From contig OZ025717.1 in the NCBI GenBank assembly GCA_964019335.1, positions 248,001 through 312,000 of the forward strand: 64,000 nt of DNA, given 5' to 3'. The DNA is from Diplonema japonicum. Taxonomy: Eukaryota; Protista; Euglenozoa: Diplonemea. The position numbers and the translations under genes are program-made. Shown in pieces: positions 1 to 64,000 of the stretch (positions are counted from its first letter, which is position 1; each line of letters begins with the position of its first letter). Under the pieces are notes generated by a model. The model had not been told where the DNA came from. It did not search any database and saw only the letters and a program-made list of their open reading frames with translations.

Positions 1-824
1 AGGTCCCAAGGCCCCGTCCCCGTCTTGAAGGTGTCGGCGTGCCACATCTCCTCGTAGTCGACGTCCACCCCTGCGCACCCCAGGTCCTTCGCCAGGTGCA
101 CGAGGTCCTCGTAAGGGTTCCTCCCTGCCGACAGGTACGCCGTCATCCCCGGAACCAGGGTCGAGATCCCTGTCTTCGGGTCCGTCCACTGCTGCCCGGG
201 GATCATGTTCTCGTTCCACTGGGGTGTCGCCGCCCCGTTCGCTCCCGCCTCCACGTACTCCTTCGCAGCCTTCCAAGAAGCAGAGTGCGAGGGCTCAGGG
301 AAGATGGAGAAGGACTTGTCGAGAGAGGTGTGCTGCGAGGGAGGCTCGCACACGTAGCAGTACTGGTTCCCCTTCGTGCAGCCGCTCAAGCTGCCCCCTC
401 CGAACTCTTGGATCTTCCAGTAGTTCGGGGTGCTCGTCCCGTAGCCTCCGACCGAGTAGCGCATGTACAGGTAAGGGTAGCAGTTGTAGTTCCACCCTCC
501 CATCGACAGGAAGGTCTCCACCCCGCCCGCCTCCAGCTGCTTCACGTACTGCTCCACCTCCGCGAACCCACCGTCCGCCGCCGCCGTCAGGTTCAGCCCC
601 GTCCCGACAAGGGTCCGCGACCCGTTCACGTACAGCATCGTCGGCGACACGAACGACAGCCACATCCTGTTCACAGGGAGGCTCCCAGCCTTGCTCGCAA
701 GCACCTTCAGCTGCTGCACGTCCTGCACAAGGAGGTACCCGCCCACGTAGTTCTTCCCAGCTCCTTCCGTCCCCGTTGCGAGAAGCAGGGCTGCTGCCAG
801 TGAACTCAATAACAAGCCTGACAT
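1..824 (-). CDS. GH18 chitinase-like secreted glycoside hydrolase, copy 1 (3' end runs off window)
   Basis: Matches 7377-8200 with no differences seen (offset 7376). ATG at 824, signal peptide, LSMGGW and DVDYE (DxDxE) motifs. Confidence 0.85.
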   Translation of the reverse strand, partial: MSGLLLSSLAAALLLATGTEGAGKNYVGGYLLVQDVQQLKVLASKAGSLPVNRMWLSFVSPTMLYVNGSRTLVGTGLNLTAAADGGFAEVEQYVKQLEAGGVETFLSMGGWNYNCYPYLYMRYSVGGYGTSTPNYWKIQEFGGGSLSGCTKGNQYCYVCEPPSQHTSLDKSFSIFPEPSHSASWKAAKEYVEAGANGAATPQWNENMIPGQQWTDPKTGISTLVPGMTAYLSAGRNPYEDLVHLAKDLGCAGVDVDYEEMWHADTFKTGTGPWD

Positions 825-1381
825 GTTTCTTTGTGCAAAAAAAGAGGGTTTTCTTTTTGTGTTTCCTTATGTTTTGTTTTGGCAGGGGGGGGGGGGGGGG
901 GGTTTGCAAGCGGAAAAAAAGAAAAACAATAAAACAAAACGAGGAGAGGAATCAAAAAAAAAAATAGTTTTTTTTAAGCACGTGTCGTAATCCTTCTGGA
1001 GTCCAGTGAATTAAAAAATAAATATAAATATAAAAGGTATAAGTATAAGAGGTTACGTCAAGGTGACGAAGATACGATCACCACAATCGGCACCAAGCCA
1101 TGGCGACTAGCCAAACGACACATTGGAGCGAGCAGGGTGATGTGGGGTCTTTTGCTTTTGCCGGAAGCCAAATGCGATCTATATAGCTGGTGACAGCCGG
1201 TCTCTCTGTTGAGGTCTTCTTGCTGCCCCATAATGGTAATGGGTTAGAGTCGTAGGAGATAGGTGTGGCTGGGAACAAAATACTGTACAAGGAAAGGTTC
1301 CAAAGTAAGATTTGCTCTGTTGAGTTGTACGGGAAAACATCACAATTAAGATTGAGGAATAGTGAGTGAAGAGACGCAGAA

Positions 1382-1420
<39 letters not shown>

Positions 1421-1563
1421 ATAAAAAAAAATTTCTTTTCTGTCATTTCTTTTCCATTTTTATTATTGTTCAGTCACCCGGAATAAAATGAGTTTGCTGC
1501 CTTTTGGATAACATCCACGGGCTACTCAACTTTATTCAAAACATTTGCGGGGAGTTGGTGGGG

Positions 1564-1595
<32 letters not shown>

Positions 1596-2290
1596 AATTC
1601 TTTTAAAACAACAAGTCTTCGTAGTTTTCTTCTTTTTTTTTTCCTCCTTTTTTTTTTTGCTCGGCACACAGTTGTATTTCGTAAGAGAATCATTTTTTTT
1701 TTGTATTGATAAAAAATATTTTTGTAAGGGGGAGGGGAAAAGAGTTCTGTATGCTAACCAAAGAGCAATTTTCTTTTTTTTTTTTTTTTTTTCCCTGTGC
1801 GTTTACAAAATACTGTAAAAAAAGGGAAAAAAAAAAATCACCGGAAGGAAAAATGCCCGGAAGCGGATGATTTTCCTTTCCGGACATTTTTTCCTTTGGT
1901 CTTCAGTGGCCCTGTAAACTTTTCATTGTTGTATTGGCAAGAAAACCAAGACGCACGAGGATCCAAGGTGGTACCCCCAGCCCATGGCACACCCGACCTA
2001 ACGAGTCCATCCTCCTCATCAGTTGATGACAAGGTCCACAGCACGGCGGCTTTGGTTCTGTCTACCCTTTTTGTTTTGCTCCTTTTATCCACGAGTTTTT
2101 TTAACAAATCGTTCTTTTTCTTCTTTTTTTCCGTGCGCCTTTCTCAACTGTATTCGTGTCGTTAGAAGAAAAGGCAATTGTTTTTTTTAGGGGGGGGTAC
2201 ATTCTTCTTATTTTCCTTTTAAAAAAGAAGTTTTTTTTTTATTTGAAATTAGAAAGAGAAACAAAAGAGGGAAGGGGGGGGGGGGGGGGA

Positions 2291-2330
2291 AGAGACAATT
2301 AAGGGTACCTGCGGTGTGTGGCAGGACGCC
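2291..2330. repeat. Dispersed 40-bp hairpin motif (AGAGACAWTTAAGGGTACCTGCGGTRTGTGGCAGGACGCC)
   Basis: 38/40 identical to 12970-13009; diverged copy at 19710-19748; CCTGC/GCAGG stem. Confidence 0.8.
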
Positions 2331-3056
2331 TGAGAATAAAAAAAAACAAAATACTCAAGGACAGAGGAACGACGGCGGTCTCTCTTTGATGCACCCTTGC
2401 TGGAGGCTCGGGTCTCTCGTGAGGCACAGACCGTTCTCCTTGCAAAGCCAAAAGATAAAAAGAGAAAAAAAAAAGGGGGGACGCGATCCTTTATTTTCGG
2501 GGTATTTTAGAACCACCGGGCAACAGACGCGAGGTTGATTGGCAGAAAAAAAAAAAACAAAAACAAAAAGACGTTTGGCCGTTATGGAGGGAAGGGAGAA
2601 GATAAATATATATATATATGTGTTCTTTCCCTTTCCCTTTTCTTTTTTTTTCTTTTCTATAAATATGGCTGCGTTTCTTTTTTTTTTTTTCCAAAAATCT
2701 TTTAAACCGTTTGGCAGAAAATCTCTATTTTTTTTTTTTTTTTGTATTGTCAAAAGCTGTCTGCCAACACCATGTGGTTAAGACCTCTGAGCTTGTTAAA
2801 AAAAAAAAAAAAACGCGACCATATCATCGTTACGATTTTTGGAGTCTGCACTGAAAGCACAAAGAATTGGAGTTAGTAGAAATTCGGTATAGAAAACAAA
2901 GAGAGGAAGATTGCCGGTTTTGTTTCTGTTTTTTTTTTTTCTTCTTCTTCTTCTTTTTTTTTCTCTCTCGGAAAATAAATTCGACGAAGAAAAAAAAAAG
3001 GGGTAAAAAAAAAAAAAAAAAAACAGGAACAAAAACGAAAGACAAGAGACGACCCA

Positions 3057-4688
3057 TCACACAGTGTCGTTGCAACGCATGAGCTTCATGAGGGACATCA
3101 TGCCGTTGTCTTCGTGTTGCAGAAGGTGGCAGTGCAGGACGGCCTCACCCTCGTACCTTACAGGCTTCATCCTGACCATCACACCGACGCCAGCCCAGGA
3201 GGGGACAACATCACGCCACTCCCCGTCCCTCATGACGGCCCCTGTGTTGTCGGCCCCGTCAATCACTTGGAAGTGGTTGATGTGCTGGTGGTACGGGTGA
3301 TAACCTTGAGAGGAGAGGACAGGGCCGTCGGGGTTGTGCCTTGAGGTCCCCGCGCCGCCGAGCTTGTATTGGTACACCTTATCCAAACAGAACACCTCCA
3401 CGTGCCTGTTCTCCCCCTGGTGGTTCCACCCTTGCCACGGAACACCATTCACAGTTAGCCCCGCTCGCCCTCCTGCCAGTATGATTTGGTCCACACCCGT
3501 CTCGCCCCCCAGCTGGACATCCTCCTCCTCCATCAACGACGTGAGGTAGCTTGGGAACGACACCTCGGAGGTCGGGACAGGGGTGTTTCGGGTCCCCTTT
3601 TTAACCGTGAACTGCAGGATGGTCTCTTGGGAGAAGGTGGACCTTGCATTGGGGGTCACTGCCGGGTTAGGGTTCGCACGGAGGTTGAAGGTCATCTCGT
3701 CGACGTTGTCAGGGAGGGAGCACGTCACAGCCACGTCAGCACGGGTGCCCTGCACCAAGACAATTGTCGACAGCTGGAGGTACGGTGTTTGTTGGAAGAC
3801 GCCGTCCCTCGCGAGCAGCGTCATGTTGCACAGCCCCAGGTCATCGTCGATCTCGAGACACAAGTGATGGCTGTCCCCTGCGTGCACCATGCGCAGGAGT
3901 GTTGCATCATCCTGCACCAGTCCGATCTCCGGCGACAGCACACCGTTGACGGTGTAGAAGTTCCCCGTCCCATCGTTCGGGAGGGACTGCTCGTCCTCCC
4001 ACTGCAGGTTGAGAGGCACCGTCACAGGGTCGTACTGGTCCACCAGGCTGGTGTGCGTAAAGAAGCCGTTCACACTGCCGTTCCCAAGGGCAAGGTAGTT
4101 CAGCATCAGAGGCGGGACACTTGGCCTGAGGTAAAGGGCTGCCAGGTCATTCGGGAGGTCAAAGGACGAGTCGGGGTCCATCAGAAGGATCCCAGCGAGG
4201 CCGCCAAGTGCCTGCAGGGCGGTGCTGCCGTGGTGGTGTGCATGGTACCAGTGTGTCCCCATGAGGTGGTACTCGGGGACCGTGTACGAGTAGGTGTGCT
4301 CCTCTCCAGGTTCGATGTGCGTGTCAATGTTGTCATCGTTAGGAGAGATGTGCAGCCCGTGTGTGTGCAGGGAGGTGACGTCGGGGCAGTGGAATCCATT
4401 CCCGCTCTCAGTGCAGTGTCCCCCACCAAGCCTGTTTACCACCCTCAGGTTGCACAGCTCCCCTGCTTGCATCCTGATTGTAGCACTTGGGAAGGTCACC
4501 TTTCCATCCACCCGGTACACACGTGAGGTAAACCCCACCACCCCTGCCACAGAAACATCCCCGGCCTCCACTTCTATCAACACCTCCCTCCCTCCTTTGC
4601 AGCTCACTTCCCTCACCCACGGTACGGGGACGCTTTCGCACGCTGCGCCCAGCAGAAGCAGCAGTAGGGTGGTGGTGCACATTTTCAT
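3057..4688 (-). CDS. Secreted multicopper oxidase (laccase/CueO-like, 3 cupredoxin domains)
   Basis: All four Cu motifs: HTHG, WYHAH, HPYHQHINHF, HCHLLQHEDNGMM; hydrophobic N-terminal signal. Start could be 4688 or 4682. Confidence 0.92.
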   Translation of the reverse strand: MKMCTTTLLLLLLGAACESVPVPWVREVSCKGGREVLIEVEAGDVSVAGVVGFTSRVYRVDGKVTFPSATIRMQAGELCNLRVVNRLGGGHCTESGNGFHCPDVTSLHTHGLHISPNDDNIDTHIEPGEEHTYSYTVPEYHLMGTHWYHAHHHGSTALQALGGLAGILLMDPDSSFDLPNDLAALYLRPSVPPLMLNYLALGNGSVNGFFTHTSLVDQYDPVTVPLNLQWEDEQSLPNDGTGNFYTVNGVLSPEIGLVQDDATLLRMVHAGDSHHLCLEIDDDLGLCNMTLLARDGVFQQTPYLQLSTIVLVQGTRADVAVTCSLPDNVDEMTFNLRANPNPAVTPNARSTFSQETILQFTVKKGTRNTPVPTSEVSFPSYLTSLMEEEDVQLGGETGVDQIILAGGRAGLTVNGVPWQGWNHQGENRHVEVFCLDKVYQYKLGGAGTSRHNPDGPVLSSQGYHPYHQHINHFQVIDGADNTGAVMRDGEWRDVVPSWAGVGVMVRMKPVRYEGEAVLHCHLLQHEDNGMMSLMKLMRCNDTV

Positions 4689-5125
4689 TTGTTGTACTGT
4701 AACCTTTTATTTTTTTAAATAGGGTTTTTATCCTTTCTTCTTCTTGTGGGACAGAAAAAAAGCAGGTCTCGCCATCATCGGTGACCGATCAGTGCACAGT
4801 GGGCTCAGTCAGGCTAAGGCATGATGTGGCTCGAGAAATGCTACGGAAGCAAGTAAGTTTGCTTTTTTTTTAAGTTTAGTTTCATTCTAAAAATGTATGA
4901 CACATGGTTGTCCCATGCCACGTAAGAGCCTTTTAAGCCATCGAGGCAGGGATAGAATATATGTACCGCAGCAAAGGGAAAGGGGGTTTGACTCCCCCAC
5001 CCCTCTGTTGACTTGCTTTACGAGCCGATCAGCGGGGAGCTGTGCACCACGGTGACAAAGGGTGCCTCCCATCCAAAGATTCGGTCGAGGGTTTTAAAAA
5101 AAGTTTTCGATTTGTCTTCGTTTAT

Positions 5126-5190
5126 TAAATGTGATCAAGGAGGCTTCACACGCAAATTGCCAAATTATAAAAGTGTTGTCATCATTTGTC
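5126..5190 (-). pseudogene. Truncated copy of the double-guide C/D snoRNA
   Basis: Keeps box C (ATGATGA, 5185-5179), the 18S guide and D'; has an internal deletion and lacks the D guide and box D. Confidence 0.55.
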
Positions 5191-5415
5191 TGTTGACCCA
5201 TCAGTCCATTCCCTCGAAGTGTCCCCTGCAAGCACAGCACCTCTGCGACAAGGGCGTGACGAGGGACTGCACAGGCAGCACTCTCCCGCCAAAGTAACTC
5301 GTCGTGTCCTTCAGTACCTTCACATCTTCCCAACGAATCCTAATGGTGTGTGCTACAGGGAAGCACCCCATGGTCCTGTTGGGTGGCAGAGTACGTTCTT
5401 CACTTGCTCACAAAG

Positions 5416-5517
5416 GATATCAGTCTCGTCTTCTAATAAAAATAATGTGATCAGGAGGCCTGTTGAGGGACTTCACACGCAAATTGCCAAATTATAAAAG
5501 TGTCGTCATCATCTGTC
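5416..5517 (-). ncRNA. Box C/D snoRNA, double guide (18S Am436-equivalent and LSU Gm2288-equivalent)
   Basis: Minus strand: box C ATGATGA (5512-5506), guide GGCAATTTGCGT, D' GTGA (5476-5473), C' TGATCA (5453-5448), guide ATTAGAAGACGAGA, box D CTGA (5423-5420). The +5 rule lands on conserved methylation sites for both guides. Confidence 0.82.
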
Positions 5518-5560
5518 TTGACCGAGCAAAAAGTTGTATTGTTTTCTCGCAAAGAGGATA

Positions 5561-5660
5561 GCCTCAGGAAAGTACCAATCAACTCTGATGAGAAACCAAG
5601 CAGTGCTTTATTTCCCTTCTTCTTGTGGGACAGAAAAAAGCAGGTCTCGCCATCATCGGC
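5561..5660 (-). ncRNA. Candidate box C/D snoRNA (LSU AGCAGGUCUC guide)
   Basis: gcc-g-ATGATGG (5656-5650) to CTGA-ggc (5567-5564) with a 3-bp terminal stem. GAGACCTGCT is complementary to conserved LSU AGCAGGUCUC. The 5' half is repeated near 4740-4780. Confidence 0.5.
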
Positions 5661-6017
5661 GACCAATCACAGTACTGCACAGTGGGCTCAGTCAGGCTAC
5701 GGAAGCAAGTAAGTTTGCTTTTTTTTTAAGTTTAGTTTCATTCTAAAAATGTATGACACATGGTTGTCCCATGCCACGTAAGAGCCTTTTAAGCATCGAG
5801 GCAGGGATAGAATATATGTACCGCAGCAAAGGGAAAGGGGGTTTGACTCCCCCACCCCTCTGTTGACTTGCTTTACGAGCCGATCAGCGGGGAGCTGTGC
5901 ACCACGGTGACAAAGGGTGCCTCCCATCCAAAGATTCGGTCGAGGGTTAGAGATAGAGATTTGATTTGTAATTTTTGTTTATTGATGGCTGTCTCTTCCC
6001 CCTTTTATTGCACAAAG

Positions 6018-6119
6018 GATATCAGTCTCGTCTTCTAAGAAAATAAATGTGATCAGGAGGCCTGTTGAGGGACTTCACACGCAAATTGCCAAATTATAAA
6101 AGTGTTGTCATCACTTGTC
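6018..6119 (-). ncRNA. Box C/D snoRNA, second full copy of the double guide
   Basis: Box C GTGATGA (6114-6108), same D' guide, D guide TTAGAAGACGAGA, box D CTGA (6025-6022). Confidence 0.8.
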
Positions 6120-6772
6120 TTGACCAGGAATGCAATGGGAAACTGGTGCATAGAAAAATACATTTTTCCGTCCGGGAGTTTTTCGTTTTACAGTAAATAA
6201 ATAAAATCAAAAAAAGAAAACAAAAGTAGAAAAGGAATACGATGTTTACGTGAAGACAGCCTCACGAAAGGAAAAGATGCAAACAAGAAGAGGAACAACA
6301 ACAAAACAGTGACTCGTGTCGCTGTTGGTGTTTTTGCAGTTCCTTCTTTGCTTGTACCCATGAGAGAGGAAGGAAAAAGTAAAAAAGGGACATTGTAACA
6401 TTGTTAACCACTTGAATTTTGAGAAGCACTGGGAGTGGGGAAAGGGTTGAAAGTAGAGAAATAAAGCACACAAAAGGAGACAAAAAAAAAGGGGGGGCCC
6501 TTTTGATGAACTGCCAGGTAAATGGACGGCCAACGCTGTTTGCGTTGTGTGGGAAGAGATGGCAGCAGGAATGAAGCAGTGGGGAAGGGAGGGAGATTGG
6601 GTGGACACGAGACATTTTTACCACAAAAAAGAAGAAGAAAAACTCACACTGCTGTGGGGAAGATATACAAACACCCACCAAACGGGAAAGGGAAAAAAAA
6701 AAAAAAAAAAGAAAGAAAGGAGGAAAAGAATAAAACTATATATCTATTTCCCACATCTTATTCACACTCTCT

Positions 6773-8200
6773 CTACTTCCAAGGAGGGATGACACCACTG
6801 CACCTGGAGCTCCCCGGGAGGAGCTTCTTGCAGAGGGCTTGGGCAAGCTGGGTCGGGGTCGCCTGTCCCGCCTCAGCAGGCTTGTACATCTCCCAGAAGA
6901 ACCCTCCCGCGTGGGAGGACTGGGTCTGAGAGATGATGCTGTCCATCATCTGGGTGGTGAGGGGAAGCTGGTGGGTGGGGTCGTGCTTGGGGTCCGGGTA
7001 GGCGGGGGTCCCGATCTCGTAGCCGACAGAGGCGGCGATGGGAACCTCCTTGTAGGTGTTCATGTAGAAGGCCACCTGCTGGTCCAGCTGGCACACCCCG
7101 GGCTGCGGGCACTCGTGGTACTGCTCGTTCGAGCTCAGGTCGTAGGTCATCACGTTCACCCCTCCAGAGCTGGGGCCTCCCGCCATGAAGCTCACCAGGT
7201 CAGGGTAGGCTTGGTTCACCTTCAACCACAACCCCTTCAGGTTCCCTCCCCACCAGCTCCCTCCCCACGCCCCCACAGCTCCCGCCGCAGTCGACAGCTT
7301 CATCTTCGGCGCCACCTTCCTCATCGTCCCCTCCACGTTCTTCAGGATAGCCGCGTACTTGTACACGGTCTGCTGCAGGTCCCAAGGCCCCGTCCCCGTC
7401 TTGAAGGTGTCGGCGTGCCACATCTCCTCGTAGTCGACGTCCACCCCTGCGCACCCCAGGTCCTTCGCCAGGTGCACGAGGTCCTCGTAAGGGTTCCTCC
7501 CTGCCGACAGGTACGCCGTCATCCCCGGAACCAGGGTCGAGATCCCTGTCTTCGGGTCCGTCCACTGCTGCCCGGGGATCATGTTCTCGTTCCACTGGGG
7601 TGTCGCCGCCCCGTTCGCTCCCGCCTCCACGTACTCCTTCGCAGCCTTCCAAGAAGCAGAGTGCGAGGGCTCAGGGAAGATGGAGAAGGACTTGTCGAGA
7701 GAGGTGTGCTGCGAGGGAGGCTCGCACACGTAGCAGTACTGGTTCCCCTTCGTGCAGCCGCTCAAGCTGCCCCCTCCGAACTCTTGGATCTTCCAGTAGT
7801 TCGGGGTGCTCGTCCCGTAGCCTCCGACCGAGTAGCGCATGTACAGGTAAGGGTAGCAGTTGTAGTTCCACCCTCCCATCGACAGGAAGGTCTCCACCCC
7901 GCCCGCCTCCAGCTGCTTCACGTACTGCTCCACCTCCGCGAACCCACCGTCCGCCGCCGCCGTCAGGTTCAGCCCCGTCCCGACAAGGGTCCGCGACCCG
8001 TTCACGTACAGCATCGTCGGCGACACGAACGACAGCCACATCCTGTTCACAGGGAGGCTCCCAGCCTTGCTCGCAAGCACCTTCAGCTGCTGCACGTCCT
8101 GCACAAGGAGGTACCCGCCCACGTAGTTCTTCCCAGCTCCTTCCGTCCCCGTTGCGAGAAGCAGGGCTGCTGCCAGTGAACTCAATAACAAGCCTGACAT
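6773..8200 (-). CDS. GH18 chitinase-like secreted glycoside hydrolase, copy 2 (475 aa)
   Basis: Signal peptide; FLSMGGW; catalytic GVDVDYEE; NVMTYD; GGFFWE at the last strand of the TIM barrel. Confidence 0.88.
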   Translation of the reverse strand: MSGLLLSSLAAALLLATGTEGAGKNYVGGYLLVQDVQQLKVLASKAGSLPVNRMWLSFVSPTMLYVNGSRTLVGTGLNLTAAADGGFAEVEQYVKQLEAGGVETFLSMGGWNYNCYPYLYMRYSVGGYGTSTPNYWKIQEFGGGSLSGCTKGNQYCYVCEPPSQHTSLDKSFSIFPEPSHSASWKAAKEYVEAGANGAATPQWNENMIPGQQWTDPKTGISTLVPGMTAYLSAGRNPYEDLVHLAKDLGCAGVDVDYEEMWHADTFKTGTGPWDLQQTVYKYAAILKNVEGTMRKVAPKMKLSTAAGAVGAWGGSWWGGNLKGLWLKVNQAYPDLVSFMAGGPSSGGVNVMTYDLSSNEQYHECPQPGVCQLDQQVAFYMNTYKEVPIAASVGYEIGTPAYPDPKHDPTHQLPLTTQMMDSIISQTQSSHAGGFFWEMYKPAEAGQATPTQLAQALCKKLLPGSSRCSGVIPPWK

Positions 8201-8544
8201 GTTTCTTTGTGCAAAAAAAGAGGGTTTTCTTTTTGTGTTTCCTTATGTTTTGTTTTGGCAGTGTGTGCGCGTTATTGAGACAGAACAGGAGCATAAAAAG
8301 AAATTTGTTAGAGAAAAAAAAAGGGGGGGATATCCACCAAGTTTCTTAATGACCGATGTAGGAGGTGACTCTTAATTAAAAAAATAATTATGAAAAGCCC
8401 ACATGAAATACAGCAGTAGTTAGGATGGGGCGGATAGAGGTGGGGGGGGGGGGGGGACGAATTAAGGAATGCAAATCCTTAATTTCTTCTTTTTTTTTTT
8501 GCATTTTCTTCTTTTTCTTTCTTTCTTCATTTGGTATGATTCCC

Positions 8545-8577
<33 letters not shown>

Positions 8578-9373
8578 GCAAGAAAATTTTATTTTGTTTT
8601 TTTTGTGAACTGTTTTCCTTAGGGAAATATGTGGTAAGAGTAGAAAATCGAGGAAGGAAAAAATAAAGATCCTAGAGGTAAGCCGTCAGTATGACAGAGC
8701 ATAATTTTGCTGGCAGGGGCTTGAAGCCATTTGCACTTTTCAGACCTATCGGTCCCGTCAGCGGCCTGCTGTGGCGGTGTCTGGCGAGAAACATGGCTTT
8801 AAAGTAAAAAGCACCGGGGCTGTCAAGGGGCCAGGCAACCAACCTGCCTAATAAGGCTCACTGTGTCGGGTCTTTTGAGGCAGGAGAACTGACACAAGCG
8901 GCCCCAGACCAGGGCAAACCAAAAGGCCCAGGTTTACTGATTCCCACGTAAGGGGTGTCTGCAGAACGTGTGCTACCGTGCGAAAATGGCATTGCCACCC
9001 CACCCACCTGTGGCAACACAGCTCCCCCCCCATCCTTCTCACAAAAAGAGAAAAAAAAATTGAATGTAACAGCATTTTTCTTCTTTTTTTTTTTCTTTCT
9101 TTCTTTTTTTGCTTTATAAAGTTGGTTTAGTACTTTTCTCTCTGTCTCTCTCCCCCCCCCCCCCCCTCGTGTTTCGCAAAGACAGGGGGGGGGGGGGGGG
9201 ATAGAAAAAGACAGATAGGTACCAGCTTGTCAAGGGGAAAATGGGAATGTTCATGAATTAAACCACAAACCCTGCAAAATAATTGGAAAGGAGGCGGGAA
9301 GAGAGGAGATGGGGGAGTTAATCCTTAAAAAAAAGAGAAGAAAAAAAAAAAGAAATGAAATGAAAAATAAATA

Positions 9374-12260
9374 TATGAGTTAAAGGAAGTCTTTGTGAGA
9401 CGCCCCCTTGTTCTCATGCTCTACCTGCACCTATCCCCCTTCAGCAGCGGTTTCTCCTTCTTCGGTGGTCGTGCCGGCCTCCTCCCCAGCTTGGCTACTT
9501 TTTCCCATCTTTCCTTTGCCCATTGCTTCCCCAGCTCCTCCAGGTCGTACTTGGTCTTCGTTGATGCAAAGATTGCTCTTCTACTCCACCCGATCACCGC
9601 CTTCGTCCCTCCGATTGATCGCAGCGTATGTACTCTCTTGCATGGTTCAGCAGGGAAGGCCCTCCTTCCTTTCACCTTCTTCTGCAGTCTCCCTAGTTCC
9701 CATGTGTTCCACACCTTCTTCATCACCGTGTGCAGTCTCCTGGCCTTCTGTCGCACCTCTGCCAACTCCCCTAGCTTCCCTCCAAGGGATTTCTGGGTCA
9801 CGTTTTCGAAATCCAGCGCCAGCTCCACCGTCGACACTGCCGTGCTTCTGTTCCCTCCATACCAGCGCAGCTGCTTGAGCCATTTCAGCACCGGTTTCGT
9901 GTACTCCTTCAGGGTGTTGCCGGTCTGCAGCCTCGCGAACTCCTCCTCTGTTGGTGCTGGGTGTGCCTCCCCCTCCGTGATCTCCAGCCATTGGTGTGTC
10001 CGGTAGATCTGCTGCCTCTTTGCCTGCAAGGCTGCGTCGCGTTCCCCCACCACAGCCAGCAGGTAACGCTGGGTCTTCTCGAGCCTGTCCTTGTCCTCCT
10101 TGGCCGCTTCCCTCGGGAGGATGCCATGGAGCCTCATGCACGGTTCTAGGCCTGTTCGTGTCGTGCCTGCATGTGCCTCCCGTTGCCCTACTTCGACACG
10201 TCCTGCTGCCTCTGCTCCGCCAGCAGCCCCGCCTCTCTTTCTTCTTCGTCTTCTGAGTCGTCTCGGGAATCTTCTTCGTCCACCTCCTCCTCCGTCGGTG
10301 GGATGTGTGCCACTGCGTCCGTCCGCCATCCCCGTGGGTGGATGTAGAAAACCGCGCCTGTGATCACCCTGCGTAGGTTCCTTGCTGCGATGGGGTCCGA
10401 CGACGCCAGCTTCCCCCATAGCTCGTTTGTCTCGACAGCGGCTGCTGTCGCCATTCCTTTCATGGTGCTCCGTTTTCCCATGATGGCCTCCGCTTCACCA
10501 CGCCTGAGCTTGTCTCTGATGTAGTGTCGGAACCGCTCCTTCTCCATGGCCATGGTGTCCTTCAGCTGGTCCCAGGTTGCTTGCACCATGGGTAGCCACC
10601 TCTGCTTCAGGTTTCCCACCAGGCCCAGCGCCTTCTTCCCTTCCCGGTACAGCTTTGCGATGTCGTTGCAGCGTGCCCACAATTGGTCGTCCTTCCTGCA
10701 TGCCCTGTACATGAGCATCAGTGCTTTGTAGGCTGCTGTCATCTTCGGGTGGTGTGTGTCACGGAGAGTACTGCGCCGGGGCTCCGCGTGCGATACCTCT
10801 GGCCCCACAGCGTGTATGTCGTCTCCATCACCAGGAGTTCCATCATCCCCGTCCTTGGCGGTGAGAAGGGGGCGTCGTACAGGCAGCTTGGCAGCAGTGT
10901 GGAGCTGATGATCCGCGCCTTCTGCTGGAAGGACAGCGGGGTCGCCCCCAGCCTGCTCAACGTCTTCATCGCTTCCTTGGCCCTGTCGTTGTTGTATTGC
11001 TGCTGGCCGTCCGTCCGCAGCTTGGCTCCCAGCACCTCCACTGTCCGCACTGCCTGCAGCACTTCACCGTCCACCTTCACTTCCGGTGCCTTGGCGCCTG
11101 TCGTAAAGGTTTTGGTTTTCTTTACGTTTAGCTTCATGCCAACCATTTTGCAGAAGTCCTCCACCGCCTCCACCCCCTTCTGCAGTGCTGCCGCGAGTTG
11201 TGCCAGAAGGTACGCGTCGTCAGCGTACGACAACGAGCGGACCCCCGTGCCGTCCTCTACCTGTTTCATCAGCACTGCCAGTAACGCGTTGATGAGTACC
11301 ACAGATATGGGGCACCCTTGTAGGATTCCATTTGTCGTGTGGAACTCCTCTCCAACGCCCGTGGCGTACCTGAAACGTCTCCGCATGCCCGCGTACATCC
11401 CCTTCAGCGCCCTTAGAATGCCCGTCTCCATGCCCATGTCCTCCACCAGCTCCATCACTAGTTGCTGCGGTACGCTGTCGAAACACTTCGCAAAGTCAAG
11501 TGCCACCCCGACCAGCGGTTTCCCTTCGAGTAGAGATTCCTCGATGTCCAGGGCGAGGTCCATTAGCGCGTCCTCTGTCCCGAAGCCTGTGCGGAATCCG
11601 TACTGCTTGTCGTGTACCCACTTCTCCTGCCAGAGAAGGATGTCTGCCAGTCGCGTGCATGCCCAAAGTCTGTACACCGCTGATGTCACCGTGATGGGTC
11701 TGTGCTCCAGCGGTCCCGCGTCGTCGCATTTTGGTACGAGTGTGACCAGCGCCGTCTTCACGGCCTCTGGCCATCTCCCGGTTGCTTCGATCGCTTGGAA
11801 GAGCTGAGCCCAGGCGTCCAACACCGACTCTGGTAGTTTGCGTAGCTCCAGCATCCTCCACCCGTCTATGCCTGCTGCGCTTCTCTTGCTCTTCCTTGCG
11901 AGTACCTCTCTCAGCCTCGCTCCCGTGAGCTGCGTCTTCGTCATCTCATGCCGTTGTATAAACTTGCCATACTTTGCCTTGAAGGGGGCGAAGGGGGGTT
12001 CCGACTTGTTTTCGTACTTCGAGAAGACGCTCTTCCAGGCTTTGCGCATGACTGCGTCGATCTTCGCAGGGTCTGCCACTAGTAACTTCCCATCCTTGAC
12101 TGCCCTGGTCCCATCGCTCTGGCGTTTTCCTCTTGCTACTGTCACCAGCTTGGCCGTTTCTCTTCCCGATGCCACCTCAGCCAGGTATTCCCGTCTTCGC
12201 GTCGTGTTCGACTCGGTCCTCTTCCTCCGTTCTTGCGCTGCCACGGCGTCCTCCTTGTCT
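9374..12260 (-). mobile_element. 5'-truncated, frameshifted non-LTR retrotransposon (RT plus C-terminal region)
   Basis: ORF 10739-12244 has LINE RT motifs (HRPITV, QYGFR, LDFAKCFDSV, GILQGCPIS, YADD, LNVKKT). Reading continues in shifted frames (10188-10808, 9421-10419). AATAAATA flanks both sides (9366-9373, 12261-12268) as a putative TSD. No endonuclease domain visible. Confidence 0.88.
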
Positions 12261-12969
12261 AATAAATAAGAAAGGAAGACTTAGTACACTGGAGCACAGA
12301 CACATAATGTGACGGGGTCGAAAAGTGAAGATCTTTTTCATTTCTTCTTTCAAACCAGAGGAATGAAACACTACCCCACGCGTCATGGCTTATATTGGCT
12401 TCTATCCAACTCTTTAACCCTTTTTTAAGTTTCCCTTTTAAGGTTGCATTCTGTAAGAGGTAGGGCGAGCACCCATTATTTAAAAAAGGGCTTGGCCACC
12501 CAACACTCTACTTAGAATATGCTGCAACGGAGGGCTTTCATAGACTAGGGAAAGGTTCCCCCAGATAAAAGGTAAGGGCTAATAAGATCTCTTAAGCCAC
12601 ATTTTTTTTTTTTTTTTTTTTTGAAAACTTGTTGTTTCGTTTGGAAAAAAAAAAAAAAAAAGAAAAAAAAACAAAAAAAACTCTACGATGGGGAGAGAAG
12701 TGTTTACACCTGCCCACCATACACAGTGACATGCACAAAGGAACGAGTTCAGGTGGGGGGAGTGAGAGTGTCACAGTCCGTCCACACGTGGGGAGCTTGC
12801 CCCACGTGAAGCAGTGACGACACTTACACCTTGACCCAGCAGTAGCAGAGCTGCAAAAGTCAGATTGGGTGCGTGGCGTAACAACAAGTTCTAGTTTTTT
12901 TTTTCTTCTCCCCCTTCTTTTTTTTTGTGAAATCAAAACGAAGGAAAGAACAAGAAAAAAAAAAAAAAA

Positions 12970-13192
12970 AGAGACATTTAAGGGTACCTGCGGTATGTGG
13001 CAGGACGCCAAAAAAAGGGGGGGGGGGGCGCTTCATATCTCTAAAACCCGCCACAACATTTTTACAAAAACTCTCTTGGGAAGAATAGGAAGACTTTTTT
13101 TTTTTTTCTTTTTTTTTTCCCCGATGCTTTCCAAAATTCCCTTAGAGCAACTCCAGGATTTGACCAGTGCGGGTTTCAGAGACAAGAGGGCG
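12970..13192. repeat. MITE-like relic: 40-bp motif plus internal inverted repeat
   Basis: 40-bp motif at 12970-13009; CGCTTCATATCTCTAAAACCCGC (13029-13051) is inverted to 13169-13192. Confidence 0.6.
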
Positions 13193-14804
13193 TGAAATAA
13201 AAATAAGGGCAACCAAACCAAAACATAATAGACAAAAGGGGAGGGGTGAAGAGAAAAAAATGACTAGTTTGGCGCATTTGTTTGTGCGCACGAGATTTTT
13301 ACCTACTAAAATAGCTCACTACGCTGCCATCAACTAGTTTTTAGTCTCGATAATAATATTGTTAAAAAAAAAAAAGTCACTTGAACAAGAGCCCTGCGGC
13401 CTATAAAAAAAGAGAGGAGTTTGTTTCCCCTATTCTTCCTTGCTCCCGATGCACTTCGATACTTACTTCTGTGTGCTGACGCACTAGTCTTTTGTCGACA
13501 ACCAGAAGAAAAAAAAGAAGAAAAAAAAAAAGAATGCTGAATAAAATCAACTAACTGAGCTGTCAGGGGTTGTACTGAAGTTGTACTGGAAGAAGGAATA
13601 CAAAACAAAGAAAAAGTAACCTTTATTCTTATTTTTTTTTTTTTTAAACTGAGACTTCAGATGGTGTTAGGTAAAAAAAAAAAAAAAAAAAAAAAAAAGA
13701 AGAGAGAGAAAAAAAAATATTTTTCGGTTGCGTTCCTAAAAAAAAAACTGTGATGAGAGGAGGAAAAATATAAAGGCGTTAGGTAGTAAAACAGCGCACA
13801 AAGAAATATCAAACACCTTCACACAAAAAAAAAAAAAAAAAAAAAAAATAGAAAGGGTTTCACTTGACATGGAGGATGTTTCTCCATCTCTTTCTTTTTT
13901 CCCCTTTGTCTTTCGCTTCATTTCTTTTCCTTGTGTCCACACCTCTTTTTAAAGAAGAAACACTTAGCATTCCTGAAAAGAAACCAGGAATTGCTTTACA
14001 AAACCCCCACTTCGCTTTACAGGTTTGACTGAAAGACACAGAGGGCTAAGAATAGAAAGCGACAGATAAAGATCCGCTCTCGGACCCAGTACTTTTCCCT
14101 TTTCAAAGATGAGTGGTATAACGAAGGTGAAAAGGGGAGGGGGGGGGAAAAGAAACATAGCGCATCATTGATTTTACCTATTCAATATAAAGGGAAGAGT
14201 TTATTTTTTTTATTTATAAAGGCTGTGTTGCCTTTCTTTCTCGAATGTCTTCCTTTTAAAATAATTAAAAAAAAAGAGATTCTTTATGACTTATGTCTTT
14301 GTTGTTTCGCAACGAGCAAACAAAAAAAAAAAGAGAGAAAAAACCTACATTTTTTTTTTTTTTTTTTTTTTTTTTGCTCGGCACAAGTTGCACAAGGTAA
14401 TAAAATCCAAAAAAAATTTTAAAAGTGTAACAAAAAAAAAAAAGAAAAAGAAATACAGTAAGTGAAGTGGGGCATCACCCGATACCAATTATACTGTAGA
14501 ACCGGGGAGGGGAGGGGTATTTTTTTTTTTGTTTTGTTTTTTTTTTCCCTTCTTTTTTTTCTTTTCATTCTTTTTCTTTCTTCGCCAAATAAAATAAAAA
14601 ATAAAAAAAACATAAAATAAATAAAACTGTTCTTTTTCTTTTTTTTCTTTTTGACTTTTTCTTCTTCCCTTTTTTTTCCAAATGATTCCTCGGCCGTGGG
14701 GGGGGGCGGCGGCTTTTTTTCTCTCATTTCTTTTTCTTTCTCCCCATGGATTCTGGAGGAGCCGTTTCGTTATTATTATTAAATTATTTTTTTTTTTCAA
14801 TTTC

Positions 14805-17800
14805 TTACACAAGAATAGGAGCACAGAGGTCACTAGAATTCGGACCCCGTGACCTAGAAGGAATAGAGGGTCGGCCCCTTCCGCTTGAAGAGAAATCAAT
14901 AGAGTGCATAGAGGTTTCTCCATGGTTTCGCGAAATCTTGGAAGATGAGTGCTGTGAACTGTCCAATCCACTTTCAAAGGGCCTAGGGGTTAATCTCTTA
15001 AGACTTAACGAATCACTCCCCGGGGACTCTACTGCGTTTTCGAAGTCCAAAAATTCCTGCACCGGGTGCGCCTCAAGAAGCTCCTCAGAATACCCTGCAT
15101 CGCTGTTCTGGAGCTCCTTCACACTGCCCTGCTCCGCATGTTCCTTCGCCTGCATGTAGTTGTCAAAGCACGCACTCGAAATCTCAAGAACAGTTTTCAA
15201 AATCATGGTCCCCAGCGAACCGTACAAACAATATACAGCAAGGCGGGAGGCGGTCGATTGAGGGGACGTGCCGTATAGATGGATCACGATGAACAGCACA
15301 GCAAGCGTTTGAAGAACAGCTGTACTAATCGACGCGAAATTATTCGCGACAGAATGATACGGGCGTCTAAATATCAAAATGCACAGGTAGACAAGATACA
15401 GCAGAAGAACCGTGAACAGCTGTACACGACACATTAAGTCGGACTTTGCTTCGATACCGTCAACCAGTGCAAGGGCCGTCACGAACCCCACCTCCACCAA
15501 CATGAACCGGTAGGCCCGCGGCCAGAAATCGTGAAACAGCAACCCGTACCTCCACACGTAAGTGGCGTCTTTTTGGCTCCCGTAGTCCCCCACCCCTACC
15601 AGGATCTGCATCATCTTCCCGCACATTGACGTCGGTGGATCGTACTTCACAAAATCGCCCTGAAAGACACTTGGCCTCACCACATGGTACACAAGGCCCA
15701 CCACACTCCCGTTGTATAGTACGATGCACATTAATGCAAGTAGCTTTCCCGAGAACTGCGGTTCGTGGACTAACAGATGCATGCCGGACTCCAGTGTTGT
15801 CTGGTAGAAGAACATTGCTGGGAGGAACGAGTACGACGGGAACCTGCACGTGGACGCTGCAGCAAGGAAGCTGGCCTTCGCATCGCTGCGTCTTCTGTAC
15901 ACGTACAACGCATACGAGACGAGGAAATGGAAGCCCACCACCATTGCCACGAAGATGCTGTTTCCTAGTACTGCACCTGCGAACAGAGGCTGTCTGTAAT
16001 CGCCGAGAGACAAGTGGAAGATGTTCTCTGTTCTGGTTAAGTCCGCGCCCGTCACCTCGACAGGGCACTCCAACAAGTGCAGCAACGCCCCTGTCTTCCC
16101 ACTTCCCGTTCCTCCGATGCTTGAAATGGCGGTGAACTTGTTCTTCTCGTCTTGGTCAACAGTCGGGACTGCGTCTATATGGTACTTCACATCGATGGGC
16201 TCCCCCACACTGTTCGTTGCGCTCGCCTTCACATGAACTGCTACGCTTGTAGACGATTTGAGTGACAGGTCCTCCGACGACCAGACGCTGATCACCAGCT
16301 GCCCTTTGTCGTTGATGACAGGTTTTCCGAACTGCAGCTTTGCGCTGCCGGGCTTGAGCACGATGTCTGCGTCCTCTTCTGTTCCCACCTTCAAGTCTGT
16401 CCTCCAATTTGCGTTCTCCAGCTCCAGCACAATAGATGCTGTCTCGTTGTTCACCTGTGCTGTCGAGTGGCGTTGCTTCACATGAACTTTGTAGTATAGT
16501 GTGGTGGGCTCAGGTGATGGCGCCGTGGTCTGTGGGGCTGCAGTAGGCAACGCGGTCACTGGTGGTAGTGTCGCAGGTGCGGATGTGGGCTGGGCCGTCG
16601 GTGGGGCGAACGTTGAAGGGGCTTGCGTGGGCTCTGAAGTTGCAGGGGCTTGTGTAGCAGGTGCTTGCGTTCGTGGTACAGGCGTAATGGGAACAAGAGT
16701 TTTAGGTGCAGAGGTTGTGGGAACTAATGTGTTAGGTACTGGAGTAGCAGGTGCACCTGTGGCTGGTGCATCGGTGGCCGGTGCTTCCGTGGCTGGAGAG
16801 TCTGTAGGTGCTCCTGTGGCTGGCGCGTCTGTGGACGGTGCTCCTGTAGCTGGCGCTCCCGTAGCTGGTGCTCCCGTAGCTGGTGCTCCTGTAGCTGGTG
16901 CTCCTGTAGCTGGAGCTCCTGTGGCTGGCGCTCCTGTAGCTGGTGCTCCTGTGGCTGGCGCTCTTGTAGCTGGTGCTCCTGTAGCAGGCGCTCCTGTAGT
17001 TGGCGCTCTTGTAGCTGGTGCTCCTGTAGCAGGCGCTCCCGTGGCTGGTGCTCCCGTGGCTGGCGCTCCTGTAGCAGGCGCTCCCGTGGCTGGTGCTCCT
17101 GTAGCAGGCGCTCCCGTAGTTGGCGCTCCTGTGGCTGGTGCTCCCGTAGCTGGTGCTCCTGTAGCTGGCGCTCCTGTAGCTGGTGCTCCCGTAGCTGGCG
17201 CTCCTGTAGTTGGCGCTCCTGTGGCTGGTGCTCCTGTAGCTGGCGCTCCTGTAGCTGGAGCTCCTGTGGCTGGCGCTCCTGTAGCTGGCGCTCCTGTGGC
17301 TGGTGCTCCCGTAGTTGGCGCTCCTGTAGCTGGCGCTCCTGTAGTTGGCGCTCCCGTAGCTGGCGCTCCTGTAGTTGGCGCTCCTGTGGCTGGTGCTCCT
17401 GTAGCTGGCGCTCCTGTGGCTGGTGCTCCTGTAGCTGGCGCTCCTGTAGCTGGCGCTCCTGTAGCTGGCGCTCCTGTAGCTGGAGCTCCTGTAGCTGGTG
17501 CTCCTGTGGCTGGTGCTCCCGTAGTTGGTGCTCCTGTAGTTGGCGCTCCCGTAGCTGGTGCTCCTGTAGCTGGCGCTCCCGTAGTTGGCGCTCCTGTAGC
17601 TGGCGCTCCCGTAGCTGGTGCTCCTGTAGCTGGCGCTCCCGTAGATGGCGCTCCTGTAGCTGGCGCTCCCGTGGCTGGTGCTCCCGTAGCTGGTGCTCCT
17701 GTGGCTGGTGCTCCCGTAGTTGGCGCTCCTGTAGCTGGAGCTCCTGTAGTTGGCGCTCCCGTAGCTGGTGCTCCTGTAGCTGGCGCTCCCGTAGTTGGCG

Positions 17801-19157
17801 CTCCTGTGGCTGGCGCTCCTGTAGCTGGCGCTCCCGTGGCTGGTGCTCCCGTAGCTGGTGCTCCCGTAGCTGGCGCTCCTGTAGCTGGCGCCCCTGTGGC
17901 TGGTGCTCCTGTGGCTGGCGCTCCCGTAGCTGGTGCTCCTGTGGCCGGCGCATCTGTGGCTGGTACTCCTGTAGCTGGCGCTCCTGTAGCCGGCGCATCT
18001 GTGGGTACGGCTGTGGCCGGTGCGTCTGTGTCTGGCACAAGCGTTTGAGGGAAAGCCCACCTGTAGCAGAGATGGTTAAAGGGAGTATTGCAGTCGAAAT
18101 CAAGAAGCCCAGGCCCGTCATTATGTTCGTACCTGGCACACGTTGTAGTTACCTTGTTGGGCTGCACCGAAGACTCGCAGTCACCGCCGACTGCAAACCA
18201 CTGGTTCTGCCTGTGACGAGCATCGCCGCACCAAATCGGTGTATAATCCATGGGCGTCCCGTCCACCCACTCCCAGTTAGAAGCGGCAGCAGTGAGGTTG
18301 CTTCTAGGACCTGGAGCAGAGATACCTATCCAGAAGCCTGCAGTGGGGCTGGCTTGACTGTAGAAGAGGTCGTCCCAAGCGTTGTGGACACTGACAAGCT
18401 CCCCATCAGGAACGCACTTGTTTTTGTCAAAGACGTCTGTGCCTGCAAACCAGTGGCACTTCCCGTCAAAGAAAAAATGGCCAGTACCTGTACAAGGATA
18501 GATGCCGGTATGGATCGTGACCCCGTAGAGGCGGGAGACGGGCCGCATGGTGTTGCCAGTGTTGACCATTCCATGGTTGAAAGTGCAACCAACGGTCAAG
18601 TGGGTGGGGGATATGTTAGGGTATGTAGAGATGCTCGTTTGCTTAATGCCGTTAAGCCAACTTGTCAACTTGTCTGTAGTGTCATCGAAGTAAAAGGCGT
18701 AGTGGTTCCACTGATCATCACCCCTGTTAATGTAAGAGGCAATTGTACCACCAGTCTCGTACATTGAGAGGTCCAGCCTGTTAGTGTTTCCGTTAACTAC
18801 TAAAAAGATGCTTGGGTTCGAACCTGCAGTAGCCCAGCCAAAAACAGCCTGGCTACTGCTGCCCCCCGTGCCTTTTGTCCTGAGCCATAAGGAGATCATG
18901 ATGGGCTGGTTCAAATGGATGTCGCTGTTTACAGGAATATGTGCGCATGCGTCGGCCCCCCCGTCGTATTTCGCTATCGAATCCTTCACAAAAGACCCTG
19001 GAGCAAAGCTCACCCCACTCTGCACTGTTAAGTCATTCCCATTCCCCGAAGCGTCGTTCCCTGTTCCATCTACGTACCACTCTGCCACTTTCTCAAAGCC
19101 CACTACCGTTCGTGTTGCATGCAACAGGAACAATACTGTGAAGATTCTTAATGTCAT
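14805..19157 (-). CDS. Surface protein A: signal peptide, LamG/ConA-like, C-type lectin, (ATGAP)n mucin stalk, extra domain, 7TM
   Basis: First ATG at 19157 (MTLRIF). DASGNG and WNHYAF LamG-like motifs; CTLD motifs (FWIG, WEWVDGT, C...LC); seven hydrophobic segments with YGLLF...RPY...N pattern. Confidence 0.8.
16830..18000. repeat. Coding 15-bp minisatellite (about 80 x ATGAP)
   Basis: (GCTCCYGTRGCTGGY)n with mostly synonymous variation and occasional [10 protein letters not shown] units. Confidence 0.95.
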
Positions 19158-19605
19158 GTTTTGATTTTTTTTTTTGTTTCTTTCGAACACTTTCTTCCTC
19201 TCTTTTCTCCCCCCCTCCCTCCCCTCTCTTTCCCTCTCCCCTCCTTTTTTTATAATTTATTATTGGCGAAGAATGGAAAAAAACAAGAAGGGAAAATAAA
19301 ACAAGAAGCAAGAAGGGAGGGGGGGGGGTTCCATTTAGAACATGTTTTGAAGGTCTTTCTCCTTCTGTTCCAAGCCGGCCCGAACATTATATGTGTGCCC
19401 CCTTCCCCCGTTCTGAAGGCATTTTCACTCGTGCTGCCGGGAAAGCTGGCCTCCTACCACCTGCGTGGCGGAGGTCCTCGAGCACGCCGTAGCAAAGGAG
19501 CAAGGGGGCGGAAGAAAGAATGAACACATACTTCATAAAAGTGTGTGATCACTTTATCCTTTTTTCTTTTTTTTGTGATTCGGCAAGGGTGTCCGTTAAA
19601 AAAAA

Positions 19606-19623
<18 letters not shown>

Positions 19624-19653
<30 letters not shown>

Positions 19654-19685
19654 TTAAAGGAGGCCGGTGTTGGCGGCGCCCTGTG
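19624..19685 (-). mobile_element. Extremely 5'-truncated LINE 3' end with (AT)n tail, inserted in poly(A)
   Basis: Shares TCCTTTAACTCATA and an upstream stem-loop with the 3' end of the 9374-12260 element. Confidence 0.6.
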
Positions 19686-19709
19686 AAAAAAAAAAAAAAA
19701 AAAAAAAAA

Positions 19710-19955
19710 AGTGTCTTTGAAGGTAACCTGCAGTATGACAGGATCGCCTAACGACAATCAACCCATCTAGTGTTTGACCCCTTCCGTCGTGGTAGTATGG
19801 TAGTACCTTGGCCCGTGGTAGTACCTATTCAGCAGCTTGGGTGAAATCGACTCGGGGACGCGAAGACCGGACGAGTGGAGTAACCAGTGACGGCACCGCT
19901 GTGGAGCCCTAGGGCGCGCAGTGAGTCTCTGCCGGATGCTGTAGCTTTGGAATCG

Positions 19956-19986
<31 letters not shown>

Positions 19987-20094
19987 GAAAGAGAAAAAAA
20001 AAAAAACGAGTCAGCTAATGGTTTTGTTCAAAAAAAAAAATTTAAAAAAAAAATACACCCGTGTATCTCTAAAACCCTGTTTAGGAAAATTTCG

Positions 20095-20135
<41 letters not shown>

Positions 20136-20360
20136 CTCTGAAGGTTGGCTGAGAAAAAAATTATTCTCAAAAAATTCTAGCGTTCAATCAAGAACCAACC
20201 CCTTCCGGAGGAAGTGTTGTAAGAAGGGTTTTCGAGAGAGGACTCCTTCCAACATTCTACCCCCGGAAAATGCACCAACAAAAACAAAATTCACTGTGAT
20301 ACGAAACGAAGTGGTTAGCAACACAAAGGGTTGCTAAACGGGCTTTAGAGATATGAAGCG
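19710..20360. repeat. MITE-like relic of the same family as 12970-13192
   Basis: Diverged 40-bp motif at 19710-19748; TATCTCTAAAACCCTGTTTAG (about 20064-20084) is inverted to about 20335-20360, which also matches 13029-13050 in reverse complement. Confidence 0.5.
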
Positions 20361-21065
20361 ATATGATGGGGGGGGGGGGGGGGGGAAGAAAGTTAGTGTC
20401 AGAAAAAAAAAACCAAAAGCTGATAGAAACAAAGAGGTAAAAAAATGAAAGAAGAGGGGAACTTTTCCTATAAAAAAAAAAGAACCCACTCCCCCCTTTA
20501 GAAAAAAAGGGAAGGAAATTGTAGGCACGAACGAGTTAAGTGGAAGAAAGGAAGAAACGAAGGATGGGGATGACAGGGGGGGGGTTTTTTTTTCTTCACT
20601 CGAGTAAAGCCCAGTGAAGGAGAGAGGGAAAAAAAAAAAAAAAAAAAGATAAAATAGCTAACTACAATTACTCCCTTTTTTTTTCTTCTTCCTCTTCTTT
20701 TATTTGACATTTATGCATGGAAGAGGGTGCATTGTGACGCACCAGGGATATTGTGAAAATCAAAAGAAAAATACGAATTGAAATGGGGATCAGGAACGGT
20801 ATTTTTTTTCCGGTGGCCAAAACCACTTTTGATGTGAATTCTTTTTTTTTTTTTTTTTTTCCATCCACCCCTGTCCTATCGTTAGAAAGCAAAATGACTG
20901 TTTTGTCTTTTTCTTCGTTGCGCTGGGGAGGGGGGGGCGGGGGAAGAATACTTAAGAAAGGTTCTTTTCATAATATAATTTCTTTTTGATGAAAAAGGGA
21001 GAACTGCCTGCAACGATGTAACGGGGTAATCTACAGATCACAGGACAGAGCCCTCTAAGCATAAT

Positions 21066-21104
<39 letters not shown>

Positions 21105-21106
21105 TA

Positions 21107-21666
21107 TAACTCCAGTCAGATTTTCAAGGGTGGGAGTGAATATAATATTTCACATTATTTCACGCTTCACTTTATTTTCATTGCAGATTTCAGGCTTGTT
21201 TTAGGAAGAAAACAGGGGCAGAAATGAAAATTACTTTATGAGTGAATATAAAGTACTTTATATTCACGCTTGCCCTATTTTCACTGCACAGCAAGGGTTG
21301 GGGGCGAAAACACGGAAAAGGAATCACCGAAGTGGTTACCACACAGGCCCCTTGTTTTGGAAACCCCGGTTCGAATCTGGGAATCTCACTTTTTACGTCA
21401 CTCAAGGATCTGGTCGCCTCTCTCAACAGAAGGGGAGAGAGGTGGGCTTGGCAAGCCAGCAGCGGTGACAGCTGCTAGTGGGGCAACCTCAGCAACCCAG
21501 GCAGCAGCCCCACAGGTCCAGACCGAGGTCCTGTCAGCACCCATGGACGCACAGCCCGCACCACACAAGATATGCCTTGACAATCAATATCAACCATAAG
21601 CACCCCCAATAAAATTTGTAACTTGTAACCTGTAATGCCCCACCCTTTCAAATCTGACTGACGTTA
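21107..21666. mobile_element. Non-autonomous DNA transposon (MITE), about 30-bp TIRs, TA flanks
   Basis: Left end TAACTCCAGTCAGATTTTCAAGGGTGGG; right end reverse complement TAACGTCAGTCAGATTTGAAAGGGTGGG. Confidence 0.75.
21320..21388 (+). pseudogene. tRNA-like (pseudo-tRNA or SINE head) sequence
   Basis: AGTGGTTA D-loop/A-box-like motif (21331-21338) and an intact T arm CCCGG-TTCGAAT-CTGGG (21365-21381); no convincing acceptor or anticodon stem. Confidence 0.5.
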
Positions 21667-21679
21667 AATAAAACAACGG

Positions 21680-21845
21680 ATTTAGTGAAAATAGATCCGA
21701 TTTTCACTTGTGGTGGCATGTTTAACTCGTTGATGTTACATACAGACATTCATGACTGCACTCGCTTCGCTCGTGAAGTCATATACCCACTCGTTAAACC
21801 ACTGCCACCACGCGTGAAAATCATACGATCTTATTTTCACTAAAT
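21680..21845. mobile_element. Short fold-back (palindromic) element
   Basis: About 50-bp imperfect arms (ATTTAGTGAAAATA...ATTTTCAC..GTGGTGGCA..TTTAAC) inverted around a central CACTCGCTTCGCTCGTG. Confidence 0.7.
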
Positions 21846-22017
21846 AAATAGTTATTTTTTTTTTCCGTTCTGTTTTTGCACGAACTATGTGCTGGCAGCG
21901 AACTGGTGTTGGGTCACCCGCAATATTCGAAGAAAAAAAAAAAAAAAAGAAAAAGAAAAAAGGAAAAAGACTCGTACTACAATTTGCTTTCTTTTGGCGG
22001 GAAGTAAGTCGGTTTTT

Positions 22018-22049
<32 letters not shown>

Positions 22050-22835
22050 GAATATGAGAGTTCCATAATTGCACTCTTATTTTGATACGTGTAAAAAAGA
22101 AGACAAATCAGTAGACCAACAATGCTACCGTTTCTACTCTTTTTAGCAATAGCAAAAATAAATTAAAAAAAGGAGTCGATTTTTTTTAAAACCCACCCAC
22201 CCCCCCCTCTTTTTTTCTTTTTTGTTCTAGAACTGAACAGTCAGTACTAAACTAACTAAACTAACTAAAAAGCAGTCCATATGTGATTTTTCTTGGAAAA
22301 TAACCATAGTCCGACGATTTTCTTTTTTTTCTTCTTCTTTTTCTCTTTTTTTTTTTCTTGTGATATGTGGGAGGTGTTTTGACATTCAACCAAATGGATA
22401 CCAAAAGGGAAGAGAGAAAAGGAATCAAAAAGGAACTGTAATGAGGAAAAGGGGGGAGGAACAAAAGATCCTTGTCCCCCTCCATCCATGCCAAACCTTT
22501 GCTAGGAGGAAAAAAAAAGAAAAGAAGAACGACGAATGGTGAGATCGGAATATAAAAGGGAGAGGAAAAAAAAAAAAAAAAAAGAAAAAGAAAAAAAACA
22601 CTCCCACAATGATGGGTGACCCACCAACTAAAGGGAACATTTTTTTTCCTTTTTTTCCTTTTTTTTTTAAATCGCCACTCTCGAATCTTCTGGTTTTTTT
22701 TTTTTTTTTTTTTTTCCAGCATTGAACAAAGTGATATCACAGTTGCCTCTTTTTTGCCTTTAGAAACAAAAAAAAACAAAACAAAACAAAAAAAGAAGAA
22801 ATAAGGAAGGAAGAAGCGGGAGAAAAAAAAAAATA

Positions 22836-23023
22836 ACGCTTCATATCCGCTAAGTAACCCGGCCTATGTCCAAATTGGGTCACAGGTGTAAAGAACATAC
22901 ATATGTCGGACATTGGGCCCCGGGCACAAATAAATCCATTCCAGCCCCCAAAAAAGCAATTGGAATTTTTTTTAGCCCCTCAAAATGCGGGCTGTGATGG
23001 GTCACTTAGCAGATATGGAGCGT
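22836..23023. repeat. Inverted-repeat element
   Basis: ACGCTTCATATCCGCTAAGTAACCC (22836-22860) versus reverse complement of 22999-23023, ACGCTCCATATCTGCTAAGTGACCC (22/25). Confidence 0.7.
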
Positions 23024-23142
23024 AATAAAGAAAAGCCCGCAAAGAGAAAAAAAAAAAAATAATAATAAGAAAACGGATAGGAAAAAACAGCGCATTTTTT
23101 TTTTTTTTCTTCTTCTGTTCTTTCTCTTATCCAAATACGGAA

Positions 23143-23180
<38 letters not shown>

Positions 23181-23212
23181 TCGGCCTTATCAAAGTAAAC
23201 CAGCCAAAAATG

Positions 23213-26200
23213 TTAAATTATCATGAGCCCCTGCCTTGTCTGACTAAGTGTATCAGGGGTATATGTTTTACTGCGTGTCAGCAAAGGGAGCCGTCTCCGA
23301 GAGTCAAGGGGCGGCCTAGTGGATCTGCTAAGCAGGCTCATTAGAGGCTTAACATCTAGTCGGGACCCTGGTGACCCTGGTGAACTTGGAGAGCTTGGTT
23401 GTGCTCTGGGGCTTCTTAAAGTACTTGAACTCACAACTCTGCTGACATCTTCTGGCTGGTACTCGTGATACAGCGATTGGAGTGACTGCTCTGACTGGCA
23501 GATGGCACCTAGTTCCATGATGGTTGTTCCTTTGCTCTGCTCTTGCCACTTCTCCACATTCCCTGCCCTTGCTGCCCGAACAGCATCCCAGCGCCTTCCT
23601 ATCTTCACGTCAAGGGCGTATAGGATCAGGTCGTACGCTCCTTTGAATATCATGATCATCGCTGTGGCAAACAGTAGGTACGCCGCCCACTTCATCATCA
23701 CTGCACTCCCACCCACCCCGATCGCTATCGCCATCAGCAGGACAGCCACGAACATCAACCCGCTCAGTACCGTCGCTGTTATCATGTCAAGTGTCGAGTT
23801 ATAAGGGCGGAGGGTCACAATCGCCAGGAAGAAGAAGAACAGTAAAACGGTGATCAGGATGTTCCTGAACATGCACATGTCCCTCCCGTCTGGCTTCCAA
23901 GCAGAGGACAGAGATAGGGCAAGGATCTGCGCCATCTCCACAAGGGAGAACCAGTGGAAGTTATTCCTGTACTGCTCGAAGAAGATCCCGTACTGCTCCA
24001 CAAAATAGTCGGGTGCCCCGTCCTTCCGAACCCACACTTCTTTCCCAAAGGCCAGGATGTAAATTCTTCGCTTCCACCCAGTGTACACAGAAGCTTCTTC
24101 CTGCTTGTCCCCATCAAGCAAGCCGCCCTCGCTTCCCTTGAAGCCCTTCACGAGTTCTGCCGCGTTGCTGTCTATCTTCGGGTCGGGAACAGTTGTTGCC
24201 TTGAACTTGCCCCTCCGCAACAACGTCATCCACATGACGACAGGGAGGGACAAGCAGAGCGTGAGAACGATAATCCCAACAATTGCAACCCAGGCGGGTG
24301 CCCGAGAGGGGAAGAAGGCAAGGTTCGAGGCCGCAATTGAAGTCCCTGTGAGAAGCCACACCATCGGGATGTAGACCAGACCAGGTGCCCTGACGTAGAA
24401 GATTGCCGTTTCCCAAGGTACACTCAGCCATGCCACCTGTGCCCATGCTATCACGTAGTTCAGTGCGAAGAAGACCACCACAATCCCAAGGTTGGAGACA
24501 ACAGCCCCCAAGAAGTACTTCTGCGCGTGGTCCCCGATCCCAATCCCAAGGGGGTGGAACTCCCAATCCAGAGGCTCCCCACCCCCAAGGTCGATGTCCT
24601 CAACCTCGCAGTCCATCCCAATCACAGCAGCAAGCTTCGCACCACCAGGGTTCACTACGGTGGCACCAGAGGCGGCTGTTCGTGTTACCTTCTTCTCAGA
24701 GGATGGGAGCACTTGCCCAGGAACGGGTGTGCGTGTTGGGAGAACCGCATCCTCTTTTGGTGGTACTGGTGTCGGAGCCACTGTGGCTGGTGACTGTGAC
24801 GGTACCACTGTGACAGGCACTTCTGTCGTCTTGAAGGGGGGAGTGGTGACGGGTGCTGCAGTATGTGGAAGTGGGGTAGCTGGTGAGGATGTGACAGGCA
24901 CAGGGGTGGAAGGGGCAGGCGTGCGAGGCGCCGAAGTTTGTGGGACAAGTGTCCTAGGAATAGGCGTCGAGGGTGCTAGGGTCAGAGGAACAGGGGTTCT
25001 TGGTACTGAAGTCACTGGTGCTAGAGTATTGGGAATTGACGTCCGAGGCACAAAAGTAATTGGCACAGGGGTTAAGGGCACTAGTGTGCTGGGCGCAGTC
25101 GTTGAAGGCGATGCCGAAGGTATGCTCGTGTCAGGAGTAGGGGTTTGTGGAGCTGGTGATGGTGGGGCAGGTGTTTCAGGGGCTTGAGTTAATGGAGCCT
25201 TGGTTAGAGGAGTGGGTGTATCAGGGGAAGGTGTTTGTGGAGCCGAAGTTGGTGGCGAAGGTGTACGGGGAACAAGAGTCTGAGGGGCTGGTGTTGGGGG
25301 TGCAGCTGTTTTCGGTGCCGTAGTGAGTGGTGCCGGAGTAGCAGGGGCTGATGTCGGGGGTGCAGGGGTGAAAGGTGCTGAAGTAGCAGGTACGGGTGAT
25401 AATGGAGAAGGAGTGAGAGGTGATAGCGTCGGGGGTGCGGGTGTTAGTGGTCCTGAAGTAGCAGGAGCTGGTGTTTGCGGCGCAGGAGTAGCAGGTGCCG
25501 GAGTTGCAGGGGCGGGAGTGGCAGGGGCTGGAGTTGCAGGGGCTGGAGTAGAAGGTGCTGGAGTAGCAGGGGCTGGAGTTGCAGGTGCCGGAGTAGCAGG
25601 GGCTGGAGTTGCAGGTGCCGGAGTTGCAGGGGCGGAAGTTGCAGGGGCTGGCGTGGCAGGGGCTGGAGTTGCAGGTGCCGGAGTAGCAGGGGCTGGCGTG
25701 GCAGGTGCTGGAGTTGCAGGTGCCGGAGTAGCAGGTGCTGGAGTTGCAGGGGCTGGCGTGGCAGGGGCTGGAGTTGCAGGTGCGGGAGTGGCAGGTGCTG
25801 GAGTTGCAGGTGCCGGAGTTGCAGGGGCTGGAGTGGCAGGGGCTGGAGTTGCAGGTGCCGGAGTAGCAGGTGCTGGAGTTGCAGGGGCTGGCGTGGCAGG
25901 GGCTGGAGTTGCAGGTGCGGGAGTGGCAGGGGCTGGAGTTGCAGGGGCTGGCGTGGCAGGTGCTGGAGTGGCAGGGGCTGAGGTGTCAGGTGCTGGCGTG
26001 GCAGGTGCTGGAGTGGCAGGGGCTGGAGTTGCAGGTGCTGGAGTTGCAGGGGCTGGAGTTGCAGGTGCCGGAGTTGCAGGGGCTGGAGTGGCAGGGGCTG
26101 GCGTGGCAGGTGCCGGAGTTGCAGGTGCCGGAGTGGCAGGGGCTGGAGTTGCAGGTGCCGGAGTTGCAGGGGCTGGCGTGGCAGGTGCTGGAGTTGCAGG

Positions 26201-27913
26201 GGCTGGAGTTGCAGGTGCCGGAGTTGCAGGGGCTGGAGTGGCAGGTGCCGGAGTTGCAGGTGCGGGAGTGGCAGGTGCGGGAGTTGCAGGGGCTGGAGTT
26301 GCAGGGGCTGGAGTTGCAGGGGCTGGAGTGGCAGGGGCGGGAGTTGCAGGTGCCGGAGTTGCAGGGGCTGGCGTGGCAGGTGCTGGAGTTGCAGGGGCTG
26401 GAGTTGCAGGTGCCGGAGTTGCAGGGGCTGGAGTGGCAGGTGCCGGAGTTGCAGGTGCGGGAGTGGCAGGTGCGGGAGTTGCAGGGGCTGGAGTTGCAGG
26501 GGCTGGAGTGGCAGGTGCTGGAGTGGCAGGGGCTGGAGTTGCAGGTGCCGGAGTTGCAGGGGCTGGCGTGGCAGGGGCTGGAGTTGCAGGTGCTGGCGTG
26601 GCAGGTGCCGGAGTTGCAGGTGCCGGAGTGGCAGGGGCTGGAGTTGCAGGTGCGGGAGTAGCAGGGGCTGGCGTGGCAGGGGCTGGCGTGGCAGGGGCTG
26701 GAGTTGCAGGTGCTGGCGTGGCAGGTGCCGGAGTTGCAGGGGCTGGAGTTGCAGGTGCGGGAGTTGCAGGTGCGGAGGTTGAAGGAGCTGAAGTTTCCCA
26801 CACCTCCCATTTGTAGCACAAATGCTGATAAGATTTACTGCACTCAACGTCAATCAGCCCAGGACCGGTACTGTACTGGTACCTCGCACACTTTACTGTC
26901 AGAGAGTTGGGCTGCTCGGCCGATTCGCACGCATTACCAGCAAGGAGCCAACTGGCTTGCTTGTGTCGCCCATCACCACACCACACACCTGTGTAGCTGA
27001 AAGGCGTCCCGTCTTCCCACTCCCAGTTCCACGATGCCTTTGTGAGGTCGGGCCTTGGCCCCGGGGCTGTCATTCCAACCCAGTACGCACCCCCAGTGCG
27101 TACCCTGCTGTACATGAGGTCGTCCCATTCGTTACTGACGCTGACAAGGTGCCCGCTGGAGCATTTCGAAGCGTCGAAGCTACTAGCAGAGGTGAACCAG
27201 TGGCACTTGTCGTTGTAGAAGAAGTTCAGACTGTTCGAGCAGGGGTAGGTTCCAGTGTGTAATGTCACGCCGTAGATGGCAGAGATAGACTGCATAGCGG
27301 TGTTCGACTGCACGGTGTTGGTGTTGGACAGGATGCACCCAATGGTGAAGAATGTGGGGGTCCTGATGGCAGCAAAGGGAACGGCGGTGACCTTCTTCTC
27401 GCCGTTCATCCAGAGGGTCACCCTTCTGGTTGTGGTGTCGAAGTAAATGGTGAAGTGGTTCCACACCGCGTCAACATTCGTAAGACTGAACACAGACGCT
27501 ACTGCAGGTGAGTAGGTGTACATGGTGAGCGAGGAGTCGCTTCTTATGTAGAGGGCCATCCCGTCCGGACTGCTTGTTGCCCACCCGAAAACGGCTTGAT
27601 CGTTTTTGCCAGTGCCTGAACCCTTTTTCCGAAGCCAGAATGAGACGGTGATGTGTTGGCTTAGATCAGTGTTGCTGTTGGTCGACACCTTAGAACACGC
27701 GTTGGGTGTTCCGTCATACCGGGCTACCTTCGAATTGGTCCACGCATCTGTCACGAAGCTTATGCCATTTCCTACAGCCAAGTTGTTCCCGTTCCCTGTG
27801 GCGTCATTCCCCGTCCCGTCGCTGTACCACTCTGATACTTTCGCGTATCCCACCACAGCTTGCACACAATGCAGCACCAGTATGGCTGTTAGAAGGCCAT
27901 TCGCCCTCACCAT
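23213..27913 (-). CDS. Surface protein B: signal peptide, LamG, C-type lectin, (ATPAP)n stalk, 7TM
   Basis: ATG at 27913 just after CCAG/GTG. Same head motifs as A; C...EPLDWEFHP...GAVVSN precedes seven TM segments; Ser/Pro-rich tail. Confidence 0.82.
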   Translation of the reverse strand: MVRANGLLTAILVLHCVQAVVGYAKVSEWYSDGTGNDATGNGNNLAVGNGISFVTDAWTNSKVARYDGTPNACSKVSTNSNTDLSQHITVSFWLRKKGSGTGKNDQAVFGWATSSPDGMALYIRSDSSLTMYTYSPAVASVFSLTNVDAVWNHFTIYFDTTTRRVTLWMNGEKKVTAVPFAAIRTPTFFTIGCILSNTNTVQSNTAMQSISAIYGVTLHTGTYPCSNSLNFFYNDKCHWFTSASSFDASKCSSGHLVSVSNEWDDLMYSRVRTGGAYWVGMTAPGPRPDLTKASWNWEWEDGTPFSYTGVWCGDGRHKQASWLLAGNACESAEQPNSLTVKCARYQYSTGPGLIDVECSKSYQHLCYKWEVWETSAPSTSAPATPAPATPAPATPAPATPAPATPAPATPAPATPAPATPAPATPAPATPAPATPAPATPAPATPAPATPAPATPAPATPAPATPAPATPAPATPAPATPAPATPAPATPAPATPAPATPAPATPAPATPAPATPAPATPAPATPAPATPAPATPAPATPAPATPAPATPAPATPAPATPAPATPAPATPAPATPAPATPAPATPAPATPAPATPAPATPAPATPAPATPAPATPAPATPAPATPAPATPAPATPAPATPAPDTSAPATPAPATPAPATPAPATPAPATPAPATPAPATPAPATPAPATPAPATPAPATPAPATPAPATPAPATPAPATPAPATPAPATPAPATPAPATPAPATPAPATPAPATPAPATSAPATPAPATPAPATPAPATPAPATPAPSTPAPATPAPATPAPATPAPATPAPQTPAPATSGPLTPAPPTLSPLTPSPLSPVPATSAPFTPAPPTSAPATPAPLTTAPKTAAPPTPAPQTLVPRTPSPPTSAPQTPSPDTPTPLTKAPLTQAPETPAPPSPAPQTPTPDTSIPSASPSTTAPSTLVPLTPVPITFVPRTSIPNTLAPVTSVPRTPVPLTLAPSTPIPRTLVPQTSAPRTPAPSTPVPVTSSPATPLPHTAAPVTTPPFKTTEVPVTVVPSQSPATVAPTPVPPKEDAVLPTRTPVPGQVLPSSEKKVTRTAASGATVVNPGGAKLAAVIGMDCEVEDIDLGGGEPLDWEFHPLGIGIGDHAQKYFLGAVVSNLGIVVVFFALNYVIAWAQVAWLSVPWETAIFYVRAPGLVYIPMVWLLTGTSIAASNLAFFPSRAPAWVAIVGIIVLTLCLSLPVVMWMTLLRRGKFKATTVPDPKIDSNAAELVKGFKGSEGGLLDGDKQEEASVYTGWKRRIYILAFGKEVWVRKDGAPDYFVEQYGIFFEQYRNNFHWFSLVEMAQILALSLSSAWKPDGRDMCMFRNILITVLLFFFFLAIVTLRPYNSTLDMITATVLSGLMFVAVLLMAIAIGVGGSAVMMKWAAYLLFATAMIMIFKGAYDLILYALDVKIGRRWDAVRAARAGNVEKWQEQSKGTTIMELGAICQSEQSLQSLYHEYQPEDVSRVVSSSTLRSPRAQPSSPSSPGSPGSRLDVKPLMSLLSRSTRPPLDSRRRLPLLTRSKTYTPDTLSQTRQGLMII
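25480..26775. repeat. Coding 15-bp minisatellite (about 85 x ATPAP)
   Basis: (GGMGTDGCAGGKGCB)n; variation almost entirely synonymous. Confidence 0.95.
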
Positions 27914-29297
27914 CACCTGGATATGTATTTTTTTTATTTTTATTTTTGAGAAACAGTGTATAATTTACTAAATAATACTTCCCCCATGTAAGACTTTTGG
28001 CTTTTTTTTTTTTTTTTAAATTGGGATCGATGAGCCAGGGGGAAAAAAAAGGTGTTTCTCCTTTTCTTTTTCTTTTTCTGGTATCCCCGTTTTTTTTTTT
28101 TTTTTTGGGAGGAAAAGAAAAAGGGGGTAGAATTGGGGGGGGGGGGGGGGGGTGGTCCTAACAAAACAGTGTGATTTAAAGTTTGTTAAATGGGGTTCTC
28201 CTTCCTACCCCCCCTTTTTTTTAAATTATTCTCCTCTCTCAGATACAAGTATAGCAGTTTAGAAAAAAATGTAGCTTTGTTTGCATTTCAAAAGAAAGTC
28301 CAAAAACAAAGGGGGGGTGATAAAAAGTGTTTTTTTTTTTGCACTCTCCTCAAATTTTTCACTTCACTCGGTGGAATGCAAACTGAGAGCAAAATAAAAT
28401 AAAAAAGCATGAAAAAAAGAGAGAGAACAGCGGGTAGGTCAAAAAAAAAAAGAAGGCGATGTTTAAGGGTAAATCCCACTTGAGGACCACCCTAAGAAAA
28501 AAAGAAAAATAATTATTGATATTTTTGTAGTTAATAAAGTAACTTATATTTCCTCCCCCCCCTCGTGACTAAGGTACAAAGCAAATATCAGCCCAAGGGG
28601 AAGAACAAAAAAAAATTACTTTAGATACAAAAACCTGTAATTATTTTTCGCGTATTGTTCATTTTTACCTGAAAAATGCAGCCTTTTTTTTTTTTTTTTT
28701 TTTTTTATTCTCTCAGACGGCTAAACTAACTACTGTTGCCCAGCCAAAAAAATGCCAGATTACTGGAATCTATTCTTATTTCTTCTTCTTCGGGAGAAAA
28801 AAAAAACTCAAAGTGCAGGACGAACCCCCTCATGGAGGGCCGCCCTTCAAAAAAAAAAAGTGACATAGATTCACATGGTGCCCAAACAGCTAGGGGGTAA
28901 GAAGAAGAAAAAGATCGATAAAGTTTCAGTGCAAGGGAGTGCTAACTGTTTATGGGAAAAAAAAAAAAAAAAAAAAAAAAAAAAGGAGGAGACCATTTAG
29001 AAGCTACGCTGACCCAAGTCACAACTTTCATCGAATATAGAATAGTAAGGATGGACAACTCTCTCTCTCCATCGAGACAATGCCATTCCTCTAGAAAAAA
29101 GAAGGAGAAAAAAAAAACACAGCCGAGGCCTCGGTCTCGTAAGGGATACGTGGTGTGAAAAGGTAAACGACTCAGACACCGCATCTACTTGTTATGCCTA
29201 TTCTTACGTAGTAAAGCCCTCTGACTGGGGGGGGGGGGGGGGGGGGGGAGGGAGGGAGGGGAGGATTAAAACAAAACCAAAAAACAAAACCAATTTT

Positions 29298-29332
<35 letters not shown>

Positions 29333-30920
29333 AACTCCTCCAGGTGTTGTTTTTGTTAGGCAACCCTTCAAGGGCTTGTTCTACCAGCGGTCTGCTACCA
29401 TCCACTGGGGGAAATTAAAACGGTTAAGATGGTAGAAGAAGAGGGAAAAAGAAAAGAAAAAAAGAGAGAGAAAGAAAAGAAAAGAAAAAAAAAGACTCGT
29501 TGTATCTACTGGCCGTAGGGTTTCTTCCCGTATTTTTTTCCTTTCCTTTCCTTTTTTCTTTTCTTTTTTTTTCTCTCTCTCTTATTTCTCCTCTTCTTCT
29601 TCGTGATCTTTCTAAAAAAAGAAAATAAGAATAAAAACAAAACCAAAAAAAAAATCGCTTGATTATCAGTTCAATCTAATACATTAATACACTTTTTTTA
29701 TTTTATTTTACTTTTTTTTTTTTAAGTTTTTGCTTGACGATTGGCGCGAAAGGGAGGGCACCCGCAGGTGGGGGGGGGGGGGGGGGTGGAGTTTTTTGTT
29801 GTTCTTTCTTTTTTTTTTTCTTCATAGTTTTTTTTTTTTTTTTTTCCTTCTTTCAAGAGAGAAAAATATTATGGAGTGAGCCATCTTTAGCTAAAGAAAG
29901 AAAAAAAAAATTCGATTCAAATAAAAACAATTGCCCCTTTTCACCCAAAATTTTTTAATCTGCTAAAACACCCCCCCCCCCAAAGGGAAAGGGAGAGGGA
30001 AAGAGATCCGTGGAGGAGAGGAACAAGGGGGGGGGGATTATTTTAACCCTTAGCGGCTACCAGAGGGTGCTATGGTGTGACACATGCCAAGACGGCAGCC
30101 AAGAGGTGTGAAAGAAAACACGCGCCGCGTATGTTTCCCCCTCTTCAGTGTTTTCTTTTTTTTTTTTTTTTTTTAGAAATCTAAAGGGAATAAAATAAAA
30201 TAACGAGGCAGCTTGTGCGATTTCTTTTTTTTTTTTTTTTTTCGAAGGCTCCCTTCGACCCCTCTTCTTTCCTGTGTCTTCTTCTTTCTTTTTTTTTTTT
30301 TGTTAGCCTCATAGTAGATATCACCCCTTTCTCTCTTTTTTTTTCTTTTTCTTTTTTCTTCTTTTTTTCTTCTCGCTTTAAGTCGTAGTCTTACTGGAAC
30401 TAGACATCTCCCGACTCGCGCTGGGGAAGGGGAGGGGGGAAACATGTCGGCAATGATCCTTTTAGTACAAAAAAGAAATGATTTTTCTTTCTTTCTTACG
30501 TGTTTCACTCTGATTCGGGAGTGGTGTAAACAACTAACACCTTCACCATCCTGAGAGAGAAAAAAAAAAAAAAAAAAAAAAAAAAAGATGTGTTTGAAAA
30601 AAAGAGAGAGAGAAAGAGAAACAAATGGAGTCCATGAAGGGAAAAAAGAAAAACAAAAAAAAACCTTTTTATTCACTTTTGCATCGCAGTGTCCTCAGAT
30701 TGCCCTTTTGCGATTTGCGACAAATGTATCCTTTCCTTTTTTCACTTTTTTTTTTTTTTTTTAAAGGGGAGATAAAAAAAAATAAATAAATGAATAAATA
30801 AATAGGGACAACTGGCTTTGCGGCGCAGTGAAGGGGGGGGACAAAAAATAGATTTGGCATGACATTTTTTTTTTTGCAATTTGCGAAAGTCAGTTTTTCT
30901 TTAGCTTGCAGGCTTTTTTT

Positions 30921-30953
<33 letters not shown>

Positions 30954-31677
30954 AAAGAAGTTAAAAGTACGGCTCACACATGTATAGGGCCCTTGTGCTT
31001 ACAGCACGGTACCTTTACTATGGGATCACGAATAATTTCGTACTTTTTCTTTTTTCCCTCAAAAAGGCAAGTCTCGCAGAAGCTTTGTGTCTACTCCTAA
31101 AGATAGAGAAGGAAAAAAAAAGGGGGGAAAAAAACGGGCTGGAGAGGCCCCGACACAAAGTTTGGGTGTTTTGTTTGCGTTTGTTGTTTTGTTTTTTTAT
31201 TGATTTATTTTTCGCTCGTTTTTTTTCCCCCCCTTCTTTTCTTCTTCAAAAAATGAAGAAAGTCCGGAAGGGGTGGAAAAAAAAAAAAAAAGAGGGGGAG
31301 AGGGGGAAAGAAAACATGGATGTTGCTGCATTTTATTTTTTTTTGACTACAGGGGCTCAAAAAAAAATGAGGGTTCTTTTTTATCGTTTCGATTTTCCCA
31401 CTCCCTCCATCGCTTTTTTTTTTTTTTTTTTTTTTTTCCTCAAGGCGAAAAATAAACTCAGACCTTCCCATCGAAGAGGAGGACCACCTTTTATTATTAT
31501 TATTATTGTTTTATTTTTAATATTTGGACTTTTTTTTTTAGTATAGAACTTCATTTGCAATATGCATTTTTTTTTTTTTTTATATATAAAAACTTCTTCC
31601 CTCCCGTCGGGACGGCCATTAAAAACTAAAAAAAAAAAAAAAAAAAAAAAAGAGAAAGAAAAAAAAAAAAAGAAAAC

Positions 31678-34600
31678 TCAAATACTAAATAGTAATGTTT
31701 CGCCCTGCTTTCTCCCAGAAAAGGTGCGACTCCTCGTCATTGCTTTATTACCAGGCTTTGATTGGGCGGGAGAAGCACGTCCCCCGAAAGACTTACTCGT
31801 ATCATCAAGCGGTTTATTCAGCAGGTCGAGAAGGGGCTTGATCATATCGAGCTGCGAATCATTCGCACTTGCCCTTGCAGTGTGAAAGGTCTCAACAAAA
31901 AGATCTACATCCTCCTCGCCATCCGAGGGCTTTGAGTCATACACCTCGATCGGGGAGTAAGGGGAAATCTCCAGATCCATCTCTTTTGATGGTGCTTCCT
32001 TCCTCCCTTTCCACACATCAACATTCCCTGCCCTTGCTGCCCGAACAGCATCCCAGCGCCTTCCTATCTTCACGTCAAGGGCGTACAGGATCAGGTCGTA
32101 TACTCCTTTGAACATCATGATCAGTGCTGTCAAGAACAGTAGGTACGCCGCCCACTTCATCATCACCTCACTCCCACCCACCCCGATCGCTATCGCCATC
32201 AGCAGGACAGCCACGAACATCAACCCGCTCATTGCCGTCGCTGTTATCATGTCAAGTGTCGAGTTGTAAGGGCGGAGGGTCACAATCGCCAGGAAGAAGA
32301 AGAACAGAACAAGGGTGATCAAGACGTTCCTGAACATGCACATCCCATGGTTGTGAGGCTTCCAAGCAGAGGTCAAGGCCAAGGCCAGCATCTGCACCAT
32401 CTCCACAATGGAGAACCAGTGGAAGCTGTGCCTGTACTGCTCGAAGAAGAGCCCGTACTGCTCCACAAAGTAGTCGGGTGCCCCGTCCTTCCGAACCCAT
32501 ACTTCTGACCCATAGACAAGGATGTAAGCAGTGCGCTTCCACCCAGTGTACACAATCACCTGTTTATTGTCGTCCTCACCGTCCTTCCCGAAGTTGTTCA
32601 CGATGACAGCCGCATCCTCGTTGATCTTCGCGTCGGGAACAGTTGTTGCCTTGAACTTGCCCCTCCGCAACAACGTCATCCACATGACGACAGGGAGGGA
32701 TATGCAGAGCGTGAGAACGATAAAGCCGACTAAGGCGACCCAGGCGGGTGCCCGAGAGGGGAAGAAGGCAAGGTTCGAGGCCGCAATGCTGGTCCCCATC
32801 AGCAGCCAAACCATCGGGATGTAGACCAGACCAGGTGCCCTGACGTAGAAGATTGCCGTTTCCCAAGGTACACCCAGCCATGCCACTTGTGCCCATGCTA
32901 TCGCATAGTTCAGTGCGAAGAAAACCACCATGATCCCAAGGTTGAAGACAACAGCCCCCAAGAAGTACTTCTGCGCGTGGTCCCCGATCCCAATGCCAAT
33001 GGGGTGGAACTCCCAATCCAGAGGCTCCCCACCCCCAAGGTCGATGTCCTCAACCTCGCATTCCATCCCAATCACAGCAGCAAGCTTTCCACCATTTGTG
33101 CCAACAGCAGCAGCACCAGAACTACTTTTTTTTACTGCATTTTTCGCGTTGACTGGGAATGTTGTCCCAGGTGCTGGTGTTGGTCTAAGGATTTCTTTCT
33201 CATTGGGAATGCTCGTCTCGGGCCCTGTCCCGGTGGGTGTGGGCTCCGATGTCTGCTGAGGCTTTGGTGTCAGTGGAGAGTAGGTGCCAGGCGCTTCTGT
33301 CGGGGGCAATGGCACTGCTGTTGGTGCGAGAGTTAGCGGTGCTGTTGTTGGGTTCTGGCTCTTCGGTACGCTTGTGAAGGCCTCCTTCGGGGCTTCAGTG
33401 GGTATGGTAGTCGAAGGTGCTGGTGTTAAGGGAGTGAAGGTACCAGGGGCAGGTGTTGGGGCAGCTGTGGGTTGTGCCGTGGGTTCATCAGTGCTGGGAG
33501 ACTGTGTCGGTGCTACTGTCGGTGTCACGGTATTCGGAGCGCCTGTAGGGACGGCTGTAGGAACAGTGGTGCTTGGCGCTTGTGTTGGCACTGCTGTCGG
33601 TGCCGAAGTGGTGGGTGAGGTAGTAGGAATAGCTGTGGGTGTTCCCGTTGACGGGGCTGGCGTTTGTGGTGCGTCCGTAGGCACGCCGGTCGGGGGAACC
33701 TGTGTAGCAGGGGCTTCAGTAGCTGGTGCTACAGTTGGCACAGCCGTTGGAACAAGTGTAGCAGGGGCTACAGTTGGCACAGCTGTTGGAACAAGCGTAG
33801 CAGGGGCTACAGTAGGCACAGCCGTTGGAACAAGTGTAGCAGGGGCTACAGTCGGGGGGGCTATGGTATCACCGGGCGTCAATGTTTGAGGTGCTAGAGT
33901 ATCAGGTGCTCCCGTTGCAGGAGCAAGTGTTTTAGGGGCCTGGGTGTCAGGTGCAATTGTATCCGGGGCTGTCGTATCAGGTGCCACTGTGTCTGGAGCT
34001 GTTGTGTCTGGCGCCACTGTATCTGGGGCTGTCGTGTCAGGAGCTGTTGTGTCTGGCGCCATAGTATCAGGAGCTGTTGTGTCTGGGGCTGTTGTATCAG
34101 GAACCATTGTGTCTGGTGCTGTTGTGTCTGGGGCTGTCGTATCAGGAACCATTGTGTCAGGAGCCGTTGTGTCTGGGGCTGTCGTGTCTGGCGCCATTGT
34201 GTCGGGAGCTGTCGTATCAGGAGCTGTTGTGTCAGGAGCCATTGTGTCTGGGGCTGTCGTGTCTGGCGCCATTGTGTCGGGAGCTGTCGTAGCAGGTGCT
34301 GTTGTGTCAGGAGCCATTGTGTCCGGGGCTGTCGTGTCTGGCGCCATTGTGTCGGGAGCTGTCGTATCAGGTGCCGTTGTGTCTGGAGCTGTTGTGTCTG
34401 GTGCCACTGTGTCTGGGGCTGCTGTGTCAGGAGCCGTTGTATTAGGAGCCATTGTGTCTGGGGCTGTTGTATCAGGAGCTGTTGTGTCTGGTGCCGCTGT
34501 GTCAGGAGCTGTTGTGTCTGGGGCTACAGTATCAGGAGCCATTGTGTCTGGGGCTACAGTATCAGGAGCTGTTGTGTCTGGGGCTACAGTATCAGGAGCT

Positions 34601-35742
34601 GTTGTGTCTGGGGCTGTTGTAGCAGGTGCCACTGTGTCGGGAGCTGTCGTGTCTGGTGCTGGTGTAGGGAAATTCGGTATTCTGTAGTAACAAAGGTGGA
34701 ACTTGTTGGCACCCACGCACGCACTGTCGATCAGGCCAGGCCCCTCGCTATAGTCGTAATAAGAGCATTGGCCCATACCGCTTGGCTTTGCGGTCATCTC
34801 GCAGTCAGTACCGGACTGGTCCCACTTTGCTGCTGGGTGATTGCCATCCCCGCACCATTTCTCATTGTAGGTATTCAACGAGCTGTCCTTCCACTCCCAA
34901 GCCGACACGGAAGTGCGCGTGAGGCCAGCCCAGTAGGTAGGCGCCGACTTGCCACCGCACCTGCTGTAAAAGAGGTCGTCCATGATGGAGTGGACACTGA
35001 TGAGGGAGTGACCGGCCTGGCACGCTTTGTCGTTAAAGTCGCTTGTCGAGGATGTGAAGTAGTGGCATTTTTTGTCATAGAAGAATTCGTTAGAAGAACA
35101 GGGATAGTCCCCCACGTAGAGGGACATCCCGTACATCATGGTGCCGTCGAGTTCGCTGTTAGATGCCCCATTCGAGTGAAGGCACCCGATGCTAAGATAG
35201 TCGATGTCTGACTTCACGTAGTTGAAGGTCCCACGCAAAGCGCCGTCGATCTCAAATCGAAAACTCAACGCTGTGACGTCGAAATACAAAGCCAGATGGA
35301 CCCATGTCCCGTCGGCTCTTGCGTCCTGTTGGGTGAGTGTTACGAAGCCGCTGACATGCTCATAGACTCTAATTCCAGTGGAACCTCCGACGAAATAGAA
35401 TCCGAGACTGTACCCGCTGCTGCTAGTCCCGAACACGAAGATCGCCTGGTTCCGCGTAGAAGCCCCGTTTGGACGCACCCACAGTGTTAAGAGAGTGTTG
35501 CTCTTTAATTTCATCTTATCCGTCATCGTGGAGGGTATGACGTACTCCCCTGCCCCCTTGTAGGTCAACCCTTCCTTCCCCGTGAAGGGGTCCGGAGAGA
35601 ATACTATCCCTGCGGTCGTGTCCAACGTGTTCCCATTTCCCGTTGCATCGGCTGCTGATCCTTGCAACCACTCCGCAACGTGTTCGAGACCCTCAACATC
35701 CACTGCCAGAAAGGCGAACAGGGTCGCCACGAGGCGCAGCAT
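31678..35742 (-). CDS. Surface protein C: signal peptide, LamG, C-type lectin, (DTTAP)n stalk, 7TM
   Basis: ATG at 35742 (MLRLVAT), 10 nt downstream of a CAG acceptor; TM region near-identical to B. Confidence 0.82.
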   Translation of the reverse strand: MLRLVATLFAFLAVDVEGLEHVAEWLQGSAADATGNGNTLDTTAGIVFSPDPFTGKEGLTYKGAGEYVIPSTMTDKMKLKSNTLLTLWVRPNGASTRNQAIFVFGTSSSGYSLGFYFVGGSTGIRVYEHVSGFVTLTQQDARADGTWVHLALYFDVTALSFRFEIDGALRGTFNYVKSDIDYLSIGCLHSNGASNSELDGTMMYGMSLYVGDYPCSSNEFFYDKKCHYFTSSTSDFNDKACQAGHSLISVHSIMDDLFYSRCGGKSAPTYWAGLTRTSVSAWEWKDSSLNTYNEKWCGDGNHPAAKWDQSGTDCEMTAKPSGMGQCSYYDYSEGPGLIDSACVGANKFHLCYYRIPNFPTPAPDTTAPDTVAPATTAPDTTAPDTVAPDTTAPDTVAPDTMAPDTVAPDTTAPDTAAPDTTAPDTTAPDTMAPNTTAPDTAAPDTVAPDTTAPDTTAPDTTAPDTMAPDTTAPDTMAPDTTAPATTAPDTMAPDTTAPDTMAPDTTAPDTTAPDTMAPDTTAPDTTAPDTMVPDTTAPDTTAPDTMVPDTTAPDTTAPDTMAPDTTAPDTTAPDTVAPDTTAPDTVAPDTTAPDTIAPDTQAPKTLAPATGAPDTLAPQTLTPGDTIAPPTVAPATLVPTAVPTVAPATLVPTAVPTVAPATLVPTAVPTVAPATEAPATQVPPTGVPTDAPQTPAPSTGTPTAIPTTSPTTSAPTAVPTQAPSTTVPTAVPTGAPNTVTPTVAPTQSPSTDEPTAQPTAAPTPAPGTFTPLTPAPSTTIPTEAPKEAFTSVPKSQNPTTAPLTLAPTAVPLPPTEAPGTYSPLTPKPQQTSEPTPTGTGPETSIPNEKEILRPTPAPGTTFPVNAKNAVKKSSSGAAAVGTNGGKLAAVIGMECEVEDIDLGGGEPLDWEFHPIGIGIGDHAQKYFLGAVVFNLGIMVVFFALNYAIAWAQVAWLGVPWETAIFYVRAPGLVYIPMVWLLMGTSIAASNLAFFPSRAPAWVALVGFIVLTLCISLPVVMWMTLLRRGKFKATTVPDAKINEDAAVIVNNFGKDGEDDNKQVIVYTGWKRTAYILVYGSEVWVRKDGAPDYFVEQYGLFFEQYRHSFHWFSIVEMVQMLALALTSAWKPHNHGMCMFRNVLITLVLFFFFLAIVTLRPYNSTLDMITATAMSGLMFVAVLLMAIAIGVGGSEVMMKWAAYLLFLTALIMMFKGVYDLILYALDVKIGRRWDAVRAARAGNVDVWKGRKEAPSKEMDLEISPYSPIEVYDSKPSDGEEDVDLFVETFHTARASANDSQLDMIKPLLDLLNKPLDDTSKSFGGRASPAQSKPGNKAMTRSRTFSGRKQGETLLFSI
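33945..34660. repeat. Coding 15-bp minisatellite (about 48 x DT[T/M/V/A]AP)
   Basis: Pentapeptide repeat; an adjacent 39-bp unit (TVAPATLVPTAVP) occurs three times near 33720-33855. Confidence 0.93.
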
Positions 35743-35858
35743 GACCGCCCCCCTGTATTGGTGATATATGTCAAAAGCATGGTTTCTTTTTTTTTTTTTT
35801 AAAAGGGGGGAGTTAGAGATCGAAACATGAGAGATAGTAAATGACAAAGGTCATTTCG

Positions 35859-37172
35859 TTAAATAAAAAACACCTCTTCACGCAGGTGTGCTACCGTCGT
35901 GTCGGTCTGCTTGGCGAGCTCCTCGATGAGCGCACTGGCCAGCTGCCTAATATCCGACAGCGCGGATCGGCGGCGGTCGAGTTCTCTCAGCGAGCGGACC
36001 GTGCAAAGAAGCGACTGCAGCTCATGAATCGAAACGGCAACAAGCTTTGTGTAAGTAGGTGATGGCGCAAAAAGACGCGACGGTGCCTTGACCTTCACCG
36101 TGCAAGGAAGAGGGTCTGAAGTACTGTTGTCCACATTCAAGTGCTCTGCAATCGCAGCAAAGTCCCCATGGTGCGCGATCAGAAGCTTCTGCGCGTCCTT
36201 GACAGGGAGGGAGGGTGCAAGGTTCAGCACGTCGTCCAGGCTGCTTCTCCTTGCTGGCGTCTGTCGGACAGGGGCCACCGCCACTGTTTGTGCTTTGGGG
36301 TGCATAACCTTTCTTTTCTTTGGTGCCCGCCACTTCCTTGTGTAGTACTCGACCACGTTGTCAATGTTGTTCCCGAAGTCGGCCAGCTCCTTGACGACCT
36401 CTTCCCTGCTCATCTCGGGCAGCATCTCTTCCAGTACTTCAACGGCAAGGATTCTTTGGAGCGACTCGTCCACACGTCGCACGTCGACCTGTATGCCTGG
36501 GTAGGGGGACGCCTTCGCGTGCTGCCAGTAGTCGAGGACTACGTTTTTGATCTCCAGAAACCTTGAAGGGTTCTTGACCGCCCAGTTAGAGGCCACCACG
36601 CCCATCCATCGCAACCACTTTGCACCGTCGGTTTCACGAGGAACAGGCACCCCGCTCAGCTCATGTGCGGTGCGCATGGCGTCACAGTACTTCGTCAGCT
36701 CCGAGTAGGCATGGCTAGGATCAGGCGACGACAGCCTGGATTCAGCGGCCACTTTGTCCCCCCCGCCTTGCAGTGCAGCGGCGACTGCATCTTCATCGAC
36801 AGGCATCCACACCTTGAAGGCAGGCGGCCGTGGTGTATCCCCGCAACAATTTTCAAGTATACCGTTACCAACGAGTGAGGGGGGCTTGAGGGGCTCGTAC
36901 TCGAAGCTTGCGGCTGTTCCGGGGGCAGCAGAAAGGGAACCCTCGGACTGCAGATCGAGCTTCTCCGACGTGTTCTTCGAACATGCCTTGTCACAGCTCT
37001 CCTGCGAGGGCTGCAGCATTGGCACGGAACGTTGTTCGACAGGTTTTCCAGGTTGGGAGCATTCTTCTGACGGAGCCTTTCCATCCCCGTGTGGTTGAGA
37101 GGGCTCCGAGTTTAGGTCAAGCGTCTCAGAGGTGACCTCGGGGGTCAGTGCCGCTTCAGGCTGGTCACTCAT
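35859..37172 (-). CDS. Protein with two CUE/UBA-like ubiquitin-binding helical domains
   Basis: LEEMLPEMSREEVVKELADFGNNIDNVVEYY and LNLAPSLPVKDAQKLLIAHHGDFAAIAEHL resemble CUE; disordered N-terminus; basic PKKRKV NLS-like motif. Confidence 0.6.
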   Translation of the reverse strand: MSDQPEAALTPEVTSETLDLNSEPSQPHGDGKAPSEECSQPGKPVEQRSVPMLQPSQESCDKACSKNTSEKLDLQSEGSLSAAPGTAASFEYEPLKPPSLVGNGILENCCGDTPRPPAFKVWMPVDEDAVAAALQGGGDKVAAESRLSSPDPSHAYSELTKYCDAMRTAHELSGVPVPRETDGAKWLRWMGVVASNWAVKNPSRFLEIKNVVLDYWQHAKASPYPGIQVDVRRVDESLQRILAVEVLEEMLPEMSREEVVKELADFGNNIDNVVEYYTRKWRAPKKRKVMHPKAQTVAVAPVRQTPARRSSLDDVLNLAPSLPVKDAQKLLIAHHGDFAAIAEHLNVDNSTSDPLPCTVKVKAPSRLFAPSPTYTKLVAVSIHELQSLLCTVRSLRELDRRRSALSDIRQLASALIEELAKQTDTTVAHLREEVFFI

Positions 37173-37997
37173 GTTTGCTTTGGTGTAATTACTATTTTTT
37201 TTTTTTTTTTTTTTTTTTGCCTGTTAAATCAAAATTTCGTTTTTTTGCTTTTCTTTTGTTGTCTTTCTTCTTTATTTTTGACCGCGGCACTAACAGAGTA
37301 ACTGCGGGGGGGCAATAACAGGAAGGACACTGAATAAGGCAGAGAACGAGGCAAATATGCACAGGGTAATGGTTTTATCAAAATAAAAAAAAGAAAAAAG
37401 TAAAAAAAAACTCAAAAAATAGTTCCTTGGACTAATGGCAAAAAATTGGGAGAGGGGGGTTTTTTTTTGAGTGTCTGTCGCTGGGGTGGGTAAGTATTAA
37501 TCAGAAAGGAAAATTCCAAAGGAAAAAAAGGGGGGTGTGCATTAAAAAAATGGGCAGGAGGGGAAATCCCAGTTTTTTTTCTTGTTCTTTTTTTTTTTTT
37601 CTTCTCCCTTTTTTTTTCCCTCCCCTCCTGACACCCTCAACCGTTAGTTGTGTTAAAGAAAATATTCGGGCCGGGAGTGGGGTGGTGGGGGGAGGGGCAG
37701 CTTTGCGCTTTTGTTTTCCCGTTTTTTTGTCCCTCCTTTTTTTTTTTTTTTTTGCCCCATTCCCTTTTCAATAAAAAAGGGTACTTTTTACTTGTCAGAC
37801 TCACATAGTTACTATAAAAAATAAGAGATGGGGTGAAAAAAGAAAGGGGGTGGTGAAGTCCCCCACTCAGGAATGTAATTTTTTTTTTTTTATTTCACTC
37901 TTTGTCATAGTCATTTTCTTCACTCACTGGTGGGCCTCATAATTTAACGCGAAACGCTGATGAAATTTTTTAGCTGACTCGTGAAAGGAAAACACTT

Positions 37998-38100
37998 GAT
38001 TCCGGAGAGGGAGCCTGAGAAACGGCTACCTCTTCTAAGGATGGCAGCAGGCGCGCAAATTGTCCAATAGCAACGCTGCTGAGGTAGCGAAGAGAAATAG
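37998..38100 (+). pseudogene. Isolated 18S (SSU) rRNA fragment
   Basis: GATTCCGGAGAGGGAGCCTGAGAAACGGCTACC...GGCAGCAGGCGCGCAAATT is a conserved eukaryotic SSU block; the flanks are not rRNA. Confidence 0.92.
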
Positions 38101-38852
38101 TGTGAGTGACTCAAATGACGAAGAGTGAAATAAAACGACTTACTTGCCGCCAAATGGGCCATAATTTAACTCGAGTTAAATATGACTCATAATTTGTTGG
38201 CAATGAATAGCAATTTTTTTTTTTTGCTCTCTTCCACTTGCTCAAAAGGGTTTCTTTGCTGCCTGTATCCCCTCCCCTCCCCTCCCTTTTTTTTTTCTTC
38301 TTTTTGTGAAAAGTGCAACACAAAACCCAGATTTCTTTTTTTTTTGTTTTGTTTCCACACCTCACTTGGTTCCCTTTTCCCCGTTTCATTTGATGCGATA
38401 ACTTACAAAAAGGCATCAAAACAAAAAACTGGAAAAAAAATAAAGGGGGGGGGTGAGGACAGCAAGGGGTAGGGAATAAGGCCGCCACTGCAGGGAAAAA
38501 AAGGGGGAGGGGGAAGGTAACTACGAGGAGAAGTGTGCTAGAGCAACCGCACCACCCCTCAAAAAAGCACACCTGAAGGGATGGAGGGGACATTTTTTTT
38601 TTCAACTTGGCAACATTACCGCACAGTTGTCATTGCCATTTTTTTGGGGGGTTTTTCATCTCTTTTTTTAACTCTAGGAGGAAAGAGGGGGCGGGGGGGC
38701 TTCTGTTTCTGACACCTGGATCTAAAAGGGGGGAAATAAAAAATGGGAAAAAAAAATTCAAAGACCAGATAAAAATGGGGGGGGTCGGACTAGGTGGCGC
38801 AAGTTAGGAAATATGAGAACGCGTGAAAAAAAAAGGAAAACACAATCGCGGT

Positions 38853-38887
<35 letters not shown>

Positions 38888-39471
38888 AAAAAAGGATGAG
38901 AAGGAGGGACGGGAGTAGGGGGGTGGGGGCACGGACAATTAGTTCTCCCCCTTCCTCCTCTCCTTCTGTTTCCCTCTTTTTTTTGAAAACATACAGATCA
39001 GGCCGTCACAGTAGTTCTAAACTCGTTTTCCCTTTCTTTTTTCGCTCCTTTTCCTTACAATCCTCACTTTTTTTTAAAAACTTCATCATCCAAATCCAGC
39101 AGGGGAAAAAAAAAGAAAAAAAAAAAGCGCAAGTAAAAAAAAATAAAAAAAATAAAAGGGCGGGGAGGTGTGGTGATAAGAAAGCTAGGTTTCCTTTGCA
39201 ACGCTTTATTCTTCTTTTTTTTTTCCCCCGTTTCTTTCCCCCCCCCATCCCGCATTTTTTTTACATCACTTCGCTAAAAAAAAAAAAAAAAGAAAACACA
39301 TTTTTTTTTTTTGTTGAGCCCCATATTTTTTTTAAAATAAAAAAACCGTAAAAACCTAACCACATCTTTTTTTTCTTTTTTTTTTTTTTCTTTTCTTTAC
39401 TTTTTTTTCTCCTTTGCCGGAAGAGGGAAGAAAGGGAAGGGGAAGCAAAAAAAAATCTAAGGATACGTGCT

Positions 39472-39995
39472 TCATTCTTTGATAAGATCAAGCATCATAG
39501 CGTGGAAGGCAGTTGCAGCAGTGCCCTGCTGCTCCCCTACCCTGCTTGCCATTTGCAAAAACTGGTCCACACATGCCACAAGGTCATCACGATTCGTTAG
39601 GTGAGCGTCAAGAGCCTTCTTGACTTTGGGGTTTTTAGTAGATGTCTTAGCCTCCTCACCGCCTTGGGCCACCCACTCAGCTGCCATGATACCATGCATG
39701 AGCTGCAAGGAGTCAGATGCGTCCTGTGTATATACATATATATTTTTTTTCTTTCCCCCTCTCCCTCCATACCACTGTGCTGTCGTTGTCTTCCAGCAAG
39801 GATTTTGCCACCTTCAGGCATTCCTCTTCGTTTTCGGTTCCAAGGAATTCAAGACATTCTTCAATTTCAGCCTTTGCATCGGTGTGGCCCTTCAAGGCAA
39901 CCCAAGATGCTGCATTGCACCTCACGTTCACCTGAAGCAGCTCCTTCAGCAGGGGCCGGAGGGATGCCAAATCGTGGTCTTTGCTCACGAGTTCA

Positions 39996-40030
<35 letters not shown>

Positions 40031-42735
40031 AGTATTTTTCAAAAAAAAAAAAGGAATTACCGAAAACTTCGTTGCCGACGTCTGCGTTCTTCAATTTCTC
40101 AACGTTGACGTTCTGCAGCAGCGACCCAAGGACGACCCAGTGCTTCTCCCCACAGTCTTTCTTCTTAAGAATGCACTCCGCGTTCTGCGTCACCAACTCT
40201 TCCACGCCCAGTTCCTCGTCGCTCTGTAGTGGTGTGGGTATGGTGCTGTAAACATACTATGTCGCTGATAAACCTCCCCAGCCCTGCCATGATGGCGTGT
40301 CCCTGCTTGTCCCGTACCAAGGCTTCGTTGGCTATGTCCTGCATGAGCTTGCATCGTTTTTCCAGACTGATCTCCAAAAGCTGTTGTTATTATTGGACAA
40401 AAAAAGAAAAATATAAAAATACCCTTCTGTGAACATCAACATTGATAGGTTCCGTTTTACCAAATTCCTCCAGCAGTGCGGGTACGGTGATGTCGGCCAT
40501 GGCTGTTGAAGCCTGGGGCGCGTTGGCCAGGGGTGCCCAGCCACGCTCCTTGCGCCTTTCCTCGTGCATCATAGACCTCTCAAGGTCGTCGAACTTCTGC
40601 GGACCAGCAGTCCCGGCCTGCAATTTCTTCTCCCATTTGTTGCCACGAAGGTCCAGCACCTCATGCAAAATGAAGCCCAGCCTGGAGTTTCCTTTGTCGC
40701 ATCTGATTTCGTCGAGCGTCTTGAAATATCCATCCATCTTGGGTCTCCACTCTTCCTTGCCTTGGTCGAGCTGCTTACCAACGGTTTTCAACAGCTGGAC
40801 TGTCTTTTCAAGCCTGGGGTCGTCTAGCTTCGTGTGGTCCTTCAGCAGCCCACTGATGATGACGTGGATGACCTTCTCAGTGAGTAGTGTCCTTTTGAAC
40901 AGCTCTCCTACGAAGTGGATGTTGTTATTCGCACGCTTTTTCATCCTCTCGATTCTAGCCTCCTCTCTTGCTTGGAGTGCCGCCTTCTCCTTATCGGTGA
41001 GGTCGTCGCCGGGTACCTCTGCCTTGGGGTACTGGTCCATCTTCTCGTACTCTGTCTGGCAGATGTTGATAAGAGCTCTTCTGAAGTCCGACTTCCCGAG
41101 CGGCATGTTCATGAGCTTCGCTTGCGCCTTCGACACGTCAGTGCATAGATCTGCGTACACAACAGTGAAGTCCTTCACGGTGATGGCTTCTTCGTAGATC
41201 AGGTTCGCCACGTCCTCCAGCTTCACCTCCTCGGGCCTCCCTTGGATGACCTCGATGATCTGCAGCTTCAGCGCCTCGTACTTTTCGGGCGTGAGCTTGT
41301 TCAGCAGCCCCCGCACCTTGCTCTTCACCTTGTCCGCCTCAGACAGGTTCTTTGTGGTCTTCATGATGGCGTTCATCTTCGGCGCCTTCTTCACGCTCCC
41401 CCAGTACTTGCCACAGTCGCTCGCGAACATCACCAGGGGCTTGATGTTGCTCGTGAGCTCGTCCAAAGACTGCAGCACTTCATTCTGCACTTCGATAACC
41501 TGTTCGAAGGTGTAGTGTTTCTCGTTGCCGGACGGCGCAGAGCCCGGCTGACCTCTCGGATCGCCTGGCGGCGCGACTATCTCAACCGCAGCCGACTTAG
41601 GAACGAACGGGACTGCCTCTGCAGTCAGCTTCGACCCTGCGGGCTTGGGCTGCACTGCTGGGGGTGCAGTCGACATAATGGGCTGCGGCCACGGGTGCTG
41701 AGTTGACGGGGGGAGCTGGTGCTGATGCTGATGCTGGTGCTGATGCTGATGTTGGTGCTGGTGCTGATGCTGGTGGTGGTGGTGATGGTGGTGATGCTGG
41801 TGGTGTTGGTGATGGTGATGATGGTGCACTTGGTGAATGCTGGAGGGCGGCGGGTAGTTCCCCATGTGAGGCTGCGGGTAAGTGTTGACATCTTGGTTCT
41901 CCCCCATCGGGTGGGGCATGGGCATATGCGGGTTCGGCATGTGCTCGCCATTGGGCATCGGAGACGGGGGGAGAGACGTTTGTGGTGCAGGGTTCGCTGG
42001 TGTAGGCGAAGGCGTCGGGGCAGCAGGTGACGGCTGCACGGGGGTCGGCGCGGCGAGCGGAGCGACGTTCTTGGGAGCGGGCTTCTTGGGGACGGGTCTC
42101 TTGGGCTGAGTCTTTTTCTCCCCGGGAACGCCGCAAGCCTTATTGCACCCGATGTTCAAGCAAAAGCTAACGCAGTTATGGCCCTCAATGGAGCCTCTCT
42201 TACATCCGCAAATATTGCCTGCGTCGGGCTTGGGTTTAGCAGACTCTTCGGTGGCAGCAGGCAGAGCAGCGGGCTGGGTAGGCGCCGGTTTTGCCGCAAC
42301 CGGAGAAGGTTCCGGTGCGGGCACGACTTGAGGCTGAGTCGGCTGGGTAACTGGAGGAGTCTTGTCAACTAAGCTCGCCCCTGTAATCGGGTTTATCATA
42401 AGCTTTCTGGCAGGCTGAGCAGTGCTTGGAGGTGCGGCGGCGTACTCTTGCTGCGCCGGGTAATGCGGTGGTATTTGCTGAGGGTGCTGCGCGTGATGTT
42501 GGTGGTGCTGATGGTGCTGGTGGTGTTGGTGGTGGTGGTGGTGATGGTGATGCCCATGGTGGTGGTGGTGGTGGTGGTGATGCCCCGGATCCTGCATATA
42601 TTGCGGGTACTGTTGCCCGGGGTGCTGGTGGTGGTGGTGGTGATGGTGCATATGGTGGTGGTGATGGTGGTGGTGGTTGTGCCCCATCATGTACTGAGGC
42701 TGTGTGGGCTGCGGCCATTGCCCATTGGGGTTCAT
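39472..42735 (-). CDS. EIF4G: eIF4G-like MIF4G protein, 5 exons, about 1024 aa: join(42735-40423,40380-40258,40223-40061,39996-39773,39723-39472)
   Basis: MIF4G motifs KVRGLLNKLTPEKY, FRRALINICQTEYE, NIHFVGELFK; YTFEQVI eIF4E-binding-like motif. Four GT-AG introns (42, 34, 64, 49 nt) restore one frame. Confidence 0.8.
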
Positions 42736-43790
42736 TGTCCTTCCTTCTCCCTCTCTCTAATAACCTTCTCTTTTTTTTTAAATACTTATTTCCCTCTTCC
42801 TTCCGTCCCTTTCCTCTAACTCTCTCTACTACCTTCTGTCCCCACCAAAAGACCGATCTGCCCCCACAAAACTACACCCCGCCAAAAATCTTTTGGGGTT
42901 TAAATGGGTTGGGGAAAAAAAAAGGGGGTGGGGTGGGTGGGGGGACCCTGTGTTGCGTTGTGTTTTTTGTTGTTGTTACAGAAGTTCAAAAAAAAAATAT
43001 AATAAAAGAGGAAAATGGAGAGAAACTTAACAGAGTACGAAAAAGAGTGCCCCAGGGGGGGCAAGAAGAAAACAGCCGGAGTTGTCACTGCAATAGTGCT
43101 TTAGTGCGATGGGTGACCGTTTGTGCTCAAGCGGTGGAAAAAAAAAAAAAAAAGGAAGGGCGAAACTTTTACAAAAAAATACGTTACCGAAGAAACAAAA
43201 ATCGTGGATTTGTTCTTTTTCTTTTGACAACCCCCCTGTATAAAAAAAAGAAAAAAGCCTTAGCCTAACCGAACTGAATCACACGGGGGGGAGGGGGAGG
43301 AAGGGGGGACACGATCCTAATTTGGCCCTTTTCAAAGGCAGCCCAACGCCTGCAGAAAAAAGAAGAAAAAAAAAACTTGAAAGCCCTTATCTGTATATTT
43401 TCTTCAGTGTAGGAAAATAAAAAAAATATAAAAAAACGCTAAAGAAAAAAAGGTGGTGATCTATGTTTCTCTCCTCCTTTCGAAAAAAAAAAAATCCCTC
43501 TTTCCCGTTCCCCCCCTTTTTACTTTTTAGGGGAAATGACAAAGCATCGAAAGAAAAGAAGAAGGGAAAAAAAAAACAAGATGAGAGATCCCTGTATTGG
43601 AACGCCCCCTCCCTCCCCTTTTTTTGTCAATGAATAAGGAGAAAAAAAAAAAAAAAACCAAGTAAAAAAAAGAAAACGAAAGAAACAAAACTGGGGAAGA
43701 AAAAAAAAATGTTTTTTTTTTAATAGAATTCTCAAAAAAAAAAAAAAATCGATCTATTTTTTTTTCTTCTCTTTCCCCCGGCGAGATTCC

Positions 43791-46418
43791 TCACAGCAAC
43801 TCGTGCATTGGTTTTTCCCACAATGGTTTCGGTGACTGCGGCATATCGGCAAGCGAGTTTTTCTGCAGCGTATCTGCAGCTGGTCTCCAGTAAGGCGTGA
43901 CAGGTGACCCCGGGAAAGTACTATCAGTATCAGAATTTCGAGGAGATGACACAAAAGGCGGCTGGGCGATCAGCGCTTGAGGATAAGCAAGCACGGGCTC
44001 GGGTAGAGTAAACGAGGATCTGTGCTTCGGGAAGATATTTGGAACGGGTTTCGAGAACCTTTTTTTCGCCCCTTTTTTCATATCGAAAGTGAAGTGTTTA
44101 ACACAAAGCGCTGGATCGGTGAACACACAACGGTCCTTCTCCTTCTTGTTCGGTTTCTCCCGTTTCGAAAACGGTTTTGCCTCTTCTTTAACAGGTTCCT
44201 CCTCCTCCTCCTCCTTGATTAATTTCGCGGGTTTCAAAACAGATCTCAGTGTAGAAGATGATGTCCCTTCTTGCCGTGGCACAGGTTTCGGTTTCCGGTC
44301 GTTCTTCACAGTTTCCACCCACCTTGTCCATTTCCAATACCTACATTCCATCAACCTTACAACACATGGGAACCACCACTGTTCCTCGGTACACACTTTC
44401 AAAGTAATCTCAAGCTCCCTCCCTTGTGGCAGAACAATGGTTGTTGAGTCTATTTGTAGGATTGTTTCTCTTGCGGTTTTACACAGTTTTTCAACAGCGA
44501 TTTTTTGCGGTTTTTCGCCGTTGTACGCCACGTTGTTGTCAGAGTCGGCTGTAAAGGTGTGGTTTCCGAAACAGCATAGAACCCGGTGTGTCGGGTCTGT
44601 TTCGTTGTCCTCGTCGGTTTTTTTCAAACCCGTCAGCAGTTTCTCCTCCCAGCCCGCGTGGGATCGAAGCAGGGAGGGGACCGCGAGAACCTCGTCCTTC
44701 TTGTGCTCTAAAAACCATTTTAAAATATCGGTCCCGAACGGCGTCTCAGATATGAACGAGAGATCGGTTTTGGTGAGATGTGAGTTTGACGACGATGATG
44801 TCTCGACAGGGAAGTCTGTTTGAAGAGCATCAGCATAGCATATCGAACATCCCTCTCTGTCGGTGTTGCCCCTGTAGCGGACGAAGCGTGCTCCTATTTC
44901 AACACCACACTTACGGCAGGTTAGTAAAACAGTGTCCGCAGCTCCTGATGAACATTGCTGTCTCGTTCGTTGCCCGGACCGGGTGGACCTTTGGCGTAAT
45001 GGTTTTGTGAATAACAACGCAGCGCGTCCTTGCCATGTGAACCCTGTGCCGCCGGTGTGTTCGGATATTAGGTTTTTGCACCTCGCGCATTGCACATCTA
45101 CTTTCTCGGCCTCTTCTTCGCTGTCGTCATATACTATAGACTCTTCCGACATTTCCTCTTCGTGATGGTCTTGTTCGTTGTGGTTGATTTTCGTTTCTGC
45201 TCGTTTGGGTCGTTCTCGTTGTTCTCCTTTTAACCTTGCAAGCAGGTCTTGTTCATGTTGTTTGTTCTCTGATAGAATCTGTTGTATGGTGTCCGTGTCA
45301 AGACCTTCCAGTTTTAAAAGGTCTTCGATCTGCCTTTTAACAGAGAGTTCAGGGATGTATTCCTGCTTCAGATCCTCGAGCAGCTCTTCTTCAAGCCCGA
45401 CGTGCCGGGACAACAGTGATGGTAAGGTTTTTAATCTGATTGGTTCGTACGTAGTAAGAAGCATTCTCAGGGCGTGGTGGACGGGGTCTTCGTTTTCCTG
45501 TCGGGACCTGCCTCGTTCACGGACCTTGTTCAGGAGTTCCTTTGGGCGGTTCTTCGCCTCACGTAAGATACGCTCGAGACGGCTGGTTGCGAAAATCGAC
45601 GTGACACCATGGTTCAAAAGAAGCTGTTCCACCACATTCGAAAACTCCCTGTTGTAGTACTCACTGTTCCTGTCGATCACGTTCTGTTTGGTGGGATCGC
45701 TTGAAAATTCTTGAAGGCTGCAGTCGTCGTTCACCTGTAAAGCTGCGATGCTTGTCCCAGTCAGCGCCTCATTTATCTTCTGCACAGTACCGATAAACAA
45801 ATTTCCGAAATCCGAGTCTTTTGAAAAGGGGTGTATGGCACAGCATAGTTCGCAGTCCGGGAATTTCACCAGCAGGTTCATCCTCGGTTTTATATCTTCA
45901 GCTGCGTGATATTTCCTTTTTATCATAACGCGTTGCTGGTAGATTTTCTCCACTGTGTCCAGGTCGAACACTTTTTTAACACCGCCCATCGGGTTGGCCA
46001 GGATGAGGTATTGGTCCACAACTGCAAGCACTCTTTTTTTTCCGTTGGACAGAAGCGAGCAGGTGTTGATGGACCGCAGTCGTTCGTTGTTGAAGAGCTG
46101 GAGCTCGAAGGGTGGGTTTGCTATGGGAACGTCTGACAGCTTGTGAAATACCGCTTCTGTTTGAGAATGCAACAACTCGTCCTTGCACATCTTGCAGACT
46201 CTGACCTCATTACGGTAGTCGAGGTCTGGGATGGGGTGCCAGTGGCCCGCACACTGCCCGCAGAAGATATGCCCGCAGTTCCTGCAATGATGCCTTCTGG
46301 TCAACGTTGTAAAGTTCACCAAGCACATCATGCAAGCTGCAGCTTGTTCATCCCCTATCCAGTCCGGACCTGCTTCCACCGGGCCGTTGCGCAGCCATGG
46401 TTTTTTTTTCCGTTTCAT
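43791..46418 (-). CDS. FYVE zinc-finger protein with an internal Yippee/Mis18-like CxxC...CxxC module
   Basis: WIGDE..CMMC..F..RRHHCRNCGHIFCGQC..RVCKMC is a canonical FYVE; VQCARCKNLI...LTCRKCGVEIG lies further downstream. Confidence 0.85.
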   Translation of the reverse strand: MKRKKKPWLRNGPVEAGPDWIGDEQAAACMMCLVNFTTLTRRHHCRNCGHIFCGQCAGHWHPIPDLDYRNEVRVCKMCKDELLHSQTEAVFHKLSDVPIANPPFELQLFNNERLRSINTCSLLSNGKKRVLAVVDQYLILANPMGGVKKVFDLDTVEKIYQQRVMIKRKYHAAEDIKPRMNLLVKFPDCELCCAIHPFSKDSDFGNLFIGTVQKINEALTGTSIAALQVNDDCSLQEFSSDPTKQNVIDRNSEYYNREFSNVVEQLLLNHGVTSIFATSRLERILREAKNRPKELLNKVRERGRSRQENEDPVHHALRMLLTTYEPIRLKTLPSLLSRHVGLEEELLEDLKQEYIPELSVKRQIEDLLKLEGLDTDTIQQILSENKQHEQDLLARLKGEQRERPKRAETKINHNEQDHHEEEMSEESIVYDDSEEEAEKVDVQCARCKNLISEHTGGTGFTWQGRAALLFTKPLRQRSTRSGQRTRQQCSSGAADTVLLTCRKCGVEIGARFVRYRGNTDREGCSICYADALQTDFPVETSSSSNSHLTKTDLSFISETPFGTDILKWFLEHKKDEVLAVPSLLRSHAGWEEKLLTGLKKTDEDNETDPTHRVLCCFGNHTFTADSDNNVAYNGEKPQKIAVEKLCKTARETILQIDSTTIVLPQGRELEITLKVCTEEQWWFPCVVRLMECRYWKWTRWVETVKNDRKPKPVPRQEGTSSSTLRSVLKPAKLIKEEEEEEPVKEEAKPFSKREKPNKKEKDRCVFTDPALCVKHFTFDMKKGAKKRFSKPVPNIFPKHRSSFTLPEPVLAYPQALIAQPPFVSSPRNSDTDSTFPGSPVTPYWRPAADTLQKNSLADMPQSPKPLWEKPMHELL

Positions 46419-46886
46419 AATTTCTTTTTTTTTTTTTTTTTTTTTTTTCCCGCTAGCACCGTGTCATGATTTTCTTCTTTTTTTTTGCGGAAACACCTGG
46501 ATAGGAGGGATTTTTTTTTATTAAACTAAAGAAATGACAAAAATAAAGAATTACAACGGGGCGGGATGAAAAAAAAAAAAGAAAAAAGCGAGGGCGGAAG
46601 GAGGGGGGAAGGGGAAGGAGAGAAAAAAAAAATCTATTTCCCCTTTCCAAAAAAACAGTATCTGGTGGCTCACCCTCTTTTTTTATTGTTACAGAGCCCT
46701 CCCTCCCCTCCCCCTTTTTTTTCCCCTATTCTCCTCTCCTTCTTCCCACGTTGCGTTCTCGTTTGATCCAATCCCAACGAGATCGAACAATGAGGTGGAA
46801 GGGGAGGGGGGATAAAAGGTGGCTTTTTTAATGAAAATCTAAAATAAAAAAATAAAAAAATCTAAAAGAGGTATTTACCCCCCCTT

Positions 46887-47031
46887 CTAAAAATCATCAG
46901 CAAGCTTCATAGGTGTGAAGCTAATATCGGCATAGTTTCGGTACTTTGCAGCAATGGGCGGCTTTTTCGAAACACTAGTTTGGTCTCGGTTACGGGGTTT
47001 TTTCCGAGAAAATTCTAGTTTTTGCGGAGTC

Positions 47032-47068
<37 letters not shown>

Positions 47069-48320
47069 CCAATTTTTTTTTCCGCCCCCATACCGGTGAT
47101 AGCTTAACATTTACAGAGCCTTTCTCTGCTAAAGGGGTTCGTAAAGGGTTTTTTGGTTTTGTAGCAGAGCTGGGTTCAGGGGTGTCGAGCTCTGTCGTGA
47201 TGCGTCTGCTCCGCATTCTAGTGTACAGAACCGGTGCGGGTGCAGGTGCAGGTGCAGCGGCTTCGAAAGAGGTCGTTTGGTCGAAGTCCAAAGCACGGTG
47301 TTTTGAAGGTTGTCGGGCGAGGCTCTGGCACATCCTCCTTTTCTTCCTCCGTGTGGTGACAAATATTGATTCTTTGTCGTCATCGTCGTCTTCTGCTTTG
47401 TTGGGTGGTTCTTGTTCTTTGCTCTTTTCACGGGGTGTTTCTGGAGTTTCAGCTTTGCGCTTTACACTGTAGCTTCTCGCCAAGCCCTCCAACTTGCCCT
47501 GCATCGCGACCTTTTTATTTTTGATTTTTGTGAGTTCCTCGTTCAAACTTTCGTTTTCCTTTTGCAGTTTTTTGCATCGCTGTTCGGTCGCATTTTCCTT
47601 TGTTCTCATCTTCTCGTTGAGCTCCTCGTTTTCCTTTTGCAATTTCCTGCACCGTTGTTCGGCCGCGGTTTCTTCTTTTTTATGCATTGTTTCTCTTCTT
47701 CTCATCTTCTCGTTGAGTTCCTCGTTTTGCTTTTCCAACTTCCTGCACCGTTGCTCTGTCACATCTTCTTTTTGTTGTTGTGTTGTTCTCATCTTCCCGT
47801 TGAGTTCTTCGTTTTCTTTTTCCAGTTTCCTGCACCGCTGTTCGACAGCATCTTCTTTTTCCTTTTGCGTCGCTATCTTTTCGTTGAGTTCCTCGTTTTC
47901 TTTTTCCAGTTCTTTACATTGTTTCTCCATCTTATCCCGTGCTTTCGAAAGCCCGTTTTTCTCTTTTTGAAACCCTTTTAACAACTCTTTCTTCTCCTTT
48001 GCAGCCTTTGCCAGCTCGGCCTTCAGTTTTTTCTTGGCCGCTTTAAGGTTGTCTTGTTCCCCTTCCAGCTCTTCCTCGAGGTCCTCAAATTCCTTTTCCG
48101 ATTTTTTCCGTTTTTCCAGCTCTTTGGCCATGATCGTCACGGCTTCCTCCGCGTCAGCCTTGTAGTTGATAAACTCAGTTTCACGGACGCCAAGTTGCTC
48201 GCGGATTTCTTCTACCTTTTCATTCACAATTCCCTCGAAGACCTCACACCACACATCACCCCCTTCAGGCATCTCGCTGTCTTCATCCTTTGCCCCTTTT
48301 CCCTTTCTTTTCGGGGGCAT
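46887..48320 (-). CDS. Coiled-coil protein; probable 63-nt in-frame intron at 47031-47093
   Basis: Repeated EQRCRKLxKENEELNEK units; GTATGG...T-tract...ACAG intron explains the poly-Phe stretch in the raw ORF. Confidence 0.75.
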
Positions 48321-48440
48321 TCTTTTTATATTTCTTTTTCTCCCTTGCGGTGAATTTTGGTTTTCTTCTTCTTTTTTTCGCGAGACAACAATTAAAAAAT
48401 GAAATTAGGCAGATAAGGGTTTAAGAGTACTACTCCCCGC

Positions 48441-49814
<1,374 letters not shown>

Positions 49815-50277
49815 TTAGCTTTAAGCTTGAGGTGCCGAAGCGGAAGAATGTCTGTGGACAGGTGTGTTTATGGGGTTTGTTTTTGCATAACGTGTCTAAA
49901 AACAATAGGGGAAAAAATAAAAAGGAAAAGGAGAACGTCAAAGCACCTTATCATCATGTTATAGTTGAATAAGGCTCTTTATCACAAGAGAAGGAAAAAG
50001 AAAAAAAAAAAAGAAAAAGAAAAGACAGAAAAAGAAGTCGCACCTCGCCCCTGCTCACACAACTGGAGTCATCGACCGTCAGCTGAGAGGGAGGGAGTTC
50101 GGTCGAATGTAGTTCGCAAGGAAATAGAGAGGTTGAAAAGGTCGGTCCTTTGTCCTGTTGGGGGAAACCCTTCATCAGAATAGAGAACAGGACCAACGTC
50201 GCACGTCTTTCTTCGTTCGTTCGGTTGTTTTATGTTTTTAGTTTATAGCAACAAGTATGAAGGGGCAAATGGGGTGC

Positions 50278-50877
50278 TCAGTTCCTGCGGATCTCGAGGA
50301 CCTGCCTGAAGAGGACACCGCCGGCTGTCTGGGGTTCCGGGTTAGTGAGGAGCTCGCCCCAGGCCCCCTTGAAGTCGCCTGTCCCGCCGACGATGGAGAC
50401 GGCGGAGACACCGTTGTCGGACTCCCTCCCGGAGACCTGGAGGGTCCCGACGTAGCCGGAGCCAGCCCCCTCGTAGAAGGTGAGGGTCCAGGTGCACTGG
50501 CCCCAGTTGTTCTCCGGGTCGTCGGGGAGGGTGGGGTGGTCCGTCCCGCTCCAGTCGGGCTTCCCGGGGTCCGTCCTGATGCAGTACCCAGCGTTCCTCC
50601 CGATCACAGTCGTCGAGTCGTCCGCAAGGAGCTTCTGGTCGAACACGAACACGTCCCCAGGGGAGTCCTGCCCGTCCTCCACGTCAGCGCTCTGCCTGAT
50701 CCCCCCGTCGGGACGCCCGTCAGCGAAGGTTGTGAACTCGATCTTCCCGTGGTGGTGGCCCCAGCCTCCTCCTCCCCACCCGAGGGTGCGCCCGCTGTGG
50801 CGGTTCGCAGCCCCAGCAGTCGCCCCCGCAGAGGCAACCCCGAGAAGGGCGAACATCATTGCTGCTTTGCTCATCAT
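50278..50877 (-). CDS. Secreted allene oxide cyclase/dirigent-like beta-barrel protein
   Basis: Start MMSKAAMMF with signal peptide; SPGDVFVF...IGRNAGYCIR...IVGGTGDFKGAWG signature. Confidence 0.75.
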   Translation of the reverse strand: MMSKAAMMFALLGVASAGATAGAANRHSGRTLGWGGGGWGHHHGKIEFTTFADGRPDGGIRQSADVEDGQDSPGDVFVFDQKLLADDSTTVIGRNAGYCIRTDPGKPDWSGTDHPTLPDDPENNWGQCTWTLTFYEGAGSGYVGTLQVSGRESDNGVSAVSIVGGTGDFKGAWGELLTNPEPQTAGGVLFRQVLEIRRN

Positions 50878-51249
50878 TTTTGTGTGAAGTTGTTGTATGT
50901 AGAGAAGCTCCTGTTTGAAGGCAATCAAGCATTGATTCAACAACTGCAAAAAGCACGAATGAAATAGAAATAGAAAGCCCCACTGGCTGTGCTGCGCGTC
51001 GCAGCTGCCCACAACTAACGCAAAAGAAAGCGTAGAGGGAAAAAGAAAGGTGTGCCGGTGCACAATTTGTGAAAGATCGGCCTTGGGACAGCCGCCTTTG
51101 CACAAGATGACGAGACATGCCACACTGTGAAGAAAAGAATCACATCGCATTACGAATCCTGTGATGGGGGAACCACCAAAATCATCGAAAAAGAAGGAGG
51201 GAAATCATTGAAGAAAAAAGAGAAGAAAAGCTCCCTCGGCAAAGGAGCC

Positions 51250-52292
51250 TCAGATCTCAGATGTGCAGGGGGACTTGTTGAGGCCGCACTCGTTGGCGCC
51301 CCTCTTCACGCGGATGTAGCCGCTCTCCCCCCAGCTGGGGCCCCAGGAGTTCTTGATGATCCAGTAGTCGGGAGCGTAGCCGACGATGAGGACACCGTGG
51401 TCCAGGGTGCACACCTCGCAGCAGTTCGTGAGGACGCCGCCCCTGTAGGTCTGCCACTTCGCGGCGTCCACCGCGATCGAGAGGGGGCCGCTCGTCCCCA
51501 CGAACTCCGCCATCGCCGCCTCGTTGTGCGCAATGTTCTTGTAGCTCTTGATCTTCGCCCCGACCGCCTTCCCAGACACATCGTGGCACTCCCCCCTGAT
51601 CCCGAACTCGGAGGTGTATGGGTACGACGCCTCCGTCACGATCTGCCCGCCGTGGTGCTGCAGCAGCCACTTGAACGCGTTGTCCATGAGACCCCCGTTG
51701 CAGCCGTCGTCGACCTTGTCGCACGCCACCAGCTCCTGCTCAGACAGCGACGTCAGCGAGTGCCCCGCGAGCTTCCACTGGCCCTCGATCCCTCCCGTAG
51801 TCGAGAAGCTCCAGCAGCTGTTTGTGTGTGGGTGTGTATTTTTTTCCCCCCCCCTAGTCTTGTTGTTCTTCCATACCTCCCGCACTGCCCCTGGTTCTTC
51901 ACGTGGGTCACAGCACCCTTCTGCCTCCAGTCCACCTCGGTGGGGGCTGCAACCCCAGTCCCGTTCCAGGTCTGCGCCCCAGCGGCAAGACCCTCAGCGG
52001 GGACCTGAAGGTTGTGGTAGGTCTTGAACTCAGCGGGGGTGAGGTCGCTGAAGCCGTTCACCCCGAACGAGGCCCCCATCGCCTGCTCCGCCTCGTACTC
52101 CGCCCCCTGCAGGAGGTTCCCCAGGAAGATCTGGTACCTCTTCTCCTCCTCCGCGAGGGACTCGTACCTCTTGTTGTAGTCCTGCTTGAACACCCTGAAC
52201 ATCGCCCTCCCGTTTCCGCGAATGTACTCCTTGCTCAGACCCTGCACGCTCCCAGCAAGGAGCGCCATCACCAGAAGTGTCCCGTGCCTCAT
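51250..52292 (-). CDS. Papain-family (cathepsin L-like) cysteine protease, 327 aa: join(52292-51877,51817-51250)
   Basis: A 59-nt GTATGG...ACAG intron restores QGQCGSCWSF; LDHGV and IKNSWG catalytic motifs; I29 propeptide with ERFNIN/GNFD-like motifs. Confidence 0.93.
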
Positions 52293-52720
52293 GGTTGCTG
52301 CTGTCGTTGGTTTCCTGTGGGGGGCTTCTTGGTGCCTTGGAAATGAGGAGAAACAAAAAAGAAAAATAACGAGAAGTGAGAGGGAGTGTAGATCCTTTGA
52401 ATCGGCATCCTTACACGAGGACGCCTTCTCTAAAGAAGCAGCTAGAAGGGAAGGTGTTTTCGTGCTCTATTTTTTTTTTTTTTTTTAGAGCACTTTTTAT
52501 CATCTTGGAGGTGTTTTTGATAAGGAAAGGGAGCCTTTGTGACTCTCCATTTCCAAAATGGTTCATTAGCATTCATTTTCATTTCATTTTTTCGAGGTTC
52601 ATTTCATGTGTTTCAAATAAAAAAAAAAACATTTTTTCATTTTTTTAAAACACCAAGGAGGAAGCCTTTGTGACTCACCGGGCTTTAGTGTTTCGTATTT
52701 TCTCTTGTTCTAAGGTACCA

Positions 52721-53383
52721 TCACGCCTTGTACGCAGCGTGGACCCCTGTCGCATCCTTGTAGTAGGCCTTCACTTGGGGGATGTTAGCAACCATCTTGG
52801 CGTGCTTTGTGATGTGTGTGTACGTGTCGAGGCAGTCTTTGGGGAGCCCGTCGAGCCAGCCTGACTTCAGGGGCTGCAGCCAGGTGAAGGCGCAGATGTC
52901 TGCGAGGGTGAGGGAGTCTCCAACGGCGAACCCAGACGAGGACTTCGCGAGAAGGGAATCCACGAAGGCGAACCACTTCGTGAGCTCGCCCCCCTCCGCC
53001 ACTAGGGCCGCACGCGCAGCGCTCTTCTCCGCCTCGTCCGCGATAGCGAAGGTCTTCCCCAGGGGCCCGAACACCTCCCCCACAATGTCGCAGAACTCAT
53101 CCACTTTCAACGCCATCACCGCCTCTTGAGGGTACAGCGGCTTCCCTCCCACGGACGACACCTTTCCTGCGTACCGCATGATGGCCCCGCTCTGTCCAAT
53201 CACCTCGTCGTCCACCTTCAACAGCGGCAGCTGCCTCGGTGCAACCTCAGGCTTGATCTTCGCCCCCCATTCCTCCCCAGTCACCTTCTCATCCTCGAAC
53301 GCGATGCCCCCCACTGCAAGCGCCAGTCGCGCAGGCTCCGCACGACCAGGAAGCGCGAAGTACACAATCTTGATGGCAGGCAT
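52721..53383 (-). CDS. Glutathione S-transferase (Tyr-type, sigma-like)
   Basis: MPAIKIVYFALPGRAEPARL, QLPLL, QSGAIMRY, GDSLTLAD. Confidence 0.92.
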   Translation of the reverse strand: MPAIKIVYFALPGRAEPARLALAVGGIAFEDEKVTGEEWGAKIKPEVAPRQLPLLKVDDEVIGQSGAIMRYAGKVSSVGGKPLYPQEAVMALKVDEFCDIVGEVFGPLGKTFAIADEAEKSAARAALVAEGGELTKWFAFVDSLLAKSSSGFAVGDSLTLADICAFTWLQPLKSGWLDGLPKDCLDTYTHITKHAKMVANIPQVKAYYKDATGVHAAYKA

Positions 53384-54165
53384 TGTGGTGTGGTGTGGTG
53401 TGTGGTGTGTGGTGCTGTAGGTGGGTTTTTTTTCTTTTTCATGTGTGCAGTATGTTTCCGACTCAAAAAAAACTGTAAAAGATTTAAAAAAGGAAACCAA
53501 GGGAGGTAGTTGAAAAAAAGGGGGAAATTAAGTTCGAACGGGAAAAAAAAAGAATAGACAAGTTCTTCTTTGTTTGTGTGCAACGGTTACAAATCCTTAC
53601 CGCATAACGCTGCCCAACATTCTTTTTTATACAAGAACAAGTGTTTTTGTTCATCATTCAAAAAAAAAAAAAGAAAAAAGGTGGAAAAATATAGTGATTG
53701 AAAGTACGAGGAGAAGGGAGCAGCCGTCTTGCGCGGTACTCGACCGTTGGTCGGGCAACACCTCGTGTCCTGTGCGTGCGACTCGACCGTGATCTCTCCG
53801 AACAAAAGGCAGCCACAGAGGCGGCCTGGGAAAGGCACGAGAGGGCAACGCAAGCCAGACAGAGGGGCTGTTCCAAACATGTGTTGGGCCCAAGGCAACG
53901 GGAGCACCTGCTGCGGAGACGGCATCAAGGGGCAGGTTGTTGGCAAAGCCAGACCTGGAAAATTGTGAAAAAAATAATTAAAAAAGAAAAAGAAAGAAGG
54001 AAGGAAGGGGAAAAGATGAGTCCCCCTTTTGTTTTCATTGTTCGTATTTGAGTACATGTCCTGCTTCACTTCTTAAATGGCGAGAGGGAGAGCGAGAGAG
54101 AGAGTGTGTGTGTGGTTGTACTTGTATGATGCTTTTTTGGCAGCCACAAGAATCGGAGCTTCTTC

Positions 54166-56430
54166 TCAGGCACTGATGCGGCTCTCGCGGAGCTTGTGGG
54201 CAGCGGCGACCATGTTCTTGAGGGAGGGGATAACCTCGTCCCACTTCCTGGTCTTCAGGCCGCAGTCGGGGTTCACCCAGGTCCTGGAAGGGGGAAGGAG
54301 GAGAAGGAGGCCTTGGAGGCGGGCCGCCATGTCGTCCATAGTAGGGACCACCGGGGAGTGGATGTCGTAGACCCCTGCGCCGAGGTCGCGGGCGTAGCCA
54401 TAGGAGGAGAGGGCTGCCACCATCTCCCCTGCGCTCCTGGAGTTCTCAATGGTGAGGACGTCGGCATCCATCCCGTCGATCCTCCCGATGATGTCCTCGA
54501 AGGTGGAGTAGCACATGTGCGTCACCACCTGCGTCGAGGGGCGTGCCCCGCAGGTCGACAGCCTGAAACACGCCACCGCCCACTCCAGGTACTTCTCGCT
54601 CTCCTCCTTCTTCAGCGGCATCCTCTCCCGAAGGGCCGCCTCGTCCACCTGCACCACCCTGCACCCTGCCGCTTCCAGGTCCGCCACCTCCTCCCTCACA
54701 GCGAGCGCCACTTCCACTGCCTGCTCCGCACGCGGCACGTCCACCCTGCAGAAAGACCAGTTCAGGATCGTCACGGGGCCCGTCAGCATCCCCTTCACGG
54801 GCACCGCCCCGCTCGCCTTCTGGCACACAGCGAACTCCCGCACCGTCATTGCCGCCCCTCCCTTCCGAACCACCGCCCCGTGGATCACAGGGGGACGCAC
54901 ATACCGAGACCCGTACGACTGCACCCACCCGTGCCTCGTCAGCAGCATCCCATCCAGCTTCTGCGCGAAATACTCCACCATGTCGCTCCTCTCAGCCTCC
55001 CCGTGCACGAACACGTCCAGCCCGATCTCCTTCTGGATCCCCACCACCCTCTCGATCTCCTTGTCGATCTGCTCCTCGTACGCAGCCTTTCCCACCTTCC
55101 CCTCCTTCCACTCCCGTCGCAGCTTTCGGATCTCTGCCGTCTGAGGGAACGACCCGATCGTCGTCGTCGGGAAGTTCGGAAGCTCCGCCAGCTGCTTCCC
55201 CCTGCGCTCCTTGAAGGGCTCGCTACGGGTGTACATCTCGGGGGTTACCCCCTTCGCTCCCTCCACTCCGCTGAGGTTGTCCTCCCCGATCCATGTTGCA
55301 GCAGTAGAAGAGGAATCGGATGAGGCGAGCTTCGTCAGAACCTCGAGCTTCTGCTTCGCGAACGCAAGCTTGGCCCTCACCTCCGCAGGGATGCTCCCCT
55401 CCTCCTCATGGTCCAGGTCGTAGGGAACGAACTGCAGGGAGCAGGAGGGAGCAACCACCACCCTCGCGTCGTCCTGCACCGCCTTCCGGATCCTCTGCAG
55501 GATGCCCCCCGCCGCAGCCTCGTTCCTCCACACGTTGCGCCCGTCGACCACACCGGCACCGAGCTCCTTCGTCGCGGGGAAGCCCTGCTTCTCCACAATC
55601 TCCACCATCGCCTTGCTCCTGCAGAAGTCGAGCGTCACGCGCTTCACGGGGAGCTCCACCACGTAGCTGTAGACAGCAGGGCTCAGGGAGTCGAAGTGCA
55701 CGCACAGGTTCACAGCAGGCCCGCCGCACCCGCCGAGCTCCTTGTAAGCGGCCGTTGTAAGGGAGCGCACCTCCTCCGTCTCCGCGTCGCTCATCACCAG
55801 CCACGGCTCGTGCAGCTGCACCTCCTTCACCCCCGCCCTGCTCAGCTCCCCCAGCAGCTCCTTGTACAAGGGCACCAGATCCTTCACCAGAGCCGCAGCC
55901 GTCCTCCCTTCCGCGTACTTGCAGAGCTTTCCGAGGGTCACAGGCCCCAGCACGATCGGGACCACCGCATCCGCCTTCGCCGCCTTGCTGCGGAGGAGCT
56001 GCACGTGCGCCAAAAAGGGAGCGAAGTTCCCACGGGGGACCGTGTCCGCCACCACCTCGGGTACCATGTAGTGGTAGTTCGAGTCGAAGTACTTCGTCAT
56101 GTCCAGCGCGGGGATCCCGTCCCGGCCCCTCGCCTGCGTGAAGTAGGCGTCCAGCCCACCCAACCCCGCCTCCCTCACCCTCTTGCAGGTCAGCCCGAAG
56201 CGCTCGCTCCAGTCAAGCACGTGGTCGTACAGCGTGTGGTCCCCGACCCCGATCAGGCTCACCCCCGCAGCCTCCTGGTCCTGCAGGCTCTGCAGCGCAA
56301 CCTTGTCGCTCACCTCCAGCAGCTCTGACTCTGTGATCTTCTTCCCCCAGTACTTCTCAAGCGCCATCTTCATCTCGCGCTTCGGTCCCGTGCGGGGGAA
56401 GCCAACAGTGGTCGTCCTCAGGTGCACCAT
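54166..56430 (-). CDS. metE: Cobalamin-independent methionine synthase
   Basis: GFPRTG, KYFDSNYHY, TTTIGSFPQ, HGEAERSDMVEYF, HMCYS, WVNPDCGLKTR; ATG at 56430. Confidence 0.96.
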   Translation of the reverse strand: MVHLRTTTVGFPRTGPKREMKMALEKYWGKKITESELLEVSDKVALQSLQDQEAAGVSLIGVGDHTLYDHVLDWSERFGLTCKRVREAGLGGLDAYFTQARGRDGIPALDMTKYFDSNYHYMVPEVVADTVPRGNFAPFLAHVQLLRSKAAKADAVVPIVLGPVTLGKLCKYAEGRTAAALVKDLVPLYKELLGELSRAGVKEVQLHEPWLVMSDAETEEVRSLTTAAYKELGGCGGPAVNLCVHFDSLSPAVYSYVVELPVKRVTLDFCRSKAMVEIVEKQGFPATKELGAGVVDGRNVWRNEAAAGGILQRIRKAVQDDARVVVAPSCSLQFVPYDLDHEEEGSIPAEVRAKLAFAKQKLEVLTKLASSDSSSTAATWIGEDNLSGVEGAKGVTPEMYTRSEPFKERRGKQLAELPNFPTTTIGSFPQTAEIRKLRREWKEGKVGKAAYEEQIDKEIERVVGIQKEIGLDVFVHGEAERSDMVEYFAQKLDGMLLTRHGWVQSYGSRYVRPPVIHGAVVRKGGAAMTVREFAVCQKASGAVPVKGMLTGPVTILNWSFCRVDVPRAEQAVEVALAVREEVADLEAAGCRVVQVDEAALRERMPLKKEESEKYLEWAVACFRLSTCGARPSTQVVTHMCYSTFEDIIGRIDGMDADVLTIENSRSAGEMVAALSSYGYARDLGAGVYDIHSPVVPTMDDMAARLQGLLLLLPPSRTWVNPDCGLKTRKWDEVIPSLKNMVAAAHKLRESRISA

Positions 56431-57041
56431 CTTTACAGAGATCTTTTGTGGTTTGTTGTTGTTTTTGAGCTGTGGTGGTGGGTGAAGCAGTTTGAACTGA
56501 AAATCACAAGGAATGCCTCCAGAGATGGATAACAAAGAAGCAAGGAAGAAAGGAAGGAACTTCATGAGTGGTGCTTATCTGTTTCAAACCCACCACTCAC
56601 GATTCTTTGGTTTGAAAAAAAGAAGGGGGAAGAGCGGGGGAAACGTCAATGGGCCATGCACCACTAGACGGAGAGAAGAAGTGGCTACTCTTCTCAATTA
56701 TTCCTTTCGCTCATAAAAAACAGCTGCGATTTAAGCAGCCATACGGTGGTTTAAAAAAATGAGAGGAAAGGGAAAAAAAAAAAGCAAAAAAGTATCTCAA
56801 AGGAGAAACGAAGAAATTCTGTTCTGGGATATTGGAGCAGAGAAAACAGAAAAAAGTTGTGTTTGTGAAAAAATATAAAGGCGGCAGTGGGTGAATCGAT
56901 CCAAGATCAGTCAAAAAAAAAAGTTACATTCTGTCCGATGACTCTTTTCACCCAGCTCCCGAATGGAGTTTTCTCCTGCCATGGTGAAATGGAGGTGTTG
57001 GTGTTCTTTTGTTTAAATTTATTTTAATTTTTTTATCTCCC

Positions 57042-58187
57042 TTAAACGAAGAGTTCCCTGTTGCCCTTCTGAGAGAGAACAACGCCGGGGATGGTGTCGA
57101 TGAACTTCTTCGCGTTGACGACAGTGTTGTACGCCAGGGTGACAGGGGTCGTGGTGTGGCGGTGGTAGATGTGCATCCCTGTGAGGCCCACGTTGTAGAA
57201 GGTGTTGCCCTCGTAGTGCTGCCCGACACCACCTTCACCGGCGGCCGTCGGCACAGGCCTGGAGTCACAGAACATACCGTTGCCCCCTGCCCCGATCACT
57301 GTGTTCGACAGGACCTTGTGCCCCGACCCGAAGATGATGAGGCCGTTCCCCGACCCCTGCACCACCCTGTTGTGTGCCACGACGACCGCCTCCCCGTTCA
57401 CCTGGATCCCGTTGTTCTGCCACGAATGTGCGAAGGGGCGCTGCCCGTACTTCTCGATGAGGTTGTTCTCCACACGGCACCCCGGAAGGCACTTGCTCAC
57501 CTGGATCCCGTCCGCCCCGAGGTCCTTCAGCACGTTGTTCTCCACCACGAGCCCCCGCATGTCGTGCGGGTACACCACTGTCGGAACCCCGTTGCACTCC
57601 AGCGTCCTCTCGTATGCCGTGTAGCCGATGTACATGCCCTCCCCGTCCCCCGTCGCGTGGATGTAGTTGTCGTGCACCTTCACGTTCGCCATCTCGAAGT
57701 TCTCCTTCCACGTCGCGGGGTCGCACGTGGGGTCCGTCTTCAGCATGAGCCCTGCAAAGGTCGCCCCCTTCACCTCCACGTGGTCGATCTCGATGTCCGA
57801 CGTCATCGTGCCCGCCCCGAGCGTGCCCCCCAGCTGGAACCCGTACTCCACAGCCGCGTCCCCCGTCCCCGTGATGCGCAGGTACCGCGACCTCTCCACG
57901 CTGATGCTGTAGTGGTACTGCGTCGTCACCACCGCCCCCTTGCAGTTCCGCACCACGATGGGCGCCCCTTCCTCCCCCACCACGTTCCGGATGTTGATGG
58001 GGCCCCTCGACCCGCCCTCGAAGCACACCACGTCGCCCCCCTTCGCCTTCGCCACCGCCCCGTCGAAGCGGTAGTGATTCGAAGGCATCACGTGCGTGCA
58101 CCCGCACGCCGCAGCCTCCTCGCTGCTCAGCGCAGCCACACCGCACCCTCCAAGCAGCAGCACAGCACAGAGAAGGACAGGCTTCAT
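57042..58187 (-). CDS. Secreted right-handed parallel beta-helix (pectin-lyase fold) protein
   Basis: Signal peptide; repeated V.V.NN.I...G..GI.V units (HDNYIH, EGMYIG, DGIQV, NGIQV). Confidence 0.8.
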   Translation of the reverse strand: MKPVLLCAVLLLGGCGVAALSSEEAAACGCTHVMPSNHYRFDGAVAKAKGGDVVCFEGGSRGPINIRNVVGEEGAPIVVRNCKGAVVTTQYHYSISVERSRYLRITGTGDAAVEYGFQLGGTLGAGTMTSDIEIDHVEVKGATFAGLMLKTDPTCDPATWKENFEMANVKVHDNYIHATGDGEGMYIGYTAYERTLECNGVPTVVYPHDMRGLVVENNVLKDLGADGIQVSKCLPGCRVENNLIEKYGQRPFAHSWQNNGIQVNGEAVVVAHNRVVQGSGNGLIIFGSGHKVLSNTVIGAGGNGMFCDSRPVPTAAGEGGVGQHYEGNTFYNVGLTGMHIYHRHTTTPVTLAYNTVVNAKKFIDTIPGVVLSQKGNRELFV

Positions 58188-58826
58188 TTTTGTTCTCGTT
58201 GTTCTTTAACCTGAAGTGGCTTTTAAGTTAGCTTTTAGTCTTTCCAAGGGAGAAAAAAAAAAGAGAGAAAAAAACCAAAAGGGATCATGACACGCTGTTG
58301 AACCAAACAAAAGGTTGTTCGGCATAAAAAGACATTTTTTTTTTAGCGGATTTGCTGCACTGCGGCAGGGCAGCATAGGGGAATATTAAAAAAAAGGGGT
58401 GGGGAAAAGGAGTGTCCAGGGGCCGAAGAATGAGTGGAGCGTGCACCAAGTGGCAGCACCCTTCACATGGAGGCATGAACGTAGTTGTCTTGACATCAAG
58501 AGGGAGGAGGGACAAGCCACGCTGAATAGAAGATTCACTTAAAAAAAGGTTCGCAAGAAAAGAGAACCATGCTGCTGTTGTTGGTTTTGCTGAAAAGGAT
58601 GGAAACAATAACAAAAAAATACAGTGGGAGGGGGAAAAATAAAGGCATGGGTGCGGTTAATTTTTTCGCCCTCGTGTTTTTTTTTTCTGTTTTTTTTTTC
58701 CTCACCACTTTCTTTACAACCACAGAAAGGGGGGGGGGGGGGGGGGGGTAGTAGTAAAAAAAATTGAAAGAAGTCACCACAGAGGAATGGTGTTTTTTTA
58801 TTCGAAACATGTATCATATATTTTTT

Positions 58827-60574
58827 TTAAAGGTTTGCTCTTCGGTTCTTGTTGTTGCGGGCGGCGTTCTTGCAGGCGTTCTTCACGACATTCAACATGA
58901 GGTCGAACTTGGGTGTCCCGAGACCTGTGGCAGCATCCCAGCCCTTGATGGCCTCCCAACCGGCGGCCCTGTTCTCCCCGATGGCGTTGGTCCCCTTCAC
59001 GATGTCGGTGAACATGTGGGGGTTCTGGTAGAAGAGGGGGTTGGCGAAGCCGATGGTCTTCCCGCTGACCTCGAGGCAGGCCTCGTTAAGAGGGTCACGA
59101 TCCCCGAGAAGGACGGGGAGCTGGCGGAGGTCCCACCGACGGCCATGGTGGACCCGCCCTTCACCACCGTGAAGGACTCCCCGAGGGTCGCGACGTCTGG
59201 GGTGCCCCTCGCCCCCTTCGCGTACTGTGCGTTCGGCTTCTTCACGTTCTCCAAATAGCTCTGCACCTGCTGCGCCTGGAAGCTCGGAACGGAGAAGTCG
59301 TACGAGAAGCCACCGCCGGATCCGAACTGCGTCGTTGCCTCCTCTTCACCGCTCGTCCCCTCCACGAAGAAGGTCGACCCCACCGCCACGCAGGTAGGGA
59401 TGGACGACGGGAAGGCAGGCGACAGCTTCCCGTTGTTGCTCCCGGCCCTCGTCTCCCCACCGCTCCCGTCGTCCCCAGACGAGATCATCACCGTGATCCC
59501 CATCGTCCCCATCTTCTGGATGTCATCTGCGAGACGCTTCGTGATGGCCGACGAGCACGTCCCGATCTTCTGGCTCCCGTAGCTCACGCTGATGGTGTAA
59601 GGGTGCGTCGCCTCCCCCGTCACGTCCGACCCGAAGGTTCCGAGGTCCGCGCAGAAGTCGAAGTTCGGGTACGAGTACACCCAGGTCTCCGCAGCGTTCC
59701 CGATCGACATGATGTACTCCACGTCCAGCATCGACTCCACCCCAGGCTTGTCGTCCTTGTTCTTCCCCATGTACTTGCTGATCTTGCAGGTCTTCCCCGC
59801 GTCGTACTTCGTGCAGAAGTCTGCGAGGTTCGCGTCGTCCACGTACTGGCCTTGGAACTGCGCGATCGCCTGGATGTTCTGCTTCCCTGTCTTCGGGACC
59901 GCTGTCACGTTGTAGGTCTTCCTGAAGACTGCCGGGTTCGGGACCGCTGTCACGTTGTAGGTCTTCCTGAAGACTGCCGGGTTCACCTTCCCGGCGAGCT
60001 GCACCTCCTCCCTTTCCTTTTCCTTCACCAGCACCTCCTTGTCGACCACCACAGGGCTCAACGGGAAGCCGTGGAAGCCGGCGAACGTGTCGATCGCGGA
60101 AGCCACCTCCGCAGGCACCTGCACCCCGCTCGTCAGACGCCAGATCTTCGCACCGCTGGGGTGCTCGTAGGTCAGGAACGAGCCGTGTGCCATCTTCTCG
60201 ATCTGCGCCACCGTTGCCTCCCCGTGGATGTAGTCCCCGTGCGGGTGCTCCTTCGTCACCTCCACCCCGCTCGCGCTCAGCCACTCCCTCACAATCCTCG
60301 TGTGCTCCGCCTTCGGCCTCACCATCTCCCCGACCTCCTCGTAGCTGGGGTACTGCAAGTAGTTCACGCTGCGCGGGTCAGACACCTCCTCGAAGATCCT
60401 GTCCAGGGCTGCCTTGTTCGCCCTCTTCACCCCCACCGACACGCGGAACCTTCCTTCAGGGTTCACCTTCTCGGAGGTAGCCCTCCATCCCGCGGGGATC
60501 ATCGACGGCTCGTGCACCTCCACAAGCGACCCTGCGGACACCGCCACCAGGGCCATGAACATGGCTGATCTCAT
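58827..60574 (-). CDS. Sedolisin/tripeptidyl-peptidase (S53) with a 1-nt frameshift near 59090
   Basis: Pro-domain; ESMLD, SSGDDG, GGTSAS. One added base gives LLNEACLEVSGKTIGFANPLFY...FTDIVKGTN...GWDAATGLGTP. Confidence 0.88.
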
Positions 60575-60991
60575 GTTTCTTTTTGTTTTCCTCTGGGAAT
60601 GGAACGTGGCGTTTTTGAAAAGTAAGCAGCGGAGATAAAGAAATAAAAAGAGAACAAGATGCTACGCAGAGTGCTACTTGCAGAGACGGAATATGAAAGA
60701 TGGGATTTGTTCCTAGAATCTACTCTTAAGACATAGATCGGTTCCACCACCCCGCGGGATCATCTTCTCGAATGTGGCGGAGTTCATGTTAACTGAGGTG
60801 AAAAATTGGCTCAAAGAATGACACAACGACAATGAATGGAAAACAACAAGTATGAAACAAGGCCGTTTGTGGAAAAATATTGACCCAGGAAAGGCAAGGG
60901 TTGGTCGGTCGTGCAGGGGCAAGGGTCTAGTGTCGGAGCTATCTCTCATCAGTCGTGACAAAGAACTGACGTAGAAGGGTTGATATTTGCT

Positions 60992-62945
60992 TCACCCCCT
61001 TGCCGACCTAAGGGAGATGTGGTGCTGAAGAAGAATGTCAGAGTAATTGAAGTCCTCTTTTTGTAAAAGTTCAGAACGAGCTGCTTGCTCCGAAGTGATA
61101 AGGGACTCAGAGCAGAGGGTAGTGGCTGCTGCCAGAGAGGTGCTGATGCGTTCAATAGACTGCCTGGCTTCAAGTTTATGTTCATACATCTGTGCGATCT
61201 GGCACTGAGCTGCACGAAGGTCTTTCCGTGTAGTGTGTAGCTCATCAAGGAGCTTTCTCTGCTCAGCTGAGTCCCTTGCGCTTTGTTTCTCATCAACTTC
61301 CCACGCGCTCTTCATCTTGCGCAGTTCCTGCAGTTCGGCTGTGTGATACGTTACCGTGCGTTCAAGTTCTTTAAACTTCGCTACTTCCTTAGTGAGCACC
61401 TTTCGCTCCTCCTGAGGTTGGTTGCGGAGTACTGGCGGGGTTGCATACCGCTTCTTTCTCGTACTTTGACGCTGCTTCCTTCTTTTGGGCAACAGCCTCG
61501 TCCAACTCTGCCAGCACGTTTTGCAGGTCACACCTGAACCTGCTCTGCTGCTGCGTCGCTTTTTCGGTAATCTGTTTAACTTGCAAAAACGAAACAACCC
61601 GCAAGCATACATCGGTTTGCTGCTTCTTCAGTTTTTTAAGTTCCGTGGTTGCACGCGCCGCCTGTGTTCGTTGACATCACCTCATCTCACATACCTCGTT
61701 TTCTTTATCCTTCACCAACCCTTGCAGCCTACCCATCTCATCCTCGAGCTTGGCAACCAGCGCCGCTTGCGCCAAAGAGCTCTCCTCTGCAGCTGCTTTA
61801 GCAGTCTCGAGACTGTGTATTCGGGTCATTTGTGCGGGTAGAGCATACTCTTGTATCTTTGCCTCGATGGGGCACAACTGCTGCATCTCCATCTGCCTTG
61901 CGTGGTTTCTCTTCTCTGTGTTCAGCATGTTTTTCAAGCTGGTGACCTCTTTGACAGTGTCTTCGTATGTAGCTTGCAATTTTTTGAAGTTCTGCGTCCA
62001 CAACGCAGCGTAACCAGCGCCGGCAGTGAAGGCGATGCTCATTCTTGTGGAGGCCTCTCTGGTCTGGAGGGATGAAACAGGGCCAGAGGTTAGCAAGGTT
62101 TTTTGGAGGTCAAGGGTTGTGCGCAGGTTGAAATTTCTTCTCTTTCGTTGAGCATTCTGTTGCAGCCTCACCTTAGTGGTTAGCTCCTCATGCTCTAAGG
62201 CAAGACGCCGCTCACGCTCACTAGCAACGATGTTTGCCAATCGTGTTTTCCTCACTCGGGAAGTGGTCTGAAGGGACGACAGGTCCAATGCGCCTGCAAA
62301 GTACTCGTTTTCAATCGCCCCGCGGCACGCCACCTCAGTGTGTACAACCTGCTTTGCTCCTAAAAGGTGAATGAACTCTGCGTTCTGCGCTGCTTCGATC
62401 ATACATCGTTGCTGTGCTTCCGCAGAAGAAAAGGTCTTCCAGTGGCCCACCCAGGACTCCCCCCAGCGAATGAGGTTGACTACGTGTAAGTCATAGCCAT
62501 TCAAGATCTGGATGCGTCCGTCCTGTTCACTCCTGAGAACGGCGTGGAGCTGAACCTTGAGTACCTCATCAGGTAGGTTCTCGCAGGGGTCCTCTTGTCC
62601 TTCAACACCGCCCCACAATGGAGGGGGGTAGCCCTGGAGCATCATTGGAGGAGGGCAAGGGTGTGTGTAGAAAGGATGCCCCATGAATCCCATAAACCCC
62701 ACAGGCGACGGTCCATACATGTCACCCACACCGTACATCTCAGGGCTGTACAGCTGTGGGGGCGGAGCCTCAAGCCGCAGATCCATCTCCCCGTCTACTT
62801 CATTCTCGTTTCCATCCTCTCTCGCCCTCTCCCCATCCACACTTTCTACCACCTCATCGTCAGGACTGCAAGGAGGGCACGATGAGCTTCTTTCCAATTC
62901 CTTCCCCCGCTTCTCGTAGATTGCAGGTGGGGTGCACGCACGCAT
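60992..62945 (-). CDS. Coiled-coil protein, 4 exons, about 614 aa: join(62945-61695,61661-61611,61571-61449,61411-60992)
   Basis: Three GTATG...CAG introns (33, 39, 37 nt) join the separate ORFs into one helical reading frame. Confidence 0.72.
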
Positions 62946-63135
62946 GACCCCTCCCACCCCTGTGTGTTGAGGGAAAAAAACATGAAACGAGGGGGGAGAA
63001 TATAAGGAGAGTGGGTGTATTGTTTGAACTGGTAGCTTTGAGCGCTACTGAGGTTTGCGTTTACGCGCACCAGAAAAAAAAAAGAATAAAAGAGAACAAA
63101 AGTAAGCAAAAGTCATATCAGAACCCCCCCTTTTT

Positions 63136-64000
63136 TCATTCCCAATTAAACAAACTCTTAACGAAAGATCCAAAGTTCCGGGTTTCGGTTTCGGTCGTGT
63201 GCACCCCTGTGTAAGCAGAGTGGGGCACGTCTTTGAGCTGAGCAAGGATAGAACCGCATGTGGAGTGCTGTGGGGACTGAGCACACCCAGGGCAGACGGT
63301 GTACGTGCAAATGGAACACCTGTAAGCACGGTAATAAATAACAAAAGTCTCTGAACAAGAGTCGCAGGGTGTTGGGGCAGGTGGTTGGTAAGGGGCAAGT
63401 TGGTGAGTTTCCTTGAGAATGAATGGGTCTACAGCCGCAAAGCCGGGCGAAGCGAGGGCAGAAGGGTCCCTTTGTTCCTGCAAGAAGGTGAGGTGTGTAT
63501 AGCCGTTGACAGTGCCATGCACAGCGACCCCCCCGATGGGCACCTCGGAGGCAGGAACGACCAGCGTGGCAGGGCACTTGGGGTTCTCCACCCACAGTGA
63601 GTCGCTGTAGAGCGTGCCATTAAGGACGTGGAGACCAATGTGCTTGTCACTATCGTAGAAAGTGCTTTGCACCATACGTCGTAACCCGATCAGACTTGGC
63701 ATCCCGCTCAGGCCTTCGTTCGCTGCAATGTATTTTCTATATGACCCTGTGTGGTGTGCTGGCGTGCCCGTGTAGAGGTCCGCTAGAACATCACCAGAAT
63801 GGACGTACAAAGACGCCACTTGCGACAACAAGTCGGCGGGAATGTGCCTTTCGATGTCGTGGTCATCCAGCAAAGCCCACGAGCAGTGCAGATGATGTGA
63901 GAGGGCAAGTATTGTGATGTGGAAACAGGCTAGATTCGTCCTATCGAGCGAATCCTTGCAATTCACACGGAAGAGGACATTCTCCTCTAGAAATGGACGC
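63136..64000 (-). CDS. SAC-domain phosphoinositide phosphatase with C-terminal zinc finger (5' part off window)
   Basis: FRVNCKDSLDRTN (CX5R), GDVLADLYTGTPA, FYDSDK; then CDSC..RCSIC..VCPGC. Frame is open to the window edge. Confidence 0.88.
   Translation of the reverse strand, partial: RPFLEENVLFRVNCKDSLDRTNLACFHITILALSHHLHCSWALLDDHDIERHIPADLLSQVASLYVHSGDVLADLYTGTPAHHTGSYRKYIAANEGLSGMPSLIGLRRMVQSTFYDSDKHIGLHVLNGTLYSDSLWVENPKCPATLVVPASEVPIGGVAVHGTVNGYTHLTFLQEQRDPSALASPGFAAVDPFILKETHQLAPYQPPAPTPCDSCSETFVIYYRAYRCSICTYTVCPGCAQSPQHSTCGSILAQLKDVPHSAYTGVHTTETETRNFGSFVKSLFNWE

What the first reader, a model, noticed from the sequence alone, without database searches (positions are those of the whole stretch)
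5416..6119. Hidden double-guide box C/D snoRNA pairing an SSU guide with an LSU guide, in tandem copies
Seen: on the minus strand the repeated ~100-nt unit reads box C (RTGATGA), GGCAATTTGCGT, D' (GTGA), C' (TGATCA), TTAGAAGACGAGA, box D (CTGA). Known: the nucleotide paired 5 nt upstream of D/D' is 2'-O-methylated. Guide 1 targets the first A of SSU GCGCAAAUU (yeast 18S Am436, snR87; human SNORD16 site). Guide 2 targets the G of LSU CCUCGUC (yeast 25S Gm2288, snR75) and predicts the variant CUCGUCUUCUAA. Inference: two yeast guide functions are combined in one RNA here, embedded co-directionally in the gene array. The 18S fragment in this same window contains the predicted target A (38057) and pairs with guide 1 with G-U wobbles. 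Site numbering is from memory.
Basis: partly seen in the sequence, partly recalled or inferred. Interest (0 to 1): 0.8.

Follow-up and report, generated by a model that had tools for sequence, protein, structure and literature searches.

The report
Diplonemid double-guide snoRNA gene cluster
In a marine diplonemid protist, a repeated cluster of small-RNA genes holds a box C/D RNA predicted to mark one site in each ribosomal subunit for methylation (an ordinary kind of RNA, in a pairing of targets not seen in the other lineages compared), next to a likely U17/snR30 ribosome-processing RNA and a likely pseudouridine guide.

Summary
The feature is real. Two 93-nt copies (6114-6022, 5512-5420, minus strand) carry boxes C, D', C' and D and two antisense guides; a third copy (5185-5132) lacks the D half. 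Guide 1 puts A38057 of the window's 18S fragment at +5, the site of yeast Am436 and Leishmania Am479. Guide 2 puts the G of the yeast Gm2288 / trypanosome Gm534-552 site at +5 in euglenozoan rDNA. The host's own LSU, expression and methylation remain untested. Trypanosomatids, yeast and Dictyostelium use two separate RNAs for these sites, so this pairing is lineage-specific, but SSU+LSU double guides and guide reshuffling are well described. My two paper searches found no description of diplonemid snoRNAs. The scan holds no look-alike of this RNA; it noted U17 in a snoRNA cluster in another genome. Verdict: new member of a known kind, modest interest.

The parts
6012..6118 (-). Box C/D RNA, copy 1 (C 6114-6108, D' 6078-6075, C' 6055-6050, D 6025-6022, terminal stem)
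   Evidence: weak Rfam match to snoZ101, 19.9 bits against a cut-off of 44
6079..6090 (-). Guide 1 (D' guide) of copy 1, antisense to the SSU site equivalent to yeast A436 / Leishmania A479
   Evidence: like the LM32Cs1C1 D' guide
6027..6038 (-). Guide 2 (D guide) of copy 1, antisense to the LSU site equivalent to yeast G2288 / T. brucei LSU-beta G552
   Evidence: 12 Watson-Crick pairs in 7 of 7 long rDNA loci (loci were selected for this site); like the TB10Cs1C4 and LM36Cs1C2 guide
5410..5516 (-). Box C/D RNA, copy 2 (C 5512-5506, guide 1 5488-5477, D' 5476-5473, C' 5453-5448, guide 2 5436-5425, D 5423-5420)
   Evidence: 94.8% identical to copy 1 over 115 nt
5437..5450 (-). Segment 3' of C' in copy 2 that can pair with the window's 18S fragment about 35-50 nt downstream of the target A (possible extra base-pairing element)
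   Evidence: 13 pairs with 38092-38106; 5 of 1000 shuffles as good; weaker in copy 1 (92 of 1000); found post hoc
5132..5190 (-). Incomplete third copy: box C, guide 1, D' and C' kept; no intact guide 2 or box D
5749..5948 (-). U17/snR30-like H/ACA RNA, copy 1 (m1-like 5815-5808, m2-like 5766-5760, ACA at 5752)
   Evidence: 3' hairpin with both motifs in the internal loop and 7 nt to ACA; weak Rfam matches to SNORA73 (E 0.22) and the 3' end of snoTBR17
4893..5093 (-). U17/snR30-like RNA, copy 2 (m1-like 4960-4953, m2-like 4910-4904, ACA at 4896)
   Evidence: one inserted base relative to copy 1
4764..4834 (-). Single-hairpin AGA-box RNA, full copy; predicted pseudouridylation guide for a conserved LSU U (AGA at 4769, 5' pocket 4821-4814)
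   Evidence: 12 Watson-Crick pocket pairs in 4 of 6 loci, U 15 nt from AGA, 3 of 150 shuffles as good
5639..5702 (-). AGA-box RNA copy lacking 27 nt of its 5' side (loses the 5' stem and most of the 5' pocket); likely non-functional
37998..38108 (+). Isolated 18S rDNA fragment holding the guide-1 target A38057; likely a dispersed, partly decayed copy
   Evidence: Rfam SSU_rRNA_eukarya 57.4 bits

Best explanation
The two intact copies are likely genes for a double-guide box C/D snoRNA that is predicted to direct 2'-O-methylation of one conserved A in 18S rRNA (through D') and one conserved G in 28S rRNA (through D), and they lie in a repeated cluster with a likely U17/snR30 RNA and a likely pseudouridine guide. 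Shown: boxes, spacing, complementarity, the +5 positions, repetition, co-orientation with the flanking genes. Inferred: the cluster is transcribed with the polycistronic gene array and cut out of the precursor as in trypanosomatids; the RNA assembles with fibrillarin, Nop56, Nop58 and Snu13; each guide acts on its own site in the pre-rRNA. The 5' part resembles Leishmania LM32Cs1C1 (D' guide for Am479, the same C' sequence), so the RNA is most simply a U16/snR87-type RNA whose free D side carries the snR75-type guide that trypanosomatids keep on a separate RNA; which state is older is not determined.
For: Box anatomy in both copies. Both +5 bases fall on positions methylated in yeast, Arabidopsis and Dictyostelium and in Leishmania / T. 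brucei. Trypanosomatid guides for the LSU site differ from guide 2 at one base (G for A), and that rRNA position varies between C (4 of 119 loci) and U (115 of 119). Among 1690 NTGA sites of the window 15 have 12 or more pairs to rDNA in 3 of 6 loci; of the 14 rows printed the only CTGA boxes are the two D boxes. The RNA folds less stably than 200 of 200 and 197 of 200 shuffles, as expected for open guides. In a contig of run X11 spanning 5358-5609, 6 of 7 substitutions are listed, at 5504 and 5521-5538, and all 7 gap letters lie at 5520-5533, at or outside the 5' end of the RNA; in run X14 the AGA RNA is joined to the C/D RNA by a different 29-nt spacer. Neighbours are themselves snoRNA-like, and mixed, repeated clusters are the trypanosomatid norm (PMC2613932; PMC6562600).
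Against: The host's LSU and functional 18S sequences were not seen, so guide 2 is matched only to relatives, and those loci were selected for the site (partly circular). No Rfam family reaches its cut-off. D' (GUGA) and C' (UGAUCA) are non-consensus. Guide 1 matched only 3 of 7 long rDNA loci at the script's threshold, and pairs with the window's fragment through two G-U pairs. The cluster holds broken copies (third C/D copy, shortened AGA RNA), so some intact-looking copies may also be dead. The difference tables are cut (18 and 33 rows not shown) and the holders look like close strains or paralogues, so conservation evidence is shallow. No match to the whole unit in the metagenome collection.
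Confidence: 0.8

Rival explanations
1. The RNA is made, but only the D' guide methylates; the LSU-antisense element acts as a folding or processing contact without methylation, as the second element of Leishmania LM32Cs1C1 does at helix 68.
For: LM32Cs1C1 guides Am479 and pairs with H68 as a chaperone (PMC13487219 section 10); silencing TB10Cs1C4 disturbs pre-rRNA processing (PMC6411936).
Against: Guide 2 sits one base from a consensus CUGA box and puts a known methylated G exactly at +5, unlike non-methylating elements, which are rarely next to a D box (PMC3116282).
Confidence: 0.08
2. These copies are silent relics spread by segmental duplication; the working genes lie elsewhere in the genome.
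For: A third copy lacks its D half and one AGA RNA lacks 27 nt; the flanking chitinase-like gene is duplicated exactly; a retroelement reading frame lies at 10739-12049.
Against: Copies 1 and 2 differ only outside boxes D', C', D and both guides; differences seen in other runs cluster in the spacers.
Confidence: 0.09
3. The boxes and complementarities are chance matches in duplicated intergenic DNA.
For: No Rfam match above cut-off; 11-nt matches to rDNA with wobble pairs are frequent in the region.
Against: Two guides both obey the +5 rule at known methylated sites and resemble validated trypanosomatid guides; two further snoRNA-like elements flank them.
Confidence: 0.03

Closest known systems
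Leishmania LM/LD/LA32Cs1C1 (guides SSU Am479; PMC13487219)
   Same: D' guide for the same 18S A, non-consensus D', the same C' sequence UGAUCA, similar length, a U-rich stretch after C'.
   Different: Single copy; listed for SSU_479 only; its second contact is a 12-nt pairing with LSU H68 upstream of D'. The matching stretch here shows no H68 pairing with relatives' rRNA (246 of 500 shuffles as good) and the D side carries a methylation guide.
T. brucei TB10Cs1C4 / Leishmania LM36Cs1C2 (guide LSU-beta Gm552 / Gm534; called snR75 equivalent in PMC6562600)
   Same: Guide nearly identical to guide 2, one base before a CUGA box; methylation shown by silencing (PMC6411936).
   Different: The guide is at D', not D; one base differs; no SSU guide on the RNA; has an ITS6 contact that cannot apply to the unfragmented diplonemid LSU (PMC9082867).
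Yeast snR87 / human U16 (SNORD16) / plant snoZ101 / A. fumigatus Afu_514 / Dictyostelium CD8
   Same: D' guide for 18S A436/A484; weak Rfam matches rest on this guide.
   Different: The second element differs in each: CD8 guides Am466, snoZ101 has another D-side sequence; none of those I saw carries the G2288 guide.
Yeast snR75 / Arabidopsis U15 / Dictyostelium CD14
   Same: Guide the LSU G2288-equivalent.
   Different: Single guide, or paired with the neighbouring Am2271 in Arabidopsis; not paired with the SSU site.
U17/snR30 (SNORA73; trypanosome TB11Cs2C3, Rfam snoTBR17) for the neighbour RNA
   Same: 3' hairpin with m1- and m2-like motifs facing each other, 7 nt before an ACA box.
   Different: m1 is one C shorter and m2 begins with C instead of A relative to the Rfam consensus; far below the Rfam cut-off; different cluster neighbours from the trypanosome TB11Cs2 set.

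Membership tests
Box C/D methylation-guide snoRNA | Box C near the 5' end and box D near the 3' end, held by a terminal stem | tested here: met
   RUGAUGA and CUGA 93 nt apart with a short stem in both copies
Box C/D methylation-guide snoRNA | Internal D' and C' boxes | tested here: met
   GUGA and UGAUCA; non-consensus, C' identical to LM32Cs1C1; divergent D' is reported for snR87
Box C/D methylation-guide snoRNA | 10 or more antisense bases next to D or D' with the target at +5 | tested here: met
   Guide 1 against the window's 18S fragment, guide 2 against euglenozoan LSU loci
Box C/D methylation-guide snoRNA | Complementarity to the organism's own LSU rRNA | not tested
   No host LSU sequence was obtained: none in the window, no genome held, none in the supplement read
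Box C/D methylation-guide snoRNA | Discrete nucleolar RNA bound by fibrillarin; target methylated | not testable with these tools
   Only contigs are held for the listed runs
Named Rfam family (snoZ101 / clan CL00057) | Score at or above the family's cut-off | tested here: not met
   18.4-20.5 bits against 44
LM32Cs1C1-type chaperone snoRNA | 12-nt pairing with LSU H68 upstream of D' | tested here: inconclusive
   No pairing with relatives' H68 (mean -4.1 kcal/mol; 246 of 500 shuffles as low); host H68 unknown
U17/snR30 | m1 and m2 on opposite strands of an internal loop in the 3' hairpin, 7 nt upstream of ACA | tested here: met
   Both copies (2 of 300 window shuffles hold such a pattern); spacing rule from PMC2664660
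U17/snR30 | m1/m2 pair with rm1/rm2 in 18S expansion segment 6 | tested here: inconclusive
   An rm2-like site with an rm1-like site upstream is visible in 6 of 7 loci, but the best computed duplexes fell elsewhere; host 18S region unknown
U17/snR30 | Rfam SNORA73 cut-off | tested here: not met
   13.5 bits against 74
U17/snR30 | H box in the hinge | not tested
   Not examined in a call
Trypanosomatid-type H/ACA-like RNA | Single hairpin, AGA box, target U 13-16 nt from AGA | tested here: met
   Full copy 4764-4834; rule from PMC2613932

The most novel reading that the evidence does not exclude
This one diplonemid RNA carries both jobs that trypanosomatids give to two separately important snoRNAs (the Am479 guide reported essential in Leishmania and the Gm552 guide tied to LSU processing in T. 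brucei), clamps 18S at a second site with the stretch after C', and is co-transcribed with U17/snR30, so that a single cluster couples early small-subunit processing to modification of the LSU intersubunit region; the trypanosomatid RNAs would be the split descendants that gained new contacts with the fragmented LSU.
Probability: 0.15. Interest if true: 0.5.

Novelty: new member of a known kind. Interest (0 to 1): 0.27.

Why it matters
It supplies concrete snoRNA gene candidates, including a U17/snR30 candidate, for diplonemids, an abundant marine group for which two full-text searches listed no snoRNA study. Diplonemids are sister to kinetoplastids but keep an unfragmented LSU (PMC9082867), so they are the natural outgroup for asking which trypanosomatid snoRNA features (AGA-box single hairpins, repeated mixed clusters, extra processing or chaperone contacts) predate rRNA fragmentation. 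The guide pairing is a clean example of guide reshuffling. It does not introduce a new mechanism.

Tried and rejected
Rfam at cut-off over the whole window: 0 matches. No whole genome is held. Sequencing runs: 14 of 15 listed hold part of 4600-6800, no RNA holder listed; only contigs could be laid, so nothing on expression. Pattern scans for relatives of the unit: 0 in metagenome contigs, 0 in viral contigs; LSU pattern in viral contigs 0. None of the 9 rDNA loci with an 18S match is the host (82-87% to the window's fragment). The host LSU sequence was not obtained by any route; the supplement of PMC9082867 read (file 1 of 2) holds only a figure legend. H68 chaperone pairing like LM32Cs1C1: not supported with relatives' rRNA. 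rm1/rm2 duplex search: inconclusive. The idea that the cluster is the spliced-leader-associated (SLA1) locus or that 5195-5410 is U3 was considered from recall; Rfam gave no such match and it was dropped. The 68-codon frame at 5201-5407 has no Pfam match. Papers not held: PMC344193, PMC4829279. Supplement of PMC7672448 unreadable; PMC7671301 passages had no bearing. Euglena snoRNA catalogues were not found in the library, so the same pairing there is not excluded. Earlier scan notes: none near, none by sequence.

Full report
Observation. The minus strand holds two copies of a 93-nt box C to box D unit, at 6114-6022 and 5512-5420, each reading C (RUGAUGA), an AU-rich spacer, guide 1, D' (GUGA), a small hairpin, C' (UGAUCA), a U-rich spacer, guide 2, one base and D (CUGA), with a short terminal stem. 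They are 94.8% identical over 115 nt and differ only outside both guides and boxes D', C' and D. A third copy (box C at 5185, C' ending at 5132) keeps guide 1 but has no intact guide 2 or D box. The guide 1+D' word occurs 3 times (0 of 100 shuffles reach 3). Rfam gives nothing at cut-off; the best weak match for all three copies is plant snoZ101, carried by guide 1 and the boxes (18.4-20.5 bits against 44).

Host and setting. A glutathione S-transferase of the window has Diplonema papillatum proteins (50-55% identity) as its best named relatives among 45 hits, so the host is a diplonemid; earlier unchecked notes on this genome say Diplonema. The cluster lies between a chitinase-like frame without Pfam match (8200-6773) and a multicopper oxidase gene (4688-3057), both on the same strand.

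Guide 1. With D' as the box, the +5 base is A38057 in an 18S fragment of the window: 12 pairs with two G-U, a mismatch, then 3 pairs. The fragment is short (37998-38100 aligns at 82-86% to six euglenozoan rDNA loci; Rfam 57.4 bits). Its helix next to the target has two G-U pairs where kinetoplastid loci have Watson-Crick pairs (sequences), so I infer a dispersed, partly decayed copy rather than the working gene. The site is yeast Am436/snR87, human Am484/U16, Arabidopsis Am438, Dictyostelium Am432 (table passages of PMC8817022; PMC5699541). In Leishmania it is Am479, guided by LM32Cs1C1, whose listed sequence has a similar D' guide and the same C' (supplement file 11 of PMC13487219). Guide 1 met the script's threshold in 3 of 7 long rDNA loci; the others vary at the site.

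Guide 2. Guide 2 forms 12 Watson-Crick pairs (13 in copy 2) in 7 of 7 long loci, with G at +5; these loci were selected for the site, so this shows that the variant exists in Euglenozoa and other protists, not that the host has it. In trypanosomatids the site (LSU-beta G534/G552) has its own RNA, LM36Cs1C2 / TB10Cs1C4, with a D' guide that differs from guide 2 by one base; both RNAs appear in one row each of that table, and silencing TB10Cs1C4 lowers Gm552 (passages of PMC6411936). As a background test, 15 of 1690 NTGA sites in the window have 12 or more pairs to rDNA in at least 3 of 6 loci; in the 14 rows printed the only CTGA boxes are the two D boxes, two are ATGA sites elsewhere and ten are U-rich runs. 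The host's LSU was not obtained and remains the main gap.

The cluster. A 370-390-nt block is repeated at 5616-5983 and 4737-5126. It holds a 200-nt element whose 3' hairpin has m1- and m2-like motifs across an internal loop, 7 nt before an ACA box (2 of 300 shuffles), the invariant spacing of U17/snR30 (PMC2664660 sections 3 and 9 and passages). A narrow Rfam scan matched it weakly to SNORA73 (E 0.22) and to the 3' end of trypanosome snoTBR17; pairing with 18S ES6 was inconclusive. Downstream is a single hairpin ending in AGA whose full copy (4764-4834) forms 8+4 Watson-Crick pocket pairs around a U in 4 of 6 loci, 15 nt from AGA (3 of 150 shuffles). That U lies 426-509 nt 3' of the guide-2 G in five loci; yeast pseudouridine 2735 lies 447 nt from G2288, and I equate them by that offset and by recalled context. 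The other copy lacks 27 nt. The order is therefore C/D, U17-like, AGA (broken), C/D, 211 unexplained bases, C/D (broken), U17-like, AGA. Mixed, repeated, polycistronic clusters and AGA single hairpins are the trypanosomatid pattern (passages of PMC2613932, and PMC6562600).

Other holders. Of 15 runs listed I laid 4, those of other organism labels. A contig of X11 over 5358-5609 has 7 substitutions, 6 listed (5504; 5521-5538), and 7 gap letters, all at 5520-5533. A contig of X12 over 6008-6298 has 15 substitutions, ten listed at 6115-6176 and none listed inside 6022-6114, but the tables are cut. X14 covers 5745-5948 with 1 substitution and 2 gap letters and joins the AGA RNA to the C/D RNA through another 29-nt spacer. 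These look like close strains or paralogous loci; the signal is modest and says nothing on expression.

Extra contacts. LM32Cs1C1 also pairs with LSU H68 and acts as a chaperone (PMC13487219 passages and section 10); the matching stretch here shows no such pairing with relatives' H68 (246 of 500 shuffles). The stretch after C' in copy 2 can form 13 pairs with the window's 18S fragment at 38092-38106 (5 of 1000 shuffles, 2 of 2000 random pieces), but copy 1 is weaker (92 of 1000), the element overlaps C' by three bases, and the test was post hoc. Extra pairing is reported for snR87/U16 and snR75 (PMC3116282 passages and section 8).

Mechanism. Most likely (0.8) the cluster is transcribed with the gene array, the RNAs are cut from the precursor, and the C/D RNA guides fibrillarin to the two sites by the +5 rule. 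Anatomy and pairing are shown; transcription, assembly and methylation are inferred from homologues. Rivals: a non-methylating LSU contact (0.08), silent copies (0.09), chance (0.03).

Novelty. In yeast, Arabidopsis, Dictyostelium and trypanosomatids the two sites are on different RNAs, so this pairing was not seen in what I read. But SSU+LSU double guides are common and guides are known to merge and split (passages of PMC5824354). Searches for diplonema+snoRNA and diplonemid+small nucleolar (listings only, except PMC9082867, of which I read the first of five parts and one supplement) listed no study of diplonemid snoRNAs. Euglena catalogues were not available, files 7 and 13-18 of PMC13487219 were not searched, and unseen supplements could hold the same pairing. 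Verdict: new member of a known kind; interest 0.27.

Noticed in passing
window 5749-5948 and 4893-5093 (-): U17/snR30-like H/ACA RNA in two copies, with m1/m2-like motifs and the 7-nt spacing to ACA; a candidate diplonemid U17, arguably as useful as the C/D RNA itself.
   Followed up: yes
window 4764-4834 and 5639-5702 (-): Single-hairpin AGA-box RNA predicted to guide a conserved LSU pseudouridine; the second copy has lost 27 nt between short direct repeats.
   Followed up: yes
window 5199-5409 (-): 211-nt G+C-rich (56%) single-copy stretch between C/D copies 2 and 3, with hairpins, a C-like and two CUGA words and a 68-codon open frame without Pfam match; unexplained.
   Followed up: partly
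window 37998-38108 (+): Isolated 18S rDNA piece of about 110 nt in AT-rich intergenic DNA, on the strand opposite to the gene array.
   Followed up: partly
window 1-885 and 7377-8261: The 5' part of a 475-aa secreted-looking, chitinase-like frame (no Pfam match; name from its DxDxE-like motif, recalled) is repeated with 100% identity on the other side of the cluster and oxidase gene, suggesting a larger, recent tandem duplication.
   Followed up: no
window 9421-12049 (-): Broken non-LTR retroelement: reverse transcriptase frame (PF00078) with further frames downstream.
   Followed up: no
window 14805-35742 (-): Three large membrane-anchored proteins with long 5-residue Thr/Pro/Ala repeats (15-nt DNA repeats) and related C-terminal membrane regions.
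   Followed up: no
L008, L023, L029, L030, L081, L094, L114: rDNA loci whose sequence just upstream of the LSU site is unrelated to the usual helix, as expected of an intron or insertion there.
   Followed up: no
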